A stretch of 64,000 nt of DNA from positions 70,346 to 134,345 of the forward strand of contig CDMY01000286.1 in the NCBI GenBank assembly GCA_001179505.1, in the 5' to 3' direction. How positions within the stretch are numbered: position 1 is the first letter of the stretch; each line of letters starts with the position of its first letter. The stretch comes from Vitrella brassicaformis CCMP3155 (Eukaryota > Protista > Chromerida). The notes under the pieces were generated by a model. It ran no database searches. It was not told the origin of the DNA and saw only the letters and a program-made list of their open reading frames with translations. Positions 1-64,000 of the stretch are shown piece by piece. The position numbers and the translations under genes were made by a program.

Positions 1-676
1 CATTGGCATAGTCGCTATAGCGTCTCCATTCCTCGCCGGGCAGGTCCTCATATGTAACGGTCTCAAATCGAAAGCGCTTGAAGAGGGACCCTTGCTGGCG
101 CACCAAGTATCCTGCCCACCATCGAGTCACTCCAAGAATGTGACCCAGTCGCGTGACAGAAGGAACAGTGATGCAGCGACGACGGCCTTCGTATTCCCTC
201 GGCTCCTCAGATGTTTGGGGGGGGGAGCCTCAGGGCTGAGGTGCTTTGAGGGGGAAGCAAAGAGCTCATGAATCCGCTCAATGAGTTGCTCCTCCCGTTG
301 TTGTCTTGTCAGCCCCGGCGGCAGCGCAGACGGGGAGAAGAGACGATGTGCCGACCAATTGCCAATGGGGGAAGGCTGGAATCGCAATTTAGGGCACTGG
401 AATCGAGGACGCCGACAGTACCGGTCGAATAGGCCCGCCCCAAGGCAGATCTCAACCTGAGCATTGCGAAAAACAGATGGAAAACGTCTGAGACGCCCCC
501 TGGGACGCCCTAGGACGCCCCCAATGGGGGTCGTGGTGCTGAAGCGCAAAGAACTCGCCGCGTGCCTTTGAATTGGTTTTCTGTCCATGAGTCTCAATTG
601 ATGAGGCTGAGCTCTCTTCAGCCAAGCTCTCGGGCTTTCTTTGAAGGTGAGAAATCAGCCTGCACCCAAGGGCACG

Positions 677-3600
677 ATGCCATCTCGCGATGCCATTGCG
701 TCATCAGGCAATGCGCATGCTCGCGGGTATGAGTGTGTGAGCGGAGGGAGGTTCCTGACATCGCACCGAGAGCAGCCGAACGTAAGCTACACTGTGATAA
801 AGCCTCATGTCTTGTTGTTATTGTTGTTGTTGCAGGTTGACCTTGATCCCCCGGTGATGATCCTGGACCAGATATCTGCGGACTCTGTGCGGCTCACGCG
901 GGCCGTCAGAGATGGAACAGTGGGAGAGATAAGAAACTACGTCAGTGCGCGCACAGAGAGGCAGCCGGCGTCTCCACTTGCACGAGTCTTGTTTCCTGTG
1001 TGATGGATGCAGGCAAAGGGAGGCAGCAGCAAATCAGAAGAAGAGACTGAGGAGGACGAGCACGACAAACGACGAGTGTGTGAGCTCCTGCAGCCACAGG
1101 GCATCGACTATGCCTTTGGGGAGCCGGCCAGTCCCGCCACCAAGAGGCTTTTCCGGAAGGTCATCCTGCGGAGCCTGACTGCGGCAGAGGATGTGGCGAA
1201 ACTGCTGGCGGAGGGCGCTACTGCATGGAATTCATACATTTATTTCATATATCCGGGCCCTGTGAGGGTGTCAGTCCTTCAACTGGTCATCGTACAGGTA
1301 CAGAAGAAACACCACAGGCTGCCTTCATGCCATTGCAAGCGGCGTTCTTCCTCCCTTTTTTGTCTTGCTCAGCTCGCCATTGATGATCCAACCGATTGCC
1401 GGTAAAGGAGCGTACACACCTGCTTACTCCCAGCCCCGGTCGTACCTTTTCTCTTTTCTGCAGAGACGACCCAAGGCAGTTTCCCCTGGAAGAAGCCAAG
1501 TGTCTGCAGCTCCCCAACTGGCCGTCCCCACAGGTGCAGACAGCCGTCCTCGACGGCATGCTCACCTCAGAGAAGCACCTCATCCATCGTGGGGCCCTCA
1601 CGAGGCTGCTGCGCTTCCCCGTCGACCTGGCCAACCCCGCCGCTATGAGGTGTCTGCTCAAGCACTACGATGGCACGCTGACGGGGCAGCAGCTGGTGTA
1701 TCTGCCGCGCAATCCCCTCCCCTTGCGCATGACTGATGACTACGGCAGGGCGCTGCTGGACGTGTATCGCTGTCTGCTCGATCGGGAGCCATCGCTGGCG
1801 TGCGAGGAGACAGGGACGCGGTGCAACGCCTTCCACATGGCGGCAGTGAGAGGCGATATCGTGTCCAAGGACTTCCTGCACACATACTTGGACATGCTTA
1901 AGGACCACGGCGGCAACATCAGGGGTTTGGACCTCGACCAGGCGACCCCGGTCCACGCGGCTGCGGCGTATCAGAACTCGCCCTGAGTGCTGGAATGGCT
2001 GTGCAAGCACCTGAGCAAAGACGACATCAACAGGGTGTACGGCCCGAGCCAGAGGACGCCTCTGGCGGCGTGTATGGAGGCCATGATGGACGCCTTCACC
2101 ACGGGCGTCCCACCCAGCACCCTGGCATGCTTCTGGATCTTGCTGCACCACGACCGCGATGGCGCCGACATTGTGGCTGCCCAGAAATGGGTCGCTCAGA
2201 GTGGGAGACCCACACCTCACAAAAAATACAAGAGATACGTAGATCGATTGCCGAGACGGCTCACCCACCATCCCTGTCACTCTCGTTGTGATGTCTCTGC
2301 TTGTAGAGTTTGGTCTGGATGAGAGGCAGCTGGAGCTGCTGCAGCACGGCACCACCACCGCCAAGAGGACATCCAGGCCGCCGAAGCCCCCTGTCCCATC
2401 CAACGAGCCCCCTGAGAGCCTGCAGGCGGCTGAGGAGAAGGCCCTGCAGGCGGTCGAGGCGCTGCTGAGAGAGGAGGAGCAGGAGAAGGTGATGCAGCGG
2501 GACAAGGCGGCTGGTGGGGGGAAGGGCGGCAAGAACGGGCGGAAGAAGGGCAAGGGACGGGCAACGGCGAGTGCGTCATCCTCAACGAAAGATACGCCCA
2601 TGGCCTCAGACGTGTAGGGAGATGAGATGACAGGGCACGTGAGACATGGCTGTGTTCCTATGCGAATGTGTTGCACTCTCACAGGGCTGTTAAAGACTCA
2701 GAAGATAACGGCGATGTCATGGTGCCGCCCGACGACCGCCCTTCCAGCTCTACGTGAGATCCGCGACACCCGCCGACTGGCATGGCACGATCGTCATTCA
2801 CACCTCATGTCTTTCTGCAGCGGTTTGGTCGTTGAAGAGGCCTCCGCTGCTGCTGATGATGGTGCCCCGGCGGCTTTGGAAGGCCTTGTTCGCGTCGTCA
2901 ATCGCAGGAGGAAGAAGAAGGGCAAGGGCAAGGCGGCGGGGCTGGACACAGGCCCCTTGCCCCCGATGCCTGCTGACAGCTATCATGTCTCTAGGTAGGC
3001 TAACCCATGCAATGCGATGGATCGATCACCTGAGCCGATTTGCTCGTCATGGGTGTCACTCTCTGTGTGTCCTTTGCTTGCAGCACTGCGTCTGGCCCGT
3101 TTCAGGAAGGAGGTCTGTCGCGTGACGATAGCAGCGACAGCCTGGGCGCCACAGCGGACGGGTGAGACGACGTCACTTCACACTGCCGCCGTTTCTGAAC
3201 TTCAAGCTGCGTATGTGTATGTGTGCAGCGGTGGATCTGCCGGTGAGGGTAGGGATGCGTTGGTGTCGAAGCTCATACAGCAACTCGAAGAGGCACGGCA
3301 AAGGTCAGCAAAGGCGGAAAACCTGAACGGACATGATGATTGTCCAGTGACTCTTGTCTGTCTCTGTCTCCCTTCAGGCTTGCCGAGGCGAGTCTTCAGC
3401 GTGCCTCTTCGTCTTCCTCCTCTCTGCCCCCCGGACGGAAGGAGGACTGCAGCATCTGCTTCGGCGAGCACGGTCACGCGGCCATTATGTTCATCCCCTG
3501 TCGCCACCTGTGTCTCTGCAACCACTGCTACACATCACACAAGGCGCGACACGAGCAGCAGATGCAGACAGCCAAGGAGCAGCGCAGCAAGGGCATGGAC

Positions 3601-3711
3601 GTGCCCCTGCCTGAGTTCCGCTGTGCCTGCTGTGGTGAGAAAGCGGTGTTTGCCGGCACACGGGCCGAGGCGAATATGTGGATCAACCAGCCCTACACGT
3701 GGCAGCCGTAG
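677..3711 (+). CDS. Multi-exon ankyrin-repeat protein with C-terminal RING-HC (C3HC4) zinc finger; in-frame TGA at 1984-1986 (possible pseudogene or readthrough); start codon tentative
   Basis: Ankyrin-like segments NAFHMAAVRG and TPVHAAAAYQNSP*VLEWLCKHLSKDDIN. Last exon (about 3378-3711) has CSIC..CRHLCLCNHC..CACC. A Lys-rich linker lies between them, and GT-AG introns join the ORFs 641, 1007, 1396, 1987, 2288, 2627, 3017 and 3340. Confidence 0.75.
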
Positions 3712-4067
3712 ATAGAAAAGATGATAGAGATGGGATAAGTGGGTAGGGTGCATACACTCATGACAGAGCTGGCTGTGCATTCTGGGCTCGACACATGTGC
3801 TCCGTAGAGAGGGATGGGCAGCATGATGATAGGGGTGGGTCAGGTGCTGCCAGGGTGTTGTCAGAAAGAGATAGATTGGGAGTGGGTCACGCAGACGATG
3901 CTTTGATGCATCCATGTCATGGTGATGATGCAAACACACACGGCAAGAGATAGGGTGAACGCAGAAGCGATACAACAATCCGTCAACCTGTCTCTGTACA
4001 TTCATCGCACTTATCACGACGCAGGCGGCCACGCAGCCTCTACACACAGCCACCACCCGCCATCAAC

Positions 4068-6162
4068 CTACTCATGTTCCCTCGCTGCCTCCAATGCCTT
4101 CCATCGCTCATCCATCCTCTTCTGCGCAAACGCTGGCAAAGCTCCAGGCCTCTGCGACCTGACAAACGACCAGAGCAGGACCATTTACGTGTCACTTTGG
4201 GCGTGATGTGTTTGTCGACCTCACCGCAAATTTCCCTCTGTCTTCAGTTCGAGCAGCAGGTCCGCCACAGGCCCCCACTCCTCCCACACACCCGCTGCCT
4301 CACTTGCTGGTCTGTCGTGCATGTGGCAGAGGGCCGCCAGCAGGTGGTACAGGGCCACCGGCGAGAGCCGAGACAGATACTGCGTATTGGAAGTTACCCG
4401 CACACGGATGCAGCGACTCAGTGCCTGAACGCGAGTGAATTGACACGAACAGATGGGGGGCATCTCTCTCCACGTGTCTGTGTCTGTGTCCGTGCTCACG
4501 CTGTCGAGCTGTCCGGCGGTGACGAATGCGTGGAGGATGATTGGCAGTGTCGATAGCTTGAGGCCATCCAGGCCACTCACGAGCGTACCAGAAAGCGCCG
4601 CAAACACCTCTCCATCAACCGGGCAGCGCGGGCTACTGCAACACAAAACACACCAAGAGAACAGACACAACGATTGTATGAGCAATATAGGCACACACGC
4701 TGCCCCCAGTTCTTCTCTCACTTGATGGTAGCGAGGCTCCGTGTGACCATGGCGACATGTCTGGCCTCCCACATGCCCCCTGACCGCCCCAGCCCGCCCT
4801 TGCGCACCAGCCCGCCCTTGCCCCTCATGCGACCCTGCCTGCCTAGCCGAATGCCCGACGTCAGCAGCGCCTTGAGGTTGCTGATCAGAGAGGGAGGAGG
4901 GACGAAGCCAGTGCGGGCGTGGCTCCACAAGACGACAGAGAGGCCGTGGGGGCGGAACTCATTCAGCCGCTGAGACGCTGACTTGGCCACAGACTGCATG
5001 AGTACGACACACCAGAGGGGCGCATCTGAATGTGCGTCCGTGTAGTGTATCCCTCCTCTTGTTCACGTACATGGAATAGGTTCCTGTCGATCTTCATCCT
5101 CGGCAGGATGCGGCTGTGTCGGGGCTGCTGGCTCATGAGGTGGATCTTGGTCAAGCACCACAAACACGTGGCCAACTCAACGGTCGGCAGCTGACTCACT
5201 TGACCCGTCAACACGCGACTGAGTCCCGAGACGAAAGCAGGGAGGATGGACCGGGGCGGCTGGTGGCTCGCCGCCTTCTCGCCGTTGCGTCGATTTGGGT
5301 GTGTCGGCCTTGAGAGAATGTCGCCATCCCAGATCTCGAAATCGATCTCCATCACCTCGCGGCGGAACGAGCTCTCGGGCGAGAAGTAGGCTGTATCGCT
5401 GCCTACACAGCAGGGGAACAGAGGTGAGAGACCAGTGGGCATTCCCGCCAGTGTGTGAATGCACTGACTTTCTTTTGTGCCGTCCTCCTCCATCTCGTCA
5501 TCTTCTGCAGCAGCGGCTGACTCGCTTGCCGCGCCGTCGCTGTGTTTCAGCGAGAGGTCCGCCAGCCTCCCCAGACACCACAGCATCTTGACGGCGTGCT
5601 TCGAATTGAAGTCGCCAAGGCGGTCGATCAGCACCTCCACCGACCGCTCCAAGTCATCCAAATCCCAGCCGCCCCTCTTATCTTGTTTCTGTGGAGCTCC
5701 GCCCGCCTTGGCCGAAGCCCACACAAACGCCGTCAGCTCGTGAGTCGAGAAGGCTGCTATCTGCCGGTGCGCATGAGTCCATAAAAGAGAGAACAGGGCC
5801 GGATCTGTCAAGTCGCACCGCGCCATCAGCCAACCGAGCCGCATGACGTCCCTGGGAACCGGCAGCCAGTCATGACTGTTGTCTTGTTGATGGAGGTAAG
5901 CCCCCAGCTGCGTCTTGATGCGCTCCTTCGTCACGCGGAAGCTGTCCCGTGCCCATGTGTTGCGGGCAAGGGAGAAGTCGGCCTTGTATGCCAGCTTGAA
6001 TAGAGCCTGGATCTCCTTCTGCAAGGCTGTTTCTGCGGCAGGAAAATCCGACGAACTCGCTTTGGCCTCGGCTTTCATCGATGAATCAACTGCAGGCACG
6101 ATTGATGAGTGGATCTGCAGATGAGCAGGAGCAGCACCAAGGCGCCGAGCGGACAGCCTCAT
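4068..6162 (-). CDS. Helical-repeat RNA-binding-like protein (OPR/HPR/FASTK-type), probably organelle-targeted, multi-exon
   Basis: Repeated motifs FSTHELTAFVWASAKAG, FNSKHAVKMLWCLGRLA, LPTVELATCLWCLTKIH, FRPHGLSVVLWSHARTG and LSPVALYHLLAALCHMH. The N-terminus MRLSARRLGAAPAH is Arg-rich. The last exon reads ...KRMDERWKALEAAREHE* with the stop at 4068-4070. Confidence 0.65.
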
Positions 6163-6458
6163 TTGCGGTTTGCTTTAACCTTCTGCGAGCTTAGACGCGC
6201 AGATCTTCCCCCTTTTTTCCTTCCCTCCTGGCGGTCTAAGCTGGGATCGTCGGGAGCCTTTCAATTGCATCATCTGCATTCGTTAATGCTGTGAGGCTCA
6301 GCGCATCAGACGTCAAGCAGAGAAGGACCGTCACGGTGGCTCACTCGCTCAGCCTGCCAGAACAAGTGAGTAAGCAAGCGAAAAAAGCAATGCATTCATC
6401 CGATCTGCGTAGCCGTGTATGTGATTGCGTCGCTGCGCGTGTTTTGTCTCCTCAGTTG

Positions 6459-6895
6459 ATGGAGGCTGACGGAGCGATGTCTGGCGGCCAGGGAGGGCTG
6501 CAGGAGCTCGTCACCGAAGGCGGCCAAGACCTCTCTGCCACTGCGGCCCGATGGACGAATGAGCTGGCCCAGAAGGGAGACGAAATCATGTGGGCGCTGA
6601 GAGAAGGCGTGGAGCGCGTCAGCCATGGGAGAGCCTGCTGTTTGCCTCTCACTCGCGCGAGCGCGCGGCGTATGAGCATGTGAAGTTGCTGCAGGGGCAA
6701 GTGGAGGAGATGCAGCAGCTGATTTGTTCCTTGGAGGCCCAGCTACAGGACATGACAGCGAACTGTGACCAGCTGAAGAAGGAGCTTGAGAGCTCGGGGT
6801 GTTGTCGAGCTATTCGGGATCTGACGGAGGGGCTTTTGGCTGTTCTCTTATTTCCCGTCCTGATAGTCCTGATTTTGCCTCTTGTGTTGTCTTAG
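6459..6895 (+). CDS. Small coiled-coil protein with C-terminal hydrophobic anchor (tail-anchored candidate)
   Basis: MEADGAMSG... joins via a probable short phase-0 intron (donor 6609 or 6618, acceptor 6661) to RAAYEHVKLLQGQVEEMQQLICSLEAQLQDM...GLLAVLLFPVLIVLILPLVLS*. Confidence 0.5.
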
Positions 6896-7080
6896 TGCGG
6901 CTGGTGGCGGAACGGCTTGACGCACTTGCCGGCGTCGGCGTGATAGACGAAGCCGTGTGGGCACTCGGGGAGGGGGTCCTCTCGGACGGGACAGACGCCA
7001 TGATTCTTGGCCGCTGCCATGGGCACATAACAGGCCGCCAGGAGAGCCAGCACACACGCCGCGACACCGCACTTCATCAT
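6892..7080 (-). CDS. 62-aa secreted peptide with a single CPxGF..C (oocyst-wall-type) Cys motif
   Basis: Signal peptide MMKCGVAACVLALLAACYVPMAAA, then mature KNHGVCPVREDPLPECPHGFVYHADAGKCVKPFRHQPH*. Confidence 0.6.
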   Translation of the reverse strand: MMKCGVAACVLALLAACYVPMAAAKNHGVCPVREDPLPECPHGFVYHADAGKCVKPFRHQPH

Positions 7081-7511
7081 CTTGTTCTTGTGGTTGCAGA
7101 TCAAGAGGATGGAGGGAGACGGATCCGAGATGAGCTGGCAGGGATAAGAGAAGCTGGCACGAAGGGAAAGGCAGGGACACACAAAGAGAGATCTGGTTCG
7201 GATGAACTTGAGGATGGATGGATGGATGGATGGAAGGATAGATAGATGAGAGGGGAGAGAGGGAGAGGGAGAGGGAGAAAAATGAGCTCCCTCTGCGTCC
7301 TCCCCATGCCCTAACTGTTCCCGTGGAACGGATGAATAGGGAAACCCTAGTTATCTCCCCCTCTCCCTCTCTCCCTCCCCCCTCTCCCCATCTCACCCCT
7401 CCCGGCGACCTCAGATCTGCAGATCCTGCTGCCCACATCCATCCCTGAGTTGAGCTTTTCGTTTGTCCGTTACCTTCACATCAGTTGGTCTCCTCTTCTC
7501 TCGTCGTGACG

Positions 7512-8217
7512 ATGAAGCTGCTTCTGTGCCTCGTTGGCGCCCTCCTGCTGGCCGGTGCCGTGTGCGCTGATCCCTTCCCCACTGCCGCCGCGACCGCCGT
7601 GGATGCATCAGCTGATGCCGGCATCGCCCCTCCGGTATGCCTCAGAATGTCCTCCACTTGTCACCATGCGCCTATCTGTCTTGTTTGCCTCTGATGCGTG
7701 AGTGCAGATGCCGACCAGGTTCCTGGCAAGCCGCGAGGCTACACCTCTCGATGACGATGACGAGGGCAAGGAGCTGACGGAGCTCCCTCTTCACGCTGAG
7801 GTGATCACAGTGACACACGCCAACACCCACACACGTGTCTGCAGTCCACACAGAGCAGCATGAGCGGGCGCTTTTTTTGTCTCTGTGGGTGTGCAGGTTG
7901 ATGGCGAGGATGAAGAAAGGCGACGCCTGGGCCTGGGCGTCCCCGTTCAGAGGCACGTCCGTACAGAACACTTCGAGCACAGGGGTGTGAATAACTGCCA
8001 TCGTACCAGGTGGCTGCTTGACCAGGCAAAGGCGAGGGGCCGTGCGATTGCAAGGCAATGGTCAAGCAGCTGTCGTGCCTGCGTGTGGCGACTCACCAGG
8101 GTAGGTCTTGCTGGACCCGTTCACAAGCAGTTCGGCACGAAGCCCTGGCCATCCAATGCACGATGGTGCAAGCTAACGGGCAACGTTAAGATGTACTTTG
8201 CCAAGTACCACATCTGA
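7512..8217 (+). CDS. Secreted protein of unknown function with acidic pro-region and RRL motif (3' end uncertain)
   Basis: Exons 7512-7634 (MKLLLCLVGALLLAGAVCADP...), 7708-7800 (MPTRFLASREATPLDDDDEGKE...) and 7897 onward (VDGEDEERRRLG...) are joined by phase-0 GT-AG introns that keep frame. Confidence 0.55.
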
Positions 8218-8492
8218 TTGGCTTCCAAAACGACGCGCGAAGCGGTGGCTGTCCGTTCACCGCATGGTTTCTGTTTATGTCTATTTTATGTGGGTCATGC
8301 TCCCTGCCTGCCTGTCTGCCGTGTCGCGCCTCGTGTTGTGGCTGTCGGTGAATCGAGTATGACTCAGACGCTCGTGCACCGTCCCCGTATCTGCTCTGCT
8401 CTGATCTGACTGCATACCATCTGTGTCTTCGTGTTGGTGTATGTGACCGTGTGGTCTCCGTGTGACGACCGAGTGCAGTGCATGGCGGGGGG

Positions 8493-8791
8493 NNNNNNNN
8501 NNNNNNNNNNNNNNNNNNNNNNNNNNNNNNNNNNNNNNNNNNNNNNNNNNNNNNNNNNNNNNNNNNNNNNNNNNNNNNNNNNNNNNNNNNNNNNNNNNNN
8601 NNNNNNNNNNNNNNNNNNNNNNNNNNNNNNNNNNNNNNNNNNNNNNNNNNNNNNNNNNNNNNNNNNNNNNNNNNNNNNNNNNNNNNNNNNNNNNNNNNNN
8701 NNNNNNNNNNNNNNNNNNNNNNNNNNNNNNNNNNNNNNNNNNNNNNNNNNNNNNNNNNNNNNNNNNNNNNNNNNNNNNNNNNNNNNNNNNN
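8493..8791. other. Assembly gap (N run), flanked by poly-G
   Basis: Run of N. Confidence 0.99.
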
Positions 8792-9124
8792 NGGGGGGGG
8801 CGACGGTGCCCTGACATCTTGCTGTCACCTGTGCTGTCCGTCGTTGAGCCGTCTGTGTGCACCGAGCTCTGACGTGATTTGACCCGACCTGACCTAACTG
8901 CTCCATTGTCTGTGTTTATATTTTCTGGTCTGATCATTGTTTGATAGCAAGTGACTGCACTGAATGCTGATGTGTGTGTGTGTGTGTGCCCTCTGTACAT
9001 ATCCACTCCTTGCATGACCAGGGGTGGGTGGGTGGGATGGGACGGATGAGAGACACCATGTACGTACGTACGTACGTAGGACACCTGCGCATACATCAAT
9101 CAGACTTGCATCAAGTGAATGATA

Positions 9125-9551
9125 TTATTCAGTCAGTAAGGGCGAAATGTGCACAGCCAGGTGGCTCATGACAACAGCTGCATACAAATGACTCAGCCCA
9201 TGTCTCTCTCCCACTGATTCACGCAAGACTGAGCCGATGACAACGGAGGCATAATCGATCTCGACAGCTGCTGCCCCTCCAGCAAATGACACACCTCGCC
9301 CAGTCAGTCGTGGATGCACCCCCATCCTCTGACTGGTCTATTCGCCCGCTGACCGCCGCACCCAAGACGACATCGGCATGAGTGAACACCCCTCCAGCCC
9401 CTCCCCTCACCACACACACATTATGATGCCCATGTATGTGTGTGTGTGTGCGTATCAGCCCCCTCCCCGAGTGAGCTACCAGCGTCGGCAGATGGCCACC
9501 GGGAAGGTATATGTAGACACCCGTCAATATGACGTGGATGCAGGAGTGCAT
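9125..9551 (-). pseudogene. Possible degenerate TLDc-like remnant
   Basis: Fragments LPTLVAHSGRGL, VVLGAAVSG and SFAGGAAAVEIDYASVVIG lie in different frames and weakly echo the intact TLDc gene at 10912. The similarity is weak. Confidence 0.2.
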
Positions 9552-10609
9552 TTGACCGCTTCCACACCGAGTCAGCCGCAGTGGACACTAGGGGCGCCCA
9601 GGTGGGTGAGCGTGTGTGGATGTATTTGGGTGTGCGTATGGTGGGTGCAGGGAGTGTGTGGCCGGTGTGGTGTGTGACGTATCATGTGGTTTTCTTTTGA
9701 ACGTATCATATCATTCACTCGACGCCTGTCTGGTGTGGCAGGCAGATGTGTCTCGTCGGTCTCACCCCTGACCCTCATGGGACATACGTCCACACACACG
9801 GCACACACAGACACAGACACAGACACACGCATCAGCGGTGGTTCCCTTTTTGCGTGCCTTTCGTAATTGACGACCAACAGTGGAGAGGATTGTTCCGTTG
9901 TGAGTTAGTGAACAGGTGCTTCGTGACGTCTCACATGCATAAGCTGCCAGGCAATTAAAACGAAGCCAACTGAACGACCATGCAAGGAAGAAGATGCGAC
10001 AGGCAAGTGACAGGCACTAGGGGACAGCAATTCTCACGGGTACGGTAGGCACTGCATCTTGCTTTACGTGCGCATTGTGCAGCAGCCTTTATTATGTGAC
10101 ACACCAGGGATTAGAATGGATTCATCATGCCTGCCTTCGTGTGTGTGAAATGAGTGGATGACAGCGTTTACATACATATGTGGCTCCATAAACAGACATA
10201 CACCGGCTGCATGTCCTGATCAATGGCTTGCACCAGCTGCAATGCACAAACCAAACGCCTTCTAACCGACGGCTGGTCGATGGATCGTGTGTTGGCATTT
10301 GCATGTCACTTAGCTTTCTTCGTCCTATCTTTCGCACCCCAGACCACCACACACAGCCATGTATTGCAGCGCGCTATTGCAACCACCCGCCCAGAGTTCC
10401 CCTTCCCCCGGTGCACACGGACATTCCCTCATGTCTGTCTGTCTGTCTGTCAGTCAGCTTAGATGCATTGTCATGCACTCCACAGGCGTAGACACATACA
10501 GTCACAGGCGGAGGTAGGCAGGCAGGCAGGCAGGCCAGAAGAAAATCACAGATAGGTATCGGGCAGACCCGGCGGCTGTTCAAGACGGACACACATTCGC
10601 ACACTTACT

Positions 10610-10810
10610 CACACAAACACATCAGGGCAGCATGACGATAAACACACACACAGGCAGAGAGCCACAGCCACTTAGTCATTACAGTCAGTCCAGCCACCGC
10701 ACACACACTCACTTCAACAGACACACAGACACATACAGACACACACACACACAGGGGCACCAGCAGTGTGCTGACAGATCAGCTACACTGAGATGACAGG
10801 CAGACAGACA
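10610..10810. repeat. Dispersed ~200-bp trailer repeat, also at about 14750-14940 and 16115-16305
   Basis: Shared blocks 'ttacagtcagtcca', 'caggggcaccagcagtgtgc' and 'cagatcagctacact'. Confidence 0.75.
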
Positions 10811-10911
10811 GCGGCGCACAGAGGTCGGCACAAATTAATGGAAGGCACCCATTTATGTCAGTGCAGCACGATAGAGGGCAAGGCACATCTCCGTCTCTCC
10901 CTCCCCCCTGA

Positions 10912-11772
10912 CTACTGCACCACACGCAGCACCTCTATCTCGTCAGCAATGAAGTCAAGCGACCCGCCCAACAGAGCATCCTTCTCGTCATCCCTCACTC
11001 CCGTGTAGCCCTCAGGCACATAGCCGCTGAAGGTGTACTGAAAGCAGCTGCGGATGTCGGCAGCAGGCTGGTCACTGGGGTAGCCATCACCGAAAATGAT
11101 AAATCCACCGATCACCATATTCGCACCCTCCGCATTCCTTTCCCTCCCCGCCACCCACACAGACTGCTCCCATTCGTCGATCTCGATCTTGGTCGGCTGA
11201 GGGAAGTGGCCGGCCAGTGAGAAATACCATACATCACACCCGGGCAGTTCGCATTCCTCGTAGCTTTCGCCAGTCGGGTCGTCGGGCAGCTGGATGCCGT
11301 CACTGACGTAGGCGCCGAAGACATACTTGTCCTTCTTGACCACAAACACGAGAGGCTTCGCGCCGCCCACATTGTCCAGCAGATCGCCATAGGTGGTGCC
11401 GTGCACAGACGTCCTTCAACACACACACACGGAATCTGCCCATTAGCTGTCACACGGCCCCAGCTGAAGTGTGTGTGTACCGGTAGAGTGAGGTGAGTGG
11501 TGTGGTGTCATTGCCCCCCAACAGCCCGACCAGCGCCTCATACTCTGACGCAGACAGCGACGTGTTGCCAGGAGGGGACACCTGCAGGCCGCGCAAACGG
11601 ACCTGAACACACGAGTCAGCCATGGACACCAAAGCATCAGATGAGTGGGTGAATAGGTCACGGTGTGTGTGTGTGTGTCACGTACCTCCTGTGCGGGTCT
11701 TGCCTCTGTGCCAACACAGGTCCCCACCGCACACAGAATCATCATGATAACAGCACTCCGCCAAGCAGCCAT
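10912..11772 (-). CDS. Secreted TLDc-domain protein (3 exons)
   Basis: Signal peptide MAAWRSAVIMMILCAVGTCVGTEA. TLDc-like segments PLTSLYR/TSVHG..LVFVVKKDKYVFGAY and terminal FIADEIEVLRV*. Confidence 0.8.
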
Positions 11773-12082
11773 CACGTGAATGGGAGCAGAGAGAGAAGGG
11801 GACAGAGAGCCTTGTTGGTCAGAGGGAGGACGAGGCAGACAGACGCGAGATGAGGTGAGAGGGACGAGGAAGCTGACAGATTGCCTCTCGTCGGCTGATA
11901 GATCTCACCGGGTGCTACAATGACAATACTGAATCCCGATTGGAGAAGCCGCAAGCGTGGCACAGGAACAAAAGGAAACCCTCCTTCCTGCGTCTGAGCT
12001 CGCAAAGTGAACGGTTTTTAGGAAAAGGTGCCCTAAACCGTTTGCTAGAAAACCCGCCAGTGCACGTTTTCTCTTCCTTTCG

Positions 12083-13550
12083 ATGCGTGGGTTGGCCCAC
12101 CGGCTGGTCCCCGCATGCCTGCCGCCTCTCGCTATCCCACCGCAACCACTCGCCGCGGGCAGATCTGCGCTTGCATCCCCAAGATGTGTGCGGCACCTGG
12201 CAACATCACGCAAGGAGGAGGGGGAAGATGACAGCACTGGCAGCAGCAGCAGCAGCGATGACGTGAGTGTGGTGAATGAGGGTCAGCGGGCGGTGGACGA
12301 GAGGAAGATAGGATAGTCTAAGAGAGAGGTCGACGACGGCCGCACGGAGCGACTCATCATTGGCATGGTGAGAGCAACGCAGACGGACGGAAGAACGGAT
12401 GAATGGCTGGCTGCACTGCCGCAGTAATCAATGTCGGCGTGTGTGCTGTGCTGGTCAGGATGAAGGTGCGGTCTCGCGTGCAGAGGAGGGAGTGCTGCTG
12501 CAGAGGTGGCGACGTGGCATACAGATCTACCCAGGTGGGTGGGTGCCACTGACGGAACCAAGCCCAGCACATCTCACACACTCGCACATCCATTGTGTGT
12601 GCAGGTGGCCCTGTTGACCGCTATCTGCCTCCAATGGACCCTTCGCGCTTCCTTGTCGAGCCCGACAAGCTGACGAGAGAGAAACAACGATTCCAGGTAC
12701 TGCCAAATCACACACCCTGGATGGCCGACGGTGTTGTCTGTGCTGCCTCCCACAGGTGTTCTTCGCTGCCTTCCCCTGGCTGACCTTTCTGGCCATGCTG
12801 AGCTGAGCGCTCCTTTCGCCCTCGTGGCCACGTTGCTGCCACGGCTGGACGAGAAGGCACGGGCCAGCTTGGCGTCTGAGTCAGAGGAGCTGCTGCGGCT
12901 CTTCCGCGTCCCCGAGTTCGCCATTGTCCCATTCAGGTGCGTACGGAACAGACAGTCAGACGGACGCACACGCACACGCATACCCATACCCGGCGTGTGT
13001 TGGTGTGCTGATCGGTTTGTGCACAGGGCGTTGGTTGACGTCATAGAGCGTCCCCTGCACTCGCTGATCATATTCTTCCACCGTGACGTCTTCGGCACCT
13101 ACGCCCTCCTGCCGCTGCTGGTCGACCTCGCCAGGCTGTTCAGGAACCACAACATGCCCGTGGCTGTGGTGGCGGTCGATTTGGCCGGCAGCGATGTGCC
13201 CGACACACACAGAAAGAAATTCCCACCCGCCCTGTCGCCATTCAGCAGGTGTGTGTGAGGATAGAGAGACACACGGGGGGGAGGGGGGGCGAGAAACGAA
13301 TGTGTGTATCCTCTGTGTGTTTTGGCTGGATGTGTATGTGTAGGTGTTGTGTCCCTACAGCCAGTCTGGCGAGCCGGGGCTGCTGGACCACGACGGCCCC
13401 TGGAACGCTGTGGAGATCGTCAAGACGGTGGAGAGCCAGGTCAACATCCCCGACACACAGCACGTCTACAGGGATGCAAGAGTAAGCGACAGCGAATGCA
13501 CAGCCACCCACCCATCCACACCTCTCTTTGTGTGTGTGTCTGTGTTGTGA
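12083..13550 (+). CDS. Multi-exon protein with C-terminal thioredoxin/PDI-like fold lacking CxxC; mitochondrial-type leader; 3' end uncertain
   Basis: Leader MRGLAHRLVPACLPP..RCVRHLATS. C-terminal SLIIFFHRDV..VAVVAVDLAGSDVP..FP..LYSQSGEPGLLDHDGPWNAVEIVKTV follows the thioredoxin beta/alpha pattern. Confidence 0.5.
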
Positions 13551-14590
13551 TGGTTTCTGGCTCGACTTTTAATCAGCTCAGTCATGTGTTGTGGTTTATG
13601 GCTGTCGTTGAATTTGGCTGAACAGCATGACTTTTAATCAATCACCCGTTGATCGCTGTCGCCGTCTGTGTGTTGTGGGCACATTTTGCTCTCATTTGGA
13701 TGCGTTTGAGAGCAAACATGTATGAGAGCGCATCATATGTGGACAAACAAATTCGCAAATGTGTCTCATCTAATGGATGTGTGTCTGGTTTGCACGTGTC
13801 TCTGGTCGGTCTCTCATCCACCCCGCCCCCGCCCTGCCCCTCCCTGCCCCTCCCTGCCCATCACACGCCACTCACGCACTTATACACACATCAGCAGGCA
13901 GTGCAGTCACTTGACATCGACAGAATGATGAGATCAGAGCGCACACGCACCAGTGCAGACAGCGAAACACCCAGGTCAGGTCAAGTCAAATCGTGTCAGC
14001 GCTCGACGCACCGACGTCTAAGCAAAGCACTGAAATGAACAAAAACTAACGTACGAATGTTCAGGCTATGCAGGAAGAGAGCTGTTTGTTTCATTCGCAC
14101 ACAACGAAGAGCAGACCCAGGGGACTAGGCTGCGGGAGGCAGTGAGTGGCGAGGCGCTGCCGGCCGCCCAGTGAATGAATCAACGAAGGCCTACCTACAC
14201 CTACACATCACTCTCACCGACCAGGCCGGAGCACAGGACAGTAAGTACAGCACAGTAGACCAACATGCACATACCGATACACATACGCCGAACAGACAGC
14301 AGGCAGCCAGGCAGCCAGCCAGGCCGTCTTTCCCCCGCCAAGGGAAGGGGGGCGCTGCCAGCTTGGGTGGGTGAGGGAGTGGCAGAGATGTAGCTCGGGC
14401 AGCAGGTGGGCATGGGGGAATGGCTGGCAGCAGCAGTGATCGTGATGCCTTGAAGGCTCCCCATTCGTCAACAGAAAAGAGTGGATGACCAAGTTGGGGA
14501 TCAGAGAGAGCCTTGTTTGGTCAGGTGAGAGAGGGAAAGAAGCAGACGAGGGAAAGAAGCAGACAGATCCCTAAGCAGATCCCTAAGCTG

Positions 14591-14642
14591 AGGGTAAGCA
14601 ACCCTGAACTACCCTCAACCCTAAGCCCTAATGTCTGCCTCC
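14591..14642. promoter_or_regulatory. Palindromic AGGG-Nx-CCCT / telobox-like promoter module
   Basis: agggtaagcaaccct...aaccctaagccctaatgtctgcctccg. It shares 'ccctaatgtctgcctccg' with the module upstream of the gene at 44439. Confidence 0.45.
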
Positions 14643-14698
14643 GCTGCGTTTGGCTGCTTCGAGGATATATTTCTCTCTATTGCACTCTATATTGTCAT

Positions 14699-15260
14699 GC
14701 AAGTGTTCTGTGTCAGTCGGGCCACACACGTGCGTACACATCAGGGCAGGAGAACGACTAACACACAGGTAGAGCCACACTCACTATTCATTACAGTCAG
14801 TCCAACACCGCACACACACTTCAGCAAAGAAACACAGCCACACACACACCAATACACACACAGGGGCACCAGCAGTGTGCCGGCAGATCAGCTACACTTA
14901 AGATGTCAAGGCAGGACAGACGCACAGGCAGACACACAGACAGACATCCAAACACGGCACATCACATGCACCACACCAGACAGCACACCGACACATGGAC
15001 AGGCTCACCACAGACACACGGGCACACACATGCAGTCACGTCAGCCACACACAGGCAGGCAGGCAGGCAGGCCATGTCGACACATTCCAAATCACAGTAT
15101 GTAACAACACCATCCATAAATCACGAGAGAGAACAGGCCAACACACACGCAGTGTGCGCAGCAGGGCAGACAGCCAGCCCGACCAGAAGTCGTTACTACC
15201 AGAGAGAGACTAGTTCCGTTGCGCACATACAGCCACACACATACAGGCAGCCACACGCAC
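14699..15260. repeat. Segmental duplication: aquaporin 3' flank, copy A (copy B 16063-16622; partial copy C from 22141)
   Basis: Near-identical ~560 bp. Copy B differs by a few substitutions (e.g. gcagggcagac vs gcagtgcagac). Confidence 0.95.
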
Positions 15261-15347
15261 ATCACATAGGCAGGCACACGCAGCACACACTGTGGCTACT
15301 CTATGGGTGACCACACAACGACCCATCACGCCACACCACCGATTTAG

Positions 15348-15762
15348 CTACTTGTCCTTCTTCCCGCCGTATTCGGCGGGTCGGACAGCATAGAAAATGG
15401 CGGCTGCCAGCGCCGCGCCGACGAGCGGTGCGGCAAGGTAGAGGCCGATGTAGTCCCAATGGCGGCCCTCGCTCTCCATTGTCAAAACGTGTGTGATTGT
15501 GACGCCGAACGAGACGGCGGGGTTGAGTGAGCAGCCACTCACGCCCCCAATGGCGATGGCCGCCGACCCCACGGTGCTGCCGATGGCCAGGCCGAAGTAG
15601 TGGTTGGGTGTGTCCTGATTGGTCGTCGCCACGTTGAGGATCACGAGACACAGGGCACACGTGTACAGGATCTCCACCAGGCAGGCCGACATGATGGTGC
15701 CCCGCTTGTCGTCGATGGGCTCTAGGGCGAACGAGGCGCCCAGGACGCCAGAGTACGTCAGG
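15348..15762 (-). CDS. Aquaporin (MIP) 3' portion, cut off by a gap; appears identical to 22405-22819
   Basis: ...GCSLNPAVSFG...YLAAPLVGAALAAAIFY...KKDK*. The DNA matches the complete copy. Confidence 0.85.
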
Positions 15763-16062
15763 NNNNNNNNNNNNNNNNNNNNNNNNNNNNNNNNNNNNNN
15801 NNNNNNNNNNNNNNNNNNNNNNNNNNNNNNNNNNNNNNNNNNNNNNNNNNNNNNNNNNNNNNNNNNNNNNNNNNNNNNNNNNNNNNNNNNNNNNNNNNNN
15901 NNNNNNNNNNNNNNNNNNNNNNNNNNNNNNNNNNNNNNNNNNNNNNNNNNNNNNNNNNNNNNNNNNNNNNNNNNNNNNNNNNNNNNNNNNNNNNNNNNNN
16001 NNNNNNNNNNNNNNNNNNNNNNNNNNNNNNNNNNNNNNNNNNNNNNNNNNNNNNNNNNNNNN
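15763..16062. other. Assembly gap (N run)
   Basis: Run of N. Confidence 0.99.
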
Positions 16063-16643
16063 GCAAGTGTTCTGTGTCAGTCGGGCCACACACGTGCGTA
16101 CACATCAGGGCAGGAGAACGACTAACACACAGGTAGAGCCACACTCACTATTCATTACAGTCAGTCCAACACCGCACACACACTTCAGCAAAGAAACACA
16201 GCCACACACACACCAATACACACACAGGGGCACCAGCAGTGTGCCGGCAGATCAGCTACACTTAAGATGTCAAGGCAGGACAGACGCACAGGCAGACACA
16301 CAGACAGACATCCAAACACGGCACATCACATGCACCACACCAGACAGCACACCGACACATGGACAGGCTCACCACAGACACACGGGCACACACATGCAGT
16401 CACGTCAGCCACACACAGGCAGGCAGGCAGGCAGGCCATGTCGACACATTCCAAATCACAGTATGTAACAACACCATCCATAAATCACGAGAGAGAACAG
16501 GCCAACACACACGCAGTGTGCGCAGCAGTGCAGACAGCCAGCCAGACCAGAAGTCGTTACTACCAGAGAGAGGCTAGTTCCGTTGCGCACATACAGCCAC
16601 ACACATACAGGCAGCCACACGCGCCAGCAGCCGTGGGCGGCAC

Positions 16644-18553
16644 CTACTCCTCTGTAGGCGCCTCCGTCGTGGTCGGGAAATCCGTCGTCGTCGGAGCCTC
16701 CGTGGGGGTCCATTTGCAGTCGACGCACGTGACGGCGGTCAGTGCGTTGAGCTGGCCCCCCGTCACGCACAGGCCCTCGAGCGAGTCCATCTTCTCGGAA
16801 GTCGACAGAATGCGATGCTTGATGTCGCGAAAGCTCTGCGTCGGGTCCATCGACCACAGAAGGGCAGCCAAACCTGAAGTCACAGAGAAACAAACAGTCG
16901 ATTGGAATGCCTAACTGGGGACATCACATAGCATCCCTCAGTGCTTCCATGCCTACCAGCCACGAAGGGCGTTGCCATGCTGGTGCCCCGCATTGCCTCA
17001 TACTTGCCACCCGGCACCGTCGAGGCGATTTTCGTCCCCGGCGCAAAGACGTCGACACTCCTGAGGCCGTAATTGCTGAAGGACGCCTTCTCGCCGTCCT
17101 CATTCGTCGCGCCGACGCTGATGATACTGTCCAGCTCATACGATGAGGGGTAGTGTTTCATGTCGCCGTCATTGTCGTTGTCGGTGTTGCCAGCTGCGGC
17201 GACGAACAGCATGTTGGCCTCCTCTGCCTTCCTGATAGCCGCCTCGAGCGCCCTGTTTGGAGCAGAGCGGACCATTCCCCCCCAGCCGTTGCTTGTGAGG
17301 GTGGCCCCCATGGCAACCGCATAGTTGATCGCCTGGATGGCGTCAGAAGTAGAACCTCGACCACCCTGATGAAAAGGCACAGGCATGTGATTTAAGTGCT
17401 CGGCAACCCTCCATTTGCTCGACTTACGCAGAGGAATTTGAGTGCCATGATCGTTGTTCTGCCAAAGGCGACACCTGCGATGCCTGCGATGCCCTCTTGG
17501 TTGTTGGCGGTGGCCGCTATGACAGACAGACAGACAGACAGACAGATGTTTATGCAATGTGTGTGCAGAGATGGCAGCATGCTTATTCATTCACTCACCG
17601 ATCGTTCCAGCAGAGTGGGTGCCTGTGCGGCCATCCTTCTCCATAGGATCGCCGTCACCCGTTGGCGGGCTGCTTGATCCGTCGCACCAAGCCCAGCCGT
17701 GAATGTCATCAATGAAGCCGTTACCTGCACACAGACACATACAGACGCAGGAATGCATGCAGATCGTGTGTGTGTGGATGTCCCTCCCTGTTGCCTCCCT
17801 CCCTCCCATCACCCCTCCCTCCCTACCGTCGTCATCGATGCCGTTGCCAGCGATCTCGCCTTGATTGACCCACATGGCGTCCTTGAGGTCCGGGTGATTG
17901 TAGTCGACACCGCCGTCAATCACCCCGACCACCGTAGTACCATTGCCCACTGAGTCGGCCCCACTGTCCGTCTCCTGCTGCTGCTCAGACAGGAAGGCCC
18001 ACGCCTCGGGCATATCGATGCTGGCCATCCCCCACTGCTCCTCAAAGACTGGGTCGTTGGGCAGCCATCGGTCCTGTGCTGCCGCGGGGCGCTGTAGCCT
18101 GCGAACAGAAGTCGGCGCAACAAGGGCATCCGGCTCGCAGACGTCGATCTCATCCGACGCCAGGAGGGCGGCCTCGCATGTGGCCGCTGCATCGACACCT
18201 GGCGGCAGATCCACCACGTCCATGGCCAAGCTGTTGAGGTGGTGGATTGTCGTCTCAGCCGTGTACACGGTGGTCTCGGCTGACAGGGCGGCCTGCAGTG
18301 CCCTCGAGATGCCTCCCGCTCGAACGAGGCCGTCGGTGTGTGCTGACTTGAGCTTCACGATGATGCGGTTGGTGCCGGTTGCCGCTGGACGCGATGGCGG
18401 ACTGCTGAGGGCACGGACAGTCCCAGCTCCATCACCACTCACCAGGCTGAATGTGCTGTAGGACACCACAGGGGTCTTGTTTGCAGAGCACTGACTGGCC
18501 ACCAGGGACAGGGCGACCAGCAGAGTCCACACGATTCCCGCAAGCTGAGCCAT
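16644..18553 (-). CDS. Secreted subtilisin-like (S8) protein with propeptide and Thr-rich tail; canonical catalytic His replaced
   Basis: Signal peptide MAQLAGIVWTLLVALSLVASQCSA and I9-like propeptide. Asp motif VIDGGVDYNHPDL, GRTGTHSAGTI where GHGTH is expected, oxyanion AAAGN and GTSMATPFVAG. Tail TTEAPTTTDFPTTTEAPTEE; about 5 exons. Confidence 0.9.
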
Positions 18554-19056
18554 TGCCTGCCGACGATAGATAACAGGACGATAGAGAGCGATGATCAAGT
18601 CGTCGAGGAAGGATCAAGGTGACGATGCGAAGAGAGGGCGAGGGAAGTGGGAAGTAGGTAGACTGGAAGGTGGAAAGTGAAGATCTGCACAGATCTGGTA
18701 TGGGACAGGTCAGGAGGGAGGGATGGATGGGGAGGGAGGGAGGGAGGGAGGGAGGGAGAGGAGGGATAGACTCCATAGGTTTCGCGCCATGGGTTAGGAA
18801 TGTACGCGGCACTTTTAATTGAACTGGGCTAATGCACAAAGCTTCCGCTCGCCTTATCTCGCTGCGGGGAGAAGGAGAGATGGGGAGGAGGGAGGGAAGG
18901 AGAGAGACCCCAGAGAGACCCCAGCGTTTGCACCGGTCTGCATCAACCACAGATCTTCACCTCCCGCCTTCTCGCCTTCTACTTCGCCTTCTCAGCGACT
19001 CCTGTCTGTTTCGCTGCACCCAAAGCATCACCACTCTCGATTGTCTGTTATCATCC

Positions 19057-19404
19057 ATGGCTCTCTTCTCCCGCCTGACGCTCTTCGTCCTCGCCGCTCT
19101 GCTGGTGGCGACCAGCATGGCCCAGGAGTGCGTGACGGACTCCGACTGCCCGTCTGGCGAGGTCTGCTACACGGATGATTCGGACGACAGGTGGTGCAAG
19201 ACAGAGGATGACTGGAACACAGCCGGTACGCAACTGCTCACGCCCTGAGCGGCATGCATCCCTATCTCTCTTTGTGCTGTTATGTGGCGTACAGGGTTGC
19301 TGTTATTGCTGGTGTTGGCGTATCTAGCGCACTACTGGTGGGTGGTGGTTCTTGTGCTTTGTGCTGTTGTTGCGTTGATTATTGTGTGTTGCTGCGGACG
19401 GTAG
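19057..19404 (+). CDS. Small Cys-rich type-I membrane protein (Shisa-like architecture), copy 1, with premature stop relative to its paralogue
   Basis: MALFSRLTLFVLAALLVATSMA|QECVTDSDCPSGEVC..RWC, a phase-1 intron (about 19227-19294), then TM LLLLLVLAYLAHYWWVVVLVLCAVVALIIVCCCGR*. TAG at 19402 stands where the paralogue has AAG, and RSPRVQTMPM/YVSSQPAPMP homology continues after the stop. Confidence 0.7.
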
Positions 19405-19796
19405 CGCTCGCCAAGAGTGCAAACCATGCCAATGTGAGCGAGCCAAAGGAATGGCTGAACAAACAAAGCCATCAAGGTTCCTTGGGGTGTGTGTTGTGTT
19501 GTGTTGTGTTCAGGTACGTGTCGTCTCAGCCAGCCCCAATGCCCGCCGTTCCTTCGTTCCACCCCACACCCTGCCTGCAGTTCACTCAGTACCCGTCTGC
19601 CCGCCTGGGATGTGTCGTGTGCTGTGCTGTGCTGTGCTGGGTGTGCGTCACTGTTCTTTCATTAAGCGTGTTGGTAAATAGATACGTGTGCGCGCGTGTG
19701 TGTGTGTGTGTGATGCGTCTGCACTGCATCGTCCTGCCCTTGGCCTGTTGTGGGTCTGTACTGAGTCTCTGTTCATCGCAGAGATGAGACTGAATC

Positions 19797-20471
19797 GTCC
19801 GGATGGGTGTAGTCGACACCGGTGTCAATCACCCCGACCACCGTACCTTTGCCCACTGAGTCGGCCCCACTGGCCGTCTCGTGCTGCTGCTCAGACAGGA
19901 AGGCCCACGCCTCGGGCATATCGATGCTGGCCATCCCCCACTGCTCCTTGAAGATTGGGTCGTCGGGCACGAAGCGGTTGGGCTCCTGTGCTGCCCGGGC
20001 GCGCAGCCTGCGGCCAGAGGCCGTCGTCACAACGGCATCCGGCTCGCAGATGTCGATCTCATCCGACGCCAGGAGGGCGGCCTCGCATGTGGCCGCTGCA
20101 TCGACACCTGGCGGCAGATCCACCACGTCCATGGACAAGCTGTTGAGGTGGTGGACCGTCGTCTCAGCCGTGTGCACGTTGGTCTCGGCTGACAGAGAGG
20201 CCTGCAGTGCCCTCGAGATGGTCTCTGCGCGGGCAAAGCCCTCGGTGTGTGGGTGCTTGAGCTTGACGATGATGCGGTGGATGCCAGCTGCAGCAGCAGG
20301 ACGCGTTGGCGGACTGGTGAGGGCACGGACACTCGGCTGGTCGTGTGCAGCTCCATCACTCAACAGGCTGAATGTGCTGTAGGAAACCACGGGTGTCTTG
20401 CTTGAGGGCTGACTGGCCACCAGGGACAGGGCGACCAGCAGAGTCCACACGATTCCCGCAGGCTGACCCAT
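19797..20471 (-). pseudogene. 3'-truncated subtilisin paralogue (signal peptide, propeptide and catalytic Asp motif only)
   Basis: MGQPAGIVWTLLVAL... closely matches the 18553 gene up to VIDTGVDYTHPD. It then runs into the 3' trailer of the 19057 gene and stops (DSVSSLR*). Confidence 0.85.
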
Positions 20472-20893
20472 TGCCTGCCGACGATAGATAACAGGACGAT
20501 AGAGAGCGATGATCAAGTCGTCGGTGAAGGATGAAGGTGATGATGCGAAGAGAGAGGGCGAGGCAAGAGTAGATCACTCGGAAGGTTCGAAGCGGAAAGT
20601 GAAGATCTGAGACGATATCTGCGAGATAGAGGGAGAGAGAGAGAGAGGAATGGGTGGATGAATGGATGGACGGAAGGGAGGGAGGGATGAGGAGTTAGAG
20701 CAGGGAGAGGGAGGAATCCATGAAACCGCCGGAGGGATGGAGGCATCTCCTCATTCCCACCACCATCAGCACTGTTCAACCGCAGATCTTCACCTCCCGC
20801 CTTTTCTTCTTCTCCCGACTCGCTCCCTCTGTCATCTCCGCTGCACCCAAGAGCATCAACCACTCAACCACTCTCGATTGTCTGTCATCGTCC

Positions 20894-21481
20894 ATGGCTC
20901 TGTTCTCGCGCCTGACGCTCTTCGTGACCCTCGCCGCTCTGCTGATGGCGACCAGCATGGCCCAGGAGTGCGTGACGGACTCTGACTGCTCGGATGATGA
21001 CTTCCCCTACTGCGTGAAGTTTGATGATGGAGAAAGGCGGTGCCAACATGTGGACTGTGCACATCCGACGATTTGGGGGTGTTCGGATGACGACGATGAC
21101 GACGATACCAACTGTAACCACATGAAGACAGAGAGCTTACTGGGCGTCAGTCAGTCATCCCTATTCCTCCCTCCTGTTCTGCTGTGTGGCGTGTCAGGGT
21201 GGTTAATTGCCATCATAGTGCTGGTAATTGTTCTTCCGGTTTGTGGCGTTGTTGCGTTGATTATTGCGTGTTGCACATGTTGGGCGGCGCGGAAGCCCGC
21301 GCCGAGAGTGGTGATGATACAACCAAGGCCAATGTGAGACAGCAAAACGAACAAACAGGGCACACTGCAACACGCATCCATCATCGTGTGTGCCGCCATC
21401 AACTGTGTCGTTCGTTGGTGTGTGTGTTTTGTTTTCAGGTACGTGCCCTCCCAGCCAGCTCCAACTCCCGCCTGTGTGTAG
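20894..21481 (+). CDS. Small Cys-rich type-I membrane protein (Shisa-like architecture), copy 2
   Basis: Signal peptide, 6-Cys ectodomain ECVTDSDC..YC..RRC..DC..GC and 84-nt phase-1 intron 21114-21197. Then TM WLIAIIVLVIVLPVCGVVALIIACCTC and Pro-rich tail ...IQPRPM/YVPSQPAPTPACV*. Confidence 0.75.
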
Positions 21482-21840
21482 GCCCGGCTACCACTGCAAG
21501 CACGGGAAATGTAAGTGTGGCAGTTCCACAGGCAGACAGACACACACGCGTGCCCATCGTCAGTTCACATGCCCTCTCTCCGTGTCATGTGTGCTGCGTT
21601 CAGGCTTGCTTCTCCAGACTGCATTCGTCTGTCTGTCTGCCTGTGATTATGTGTCCGTCACTGGTCTTTCATCAAGTGTGTCGACAGATGCGAGTCCATG
21701 TGTGTGTGCGTGTGTACAGAACTGATCTGCCTTGCTGTGCGTATGCGTGTATATGTGATGCGTCTGCACTGGATATATAGTCCGACTGGCGTGCGGCGCC
21801 CTGCCCTTTGGCTGTGTGACATGTGGTGGTTTACTCGTGT

Positions 21841-22140
21841 NNNNNNNNNNNNNNNNNNNNNNNNNNNNNNNNNNNNNNNNNNNNNNNNNNNNNNNNNNNN
21901 NNNNNNNNNNNNNNNNNNNNNNNNNNNNNNNNNNNNNNNNNNNNNNNNNNNNNNNNNNNNNNNNNNNNNNNNNNNNNNNNNNNNNNNNNNNNNNNNNNNN
22001 NNNNNNNNNNNNNNNNNNNNNNNNNNNNNNNNNNNNNNNNNNNNNNNNNNNNNNNNNNNNNNNNNNNNNNNNNNNNNNNNNNNNNNNNNNNNNNNNNNNN
22101 NNNNNNNNNNNNNNNNNNNNNNNNNNNNNNNNNNNNNNNN
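21841..22140. other. Assembly gap (N run)
   Basis: Run of N. Confidence 0.99.
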
Positions 22141-22404
22141 TTTCCAAATCACAGTATGTAACAACACCATCCATAAATCACGAGAGAGAACAGGCCAACA
22201 CACACGCAGTGTGCGCAGCAGGGCAGACAGCCAGCCCGACCAGAAGTCGTTACTACCAGAGAGAGACTAGTTCCGTTGCGCACATACAGCCACACACATA
22301 CAGGCAGCCACACGCACATCACATAGGCAGGCACACGCAGCACACACTGTGGCTACTCTATGGGTGACCACACAACGACCCATCACGCCACACCACCGAT
22401 TTAG

Positions 22405-23384
<980 letters not shown>

Positions 23385-23802
23385 ACTGCTCAACCAGCGG
23401 TGTGGACAGACAGACACGCTGCTGTTATCGCTCCGGAGGCAGCTTGCTGGTCGGTGGCTGGATCCTTGGAGAGGGAGGGAGAGATTCCGCGGAAAGGCTT
23501 GTTTCCTGCTGGCACAGGAGATCACATAGCCAAGGGTGACGTATACACATGGCTGGTGGCACCCCAGGCATCCCCGTCACTCCCCTGCTTACCTCGTGCG
23601 TTTGTTTGTGCCGGGAAGGAAAGATCTGCGGTTCCTTGAGAATGCGGATGTCAAGAGGGTGATGATTCCGATGCGATGAACGCCTTTTCCTCTCTCCCTG
23701 TCCCTCTCTCTCTCTCCCCCCTTCGTTTCTCTCGCTGAGTTAGGGCATGCTGTGAAACGAACTGGTGGGCGTCGAGCTGGCGCGTGCTGTCTCCGCTGAT
23801 GC

Positions 23803-25815
23803 ATGACTAGCAGCTCATCCTCTGAAAACAATCAAACTTCGCCTTCGCGCTCATCCACCTGTTCGAGTGCGTCAGAAGCCGACAAGTCAATGGGTCCGCT
23901 CCGTGTGATATCGCCGCAACGCTTCGGCCTGTCCGTGGCCCTCGCCTTCCTCGCCGTGTTGCTATTCTGCCTCAACGGGGAGCTGCTCCAGTGGCTGCAG
24001 AGCCGGGGAGCTCAGCGAGTCAGTCCCATGCTCAACATCTGGCTGTGTCACGTCGGAGGCGTCCTCTTCGTTCCCTTCTACCTCTCGCTGTTCCGCGGCA
24101 GCAACAGTGACGAGCAACAAAATGACGACGGTCGTGAGATGGACGAGGAGATGACGGGCGTGTGGTTCCACACGAGACAGGATGACGGGAGGTGTACGCG
24201 GCGGGCGGGGAGGGGTGGTGTCGGCATGAGGAGTGTGCTGATCAGCCAGGAGCTCACTGGGAGGCGGTTGGTGGTGCTCAGTGTCGTGCTGTCTTTCGCC
24301 TTAATAGCGTACAACTATTGTTGGTCTCTGTCGGCTTACTTTGTCCCTGGTGAGTGCGTGAAACCGCTCGAATTCCATTATCTGGCTCACGTGCATGCCT
24401 GTGCTTCTCGTGTCGTTCAGTTAACGTGACGAATGCAGCGTTCCAGACATCCGTGGCATTCGTCTACTGCGCGTCGGTGGTCTTTCTGCGGTCGGCACTC
24501 ACGACGCCCAAAGTGCTGGCCGTCATCGGCGCGCTGGCTGGAGCATACCTCGCATCGGTGAGATGAGACCAGCAGGCCGATGTGTCGATCCCCTCTTTGT
24601 CCAGACCGTGGCTTTGTCCTGTTTTTGGTGTTGCTCAGTCTCCCAATGGCAGTGTGTTGTGGGTGGAGGGGCACGAGGGGCAGGGCGCCAAGGGTGTGAC
24701 ACTGGGCGTCTTCATTGGCCTCACGTCGGCGTTCCTCAACGCTGTCTATCAAGTGGGAGCGAAAAGACGGGCACATGTTGCATTATTCTCATGTTTCTCA
24801 TGGGCTGTTGGCTAATGTGTAGGTTGGGTTCAAGAAGACGTTCAGGAACCCCGACATGCACTTCATGGGCTTGTATGGGATACTGGTTGCCCTCGCGCAT
24901 ATCGTGTTCATCCTGCCTGTGGTGGCACTCTTCCACTTTGCCGGATGGTCAGTCAGCACACACGCAATGACATGACGCCATGCAGCTCTTATTGTCGTTT
25001 GCTCTTCGTGTCATTGGTGTGTTGATGTGCAGGGAGCGCATAGAGTTTCCCACGGAGCCGTCGATGGTCGTCGGTGTGGTTGTGAGTGCGGCGGTGGCAT
25101 TCGGTGTCAACTGCCTCAGCGTGGTCGTCATCGCACTCCACTCACCCCTGCTACTCACATGCGGTAAGCCAACCAAATGCATGGGTACACGACAAATTGA
25201 CCTTTTTCTCAATGCTGTGTGAATGCAGCTTTCGCGCTGGCCATCCCGATCAGCCTGTTGCTAGACCTGTCGCTGCACTCCTCCCTCACACACATCTCCC
25301 CGACAGCTATCATTGGCGACCTCATGATTGTCGTCGCATTCCTCATTCTCTCGGGAGTCACTGACCACCCAGCCGTCTCGCTTTCGTCAATACGGGACAT
25401 CTGTGTGGTGTCTGTGAGCCGGATTGTGAGGATGGCCACCAGAAGAGGGAAGGGGCCGCATGTGGATGATGATGACGGCGAGAATGCGGAGACAGCGGCA
25501 CGGAAGCGGGGATCGTCTTTCGCCTATATGCCACTGGTGAGCAAGAGTCAAAATTGCCAGGAGTGCACAAACATAGAATACCATGTTTTGTCTGTGTGAT
25601 TGTCAGCCTTTGGACACAGTAGTGGATCTATCGGTGGACTCACAAGACAACACACCATCAGCGCCGACAGTGTCGCCGGCAGCCTCATCATCGTCAGGAG
25701 GCAGCTCATCGTCGACACTAGGGCTGGGCTTCGAACCACGCAGCGCGGCATCGAGACAGCAGGGTGGCGATACGGGATTGGGAGGGAGGGGGAGGCAGGC
25801 GCAGTGAGTGAATGA
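23803..25815 (+). CDS. Drug/metabolite (EamA/SLC35F-like) transporter, multi-exon
   Basis: About 10 TM segments across ORFs 23803, 24354, 24582, 24980, 25219 and 25600. Motifs include YNYCWSLSAYFV..VNVTNAAFQTSVAFVY, PKVLAVIGALAGAYL and LAIPISLLLD. Confidence 0.75.
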
Positions 25816-26527
25816 AGTGGGCCAAGCGAAGCTTGAAGCCCTCAAGATTTCCTCGGTCGGTATATGTATTTGTCAATCATCATGTCGACAGACAGACAAG
25901 ACATTGACACACTGGTAGATAGACAGCGAGCTCATCGCTGCTGGTGTACAGGCTGTGAGATCGTGAAGGCTGCTGTGAGAGGTTTTTCCCTTTTGTGGAT
26001 ACACACGCAGCCAGCGGCATCAATGATCGGTTGGTCCATGCATACGTGGGGGCGTGAGCCTCTTGCTGTTGTTGGTCCAGCTGCCTGATGCCACGACGTT
26101 ACAAGGAAGGGCACAAAGAGTGCGCCTTCTTTGATAGAGACATTGACATTCCATTGTGTGCGCTGCACATACATGTGCTGATGCGTTTTTTGGGGTCAAG
26201 TTGGAACCACGCGTGTTTCGTGTGCGCATGTGTCTGTGGATGCTTGTATGTGTGTGTGGTGTTTTTATCCCTCTGTGTGTGTGGGACCGATGCCGGACGG
26301 TGGCGAATGAATCATATCTCATGTATCTGAAACGACACACGACCAAGACGACGGCAGTCATTTCCTAGCGAACAAGTGGGACACACAGAGCCGTACGTAC
26401 ACACATACACCGTTATATCGACAGCAAACCCACAACCCCAAAAAACTGAAGAAGCGACAAGAGTGTGTCCATTCAGACTATCAAGCGAGCAGACACCGAA
26501 CAAGAGATCGCCTGCGATGGGTGTCAG

Positions 26528-29496
26528 TCAGTAGGGCCGCATAGATTGGGCAAGCGCTGCATATTGCTCCCATTCGTCCTTCATGACCTTGTACCGCCGC
26601 ACGAGGGCCTGGATGTCCTCCTTTTTCTCCGCCTCACCCTCACGCAGCCTATCAGCACAGAGACGCACCGGGAGCGAGGGAGGGAGATGTGGTCGGTGTG
26701 TGTGACGTCTCGTCTCTTGCTTTGTGTGAGTGGGTGACGACTTACTTTGGGAAGGCGACACCGACCAGCCACTGATGGATGGATGGGTACAGAGAGAGGG
26801 AGAGGGAGGCATAGCGGATGGATGGATGAGTGGATGCCAGTGTGGCTTGTCTGTCGGTTCTGTCTGTTCACCTGCAGGCCGTTGAGGTGCTGCTTCCACA
26901 TTGTATAGTTGCGCGAGTAGAGGAAATCTGCCACACACGCACCCATGCACACCCACCCACCCACACACACACACACGGGAACACACAACATAGAAAGGAG
27001 GCCATAACTATATGCCGTGCTCTTTCCATCCCCCTTGTGTGTGTGTGTGTCACACGTACCGGCGAACCACTCCCCGAGTGCGTGTTTGTCCGCCGTTGTG
27101 ACCTCGGCCTTGGCCGTGTTGATGCGCAAGAGCGACTTCATCTCCTCCTCCCGACTCGCAAGCAGCTGTGTGTATCAACCCAGCCATCCATCAACACACC
27201 CACGTGTGTGTGTGGTGCAGTGTGGCGGGATGTATGTGTGTGTGAGCGAAATGAAATGACTGACGTACTGACCTTTTTCTTCTTCTCTTCGAGAGTTCTG
27301 CTGAGGAAGAAGGCAACCCAGACGATGAGCGCCACGGCCCCAATAGCGCCGCTGAAGTACCATGACCAAGCCTTGTTATACTCATACACAAACCCTGCGT
27401 GGATCGGCACGACACCGCACACACATACATACATTGGTGTGGCCGATGGGTGTGGGTCTGTGTCCATGCCTACCCAGGATAATGGGAAAGACGACTCGGC
27501 TGAAGGACGTAAGCACACGACAAACACGCACGCATAGCCGACATAATATGGATCGTTTGCATGCGCCTGCTCACCTTGCGGCCTGGGAGCTCTGTCCTGA
27601 CACACACATAGCATCCATCCATCCATCCATGTAGATCCATCCATCATGTGCACACAACACACGAGCCAGCGGTCATATTTCACCCACCGATGGAGATGAC
27701 AGTGGCCGTGTTGCCCGATGTGGCGAAGTAGGCCAAGATGGAAGGAATACTAGGCGTTACCATGCTGTTGCCCATCACGTTGACCCCAAGAATGAGGAGA
27801 AAGAGCCAGAGAGTGTCCGCCAGGGGGGCTACCACCAAGGCCACCAGCATGATGCTCTCGCCTATGATGGCCGTCCGCTCCAGACCCACCCACTTGCGAG
27901 TGAGGTCGAAGATGATCAGCTGAGTGAATGGATGAGCACACACGCACATTTGCTTGCGTCAAATGTCTGTCTTTTTTCCATTGTGTGTGTGTTCATATGA
28001 ACGCCCTGTCTGCCCACCTGTGAAATGATGAAGATGACCGCAACACCGCTTAAAATGAACCCCAGATCAAGCGGATCCACACCGAACTACAGCCACACAC
28101 GCATACACACACACACACGCACACACACAGAGAGAGAGAGAGAGATGGGAGGGCCGGTGACAACGGCTCATATGGCCTCCGTACCTCCTCGCTAAGGTAC
28201 AGTCCCAGCGTGGTCTGGACCACCGAGAAGGCTCCGCCATGGAGGAAGGACGCCGCGCCGATGAGCGTCAGCGAGATGGCCTTCTTGCGCTTGGCGGCCT
28301 TCTCGTCCTCCTCTTCCTCCTCCTTTTCTGTCGGCTCTTTGTCTTCCGTCTCGCCCATCTCCATTCGGACCAGCTTGGCCTCCCTGTGGTACATGTCACT
28401 CGGCGACTCCATCACCTCCATTGTCACCTGCCTGCCGTCCACGCCCTCCCCTTCCCCTTCCCCGTCCGCCGCGTCCTTACTGTCGCTCTTACTGTCGCTC
28501 TCGTTTTCTCGTTCTCTCTTCAGCGGCTTGGTCTCCTCATAATGGCTGTGCTGGGTGTCTGGCGGGCACTCGGATCTCTTGCTGGTCTGCCGGCACACGA
28601 TCTCGCCGTGGTCGACCACCATCATAGGCAGGTCCTCTTCCTCCTCTTCTCGGACGATCTCTCTCTGTAAGGATGAGTCGGGCGGAGGGGTGAGGGACTG
28701 GGCTCTTGCGCGCGGCTTGTGGGCGGCATCGCGCTGCTCGCGAAAGAAACCGAGCGTCAGGAGCGTGTTGCCGGCGGCCACGCCCGCCGCGACGAAAAAA
28801 GGCATATAATACGAATAGACCGTCAGGCCTCCTGCGATGGCCGGTCCAAACAGCAAGGCAGCCGAGATCATTGAGCCCGTGATGGCCAGGTAGCGGGGGC
28901 GCTGCTCGGCTGTCGTCACGCTAACAATGTAGCCCTGCATGCGGCGGAGGGATCGCACCTTTTGCTCACAGAATCAATCAATCGTCACACGTACCTGTGC
29001 CACAGGCGCACTGCCGGCGAACAGCCCCGTCAGGGCACGCCAAAGGAGGAGGTCGTACTCATTGCGCGAGAAGCCACTCGCGAAGTTGCCTGCACACAGT
29101 GACACAGGTGAACGGGTCAAGAGCATCCCCACTCCCATCTGCTGCATGTACGTGTGTGGAGTAGTACCTCCGACGCTCCCGACGAGCGAGATGATGAGCC
29201 CCAGTTTGGTTGACCGGAAGAAGTCGGTGATGCGTGCGAGGGCGATATTGCTGATGAGCTGGGACGCCGAGTAGGCCGCCGTGAGGATGCCGATCCAGCT
29301 GTCGTCAGCTTCGTACTCGATAATGAGGTACGGGAGGATAGGGATCACGAGCGTGGCGGCCATCATATCGATAAACACGGTCACATAGACCAGGATCAGA
29401 CTCCGCAGCCTGCAGGAAGCAACCAATTGATGAATAGACACGTTCGATGCACCTCGGCGATGAGTGTGTTCGTTGCCCTCACGTTGCTGCGTCCAT
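26528..29496 (-). CDS. MFS transporter (MFS_1, TetA/MFSD10-like) with acidic central loop and C-terminal soluble extension
   Basis: Spliced start MDAAT|LRSLILVYVTVFIDMMAATLVIPILP. Motif-A-like ARITDFFRSTK, WRALTGLFAG and motif-C-like LLFGPAIAG. Second half includes NSMVTPSIPSILA; about 10 exons. Confidence 0.85.
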
Positions 29497-29759
29497 CTTG
29501 TCACTGACAACCGTCATGTTCCCTCTTTTCTCTTCGTATGTGTATCAATTGATTCGCTTGTCTTTCACTGCGCTGAACATGCAAGCTTTCCGTAGATCGC
29601 GCACCAAAAGTCCGGCGCAGCACGCAGTGTTCGATGCCATTTGTATGCCACACACACTGTTCACATACTGATACACACTTCTACTGACGGAAAGACCAAC
29701 TCAAAAACCTCATACACTCACTTGTCCGCGGCCAGCTACTGACAGTTGCTGGCCGCTGG

Positions 29760-31013
29760 CTAACTACGCTGGATACCTGCAGCTGACGCCCCTACTTCTT
29801 GCTTCTGGCACGATCTCTCCCCCTCCCAATCTCGGATGAGCGCCCGCAGATTGAGAGGGACGTTGAGGGTGCCCGCATGGCCGCCCCCGCGCACACTGTG
29901 AAGACGATTTGACGGGTTCGGCAGGACCTTCAGCAGCCGCTCGCCCTCCTCACGTGAGGGCAGCAGTCGGTCTCCCTCGCCGGCCACGATGAGCACCGGG
30001 GCGTGGACGTGCGGCAGGATGGGCTCGGCCATGGTGGCGCCCTCCCGCAGCCACTCTCTCAGCCGCCATCGAAAAGTGTCGGGCGGCAGCGGCACCGTTA
30101 AGATGCGGATGACAATAGGCACAGCCTTGCGAAGGAACGACATGTGCGCTGGGGTCGTCCTGACACACAAAACGATACCCAGCATCATGCATGACGCATC
30201 CAGATCGATCCATCCGCACCTTTCTTGCAGCTCCATCATTTCCTTCCTCGGCTGTCCCTTGAGCCACCTCGGGATGCGCTTGGCCTTCATCAGGGCGTCC
30301 TGCACCAGATCTCTCGCAAGCGTCACATCGACAGACGAGAACACCAGCGGCAGCAGAGCCACACCGAACAGAAACGACGGCACTCGGTCGAGGAAGGCCT
30401 GGTAGTTGCGCCACCACGACCGCAGGAAAGACGTCGCCGGGTTCACGATGATCACCCCTCTCAGCTCCCCCGGGAAGTCTTTCGGCGCCTTCTCGATCTC
30501 GTGCGCCACGAGCAGCGCCACAACAGCCCCGAAGCTCTCGCCAAGCAAATAGAAGGGGCGAGGAGGTGACTGGTGCAGATGGGAGAGCGTCGCCTGCACC
30601 AGCTCTTGCACCGTGCTGCGGTCGTTGGCAGTGATAGAGAGGCATGTGAGGTCGAATTCTTCAGAGAGGAAGGGGAACTGTGTGAATGCGGAGAAGCCGG
30701 TGCCGTCCATGCCGGGCAGGTAGAGCATCAGAGGGCTGTTTGCAGTGTCGGGGTTGAGCGCCTGCACGGCATCTTCCTGCTTCAGCTCCTCATAGGGATT
30801 GATGAATCGATAAGAGGGGCTCTCCTTCTGGTGAGCCGCGGGAGTCTTGGCCTTGACGAGCGATGATCTCCTCCGGAAGGCGCGGGCCTGGGAGCGCCTG
30901 CCGATGGATGAAGGAGAAGGCGTGAAGGCGGGGAGGTGATGGATGACAGGCCAACTGCTGATTACGTCACACGTTGTGGCCCGCAGCATCACGGACATAA
31001 GCGCCGGCAGCAT
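29760..31013 (-). CDS. Alpha/beta hydrolase of the PES/ELT (phytyl-ester-synthase N-terminal) type, possibly plastid-targeted
   Basis: LMLYLPGMDGTG, nucleophile elbow LLGESFG, VNPATSF, LIVAGEGDRLLPS and GGGHAG. The N-terminus has an AFTPS..Ser/Arg-rich transit-like stretch; one probable in-frame intron near 30165-30222. Confidence 0.75.
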   Translation of the reverse strand: MLPALMSVMLRATTCDVISSWPVIHHLPAFTPSPSSIGRRSQARAFRRRSSLVKAKTPAAHQKESPSYRFINPYEELKQEDAVQALNPDTANSPLMLYLPGMDGTGFSAFTQFPFLSEEFDLTCLSITANDRSTVQELVQATLSHLHQSPPRPFYLLGESFGAVVALLVAHEIEKAPKDFPGELRGVIIVNPATSFLRSWWRNYQAFLDRVPSFLFGVALLPLVFSSVDVTLARDLVQDALMKAKRIPRWLKGQPRKEMMELQERCGWIDLDASCMMLGIVLCVRTTPAHMSFLRKAVPIVIRILTVPLPPDTFRWRLREWLREGATMAEPILPHVHAPVLIVAGEGDRLLPSREEGERLLKVLPNPSNRLHSVRGGGHAGTLNVPLNLRALIRDWEGERSCQKQEVGASAAGIQRS

Positions 31014-31172
31014 CTTGACAGCGAACCCCGGGGTTTTCTGCGAGCTTGAAGCCAAGGAGAAGAGACCCTTGAAAAGGACAGCATCATCCCATGAATCACT
31101 GCGGCAATGCACATGTTTGATCGGACCTGATCTGTCCACTCATCATCGTCATCGTTGCTGAAATTGTTGCTG

Positions 31173-32066
31173 ATGGCTCCTCGCGTGCCTGACGCCTCAG
31201 CGGATGTGGCCATCGACGTGCAGGCAGCCGCAGGTTGGACCCATCCCACCCCGCAGCCGCTCCCCGCCTGGCCTGCAACAAACTCACCCACCCCATTGCC
31301 CGCTCTCCCGCCCCCGTTGCCGCAGATTGCCCAGCCGCCCAATGGAATGCTGAGTGTGCCGGCTGTTGTCCCATGGTGGCCAGAGATCCCGAGGGTGGTC
31401 AAGGTCATGCACCAAACGTACCAAACTCTTACATGTCCAGCCCCTGTTCAGTGTTTGTCTGGGTTGTGTGTTCTGACTGTTGACTTGCAGCTGCTGAGTT
31501 GGAGCTTTTGGGCGTTCGTCTTGTCGCACCTCGTCTTTCTCTTGCTCATGCCTCAAGTGCTGGACTGGGTGCCCCGCTCCCCTCTGCCGATGCTCCTCTG
31601 GTCTATTGCGGGGTTGGGTGTGTTGGTCGCTTGCTCGAGGTCCTTCTACAATCGCATGTCAGAGATCGCCCCCCTCCACGGCGGCGACTTCACTCCCAAG
31701 CGGACTCGACTCGTGTTGATGGTTACCCATGGCCTCGTGATGCTGCTGATGGCGGCTGTCTTGCTGTCTCTGGTTTTCGGCGGAGAAGCGCTTAGGTTGC
31801 CGGCCGAGAGGGAGGACACTTGGGCGTCTAGATTCGACTTCGTGGAGGTTTGTCTGGTGGTGACCGTGGTGGTTCTCATGAGGACGACTAAGACAATCGC
31901 GCTGCGGCGCCCTTGGTCGCCGTCTATCGCGATTCCTAGGGCTATGTTGACAGTGAGTTGCGACTTTGCTGGAAGTATCGTGGTGGTGACGGTCGCACGC
32001 ATGGCCACGGATGTGTTGCTATCCACCTTTGGGGAGGTTGCTTCCCGCGCCACCAAGGAAGGATGA
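31173..32066 (+). CDS. Multi-pass membrane protein of unknown family, tandem copy 1
   Basis: Pro-rich N-terminus, an in-frame intron, about 6 hydrophobic segments and LHGGDFTPKRTRLV shared with copy 2. Confidence 0.7.
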   Translation: MAPRVPDASADVAIDVQAAAGWTHPTPQPLPAWPATNSPTPLPALPPPLPQIAQPPNGMLSVPAVVPWWPEIPRVVKVMHQTYQTLTCPAPVQCLSGLCVLTVDLQLLSWSFWAFVLSHLVFLLLMPQVLDWVPRSPLPMLLWSIAGLGVLVACSRSFYNRMSEIAPLHGGDFTPKRTRLVLMVTHGLVMLLMAAVLLSLVFGGEALRLPAEREDTWASRFDFVEVCLVVTVVVLMRTTKTIALRRPWSPSIAIPRAMLTVSCDFAGSIVVVTVARMATDVLLSTFGEVASRATKEG

Positions 32067-32501
32067 GTGCTGACGGACGAGAGATTGAGTAGCGTAATAG
32101 CAGGGGGGAGGGGAGGGAAGGTGCCGTGTGTGGATGTGTGTTGGCGGTTTGGTGATTTGGTCTATGAGCGCTTTTGTGGACGGATGTGTGTATCTCTTAT
32201 CTCTTTCTCGGTACATTTGTCCACTGCCATCAATGAGTGAGAGAGACATGGACAGGGTGGGTGTGTCTCCGTGTCCTCCCACTGAATGCATCTCCTTACG
32301 CACACAACTACAATACAATACAATACAATACAAAGGCTCCCAACGCAAATATACGCCACAACCACCGGAGCGAGCGGAGGGAGTGCGGTGTGAAATGCGA
32401 GCTTACATGCGAGCTTAGGCCATTCTAAAGTGCCCCTTCCTCTGAGGCAACTGAGCTGTGCACATGTTTGATCTGATCTGATCTGTCCAGTGTCGTTGCC
32501 G

Positions 32502-33398
32502 ATGGTTCCTCCTGACACGTCAGACACCTCAGGGGATGTGGCCGTTGGCGTGCAGGCAGCCGCAGGATGGAGCCATCCCACCGCTCAGCCGCTCCCCGCC
32601 TGGCCTGCAACCTCTCCCACCCCATTGCCCGCTCTCCCGCCCCCCGTGCCGCAGATTGCCCCGCCGCCCGTGCAGAATGTGCCTGCTGCCGTTGTTGTCC
32701 AATCATGGCCAGAGATCCCGAGGGTGGGCAAGATCACGCGACAGAGGCTGCACGTGTGTATCCTTTCGTTCACTGTCCGGGCCTGTGTGTGTGTTTGTGT
32801 GCAGCTGCGGAGTTTGAGCTTTTGGGTGTTCGTCTTGTCGCACTTCGTCCTTTTCGTTCTCATGCCTCTCGTGCTGGACTGGGTGCCCCGCTCCCCGCTG
32901 CCGATGGTCTTCTGGTCTATCCTGTTGGTGGCCATCTTGGTCGCCTGCTCGAGGTCTTTCTTCAAGCGCATGTCAGAGGTCGCCTCCCTCCATGGCGGCG
33001 ACTTCACTCCCAAGCGGACTCGACTCGTCTCGATGGTTACCCATGGTCTCGTGATGCTGCTGCTGACTGCCTTCTCGCTGTACCTTAGTCTCGACGGAGA
33101 AGCGCTTAGGTTGCCGGCGGAGAAGACCGACACTGTAGGCGAGAGGACAGACACTGTATTGTCCACACGCGACCTGATGGAGGTTTGCCTGGTGGTCGTC
33201 ATGCTGGTTCTCATGCCAACTCTGAGGACGCTCATGGAGCAAGCCCCTTGGTCACGGCACCAAGCTCTCCAGAGAGCTGCGTTGACAGTGAGTTGCGACC
33301 TCACTGGGAGTATGGTGGCGTTGCTGGTTATGTTCATGGCCACGGGTGTGTTGCTATCCACCTTTGGGGAGGGTGCTTCCCGCGCCAAGGAAGGATGA
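32502..33398 (+). CDS. Multi-pass membrane protein of unknown family, tandem copy 2
   Basis: Paralogue of 31173 including upstream and downstream DNA; unit length about 1.33 kb. Confidence 0.7.
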   Translation: MVPPDTSDTSGDVAVGVQAAAGWSHPTAQPLPAWPATSPTPLPALPPPVPQIAPPPVQNVPAAVVVQSWPEIPRVGKITRQRLHVCILSFTVRACVCVCVQLRSLSFWVFVLSHFVLFVLMPLVLDWVPRSPLPMVFWSILLVAILVACSRSFFKRMSEVASLHGGDFTPKRTRLVSMVTHGLVMLLLTAFSLYLSLDGEALRLPAEKTDTVGERTDTVLSTRDLMEVCLVVVMLVLMPTLRTLMEQAPWSRHQALQRAALTVSCDLTGSMVALLVMFMATGVLLSTFGEGASRAKEG

Positions 33399-33739
33399 GT
33401 GATGACGGACGAGAGATTGAGTCGCGTAATAGGAGGGGAGGTGAGCTGGAGTGTGTGAGTGAGTGACTTTGTGCTGTGTCTCGGTGTGCGGCCAAAGTGT
33501 CGCTGGTGGTTTGGTGATTTGGGTGAGCGGTTGTGGGGACGTACGTGTGTGCGTATGCCTTGTGCATTTGTCGACTGCAGTGAGAGACATCGACAGTGTG
33601 TGTCTCTCAGTGTACTGCCATTGAATTGTCATGCGGTCACACAACTGCAATACAAAGGCTCCAAATGCCAGCATACCTCACAAGCCAAGAGCAACTATCA
33701 AGCCAGGTCCACACATGACACAAATAAATGCCCACTCAG

Positions 33740-37024
<3,285 letters not shown>

Positions 37025-37062
37025 CTTTGATGAATCACTGTGGTTTTCTTCCGAGGCGCTGC

Positions 37063-37088
37063 AGGGTAAGCAACCCCGAACCCTAAGG
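37063..37088. promoter_or_regulatory. AGGGTAAGCAACCC + AACCCTAA promoter module
   Basis: Same motif as 14591 and 44494, about 40 bp upstream of the monooxygenase ATG in a divergent intergenic space. Confidence 0.45.
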
Positions 37089-37292
37089 TCTCCCCCAGTC
37101 TGAGCTCGCGATTTGGTCTCGAAGAATCCAAAGGATTTGGCGAGGAAGGGTGCCTGCGAGAGGCGCCATGTTCGGATGAGACGTTATCGGTCATCTCCGG
37201 CTTAGATCTGCGGCGTTCAGCCTCTCTCTTCTTGCCGACCCATCTCCCACGCCCTCGACGATACCGATGCCATTCGCACGGCATGGACACCT

Positions 37293-38972
37293 TTGCGATC
37301 GAGATCCGACGTCATCGATGCGCTGGATCTGGCCACACCAACGGCAGAGAGGAGCGGCAGCGGCGATTGCTTGCTCCCTTCCAAACAGCCGCCGTCACAC
37401 CAAGTGAGTCTGCCCGTCGGTGACCAAGATCCCAGCCCCTCTTCGTGTGGGCATGTCGATGGCAAGGAGGCCGCCGCGCAGTTCTCTGGCAAGTACCTGG
37501 TGATGGACGTCGGCAGGAGGTTGTGGGGCAAGGACCGGCAAGTCAGGTTCTTTCTCCCTGACGTGCCCGCCAAGATGTGCTTCTACGCAACAGTGCTGTG
37601 TAAGTTTGTGGGAGGGCTCTTGCAGGCACAGAGACGATGCATCGTCGTCTTGTTTGGTGTGTTGGTGCATTCGTGCAGTGATTGCGGGATTGTGGATGGT
37701 GACGTTGGGAGCTCTCACATTCGTGCAGTGATTGCGGGATTGTGGATGGTGACGTTGGGAGCTCTCACAATCGTTCTTGTGCCTGACGCGAAATGGGCTG
37801 GAATCGTCGCAATGAGTGGCCTTGGTACGTAGACGGAGGGAGGAAACCAGAACGCGCAATGGTTTCTCTTCTCTATTTGCTCGTTTGGCGTGTGCAGTGG
37901 GCGACCCTCTGCTTGCTATCGTCAACTTGCGATATGCGTATGGGACTTACAGGAACCTGGTTGTGCAGTTCGCGGCGTGTACGTATGGCGTTATCACCAT
38001 GGCCGCCATCCTCCTCTACGCACGTACGCCAGCGGAGAATCTGACCAATGAAGCTGCCGTCCATCTGTCCACAGTCCTGGTTTCCTTCCGTATGTGTGTG
38101 TGCAGCGTTTGGCTATGCGGCATCACTGCTGGCCGTGCGTGTCGAGCTCGCAGTCTGCTCGCCATCCTTCGCCTTCATCGCCCAGCCACGACTGTTCACA
38201 AACGAGGATGTGCTCAAGAGGCTTAATGGTACCCATTGGCTGCCGGCCAGGTTCAGCTTGATGCCTGTCCCTCTTTCGGGCATGCTGACGGCCTCTGGGT
38301 ACACCTGGTCGGAGCACAACCCTCTCTGTGTGCTGGTGCGGAAGCTTGTGCCGTGGCTGAGGAAAATGGACGACTTGGAGTTTTGCCGAATGCTCAAGTA
38401 CATCACCTACCTGCTGACCTGTATCGACTTCATGTCCGACCTGGGTAAGTAAGTGGGCGACAAAAGTTTCTCGATCTTTCGATCTGTCTGTTTGCCTGTC
38501 TGTCTGTCTGTCTCTGTGTGTGTCTGTCGTGTGGTTGCTGCTCACCACCCAACGCCATGCAGCTGTGGGGATGGGTATGATTACCCATGGCGTGTTGTGG
38601 CCTGGCGTGTGCATCCTCATTCTCTGCCAAGTGGACAACCTCAGCGCCATCGTCTCATACGGCATCCGCACAAAGGCCACACTCCGGCAGCACGCATCTC
38701 TCTTCGCCGCATCGCTGTTCGAGGTGCCCATCCTGGCCCTGACCATCCTCTATGGAGCAAGGTCGACCGACACTCTGACGATCGTCATCTCCATCACGGC
38801 CACCTGCTGCACGGTGCTGACCAAGGAACTCGCCATGCTGAATGCGGTCATCATGCAGCGGGTGCGGGCGAAAGCAGCGGCGCTTGAGATGAAGCCGAGC
38901 ACCACACGACAGACCACCAGCACCGAGCGGCCGACTGAGCAGGACAGTGTGAGTTCTGCATACCCGGTATGA
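37293..38972 (+). CDS. Multi-pass membrane protein of unknown function (start uncertain)
   Basis: Hydrophobic exons LIAGLWMVTLGALTIVLV, GVITMAAILLY, ITYLLTCIDFMSDLG and LFAASLFEVPILALTILY..TIVISITATCCTVL. The D..SD and FE.P motifs are loosely XK-related-like. Confidence 0.6.
37669..37768 (+). repeat. Perfect 50-bp tandem duplication spanning a 3' splice site
   Basis: attcgtgcagtgattgcgggattgtggatggtgacgttgggagctctcac x2. Confidence 0.97.
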
Positions 38973-39279
38973 TTGAACCATTCATGGGTGGGGAACGAGT
39001 GAGAGTGTCTCAGAGCGTTTTAAAGGCAGTGGCTGCCATACATGTCATGGCTGCGTCTCGGCCTGACCTCGTGTGTGTATGTGAATGTGCCTGGGCCGCA
39101 CATGCACGGCTGTGCGGTGCATCTGTCCGTCTGTCTGAACTTGTGTCAGTTTTTGCCCACTGTGTTGGTCTTGTGTGTGGCTTGATGGATGGATGTCGAT
39201 GCGATCAAGGGAGCTTGTCTGTTGTGGAAACAGCGCATGAACAATCGCATGTGTCTGCACTGCTCAACCAATCGGAGGG

Positions 39280-39579
39280 NNNNNNNNNNNNNNNNNNNNN
39301 NNNNNNNNNNNNNNNNNNNNNNNNNNNNNNNNNNNNNNNNNNNNNNNNNNNNNNNNNNNNNNNNNNNNNNNNNNNNNNNNNNNNNNNNNNNNNNNNNNNN
39401 NNNNNNNNNNNNNNNNNNNNNNNNNNNNNNNNNNNNNNNNNNNNNNNNNNNNNNNNNNNNNNNNNNNNNNNNNNNNNNNNNNNNNNNNNNNNNNNNNNNN
39501 NNNNNNNNNNNNNNNNNNNNNNNNNNNNNNNNNNNNNNNNNNNNNNNNNNNNNNNNNNNNNNNNNNNNNNNNNNNNNNN
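39280..39579. other. Assembly gap (N run)
   Basis: Run of N. Confidence 0.99.
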
Positions 39580-39609
39580 AGACTCACCTGAGACATTGTG
39601 TCTTTTGTT

Positions 39610-39647
<38 letters not shown>

Positions 39648-41885
39648 CGTGTGTGTGTCTGTGTGTGTCGCATGTACCTGGCTGGCATGTATACATGCGT
39701 GGGTAGGGGTGAAGGGTCTGCTGTGTGGCTGGGGTGCTTGCCTACCACTCACTCCTCGTTCTGACTGTGTGCAGCGCTCTTCGAGTGCCTCGCACCTGCA
39801 CGCCATGCTGCATGTGGTGGATGGGGGATGGGGGTATGCGCCATGCACAGCGATTTGTATGTGTGCGTGTGAGTGCCCGTACATAATACTGTACTGTACT
39901 CACACATTCATGCATCTCTCTCGTGTCCTTGCCTGGTGTGGCCTGTCCGACTGTTCGCTCTTGCTGGCTGTTCTGTTGCATTTGTGTGCGTGTGTGATGG
40001 TGCCGGTATCTTTGGCGTCTGTGGCGTGGGCGGGGCGGTCGTTATACGTCAGTACGTCATTCTTGTTGTGCTTGGATGAGTGAGCGAGTCGTCCACCGAG
40101 CCCTCACCTGATGTGATCTGCGTGGGATGACTGCCTGTGCATGGGCACGGATCACGCCACAGACAGGGGAGGGAGGGAGGGTTTGTACGTCCATGCGATA
40201 AGTGAATCAGACACCAACGAGATGCATTCACGCACACACATCGACTGAATGACTCACCGAGATGTGCTCACGCGCATCGCGAACGAACGTGAAAACAGCC
40301 AAATGGCATCAGACGTCTTGGTTGATATGCATTTCTTGCTTAATCGTGAGTCTGCTTATGTCCCGAGTGGCACCCCATCCCGTACAGAGCAAGTGTGGAA
40401 TCGGCGTTCGCCATGGCCTGCACGTGAGTGACGGGCCCACCCTGCTCAGAATCAACCATGAACACACACACACACACGTGTGCCATCCATCCATCCGCGT
40501 GTGTTGTGTGTGTGTCTCGAATCTGACACAGGCACAAGTCCATCCATCCATTTGGGCTTCCTGTGTGGCTGTGTCTGTCACCGAGGTGGGACGGCTTGCG
40601 CGAGAGGTCACCTGAAGTGATAGCAGACGGACACATGGATGGATGGATGGATGGCAAAGTGTACCCACAGAGATCATCCCGCGAGATCAGAAATACACAG
40701 AGACATAAGGAGACAAAAGGAGACACAGACATCTGAAGTGCATTCGTGAGCTGTCCACCTGTCTGTCTGTCCGTCCGTCTGTCTGAATTATGCCCTACCC
40801 TCATCCTCATCTGCAGCCATCCATGGCCAATGGCATGACTTACACAGAGACATGCACGGAAAGATGATGATTGTGTGTGCATTGGCTTCAGTCGTGAGTA
40901 TCTCGAGAGTGAGCTGATTGCCCTTCGTCACACCTGGCAAACTGATGACGGACAGCAGCAAACACACACCGAGAGAGAAAGAGAGAGAGAAAATTCGAAG
41001 CAGAATGCATTCATCCATTATATCCTCATGTGAATGACTTACGCGTCGGTCTTGCTCATTCTGACAGGCTGTTGGTGCTGCTGTGCGGTGTCGCCCCGAC
41101 GACAAACGACACCGACCACGACGCCATGATTGACGAGACGAGACGAGAGGCCAATCAGTCAGTCATCAATCAATGTCAATCACTGATCGACTCTCGCCGT
41201 GGCAAATTCAACACCCCACGTACGGCACGTACTTCACCCATGCGTCCCCACAGGACTGACTCGACCAATGTGTATGCAAGAATTGATGACTTCCAACGCG
41301 CAAACGCACCCGACGATCGACTTGGGTCACAGCGAAAGACCGACGGGTATGTATGTATGTATGTACGTAGACGGAGAGCACCGACCATGGTCTGTCCAGC
41401 TCATCCAGGCTAGCCAGCCCAGTCGGCGACGCAACAAAGCTCAAAATCTATCATAAAGCCATGCAATAGATGAACGGCTCAACGAATGGCAAACCCTATA
41501 CATGTGCGACCAAATGCTCGGCCTCGATTGTCCCCGCACGGCACGTCTATTGCTTTTTCTTGTACGAGAACTTCAAGGTGTAGTTGGCGGGGAGGGGAAG
41601 AATCGGGTAGCGCTGATGGACACGATTGGGGTCCTGTAAGCACACAGCAGCAGAGACAGGACAGGTACCAGCCATTCAGCATGGCGGCAGGGGCTTTTTT
41701 AATCACGCACGTACCAGCAGGCAGCAACTACAATGGATAAAGAATAATACACAGGCCGTAGAGAGAGAAAGAAAGATAGACACAGTCTCTCGCTGCGATG
41801 ATATGTAGGTATGTATCGGCAAGGGTGTAGCAGCACAAAAACCAAAAACATTGCCCCCTCCCTGTTCCATACAGACCCACCCACA

Positions 41886-44439
41886 TTACTCGCTTTGTGT
41901 ATCACTCTCACTCCTGCTGCTATCTGTCCCGTCCTCTCTCTCCCTTGCAGCCAAGAACCTGCCCGCCACCCTCTTGGCCACATCGGGACGACGGATCCAA
42001 TACAAGTTCTGTCGCTTTCCAAACTCAAACGCTGACGTGCCCACATCAAGCCGAGCCGCCCTAAGTTCTGGCCGGGTCTCCTCTATTTTTTCTAAACGCT
42101 TGCCAATTCCCTCCACCCTAAAGACTACCTCTCTCTCCTCTATTTTTCCCTTAGGAGGGGCGGGCCTGAAAATGCCCTCCGCTGTCGCACTGCTGCCTGG
42201 GCTCACTGGTGGTGCGCTTGTTGTGCTTGAGCCTGTTGTGCCCCTGCCTGTCTGCTCGCTTCTAGGAGGATTGCTGGCTGGCGCCTCTGTCTCACCAGAA
42301 GAAGGAGTGGGCGACGCGGTAGTGGCTGCCTCTGTCCGAAGCGGGCCAATCGGCACCACCCCCTCTTGTGTTCTGACAAGAGTGACGTTGTCTCCTCCCT
42401 GCTCCTGCCTAGGGCCTGCCTCATCCCCGCCTGTCTCTGTCTCTGTCTTTCTCTCCCCTGCAGTACCAGACGAGACATCTGCACCATAACTGCCCGCTCC
42501 TTCTGCCCCCCCGCCCCCTTCACATTCACGCACGCCACCAGTGGCCCCCCCGCCCCCCGGATCGGGTATGTACGGCACGACAGGGAACCCATGCACCTCT
42601 AGTGGCTGTACCTTCTCTTTCTTCTCCTTCTTCTTGCCGGGCGTCTTGTAGATGAGGGTGCCTGCAGGAACCGCCATGACGCACTTCTCCCTTTTCTCGT
42701 CCAGCACAAAGCCACCGTCCTTCACGTGCTCGCACTCCAATGCCGGCTTGTAAATCGTTACCTTGGCGCACGCCTTGTTCTGTGCGTTGTAATAGCTGAC
42801 GCACATACGCACGTACGCACATACGCAGAGAGAAAGAGGTATCCGTATATTCTGCGGCTTCTCTCATCCACTCACCCCTTTGGGCATTCAATCTTGAGTA
42901 CATCCTTTTCCTTGACCTGGTCGACACAATCGCCCGTGAGGGGGTCCAGTTTAAACTTGTAAGGGCACCGTATCTCTGCGTCGTCGATCTTGTGCTTCAC
43001 ACAAGCGTCGAACTCCGCTCGAAAATACCAACCCTGAAAAGGGTTTCGCAGAGGCCACGAGAGACATGAATTGCCTGTCCCTGGGCCTACCTCATGGCAA
43101 TTGTCCTTGGCTTTCGGTGCTGTGCCCATGTACTGCTTGCAAGTGATGCCCAGTTTGTCCATAGTGTATCCCTCCGGGCACACACTCATGATCTCGCAGT
43201 GCTTCTTGAAGCCCGGCTTGACGTGCTCCTTCTTGTCTCCCAGCAGCTTTCGGCCAGGTGCGGTCCCAAAGCCCTGCTCCCACATCTTGACCAGATCCAT
43301 CTCGCGAGGGTCATTTTCTGGATTGTCCGCTGTCCCTGGGTTGTCTTGCTGGGCCTCGAGGGCCCTCCTCTTTTTCGTGTCGTCTGGCTGTTTGGTGCTG
43401 ATGTAGGAGCAGATCTCTTGGTGGTTTGGCGGCACCTCGTTGATGATGATGCACACCTCCATCTTGCCCTCGGTCTCCTTCTGCACCAAGGCACACAAAC
43501 GCACTGTGCATCTATTCGCGGCTGTACATGTGTCGACCTTTTTGAAGCCTTCGGGGCAGTAGGTATTGGGAAAGTAGACTTCGTTCTTGATGCAGTAGGC
43601 AAAAGGCCCCTTTGGCTGCTCCGCCTCTTTCTTGTGGGGCTCTCCTTTCGGGCTGTGGTAGCTGGACTTGTACGCATCCTCAACCGGATACTTGGACTCA
43701 ATCCTCCACCATCTGCCGCACACAGACCGAACACGCAGGAAAAAAGAGGTGGGGACAGATGTAGGCATGTGCGATGGTGCCTGCAGCCGACAAGGGCTCA
43801 CGTACTTTGGCTGGCCTTCCTTGTGGCCGCATTGAGGGCTGGGGGGCTCCCGCTTCTCCCCCACACACTTGTACAAGAGCACATCGGGATGGAGACCCTC
43901 CGGACACTCCTGCACATGATTGATCAATCATGATCAATCAACACGGCTGAAAATGAGGGAAGGAGAAAACAGGCAGGCAAAATGCCTTGACACTCACTAT
44001 TTTGACAGGCTCTGTCTGGTCAAACATGTTGACGTAGTGGCACTGCTTAGTAACATAATCAAGCCGTTCAATCGCATCTTTGGTCTTCTTCCCTGAACAC
44101 ACATAAGACATGAGCAAGCTCGTCACCATCGACACACTTGCCGTCCATACATCCTCCCCAAACCAATCTACCTGCGAGGAACTTCAGGCAGTGCCTGATG
44201 GGTTCGACTTCAACGATGGTGCCCTTGGGCACCACAAAGGGCTTCTCCGGTAGCTTGTGCTTCTTCGCGTTGTCTTTGTCCTTGTCAGACGTCGCCATGA
44301 TGAAGTTTTCCCCGTACCCGCCCATCGACAGAGTGAGGGGCGTGTCAAAGTCCATGGGGGTGAGCGTGTCGGCGTCGGCAGCAGCTTGTTGGGCGGCGAG
44401 CCTCTTACAGATAAGGGAGAGAAGGAAGAAACGCAGCAT
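41886..44439 (-). CDS. Secreted Cys-repeat protein resembling coccidian oocyst wall proteins (COWP/OWP type); 3' end uncertain
   Basis: Signal MLRFFLLSLICKRLAAQQAAA. Repeats ECPEGLHPDVLLYKC, YCPEGFKKVDTC, VCPEGYTMDKLGITC, RCPYKFKLDPLTGDC, ECPKG..NKAC and EC..GGFVLDEKREKC. Confidence 0.7.
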
Positions 44440-44493
44440 CGCGGCGGGAGAATCATTGGGCAGATGATGACCGTGACAAGGGTTCTTGGGTGT

Positions 44494-44535
44494 AGGGTAA
44501 GTTACCCTGAGCCCCAAACCCTAATGTCTGCCTCC
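44494..44535. promoter_or_regulatory. Palindrome AGGGTAA-G-TTACCCT plus telobox AAACCCTAA
   Basis: Perfect 7-bp inverted repeat about 55 bp upstream of the ATG at 44439. Confidence 0.5.
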
Positions 44536-45038
44536 GAGGAATTAATGATCGCCCCTGTGTGGCAATAAATGATTAGCCGAACCCACGTAAGTCATGCAAA
44601 TGTTCTTTACTTGTGATGTCCGCATTCTTGCCTGCATTCTGTATTTGATGCCTGATGATTGATGTGAAACGGTGCCTCGAATCCATGTATGTATGTATGT
44701 GCAGAGAGATTGAATGAATTAATAAGGTGGTGGTGTGCGGGAGATGATTGTATATCCCAAACCAAACCAAACCAAATGCACGATAAGAGTCATTCACATG
44801 TGCTGCATGACGCATGCATTGACATTAAGGCAGACCGATGCGCGCCAATCAGGCAAGTGAGACAAGGCAGCACACAGCCCAGGAAAGAAGGACAGACCAT
44901 CCACACACCAGAGAGAGCCGAATAGCCAGCTATGTACGTATGGATGTATGCATGTATGCACATCATCACATCCTACTGACGCACTTGTCTGTCTCTTGGC
45001 CTGTCTGTCTGTCTGTCTCACTCATCTGTGGTCGTCGG

Positions 45039-48000
45039 CTATCTGCCCTGCTGTTTCCTGAGCAGCCCACAATACCGCCCGACCATAACGTAGGTCGCCT
45101 GCACATTAAGCCGCGTCATCTGCACACACCATTATGAGTCAAGTTTCACCCATTTCTCTTGCCTACCCACCTGGGGGAACACTGATCCGTCGCAGATTGC
45201 CAGATTCTCCAAACCCATCACGCGAAACTCCTTGTCAACCACAGTGCCCATCGCCGCCGATCTGCAGAAGGCACACATACATCGACAGGCATGACCGTGT
45301 GTATACTGTGTATGCGTGCTGTACCCGGTCCAATGCCAGGTGCCCACGCTGTGCGTCTTAACGAAATCCCCCAGGCTCTCACGATCCAAGACATCTGATA
45401 TCCACCGTGCACAGTGTTCAACGCAATGCAAGGCGGAAAAATGTCGCGCTCATCTGTCTGGGTGCACACACCTGTGGGGAGTGGCGGGACGGCAGCGAAG
45501 CGTGTCGCTGCCCGCAGCTGCCGTCGCCTCTCACACTCCTCTGATGGAACCAAGTCGCATGCCAGATCGTCCAGAATGCCCTCCTGCACACGACCACACA
45601 GCGCACGTGTGTGAATGGACAGAGACAAGTGCACTGACGGCTGCTGACCGGCATTGAGGCGGGCGCTGACGCTCGCGTCACTTGTTCCCGCAGCCATTCT
45701 GCCACCGGAGACTGGTCGCCCAGCCACTCAGACTCGGAAGCATCATTCTCACTCCGAGCGTCCCTGCCCTCCTTCAACGCATCGTTTTTTCTCTTCTGCA
45801 GCTCCATCCACAGCAGGGCGTCCTGGAGAAAGCTGTCCGACCGACCACTGTGGCCTTGTGTGTCGGTGACATTCGTGTGCGATTCGAGAAAGGCCGTGAA
45901 AGAGGGGAGGGAGTCGGTGTCGATGTCTCCCGGGAAGGGCAGCTTTCTGCTGGCGATAACGAGCATGTCCACCAGCTTGTTGAAGATGAATGTTGGGCAC
46001 GACAAAGGACCGGGCTTCTCGAACAAGGAATAAAATCGACCGCTGCCCATCACCTACACACAAGACACGTGCACGTGTGTGTACAGGCTCGCTCATGTGT
46101 GAATATCGCATCGCATCCTTACTCGCAACAGAGTCTCAACGCCGAGTATGGAGCTGTTGAGGTCCAGACCCTCCTCGTCTGTCAGATAACCGGCAGTCAA
46201 TATGGGCTCACCTGACATACGCAGTCGCAGACAAGCAGATGAGACCCCCCTATTCGTGTCCATCCGTTTTCGCTTACCCCATTCGCTCACAGTAACGTTG
46301 CCACGTGACTTGGGGACCACCGGAAACGAGATGAATGCGGCGACCCGCCTGCATCCATCCATCCATCCATGGCACACACATGGCACACACAGGGCCAGTT
46401 CTCTTTCCATGTTGATGTCTCGACTGCCCGCCCACCTGACACAGTCGAACACGGGATGCAGGGGTGCACAAGCTATCGAGTCCTCTTTGTCGAGGCACTC
46501 GGTCAGCAGCGAGACAAGGAAGTCCACTTCGCTGATGACATGCACAAACAACGGCTCATGAGTGAGAGCGTGTGTGCTTTCATCCGACAATATTGTATGC
46601 GTACGGCAGAGCACGTAGGACGGGCGGGAAGATCGCCCTGGTGGCCAGGAAGAGGCCGACTGCGTCGGTTCCTGACGCTTCCTCTGACATGACGTACGTG
46701 CACTCGAGACTTGTGTCAGTGATCCTGCACACACCACACAGGTACCGACGCGCGCACAATGAGAGCCAGCCAGTGTTTAAACCCCGCCTGCCTTTCTGTG
46801 TTGTGTGTACCCAAAATCCTCGGGACACTTATCGCCGACGACCTTGATTCCGCCAGCAAGGGCGACTGTGATCGGGACACCGCCCTCGGGGATGGGCTTT
46901 TTGAAGAATACGCCAATGGTCGACGCGAAACGGTCATGCAGATTCTGCCCTATCCAGGCACACATGCACACAGCAAAGCGACTACAGGCCTATAGCCAAT
47001 CCCCATGCCTACCTAATTCAGGGATGTCTTTGACGATCTCTGTGCCCCTCCCCTCCATGACCTTCTGCACCACGTCCTTCGGTCCGATGCCGCTGTTCAT
47101 CCCCAGGACCGGCGAAAAGATAGGACCCGCGGCGATGAGGACCTCCCCTTTTGCCCGAATGCAGGCCCGCTTTACGTCGCCATCTTCCCTGGCCCTTCCC
47201 GTCTGTGCTATGTCTCTCTTCCCCCCCTTGGCCGACAGCCCAGCATTCGCTCGCGAGTCTATGGGCTCCAACACATCCGGCGAGTCGGCGTACACAACAC
47301 ATGTGGCTCTCGGATTGCCCGTCTCTTCATTCTTCTCGAACTGAACGCGCAGCGCCGTTTGCCGAGTTAGGATCTTCAGCCTCCTCGGCAGGCCAGGCGG
47401 ATTGGCAAGGCCCCCAAGCGCCAGATCATCTGATGCGAAGCGCCTCCTGTCGGGCGAGAACTCCTTGCCGTCATTTTCGAACTGGGAGAAGACGTTAAAT
47501 GAGCCGACGGAGAAGGTGGGGGAGGGACCGACGAACGGGTCAAATCCCAGATCTTGCAAGGAGGCTATGTATGCGGGTCCATAGGTCTCAGGGATTCCCA
47601 TGGGCTGGGCTATCTGCTCGCGAACCCATGCGTACGACTGCAGACACAGATAAGGAAGCAGACCAACATCGCCATGAACAGACCGACCCTGGCCCAGTGG
47701 TTGACCTCGGTGACCAGCTGTAGGTCGAACTGGGCACCGAACTCCTCTCTCAAATACTCAAAGTACTCCGGGGTCTCCTCTATCTGAGAAAGAACACATA
47801 CGCCACACGTGCGTACCGACACGGCATAAGTGAGCATCCTCCCGTCTGCTCACACGCACCTGGAGACCTCCTGAGACAGCGGTGCCGCCCGAGAGGACAT
47901 TGGAGACGTGTGTGATGGCCTTGTCCACAGTGCGGATCTCTTGCGCCAGATCCTTGTTGATGAGTGCGCTGCCGAATCCTGCGATGGTGAGGGTTTCACT

Positions 48001-48228
48001 CGGGTTCTCCTCGCGCCTGCCTCCCCTTTCAAGCAGCAGCACCTCCTTGCCGCTCTCAGCAAGCGTGTACGCAAGCGGAACGCCGCTCGCACCTCCTCCG
48101 ATGACCACATAGTCAAACAGTAAGCCCGCCTGCCGTCCGTCGTCGTGCAGTTGGGCGATGGAAGGACTGAGGGAAGCAAAGAAGACGAGCGCGAAGGCGC
48201 CGGACTGTTTGCGGCTTCGCCGATGCAT
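45039..48228 (-). CDS. GMC oxidoreductase (HOTHEAD / mandelonitrile-lyase-like subgroup), probably secreted, multi-exon
   Basis: FDYVVIGGGASGVPLAYTL..VLLLERGG, NVLSGGTAVSGG and GEVLIAAGPIFSP.L.MNSGIGP. Also catalytic GTWHWTG, VVDKEFRVMGLENLAICDGSVFP and terminal RLNVQATYVMVGRYCG. Confidence 0.92.
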
Positions 48229-48390
48229 CCCAATCTGTACAGGGTACTAACGGCTGGGCTGCGAGCTTAAAAAGCGTCGTTCCTGCTTGGGACGATGGGG
48301 AATGCGGCGCCCTGAAGGCCGCCCCCGGTGCAAGCCCCGTCAACAGATTCAACATCCCCGTCGGCCACAATAGATGGGCTGCAGCATGCG

Positions 48391-49033
48391 ATGGGTGATA
48401 TGAGCCGCTCGGTGGATCTTCTGCGACAGCGATACGAGACGCGAATCAAGGAGCTCGAAGCCCAGAGAGGCGATGACGTGCAGGACATGACGGACGATAC
48501 GCACCGTTTGATGCCAGAAGGCCACACGCAGAACATCTTTGACGGTCAGTAATGATGAGAGACGAACGCTCTTTAAACAGAGAAGTGCATGCCGGTTTCG
48601 GCGCGTGTAGACCTCTGTCAGCAACAGCAGCATGACAAGTGTATCGAGCTGCTCAACGAGCGAATCGAGATGCTCGAAGCTCAGGTGGACGACTACAAGA
48701 AGGAAAGGGATGAGTGGAAGCATAGGTACCAGCAGGCCGAAACCCAACGCGATGAGTGGAAGCGTCGATGTGAGGAGGTGCACGAGCCACGACAACCATC
48801 CAGTCAGCTTGCCAGCCAGCCAGGCAAAAATCAGTGTTTTCTTGGTATATATGCAGTTCCAAGACCAGGCATGTCGAGCGCAGGAAGACCTTAGAGAGTT
48901 GGGCAAGGGCTGCTGCAGAGGTGGACGCCAGCAGCAACATGGCCCTCTGCAGTGCTTCGATATCATCCTCACAGCCATCTGCCTCTGCCAGTGCTGCTGC
49001 TTCCTCACCATCCGCCCTGCTGGATGGCACTGA
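48391..49033 (+). CDS. Hypothetical coiled-coil protein (3 probable exons)
   Basis: Heptad-rich exons SVDLLRQRYETRIKELEAQ, IELLNERIEMLEAQVDDYKKERDEWK and FQDQACRAQEDLRELG. Confidence 0.45.
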
Positions 49034-49713
49034 GCCTGACGGGACGGGTCTGCTGCGGGCAGAGGAATCCTGACGGCAAGGCAGGGGCAGTGAAGCGAGC
49101 GTCGAGCTGGAAACGGATAATGGCAGCGGGCCCCGTAGGTACATTTCCCCGTAGGCGAATGTGTCTCTCCCGGCTGGCTGGCTGGCTGGCTCGCTGTATT
49201 CATGTATGTGTGTGTCCTCTGTCTATGCGTTGAGTGTGGCTATGAGTAGCAGGGGGCAGGGCGGGGGGAGAGCGGTATGGGTGCTGTTTTCGATGTCTCG
49301 TGCTTTCAAGACTGCCTGGCCTGGGTCCATCAATATGTGTGTCTCTGTTTGCTGTCTGCTGCATGGTCGGGCTGTAACTCGGTTGGACCATCGATTTCAC
49401 CGTATCAGTGGTTTCACTTTGATGCATTCACGATCTCACTCTTCTTACGCGGAGACGGACTTCAAACCATGGTCAGCTCACACACATCAAGGTCTTCACG
49501 TGGTCTGAAGGTGCCCCTGAGGGGGGCGAGCAAGGTGGATCGCTGTGTCCGCGATTCCACTCCGACCTTTTTCACCTTCACTACTCGCTCCCCGCGTAAT
49601 TTTGTTCCAAAGGGGGCGGGAATCCAAGCTCACGCCGCCACTTCTAGTCGCCCTGGCGCCGCTTTGCACCGACGAAAGTCCGCCGTGCTCCTCAACTTCA
49701 CCGGCTGTGACCA

Positions 49714-52700
49714 ATGACACTCGGCAAGCTGAAGAAGGGCCGTGTCCGCAGGTCAGGTGCCTCGAACAGGGCTCCTGACTCGAGGTTCGTGGTAGCTACA
49801 TCCAGGGGCTGCCCACATGGCACCCAGTCTGCATGCATGCGTCTTTTTGTGGTGCGTGCGTGTGTGTGTCAGGATTCCCCAGGAGCCGATTCACTTCAGT
49901 GCAGAAGAGCCCAGCACCTTCAGATTTGACCTCGACAGGCGGAAAAGTAAGCCACGGCGGCATTCCATGACATTGTGTGTGTTTGCAATGCGATGTGGCT
50001 CATCGGCAGATTTCGATGCGACTCTGCGTGGATTTGCCTTCAACGCCAAGGGCGTGCCCGAGTGGCTCAAGGACAGGAAGAAAGAGCGCGAGACCAAACA
50101 GCAGATCCAGCCCACATACGACCCTGAAAAGAGCCTCAGGCTCAGGTGAGCCAGTACCAGTGCGGATGCTCTCAAAAGGATGGTGATGTGTACTTTTCTT
50201 CTGTGTGTGCAAGTGCGAGCGACTTTTCCATGACTAATATGCTGGGCCGTGCTGTGGTGCCGACGGTCCACGCGGAGCCCTCTGCCATTGCCAAAGTGCC
50301 AGGCAACAAACTCCTCAACAGCACCATGTCGACGACGTTTTCGGCCACCAGCCAATCGGTGAGAAGCACAGCGGTACACGTGTCGGCGGGACCATGTATC
50401 CTTCCTTTGGGCTGTGTGTTCGTTCAGTCAGCGTCTGCAACGCGCAAGGGTCTGACAGCTGAGAAATGGAGCCCAAAGCACTGGCACAGGTAGGTGAAAG
50501 GATCACACAAAGTCGAGAGCCCGTGTTCTCCAACTTCGTTGTCTGTGAGTGCTCTCGTCTTTCAGCGACCCAGAGTGCTTTCGGGAACCACTCGAGTATG
50601 AAACGATATTTTCCATGTGTATTGTTCCGTCCCTTTGTGTCCATCTTCCGTTTGTAGGCGAGACACGCCCGGCTCACCTGTATGGAACAGCTCTGCCAGC
50701 TCCAAGCAGGTCAGTCGATTCAGCGACTTGTCCACCAATCGATGAAATGTGCATGCCTCTTGTTCCCAGGCCAGACGCGGCAAGCACTACGACCGTCTCA
50801 TGCGGACGTGTGCCTCGCCGGAGGAAGCAGAGGAGCCCACTGGTCCGTCAAGGAACCTGTCACGCAGCATTCAAATGTCGCTGTGTCTCTACACAGAGCA
50901 AGACGAGGATCGTAGCAAGAAGGAGCTGACCCGCTTTGTCGACTACGCCAGCGGCATCGAGGGAGAGCCCGGAGGTAAGGCCGGCGCGGTCTCTCTGCAC
51001 GTGTCTCTCCCCGTGTACGTCTTTGTGTATTTGTGCATTGATGTAGAGGATGAGGGCGAGGACGAGGAGGCCTTCGACGACTGGCAAATCAGACTGAGGG
51101 CACTGCCAGAAGTGAGTCGTACAGACTCGTTTGCGCGGCATCCGTAGGTGTGTTGAATGTGCCTTTGCGACAGTTCTCTAAGATATCGGTCCTGAAGGGC
51201 CGTGAGGAGGAGAGGAAAGTTGACATCAACAGAACAAAGGTACACATGGAGCTCGCTATGGCCAAAGGAGATTTAATGGTGCGTACACTGTTTCTGACAG
51301 ACGTTGCGAAAGATGCTCCGTGAGCGATATGCTGGGAGACAGAAACTGGCGGGGGTGAGCGGGGGCAAACGCAAATGCGAACCTACACAGGAAGGAGCCT
51401 GACACATCTGGTGTGTAGGTGTGGTTTGCCAACACCGACCGTGCTCCCGGCTACATGCTGCCACAAGACTTGCAGGAGTAAGTACACAGCTCCATGTGTC
51501 ACTTTCCGCGGTAGCTTTGTGTGTGTCTGTGCAGTCTGGTGGACAAGATGGGTGTGCAGGCTTCCTTGGCTGAGGTATGCAGCCATGCTACACCCACGAG
51601 ATACCAATCGCACGTCGTGTCTGGGTGCAGTGCCGCACCTTGATAGCAGCTGTCGACAGAGACGACAAAGGTACAGACGAATCGGTCATACAGTGCTGAC
51701 GACGTCCACATCAATCGATGTGTCTCGGTCATCATCAGGCGCCGCGACCTTCTCGGAGTTCAACCATCTCATTTTCTCCACCCAGCTGCCCCTGGAGCCA
51801 CACAAGGGGGCGGCGGGCGCCCAGGGTTCGTTCAACCACCGCCAAGCCAGGAACCTCATACGCACACTCACCGCTAAGTCAGCAGCTGACAGTAGGGACA
51901 CATGGTGGCCGAGCGTGAGTGTCTGCTGTGTTGGCCAGGCTTGGCGCGATGCCTCGCGAGTTTTGGCAGGTCGACGTCAACGACGAGGGCCACATCACCC
52001 TGCCGCAATTCGACACAGCACTCAAGCGGGCGGTAAAGGCACTACATGCATCGCTTCATTCACCGATCAGAATTGCAGCTTTTCTCTCGTGACCCACAGG
52101 TGAAGGGTCTGAGTTGCGAGGCCGTGGATTGGCTATGGCACAAGGCGCTGCAGCTACAGAAGCGAGAGAAGGCCGAGCCAGGCATCACCGTAGCCCAGGG
52201 GAAGAAAGCTCTCCGCGCGTCCCTTACGCACCCTGACCTCGACGAGGCCGAGCAAGCTCAACAGCAACAACAGGAGGGAGAGGAGGGGTCGTCGCCGAGA
52301 GAGGGTCAACTGCCGTCAGCGGTCAGCAGTGGTGCGGATGAGCACGCCACGCTGGACTGGCGGGGATTCCTCAAGACAATCGCCGCATACGAACACATGC
52401 ACAGGTGCTTTGATGAACGCAGATAGGAAGGGGAAAGCAAACCCATTCATGTCGTGCCTGTTGATTCACAGGCCTCTCACGCCGCCGACGATCCAAAGCG
52501 AGCTGGTAAGAGAGAGACACGACTTCACTCACTCTTGCTCGGGTGTCTCCACGTACCTACGGTTGGTCAGAGTGTAAAGCGGTTGATCGATCGCACCCTG
52601 CCAGTGACCACCGTCGCGCCGCAGCTGCTGGACGTGCTCGAAGACGACTCCAAGAACAAGGTGGGTTCATAGATGCACAACCTATGGACGTTGCTGTGAC

Positions 52701-55315
52701 ATGTGTCTGCTTGTACGTCTGGGACGTTCACAGGAGGTGAAGCTGGTCGGCGGCAAGCTCACGACCAAGACGCTGGAGACATCCTGGAAACCACAGGCAG
52801 GGCAATGGGTCTGGCTTTTTCATGCAGGGTCATATTTCCGTCTTCCTTTGCGTCAGGACTGCGGCATGAAGACCCTAAACTACGTCGAGCAGCTCAGACT
52901 CAAAGGTCAGTCAGCACAGCACAATCACCCTCTGCCTCTCTCTCTCTTTTCTCTCCCTCTGTCTCTCAGCGTGGCGCTGCAAGCGGGCTCTCCAGCAAGC
53001 ACTCCCCGAGAGCATGCTCAAGTCCATCCTGCAGGACAAACCCCTCATCAAGCGCTCAGACCTCGAGAAAATCATCGTTCAAGAAGTAAAGAAGATCAAG
53101 AGAAAGCTCACGCAAGACATGCTGCCGGATGGCGCTGGCACTGCACAAGCCGAGACGACACGACCGCCAGCAGAGGAGCTTCGCCCCCCAGCAGAGAGCG
53201 AGTTTGGGAATGTCATAAGAATCGATTCTGCAGAAGGTCTGACGGAGAGTCAAAGGAAGAGGCTGGTGCCTCTGCCTGTGGGCGCAACACTAGCACCGAA
53301 AGAGGGTGCACTGGCGCGGATCGTGTCGCCGGGATACTCGCCCAGCCGGGCAGAAGCAGGCACAATCAAGTGAGAAGACACGTAACAACATGACTGGATG
53401 TCTGAGCGACGTCGATGCTTTGTCTGATGCTGTGTGCAGGGAGAAGGCGATGGCTTATCGGCCTGAGCTGGAGGAGGCGTTGTTGGCCAACAGGGGCTCG
53501 GGGGCCATGGGCTTCGACCACCCACTCACCGTCAACTTCAAAGGTACGCAGGGGTGTCACAGACGTACGCGTGATGTTTCTTCTGCGTGTACAGGCGGTG
53601 GCGTAAAGCCCGTGGACACCTACCTGGCGCCATCGGACATTCAGGCCTTCCTCGTCACGCAGAAGGCTAACAAGCAGTAAGCAAGACACAACAACAGAAG
53701 CAACTGACGTGGAGGTGAATCATGTTGTTTGTTTCAAGTGACGAGATCGATGTCCGCGACTTGGTCAACAATTTGTACCACCGCACTGCAGGCGGATATC
53801 GGGAGGACCACCAGTACCAAGATGCACTCGAGCCGTCGCTGCGGCAACTCAGACCCCACGCAATGGTACGAACAAACGCACCGTCAGCAGTGAGATACAC
53901 ACCTGTGTACACCATTCCTCGCCTTTGCAGCCTGTCGGTGGAGAGGTGTCCCAGCGTGATGCGGGAGCCTCCCCTGCGCCCACGTATCTCCACCCCCGGA
54001 TGCAGAGGCTCATGGCCGCACTCCAAGACGCCGTTGCAGAGAAAAAGCGGGCCAGCGGTGAGCACATGCGGACAGAATGTGCACACACAGGTGTGTCTCT
54101 CATGTGCATCGTGCACTCAGATGCTGCCAAGCCGTCTAAGATGTTCCGTCGATTAAACATGGATGGGGACGGCTACGTCGACTTGGAAGATCTCACAAGG
54201 GCAGCGCAGCAATACAAAGTAACCAATACTCACACACCAATTCCGCCAGACAACGTATTCGAGTCCGTGCCGAGACTGTCTCCTTATCAGATTGCAGCTG
54301 CCCCAGAGGACCTCCGTGACTTGATGCACGCCCTTGATGAGAGCCACAATGGCTCCGTCGACATAGGCGAGTTCACGAGAAACTTCCAGGTCGTCGAAGG
54401 CTCATGGGGCGACAAGATGCGGAAAACGGCAAGGGTTGTCCCACAGAGGCAAGATGAGGCCGTCATGGCTGCCAGGCTCACTACGCATCCGAAGGATACA
54501 GAGGCGGCTGAGGCACAGGCCGTCGATCAGCCATCCGTCAGCGCCCTCCAGTTGATCTGCTGCCGCATTAAGGGCGAGTACGAGGAGACAAAGGAACAGG
54601 TCGCCATGAAAAAACCGCCTGGGAGATTCGATCGGTATGGATGCATGTGTCCACAGAGAGACAGACACACTGCCACCTCTGTGTGTGCAGGACACGCTAT
54701 GACGATCACACCAAGCCGTTGGTGCAGCCATCGCAGCCGTGTGGGCTGACCATCGACCCCTCCCTGCGCTTCAGCTCTTCCTACACCTCCACATTCAACG
54801 CCATGGGGGCATACGGTACCTGCCGTGAGACACACAGCCAACCGTGTCTCTCTCATATATATCGATCGCTCTCATGTTGCATGGCCCTCATCAGATCCCA
54901 TGAATGTGTCTTTGACGGACGCGCAGAAGAAAGAACACCTGGCGGCGCTGCGAGTGGAAAGGTACAAAACCGCAGACAAGGAGTATCCACGGCGATAGGT
55001 CTTCCTCTCTTCCTGTCTTCCCGTCCTGCTGTGCAGGAAGCGCTTGAAGGCAGAAGAGTATGAGGATCAGAAGGTCGTGCAGCAGTCGTGTCTGGGCGAC
55101 ATGCAGGCCAAGCGAGCGGCGTTGAAGGCCCTCAACAGGCTGGCCCACGAGAGACGCGCACGGCACATGTGAGTGAGACACAGGCTTCTGCAGCAGTTGT
55201 TTGCCGAAAGAAGAGCCAGGGGTGCGTGCGTGCGTGCATGGCCGAGATCGAACTATCCTTTGAATCCAAGTTGTTCCAACATATGCTTCACAACAACGAC
55301 AAACTGAGCGCTTAA
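49714..55315 (+). CDS. Large multi-exon (about 30 exons) EF-hand calcium-binding protein; start tentative
   Basis: EF-loop-like DRDDK/GAATFSEF, DVNDEGHITLPQF, NMDGDGYVDLEDL and DESHNGSVDIGEF. A continuous chain of short GT-AG-bounded exons ends ...HNNDKLSA* at 55315. Confidence 0.75.
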
Positions 55316-55824
55316 GTGTCATCGGCCACCTTTGTAGCTGGTGCTGTATGTGTTCGCTATGTGTACCAATACAGCAGGTAGGCTGACGGATGGATGACTG
55401 GCTGACGAGACAGCGGTTGAGGGCCGTCAGTAGCTCACGGTCGACCAGGTACGATGCGATGCAGACAGGCTACCGCTGCTGCCTTGGTGTGTGTCGGTCG
55501 ACAGTTGAACCATTTCATCGTGTAAAGAGACCACGAATGACCCGATGCGGCATGTGTCGTGACGATTCATGGTGATACATTTGTTCGTTCGTTCGTTTGT
55601 GTCCACCCAATGTGTCGGTGCCACTTGATCCCTCCCACAGCAAAGAGAAATGCACTACAAATATGCGACAAAAGGTGTACTGCACAACAGACAGGGCTCC
55701 TACTTATTGAAGTGAGTGACAAATGACCGTATACGACTGGTGTGTGGGTGTCATGCCTGCCACATCCACACACACACACATCCACACACACCCACACCCA
55801 CACCACGCAACATCCACTCCTCTC

Positions 55825-56215
55825 TCAGTCCAGACAGCACACAAGCACACCACACCCATGATATGAACCCTGTTCCCCTCCGGTTATTGTTTTCTTCCCC
55901 GTGTGGCATGTACATGGTGAAGTCAAAAACAAGAACACAGTTCACAATGCACTGACACCACAAGCACACAAGCACGCCACACCCGATATGACATAAACCC
56001 GGCTGGCCCTTCTCCCTTGCCCCTCCCCCGCGCGCGTATCCATCTACATGGTGAAGTCAAAAACAAAAGCACAATTAATTCGCAATGCACTCTCTCTCAG
56101 CCCAGACAGCACACAAGCAAAGCGTACCCGATATGATATGGAACCGGTGTCCCCCCAACCCGCGTGTCTTTCTGCATGGTGAAGTCAAAAACAAAACACA
56201 ATGCACTGACAGGCT
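55825..56215. repeat. Three diverged ~133-bp tandem units
   Basis: Core 'catggtgaagtcaaaaacaa..acac..caatgcact' at about 55912, 56046 and 56175. Confidence 0.8.
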
Positions 56216-56465
56216 GACAAAGGGCAGGACACACACCGCACCAGACGCCCTCAGACTATGCAGTGCAGACGCATCACACACACAACAAGGAAGGCTCTAG
56301 ACACACATACACACAATAAACACACATGTATGTCTCTCTCTGCAATCTTAATGAAAGAACAGTGACGCACACACCACACGCAGACGAGTGGCTCAATCGA
56401 ACCGGTGGCCTGAAAGAAACCAACACACAGACATGGACGCCCGGTGTCCTTCAGTCTCACTTACA

Positions 56466-57056
56466 TCAGTCATGGTGGTGGTGATGGTGGTGGTGGTGGC
56501 GGTGCCCACGGCGCCAGCGACCACGACCCCAGCGACCACGGCCCCAGCGACCACCACCCCAGCGACCACGACCCCAGCGACCACGACCCCAGCGGCCCCT
56601 ATGACGATGGCCGTGGTGGTGATGATGGCCCGAATGACCACGACGACCCCCACGACGACGGCCTGCACACGACAAAAACACAGAACCGAGGGATAGGGAT
56701 GATGCTCAGTGTCTGTCTGGTCAGAACAACGGTGGGAGTATTGCATGTGGGTGCTGACGTCGCTGAAGGGCACGCAGGTTGCCCGACTTCAGAGGCTCGT
56801 CCTCCGCCTCATCCTCGTCATCGTCATCATCCTCATCATCGGCCAGATCCGCCTCGTCGGCATCGACCAGGGCGTCCTCCTCGTCGTCGAGCAGCTCATC
56901 CACAGTCGCCAGGGCATTGTCAGATTCATCAAGAGCAACAACAGTGGGAGCAGCAGTCGTGGCGGAGGGTGGCTGGGCCATGGTGGCTGAGGGCGTCCAA
57001 ACCGCCACCAGGAGAGCGGCCAGGGCCAAGAGCGTCAGGCGCGAGAAGAGAGCCAT
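56466..57056 (-). CDS. 164-aa secreted precursor: signal peptide, acidic pro-region, RAL site and Arg/Gly/Trp/His-rich cationic peptide (2 exons)
   Basis: Exon 1 (57056-56759) reads MALFSRLTLL..DDEDDDDDEDEAEDE..NLRALQR. A 96-nt phase-1 intron (gtcagc..gtgcag) precedes exon 2 (56662-56466), RRRRGGRRGHSGHHHHHGHRHRGRW(GRGRW)...RRGHRHHHHHHHHHD*. Confidence 0.8.
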
Positions 57057-57202
57057 GGATGATAACAGACAATCGAGCAGGCGGGATTGACAGATGGCAA
57101 GAGTCGGCTGAGGCAGGAGTGGATAGATGGGAGAGAGAGCCAAAACGAATGGGAGGGGAGGGATGGCTTCGAAGTTGTCAAAACGCAAAGGATCGCTTTT
57201 GC

Positions 57203-57228
57203 AGCGGTTTCAGGGAGCACCCTAGGCG
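57203..57228. promoter_or_regulatory. 26-bp element identical to 63916-63941
   Basis: agcggtttcagggagcaccctaggcg, containing AGGG-AGCA-CCCT, upstream of a minus-strand ATG at both sites. Confidence 0.55.
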
Positions 57229-57719
57229 AGCTACCCCTTCGTCGCGAGAAGGAAGGGCTGAGTTTGCCGCACATTGGTAAGGCCAGGCGCTGGTGCCAGT
57301 GGCACGTATTTGTCGACAGATGATAGATGGATGGATGCCTCAACTGTCTTGTGTCAACTTGTCTTGTGTGACTCTGTCATCATGCAGGCTGCGGTCATAT
57401 TGGGTGCTCTTATTCATCGCTTGTTTCTGCGAGTGTGCCTGAAGCGACTACGTCCACGTCTGCCTGAAGGAATCATCAAGAATGGCCTCACGAGCACCTG
57501 TGGAATGACGGAGTCTTTCTGTCTGCATGATGGTGTGCAGACAAGACGCACTACCGCCTTCTCTCTCACCTACCTGTTGAGCATCGCGGATATCCGTTGA
57601 GTAACGTAATTCAGGTACGGATGCATGGCACTGATGTGATGATGGAAAGCGAGAAGATGGGAAGCCCTTCATGCACGTGTGCGTTGCCTTTGGTGTGGTA
57701 CTTGCTGCAGATCATAAGG

Positions 57720-59348
57720 ATGGCCGTCCGTTCGTCAACCGCAGCCGATCAGCAGCAGCAGCAGCAGCAGCAGCAGGCGGCAGTGATCGAGGCCATCAAG
57801 ATGCAGATTCACTTCCGTCCCGGCTCCAATGAGGAGGTCAAGAAGCTCACCCGTCGGCTCGTCGGCAGAATCATGAATCGCAGCATTACTCCTGACGGTG
57901 TGCGGCGCCTTGTTCGCCGCGTCGCTGATCCCACCGTGACCATCGAGCTGTCTTCCGTATCGGGGGTGGCGCTCGTGTGTCTGCTCGCGTTGGCCATCGA
58001 CGACTTCAGCTCCCCCACTGCGCTGGAGTCGGCGCTCCAGCTATGGCCTTCCTTCATGCCCCCGGGTCGGCTGGTGCTCCCATTGTGGCCAAGCCGTCAG
58101 ATCCAGGCGGGCATCATCAACGCGCTGGTCGACGAGGGCGCAGATGTCGATGGGCTGGTGGGGGGGAGCAAGCGCCCCGTGGAGGTGGCGGTGCGGGCGG
58201 GCAACGCGATGGGAGTGAGGACCCTCGTGGGCACACATGGGGCGGAGGTGTACGGCATGGGGCTGCTGCATGTGCCGTACGAGATCCGGGTGGCGACCGA
58301 GCAGTACGAGGATGCCCTGATCGACATCTTCGGCTACCTCCTGGAGCAAGACCCCGACTTGGCGACGGAGACCGATGTGACGGGCAACGATGTCGTGCAC
58401 TCGGCAGCCGGGGCGGGTCATGTCTACTCCCGGGGCTTCATCGAGGCCTACCTGGACCTGGTGACGGCCAACGGGGCGACCCTGACCCACGTGGGGCATG
58501 CTGGGAGGACGGCACTGCACACCGCTTGTGTGTTCTCAGCACACCATGTGGTCGAGTACCTGTGCGACAACCTCACACCCGCCGACATCAACGCCACGGA
58601 CAACGGCATAGTGCTGCCGCCGCAGACCCCTCTTGTCTGTGCTGCCGGGAGCGTCGCCCGGCTTGCCGATCCACATAGGCCCATCTTGGTGTACGAGAAC
58701 CGTGACAAGGCGATAGAGGGCATGAAGGGGGCGGTCCGCACCTTGCTGCGGTCGGGGGCAGCGATCGGTGTGATGCCCACCGCGGCGCGTCGTGTGGCGT
58801 TGGATCAGTACGTCAAGGTGCTGAATGCGCTGCCCACGGCCGTCATGGGAGCCATCAACGCCGCCCTGACCCCCCAGCGCTCCCTCGCCGCTGTCATCAC
58901 GCCCCGGCTGGCCGTCGGCCCGAACGAGGCGCCCATCTTCGGCTGGTGCATCGCATCTTACCTGTTCGACATGGATGCCGCCAAGGCGGGCATCAGTGAG
59001 GCCATCGGTGTGCGGGGCAGCGACCTGGCCCGCCGTGTGTGTGCGGCTGCGCAACATTTCGTCGAGTCGGCTGTGTACAAGGCCAGCAGCAACATGGAGG
59101 TGGTGCGCCACAAGGAGAGTGTGGAGGGCGAGATGGTGCGGGTGCCCCTGCAGTGCTTCGCCATGAGGGCCGGGTCGAGGGTGCGTCGGCTGGGGGTGCG
59201 TGAGGTGGTGCACAAGGCGCGGCTGCACGAGGTGGCGGCACACGGGCTGCAGGGCGTGGTCAAAGGGTTCAACACCCACCTGGGCAACACCGACTGCGTG
59301 TTCCAGTGGGGACAGCTGGGATGGGCGGATGCCAGCGGCCGCCACTAA
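57720..59348 (+). CDS. Intronless ankyrin-repeat protein with polyQ N-terminus and lineage-specific C-terminal domain
   Basis: Uninterrupted ORF with RPVEVAVRAGN, DVVHSAAGAG and RTALHTACVFSAHHVVEYLCDNLTPADIN. C-terminus PLQCFAM..VREVVHKARL..GVVKGFNTHLG. Confidence 0.85.
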   Translation: MAVRSSTAADQQQQQQQQQAAVIEAIKMQIHFRPGSNEEVKKLTRRLVGRIMNRSITPDGVRRLVRRVADPTVTIELSSVSGVALVCLLALAIDDFSSPTALESALQLWPSFMPPGRLVLPLWPSRQIQAGIINALVDEGADVDGLVGGSKRPVEVAVRAGNAMGVRTLVGTHGAEVYGMGLLHVPYEIRVATEQYEDALIDIFGYLLEQDPDLATETDVTGNDVVHSAAGAGHVYSRGFIEAYLDLVTANGATLTHVGHAGRTALHTACVFSAHHVVEYLCDNLTPADINATDNGIVLPPQTPLVCAAGSVARLADPHRPILVYENRDKAIEGMKGAVRTLLRSGAAIGVMPTAARRVALDQYVKVLNALPTAVMGAINAALTPQRSLAAVITPRLAVGPNEAPIFGWCIASYLFDMDAAKAGISEAIGVRGSDLARRVCAAAQHFVESAVYKASSNMEVVRHKESVEGEMVRVPLQCFAMRAGSRVRRLGVREVVHKARLHEVAAHGLQGVVKGFNTHLGNTDCVFQWGQLGWADASGRH

Positions 59349-60543
59349 CGGACTCACTGTCTCATCGCTGTGTAAATAATGAGAGAGGGGGGAGTGGGAC
59401 GGGCAGAGGGGAGGGAGGGAGGGAGGGATGCATCGCACGTGAACGTTCGTGTGTACACTTGTGGCATGCCTGCGGGGTGGGCAGTTTTGGGGTTCACACA
59501 CACAAGTGGAGGCGTCTGCCCATGTACAGTCATCACAATGTCATGCAGCCTCCTCCTGTCTTGCCTGTGGAGTGCCATCCATCCACAGCCGTTGTGGGGA
59601 AAGATGGTCGTGGACGGATGGACAGATGGCATGGACGGACACGACACACAAGGCAAGAAGAGAGATAAGGAATGGACCGCAGGCAGGCAGCTGTGCTGCT
59701 GGAACACTCTCATGCCTCTGTCCTGGCTGCAAGCCTGCAAAGCGTGGCTGGAGAGAGAGGCTCACGATCGCATTTGTGCGTTTGCATGTGTGCATCTGAT
59801 GCGTGTACCTGTATACATCCTTGACACTCTGCTGTGTGTGTGTTGTCTTCAATGGGGCTGTGAGACACGATGAAGTGATGCTAAGCCACTCAATTCAGCC
59901 ACCAGATGGCATACAGGCCGATGCGTCAGACATTCTGGTTGATACATCGCTCTCCCAGCCCATACACAAAAGGAAATATGTCAGCCTACGGGACCAAGCC
60001 CTCCCGCCTTACAAGCCTGGCCAGTAGGAACCGAGGCACTTTTCACACACACACACACACACACACAGAGATACTCACAGTCCGCACAGCACAGGAGTCA
60101 ACGTCACGGCAAATGGCAGACGGCCGCCTGCCACAGCACAGCACCACAGGACATGTGTGGCTACCTATGGGTAGATATCTTGTGTGTGTGTCAGCGCAGT
60201 GCAGTGCAGTCACTACTTGATCACGGCGGCTCGGGATACTGACAACCGTTTTTTTCACTGTGTGTGTGTGAGAGTGTGTCAGCTCCCCCTGTAACCGATT
60301 CATCCTGCCTACACGAAGATGCCGCGCCCATGGATGGATGGCTGGATGCATGGATTGATGGATGGATGGATGAGTTCGTGTGTGCGTGTGTTTGATTTAG
60401 CACGGAGACACTTCATGTGTATGCAGCGGCCTCTGCGCGGCGGCCGAGGCGGATAAAGGGGATAAAGGTGAAAGAAGGAAAGGAGGAGGTCAGCAGCGAG
60501 TGCCGGACTATCATCTAATCAACACTCATCTCATCTCATCTTA

Positions 60544-63500
60544 TCAGTCCAGCTCGCCGCCCCCCGAGTGCCGCAGTCTGTCAGGCAGGAGTGCCCTGGC
60601 CAGCTCGCGACACTCCCTGTCGGGGTCGTCGTCACACGCATGCTCCAGATGGCACACCAACCTGGCAAATGGAGAGGAGTTAGGTATGCGCATGTGGATG
60701 CGTGTGCGGGTGGTTGGTGTCTGCTTACTTGGTGACGTATGGCTGAAGGGTGTTGTCTGCCCATTGTGAGTGCTGGATGGCCACCAGCAGCAAAGCACTC
60801 GCCATCAGACACGCATACCTGCACACACCCACACAGAGAGAGGGAGAAGGACACGTAGTGAGAATATCAGTCCCACGCACAAAGGCACACGTGCGAGTGC
60901 AGATCTTCCTCACCTGACGTATGGGTCTTTGTGTTGCCTGAGCGTCTCCACCACCTGGGCAGTGCCCTCCCACATCTCTCTCATCCTGCTGCACCCCTCA
61001 CCCGCACACTCGACGAACAGCCCCAGCGTCCGCACATAGGCTCCCATCAGCTGGCCCTCCCCAGCCCACCCCCGCCGCTCGTCGCCGCGCAGCCCCTCCA
61101 TCTCACACACCACCCGACGGAACATCACCGGGCCGCACTGCTCATCGGCGAAGCGATTGCGGGTGGCCGGCTGGGAGGGGGCCGATCGACGTGTGAAGTA
61201 GCGGGTCTTAGGGCGAGGAGGGGGCGGCTTGGGGGGCTCCTGCTGCTTTGCTGGGGTGCATGTGACATCGGTGTGGGCACTGAGGCGTCTGGATGGAGGA
61301 CATTGGTGGAGGAAAGAAGCTGTATGCTCTTTGTCTTGACGTTGTGTTTTCTCTTGCTGTGTTCACTTGGCTGCTTGTTGGAGGGCGGCCAGGACGAATA
61401 TCTTCTCACACAGTGTGGTGGAATCCTTGCCAAGGCTCGATGTGACGCGACTGACGACCGGGCATACACACAGACACGCGCAGGTATCACGCCCTCCCCA
61501 GTGTCTTGTGGCGACCATCCCATCGCTTACTTGAGAATCTCCGCATTGAATCCCTTGTGTAACAGCGAGATAAGTGCCTCCATTCTGAGAGCATCGACGA
61601 CCCTCTCATCCATGCCGTGGTAGTCCGGCACAAACAGCAGCCGGTCCACGAGCGCCTTGCCGACGGTCGCCACCTCCCCGCCCTCGACGGCCCCATCCCC
61701 CTCCCTCAGCAGCGTGGGGATGGCCTTTAGGGCCGCCACCAGCCGCTGGCCCTTCTCGGCAGCCGTCATGTCTCTGTCGTCGCGCACCTGCACCTTGCCC
61801 CGATAGCCGCCAGCCCATGAATGCGGGCCGGTGCCCTTCATCGGCCGGTGGATGTCCGTCAGGATGTCCACGCACTCGCGCAGATACAGAGGGGGCCGGA
61901 TGGGCGAGAGGGCCGACAAAGCGGAGAGAAGCGCCGCGCTGAAGAGCGACACACGCACACACGGAGGGAGATTATCGCCGTATTAGGCCTGGTCTGTTCG
62001 CCTACTCGTCCATGTCGTCTTGCACGATCTTCAGGTGCTTCTCTCTGGCTGCCGCGCCATCCGTCCCCTCGAGGGCCAATAGCTCAGACGACCGCCCACT
62101 GTTGATGGGCTTCAGTGCTGGGAGTGACGCTAGGTATGCATCATCCTCGTCCTGCTCCTCATCACCATCAGCAGCAGCAGCAGCGATCGCCACACCATTT
62201 GCCGTTGGACCTTTCTCGTCTCGCTTCCCATTGACGCATTCGCTCTCTTGCGTCGACGGCATGGATGGCGGTTCAGGGGCGGGCGTGACGTGCCGGCCGC
62301 TGGTTGCTGGGTGCGGGAGTGGGAGGTTGGCCAGGTTGAGTATGAGGCCGATGCCTGAGTTGTAGTCGAGCTCCTCGAACAGCACAGGGGGCTGTTGGTC
62401 AGCCGATGGCGACACGGGGGCGCAGCGCATGAATGTGTCGCCCACCGCCATACCCTGCAGCCTGCACACATCGGACACAGATCAGATACACATGCCCCAG
62501 TTGGTGTATGTGTATCTGTCGACCTTTGCGGCGTCACGCTGCATGACAACCGTGCCCTCACGCCGTCCATGATCATGCCACGCACCTGCAGCAACGACAA
62601 AAATCACGTGAAGCCTGCCTGCATTTATGTCTGCATGTGTGGCTCACATCTGCGTCCATGAGGGCAGCGACAGCCTCAGCACTCGCAGAGGGCGATACCT
62701 GTGCGCCATCCGGCTGCCCCTTGATGAGCCCCTCCGCCGCCGTTCTCTCCATGGAAACCCTCTCAGCGCACCAATAAAGACACCGCCCAAGCATGACCGT
62801 CAGCCGCACACACGACTCGCTGCCTCTCTCGCTCTCCTTGATGCCACGCCATGACCCCACGAGCTGGCGGATGACCGTCTCCACCACGCTGCTGTCTTGT
62901 GCTGCCTGAGTGTGTGTGCAGATGGTGTCGATCAGCAGCAGCAGCAAGGGGAGCGACAGGGTGGAGGCGAGAGCACTGCTGCAGCCGATGGCGGATGAGA
63001 GGGTGAAGTGAGCCCATGCGGGGCTGGCGAACAGCACACTATCGACAATCGCCGTGATGCTCTCCCGCAGGAAGGGCTCCTTCTCTCCGTCGATGGCGAC
63101 ACCGACAGCATGGCCGACAGACCACTCCATCTTCTCCACCTCCCTGATGCCCTCAGGCCCCTCTCGCGACGTCTGCTCCGACGACGGCACGGCAACCAGA
63201 CCCATAAAGCGGGAAAGAGCCGACATGAAGGCCAGGAGCAGCCGCTGGGCCGCCTGTGAGTCGACGGATAGGCACGCAGCTGTGATGAGAGGGGCGGACT
63301 GCCGGGTCACCATCGCGTCAGCCAATATATCAGCATGGCCTCTGATGACAAACCGCTGTGTAAGAGCGACAAGTGCAGCACACGGCTCCTTCCCGACAGC
63401 CGCTTCCCATACGTGAGTGATCGCCTTCGCCACACGAGCATAATAGCGTTCGCCGAGCGTGCCACGCGCCCGCCAATCGTCGTCAGGGATCGACAGCTGC

Positions 63501-63886
63501 TCGATGAAGGCGCCGACGGCCATCACTGCCGTCGCCAACTCATCTCCATCGCTCTCGCCGCTTCCACATACATCATCAAGACACGAAGACGACACCAGTC
63601 TCATGATGATCCGCCGCACGCCTTGCCGAGCCTTGTCAGTGAGATGCTGATCCTGCCGGGCATGAAGCTGGCAGAATGAGTGCAGGGCATGCAGCTGCCA
63701 AGAGGCCGGGACTGACGACGGGAAGGCGCTGTCGAGGCGACCGTCGGTTGACTCCTCGGTGTGGTTGTTGGACGCGGGAGGGTGGATGACGGAGTTGAGC
63801 AGATCCAGCGTGGCGTGGCGGTAGGCGGCGAATGAAGGAGATGACGTGGATGAATCAACCGTAGGACGTGCGATAGCGGGAGCCAT
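60544..63886 (-). CDS. TELO2: TELO2/Tel2 (TTT complex, PIKK co-chaperone), multi-exon
   Basis: Ordered Tel2-like motifs: QLVGSW..LTVMLGRCL, DGVRARLS..R/LQGMAVGD..VLFEEL, acidic DEDD, PPLYLRECVDIL and LRMEALISL. These are followed by KIFVLAALQQAAK/RLS, KTRYF..NRF, LMGAYVRTLG, LRQHKDPYVR and DDDPDRECRELA. Confidence 0.85.
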
Positions 63887-63915
63887 CCTGCTGCTGCCTA
63901 CAGGTTTTTTGTAGT

Positions 63916-63941
63916 AGCGGTTTCAGGGAGCACCCTAGGCG
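63916..63941. promoter_or_regulatory. 26-bp element identical to 57203-57228
   Basis: Lies 30 bp upstream of the TELO2 ATG. Confidence 0.55.
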
Positions 63942-64000
63942 GCCTGGCGGCCAAGTCCCCTGTCGGTCTGTCCAACATGAAAACACGCACCCTAACATGC

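What the first reader, a model, noticed from the sequence alone, without database searches (positions are those of the whole stretch)
56466..57056. Secreted precursor with acidic pro-region, RxL site and a (GRGRW)n / poly-His cationic peptide
Seen: splicing the 96-nt phase-1 intron gives a signal peptide, a region with 28 Asp/Glu in residues 43-87, LRALQ and then a 66-aa tail with 22 Arg, 18 His and 6 Trp. The Trp residues sit in 15-nt GRGRW repeats bracketed by His5 and His9 runs. Repeat variation is synonymous in this frame (ggt/ggc, cat/cac) but non-synonymous in the alternative Val/Thr frame, which supports this frame as the selected one. Known: an acidic propiece that neutralises a cationic peptide is typical of antimicrobial-peptide precursors and of diatom silaffin/cingulin precursors cut at RxL, and Gly/His-rich proteins bind metals and harden biomaterials. 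Inference: a pH- or metal-switchable antimicrobial, adhesive or wall-building peptide that I do not recognise as described in this lineage.
Basis: partly seen in the sequence, partly recalled or inferred. Interest (0 to 1): 0.82.

Follow-up and report, generated by a model that had tools for sequence, protein, structure and literature searches.

The report
Unannotated secreted cationic-peptide precursor gene
The alga Vitrella brassicaformis, a free-living relative of malaria parasites, carries an unannotated small gene from a private family. Its product looks like a secreted precursor in which an acidic stretch masks a very basic Arg/Gly/His/Trp peptide that would be cut free at a conserved Arg-x-Leu site, but expression, cutting and activity are all untested.

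Summary
The features are real. On the minus strand a 298-nt first exon encodes a signal peptide, 28 Asp/Glu in residues 43-87, and SGNLRALQR. A 96-nt GT-AG phase-1 intron follows. A 197-nt exon then encodes a Cys-free tail with 22 Arg, 18 His and 6 Trp, in six 15-nt GRGRW units between His5 and His9.

The organism is Vitrella brassicaformis. The gene's product is absent from public protein sets, but it belongs to a tiny private family:
- Two annotated paralogs share the leader, acidic pro-region, LRAL and the same homologous phase-1 intron, spliced in a transcript contig. They then encode Cys-rich Lys/Arg/Trp peptides.
- A metagenomic homolog keeps the whole Arg/Gly/His/Trp architecture.
- In all four, pro-region negative charge tracks product positive charge.

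This supports a prepropeptide cut at Arg-x-Leu. An antimicrobial role is inference.

Weak points:
- dN/dS is near 1.

This scan has already noted the acidic-RxL-basic layout in other Vitrella families on other DNA.

The parts
56759..57056 (-). Exon 1 (298 nt): start codon, signal peptide, acidic pro-region, SGNLRALQR, plus the first base of a split Arg codon.
   Evidence: It is 53% and 45% identical to the paralogs P0001 and P0002 over its whole length.
56976..57056 (-). Signal peptide, residues 1-27 (n-region MALFSR, h-region of 14 residues with mean Kyte-Doolittle 2.6, c-region TPSATMA).
   Evidence: The first nine residues are invariant across the three aligned prepro sequences. The same nine-residue start opens L004 and the two other window genes; P0004 differs at one residue (MALFSRLKL). 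No SignalP run was possible.
56796..56930 (-). Acidic core of the pro-region, residues 43-87, with 28 Asp/Glu.
   Evidence: Net charge of residues 28-99 is -25.
56766..56786 (-). SGNLRAL, the conserved Arg-x-Leu motif at the end of the pro-region; candidate cleavage site.
   Evidence: S, G, L, R, A, L are invariant in the alignment with P0001 and P0002. The motif is identical in L004 and reads LRGL in P0004.
56663..56758 (-). Intron 1, 96 nt, GT..AG, phase 1.
   Evidence: It aligns with the phase-1 introns of P0001 and P0002, with invariant GT and GTGCAG|G. The P0001 intron is removed in transcript contig L002.
56466..56662 (-). Exon 2 coding part: Arg/Gly/His/Trp tail, with the stop at 56468-56466.
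   Evidence: It is 95.3% identical to the L004 exon with the same architecture.
56506..56594 (-). 15-nt tandem array encoding the (G/R)RGRW units.
56613..56627 (-). His5 run.
56472..56498 (-). His9 run.
56410..56464 (-). Probable 55-nt intron in the 3'UTR. Its donor T|GTAAGT lies one base after the stop.
   Evidence: It is homologous to the phase-1 intron after the Cys-module exons of P0001 and P0002 and 94% identical in L004. The next exon still reads like the last coding exon of P0002. Not verified by RNA.
56347..56368 (-). 22-nt 3'UTR motif shared by the family.
   Evidence: In the window it occurs only downstream of the three leader-family genes; no match in any shuffle. It is also seen in L003 and, with changes, in L001 and L004.
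55548..55865 (-). Downstream stretch present in a transcriptome contig, possibly a long 3'UTR of this gene.
   Evidence: The 3' end of L002 follows the window here, where L001 and L003 diverge. BLAST gives 99.1% over 332 nt. The contig is an assembly chimera with the P0001 mRNA.

Best explanation
This is a real but unannotated gene of Vitrella brassicaformis. It belongs to a small lineage-specific family of secreted prepropeptides.

Shown:
- Exon 1 encodes a 27-residue signal peptide and an anionic pro-region that ends in the family-conserved SG(N/S)LRAL.
- A phase-1 intron, homologous to that of the paralogs, joins it to the exon for the product.
- In the paralogs the product is a Cys-rich, Lys/Arg/Trp/His-rich mini-protein. 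Here that module is replaced by a Cys-free 66-residue Arg/Gly/His/Trp peptide, built largely from a 15-nt repeat and ended by a stop one base before the next conserved splice donor.

Inferred:
- The acidic stretch neutralises the basic peptide during passage through the secretory pathway.
- An endoprotease cuts at or just after Arg-x-Leu. The protease is unknown; a plasmepsin V/ASP5-like aspartyl protease or a subtilisin are the candidates.
- The freed peptide would start at Gln and could be trimmed at the Arg run. It would act outside the cell, most likely as a membrane-active defence or competition peptide.
- Its 18 His would raise the charge from about +20 to about +35 between pH 7 and pH 5, and could bind metals.
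For: Anatomy.

Family:
- Word searches and an exhaustive profile search of 1.84 billion representatives find only P0001, P0002, P0003 and P0004.
- Three are Vitrella CCMP3155 proteins and one is a metagenomic ORF.
- The leader, acidic block and LRAL are conserved.

Splicing:
- The phase-1 intron sits at the homologous place, with alignable intron sequence and invariant GT and GTGCAG|G.
- The P0001 junctions are confirmed by transcript contig L002.

Homolog L004 keeps both exons, both introns, the stop position, six Trp units and the His runs. All three indels are multiples of 3.

Charge (pro-region / product):
- Window gene: -25 / +19, or +20 with the split-codon Arg.
- L004: -28 / +23.
- P0001: -15 / +13.
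- P0002: -9 / +6.

Other points:
- Tail charge rises from 20.6 at pH 7 to 35.4 at pH 5.
- DNA downstream of the gene is present in a transcriptome contig in the sense orientation.

Literature:
- Alpha-defensins typically pair an anionic propeptide with a cationic mature peptide of counterbalanced charge (PMC2803202).
- RXL is regarded as a potential proteolytic site in diatom frustule proteins (PMC9650480).
- Short Arg/Trp peptides permeabilise bacterial membranes (PMC13019373).
- PEXEL/TEXEL RxL motifs are cut by plasmepsin V/ASP5 in apicomplexans (PMC8540915, PMC10900883).
Against:
- No product of this gene, whole or partial, is in the protein collections. Exon-1 queries covered lengths 54-271 aa and the tail query 35-112 aa. 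The JGI transcriptome that holds P0001 therefore did not yield it.
- Against L004, introns are as conserved as exon 2 and more conserved than exon 1.
- Exon 1 has 20 nonsynonymous against 7 synonymous codon changes, so pN is about equal to pS. Exon 2 has 6 against 3.
- Keeping the frame open is not improbable by chance: P about 0.44 for exon 1 and 0.81 for exon 2.
- Substitution patterns do not favour the Arg frame over the Val frame.
- Cleavage, secretion and activity are untested.
- Unlike its paralogs, this gene has no subtilisin-like sequence within about 36 kb; those detected by similarity lie at 16686-20666.
Confidence: 0.5

Rival explanations
1. It is a decaying or neutrally drifting family copy. 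The Cys-module exon was overwritten by an expanding GC-rich 15-nt microsatellite, a stop cut off the ancestral last exon, and the open frame is kept only because GC-rich repeats rarely make stops. No functional peptide is made.
For: - pN is about equal to pS in exon 1, and exon 2 has 6 nonsyn / 3 syn.
- Introns are as conserved as exons.
- Two sense frames and both long antisense frames are open through the repeat.
- Chance retention of the frame is plausible.
- The gene is absent from annotation and from transcript-derived proteins.
- The ancestral last exon is now untranslated.
Against: - Two homologs about 5-12% apart keep the start codon, signal peptide, LRALQR, all four splice dinucleotides, the stop position, six Trp units and the His runs.
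- All three indels are in frame.
- All replacements in the tail stay within Gly/Arg/His.
- The acidic charge rises together with the tail charge in L004.
- dN/dS near 1 is usual for defence and toxin peptides (established knowledge).
- Downstream DNA is transcribed.
Confidence: 0.2
2. It is a secreted structural, adhesive or metal-handling protein rather than a defence peptide. The Gly/His/Arg/Trp block would bind Zn, Ni or Cu, or wall polysaccharide, or would coacervate with the protein's own acidic block. It would help build or harden the thick sporangial wall, with or without cleavage at RxL.
For: - There are 18 His in runs of 5 and 9, plus 18 Gly.
- The diblock polyampholyte layout is -25 / +20.
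- An RXL motif after a signal peptide occurs in diatom wall proteins (PMC9650480).
- The relative P0004 is membrane-anchored and carries a His/Asp/Glu-rich stretch.
Against: - The closest paralogs encode small Cys-knotted cationic peptides, not wall-type repeats.
- The tail has no Lys, one Ser, and no Pro or Tyr, which are typical of silaffins, cingulins or extensin-like proteins.
- The product is only 66 residues.
- Nothing links it to the wall.
Confidence: 0.17
3. The true product is read in another frame or strand: a Val/Ala/Thr-rich hydrophobic segment (ORF 56393..56773, minus) or the 278-aa antisense ORF 56444..57280 (plus).
For: - Both ORFs are open.
- The Val frame shows 5 syn / 4 nonsyn against L004, nominally better than the Arg frame.
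- Other family members have a hydrophobic exon after the module.
Against: - The Val frame needs a phase-0 junction. The only GT at the homologous donor and the only AG at the acceptor give phase 1, as in the paralogs, one of which is confirmed by cDNA.
- The unspliced exon-1 frame stops at once in L004 and after 12 codons here.
- The antisense ORF shrinks from 278 to 166 aa in L004 and has no start context or family.
Confidence: 0.03

Closest known systems
Vitrella brassicaformis paralogs P0001 (145 aa, Dickkopf_N hit) and P0002 (113 aa) on contig CDMY01000400.1
   Same: Same signal peptide, acidic pro-region, SG(N/S)LRAL, homologous phase-1 intron, symmetric 1-1 product exon, next-intron donor T|GTAAGT and 3'UTR motif. 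The products are cationic and contain Trp and His.
   Different: Their products are built on C-x5-C-x5-C-xn-C modules (8 and 4 Cys). This gene has no Cys and a repeat-built Arg/Gly/His/Trp tail with no detectable nucleotide similarity to the module exons. It also has two extra codons (QR) before the donor and a stop before the last ancestral exon. A subtilisin gene lies about 2 kb from each paralog but not from this gene.
Metagenomic homolog L004 (ENA ERZ893784, contig k147_4753463; ORF P0003)
   Same: Same whole architecture: leader, acidic region, LRALQR, phase-1 intron, tail with His5, six Trp units and a terminal His run, and a stop one base before GTAAGT. About 87% nucleotide identity over window 57077..56150.
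   Different: The split codon is Gly, not Arg. Four Gly-to-Arg changes, one Arg-to-Gly and one His-to-Arg. The His run is two residues shorter and the acidic region eight residues longer. The 5' flank is not collinear with the window. Ortholog or paralog is undecided.
Cationic antimicrobial-peptide precursors with an anionic propiece (alpha-defensin type)
   Same: Signal peptide, anionic propiece and cationic product with roughly balanced charges (PMC2803202).
   Different: No sequence or fold relationship, no Cys, a different lineage, and an RxL instead of the animal processing sites. Activity is unknown.
Linear Arg/Trp-rich and Gly/His-rich antimicrobial peptides (indolicidin, tritrpticin, synthetic RW repeats; shepherins, histatins: from my own knowledge, plus PMC13019373 for Arg/Trp peptides)
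   Same: Composition: alternating Arg and Trp with Gly spacers, and His-rich stretches that would give pH- and metal-dependent charge.
   Different: Much longer than typical RW peptides. There is no homology: Pfam, the word search and the Atlas were all blank. The resemblance is compositional only.
Diatom silaffin/cingulin-type precursors with RXL sites
   Same: N-terminal signal peptide, an RXL motif before the product, and a low-complexity charged product (PMC9650480).
   Different: The tail has no Lys and one Ser, so it lacks KXXK/Ser-rich silaffin chemistry. Vitrella is not known to make silica (my own knowledge). There is no homology.
PEXEL/TEXEL substrates of plasmepsin V / ASP5 in Apicomplexa
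   Same: An Arg-x-Leu motif in a signal-peptide protein of a close free-living relative of apicomplexans. The motif is conserved across family members while its surroundings vary (PMC8540915, PMC10900883).
   Different: The motif here is RALQR, with RALGH, RALGP and RGLKP in relatives. That is neither RxLxE/Q/D nor RRL. It lies about 68 residues after the signal-peptide cut. No protease was identified here.

Membership tests
Vitrella MALFSRL-leader prepropeptide family (P0001, P0002, L004) | Conserved signal peptide beginning MALFSRLTL. | tested here: met
   The first nine residues are invariant. 44 invariant columns in the three-way alignment. Profile search E-values 8e-43 to 1e-13 for the four members found.
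Vitrella MALFSRL-leader prepropeptide family (P0001, P0002, L004) | Acidic pro-region ending in SG(N/S)LRAL. | tested here: met
Vitrella MALFSRL-leader prepropeptide family (P0001, P0002, L004) | Phase-1 intron directly after the RxL motif, with homologous intron sequence. | tested here: met
   In silico only for this gene. The equivalent P0001 junction is confirmed by transcript contig L002. The donor here lies two codons further 3'.
Vitrella MALFSRL-leader prepropeptide family (P0001, P0002, L004) | Product built on a four-Cys module (Dickkopf_N-like). | tested here: not met
   0 Cys in the tail, no Pfam hit and no nucleotide similarity to the module exons. The gene is a member by its prepro part and gene structure, not by its product.
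Vitrella MALFSRL-leader prepropeptide family (P0001, P0002, L004) | Shared 3'UTR motif. | tested here: met
   Exact 22-nt match at 56347-56368. It is found only at the three family genes in the window.
Anionic-propiece cationic antimicrobial-peptide precursors (alpha-defensin type) | Signal peptide + anionic propiece + cationic product with counterbalanced charge. | tested here: met
   -25 against +20 here, and the balance co-varies in four family genes.
Anionic-propiece cationic antimicrobial-peptide precursors (alpha-defensin type) | Six-Cys defensin fold or sequence homology. | tested here: not met
   No Cys, and no Pfam family at E up to 10 for the tail.
Anionic-propiece cationic antimicrobial-peptide precursors (alpha-defensin type) | Antimicrobial activity of the released peptide. 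| not testable with these tools
   Needs synthetic peptide assays.
Diatom silaffin/cingulin-type precursors | Signal peptide followed by an RXL motif. | tested here: met
   The motif is present (RAL, residues 95-97). Cleavage is not testable here.
Diatom silaffin/cingulin-type precursors | Lys/Ser-rich (KXXK) or Tyr/Trp-rich cingulin-type product domains. | tested here: not met
   0 Lys, 1 Ser, 0 Tyr in the tail.
Diatom silaffin/cingulin-type precursors | Association with biosilica. | not testable with these tools
   No localisation data.
PEXEL/TEXEL substrates (plasmepsin V / ASP5) | RxLxE/Q/D or RRLxx consensus. | tested here: not met
   RALQR here; RALGH, RALGP and RGLKP in relatives. Only the RxL core is shared.
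PEXEL/TEXEL substrates (plasmepsin V / ASP5) | Cleavage after Leu by a clade-D aspartyl protease. | not testable with these tools
   The Vitrella protease set was not searchable here. PMC8540915 includes Vitrella aspartyl proteases in its tree, but I did not verify a clade-D member.
Linear Arg/Trp-rich or Gly/His-rich antimicrobial peptides | Characteristic composition. | tested here: met
   The 64 residues encoded wholly by exon 2 comprise 20 Arg, 18 Gly, 18 His, 6 Trp, 1 Ser and 1 Asp.
Linear Arg/Trp-rich or Gly/His-rich antimicrobial peptides | Sequence relationship to a described peptide family. | tested here: not met
   Pfam blank, word search blank, Atlas blank, metagenome DNA pattern blank.

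The most novel reading that the evidence does not exclude
Arg-x-Leu cutting of secreted precursors is an ancestral, general maturation step in chromerids. Apicomplexan parasites later turned the same step into PEXEL/TEXEL-dependent effector export. This gene and its paralogs would then be natural, non-parasitic substrates. Their acidic pro-regions would mask cationic defence peptides that are released outside the cell to control bacteria around the alga. The (GRGRW)6/poly-His peptide would be a new, repeat-born class of pH- and metal-tuned antimicrobial peptide from a protist.
Probability: 0.2. Interest if true: 0.75.

Novelty: new variant of a known kind. Interest (0 to 1): 0.5.

Why it matters
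- If the precursor is made and cut, Vitrella would offer a free-living model for the function of Arg-x-Leu processing before parasitism. It would come with simple, short and easily synthesised substrates.
- The family would show how a conserved leader/pro-region cassette is recombined with changing product exons in a protist. This pattern is known from animal toxins and defence peptides.
- The tail is an unusual natural sequence: six Arg/Trp units between two natural His tags. Its activity, metal binding and pH switch can be tested directly with a synthetic peptide.
- The gene is missing from the public annotation, so small repeat-rich secreted genes of this genome are probably under-counted.

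Tried and rejected
The junction is untested.
All searches were exon by exon, by reference. Exact look-ups of the full product in the protein and contig collections were therefore left out.
3. Pfam on both exons gave only sub-threshold low-complexity hits for exon 1 and nothing for exon 2.
4. Tail relatives: the word search at 35-112 aa, the ESM Atlas features and an exact 30-nt pattern in JGI metagenomes were all blank. These blanks do not cover longer proteins.
5. The search for related loci in JGI metagenomes with the prepro alignment found 198 pattern matches and no relative. That collection evidently lacks the transcriptome that holds L002.
6. It does not discriminate the frames.
7. Origin of exon 2 from the paralogs' Cys-module exons: local alignments are no better than shuffles. 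Rejected as unsupported.
8. Constraint from frame retention: the simulation shows that open frames are not surprising. Only the three in-frame indels add modest weight.
9. Amphipathic helix in the conserved acidic block: the hydrophobic moment is not significant (15% of shuffles reach it).
10. Plastid targeting was considered and rejected from the sequence. The stretch after the signal peptide turns strongly acidic within 15 residues, unlike transit peptides (inference).
11. Literature: no paper linking Vitrella with antimicrobial peptides describes this family.

Full report
**What is there**

The feature lies on the minus strand.
- An ATG at 57056 opens a 298-nt exon, 57056..56759.
- Its first 99 codons give MALFSR, a 14-residue hydrophobic core and TPSATMA. 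A short Pro/Ser/Thr/Ala stretch follows.
- Next comes a block with 18 Asp and 10 Glu in residues 43-87, and then PLKSGNLRALQR.
- The following base starts a split codon. GT at 56758-56757 and AG at 56664-56663 bound a 96-nt intron in phase 1.
- Exon 2 (56662..56466) completes an Arg codon. It then encodes 64 residues made of 20 Arg, 18 Gly, 18 His, 6 Trp, 1 Ser and 1 Asp, with a stop at 56468-56466.
- Tandem Repeats Finder reports a 15-nt unit, 5.9 copies and 91% matches at 56506-56594.
- A two-unit (30-nt) pattern taken from the array matched four overlapping positions, all inside it. No shuffle gave any match.
- His5 and His9 flank the array.

The spliced product was never joined in any tool, script output or note. 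Every search was done exon by exon, by reference.

**Organism and annotation**

- Exon 1 finds two proteins of Vitrella brassicaformis CCMP3155. They lie on contig CDMY01000400.1 of assembly GCA_001179505.1.
- No protein carrying this gene's own exon 1 appears at 54-173 aa or at 85-271 aa.
- No protein carrying its tail appears at 35-112 aa.
- So the gene is not annotated in the public sets within those lengths. The JGI transcriptome that yielded P0001 did not yield a product of this gene.

**A private family**

A profile of the prepro region was read against 1.84 billion representative proteins. It finds only four proteins.
- P0001 (145 aa) and P0002 (113 aa) share the leader, an acidic region and SG(N/S)LRAL. 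They then carry Cys-rich cationic peptides with Trp and His. P0001 passes the Pfam Dickkopf_N threshold.
- P0004 (267 aa, contig CDMY01000496.1) has the leader, a weaker acidic region, LRGL, Cys modules, a His/Asp/Glu-rich stretch and a membrane anchor.
- P0003 is a prokaryote-style ORF call on a 5.5-kb ENA metagenome contig, L004.
- Two further genes in the window, at 19057 and 20894 on the plus strand, share the leader exon and a 22-nt 3'UTR motif but have no acidic region.

**Support for the intron and the frame**

- In P0001 and P0002 a phase-1 intron follows LRAL directly.
- The P0001 junctions are confirmed by transcript contig L002. It matches the genome in four blocks, at 100% identity for exon 1 and 98.8-99.3% for the other three, with the introns removed.
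- Aligned, the four introns share the GT, internal blocks and GTGCAG|G. This gene and L004 differ by a 6-nt insertion (Gln-Arg) before the donor.
- The product exons of the paralogs are symmetric phase 1-1 exons ending in T|GTAAG.
- Exon 2 here is also a 198-nt 1-1 exon ending in T|GTAAGT, with the stop one base upstream.
- The next exon still resembles the last coding exon of P0002.
- Only the Arg frame fits these phases. The third sense frame has a stop. The Val/Ala/Thr frame would need a phase-0 junction that the sequence does not offer.
Within the array the differences score 4 syn / 3 nonsyn in the Arg frame against 3 / 4 in the Val frame. Against L004 the scores are 3 / 6 against 5 / 4.

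**The homolog L004**

- Over window 57077..56150 it is about 87% identical.
- It keeps the start, leader, LRALQR, a phase-1 GT..AG intron, the tail with His5, six Trp units, a terminal His run, the stop one base before GTAAGT, and the 3'UTR intron.
- Unspliced, its exon-1 frame stops at once.
- The three indels (15, 9 and 6 nt) are in frame.
- All six replacements in the tail are Gly/Arg or His/Arg exchanges.
- Constraint is nevertheless weak. Identity is 87.9% in exon 1, 93.8% in intron 1, 95.3% in exon 2 and 94.4% in intron 2.
- Exon 1 has 20 nonsynonymous and 7 synonymous codon differences, on about 221 and 76 sites respectively.
- Random substitutions would leave the frames open with probability 0.44 for exon 1 and 0.81 for exon 2.
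- This fits fast-evolving defence-type genes, gene conversion within the family, or a drifting copy. On gene conversion, the 5'UTR of L004 is closer to the gene at 19057 than to this gene.

**Charge balance**

| Gene | Pro-region net charge | Product net charge |
|---|---|---|
| Window gene | -25 | +19 (+20 with the split-codon Arg) |
| L004 | -28 | +23 |
| P0001 | -15 | +13 |
| P0002 | -9 | +6 |

- The two charges co-vary across all four genes.
- This is the pattern described for alpha-defensin precursors (PMC2803202). It is the best internal evidence that the acidic block exists to mask the basic product.
- With His titrated, the tail charge rises from 20.6 at pH 7 to 35.4 at pH 5.

**Expression**

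- The only indirect sign comes from the 3' end of transcript contig L002. It follows window 55865..55548 on the minus strand, where the P0001 and P0002 loci diverge.
- The contig is a chimera joined through a shared element. It shows that this downstream stretch is transcribed in the sense orientation, possibly as a long 3'UTR.
- It does not show the coding exons.

**Most likely mechanism**

- Shown: the gene structure, the family membership by leader, pro-region, motif and intron, and the charge balance.
- Inferred: co-translational entry into the ER; masking of the Arg/His/Trp peptide by the acidic block; endoproteolysis at the conserved Arg-x-Leu; release of a Gln-started, strongly cationic peptide.
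- Arg/Trp peptides permeabilise bacterial membranes (PMC13019373), so a defence or competition role is the best guess.
- RXL is regarded as a potential cleavage site in diatom wall proteins (PMC9650480).
- RxL-type motifs are cut by plasmepsin V/ASP5 in apicomplexans (PMC8540915, PMC10900883).
- The motif here (RALQR; RALGH, RALGP and RGLKP in relatives) matches only the RxL core of those consensus sequences.
- Subtilisin genes lie about 2 kb from both paralogs, and subtilisin-like sequence lies beside the other window members, but none lies beside this gene. A processing link is therefore only a lead.

**Comparison with the known, and novelty**

- By layout this is a cationic-peptide precursor with an anionic propiece.
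- By descent it belongs only to a Vitrella-specific family.
- Its product has no detectable relative and no similarity to the paralogs' module exons.
- I found no paper describing such a family in chromerids.
- Earlier notes of this scan, unchecked, report the same acidic-RxL-basic layout in several other Vitrella families on other DNA. As a theme, this gene is therefore one more case, although its tail is unusual.
- I rate it a new variant of a known kind, of moderate interest. It is limited by the missing RNA evidence and weak constraint.

Noticed in passing
window 19057-19700 (+) and 20894-21700 (+): Two more genes have the same MALFSRLTL signal-peptide exon and the same 22-nt 3'UTR motif. 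They lack an acidic pro-region. The leader runs straight into a C-x5-C-x5-C-xn-C module, followed by a hydrophobic, membrane-anchor-like exon.
   Followed up: partly
window 16686-18737 and 19797-20666 (-); L001 12614-14456; L003 12552-14457: Subtilisin (Peptidase_S8) genes or fragments alternate with leader-family genes. Each of P0001 and P0002 lies about 2 kb from a convergent 532-aa subtilisin gene. The pair seems to have been duplicated as a block, so a processing link is possible but untested.
   Followed up: partly
window 56347-56368 (-), 19645-19666 (+), 21655-21676 (+): A 22-nt motif (GCGTCACTGTTCTTTCATTAAG) is found in the window only in the 3'UTRs of the three leader-family genes. It is also seen in L003 and, with changes, in L001 and L004. 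It may be a shared regulatory or 3'-end element.
   Followed up: partly
window 55820-56283: Three to four diverged tandem copies (spacing 127-154 nt) of an element lie downstream of the gene. The element is single-copy in the 3' regions of P0001, P0002 and L004.
   Followed up: partly
L002 1-1224 (JGI 3300017148): The transcript contig is an assembly chimera. Positions 1-985 are the spliced P0001 mRNA. From about 910 onwards it follows window 55865..55548 (minus) rather than the P0001 locus.
   Followed up: partly
window 56444-57280 (+): A 278-aa antisense ORF covers the whole gene. It shrinks to 166 aa in L004 and is best read as a shadow ORF of GC-rich coding sequence.
   Followed up: partly
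window 57597-59348 (+): The neighbouring 583-aa ORF has ankyrin repeats (Ank_2, E 2e-8). No evident link to the finding.
   Followed up: no
L005 6001-7036 (P0004, CDMY01000496.1): A membrane-anchored relative has the same leader, LRGL without an intron after it, Cys modules, and a His/Asp/Glu-rich HEHPHEH-type stretch before the anchor.
   Followed up: no
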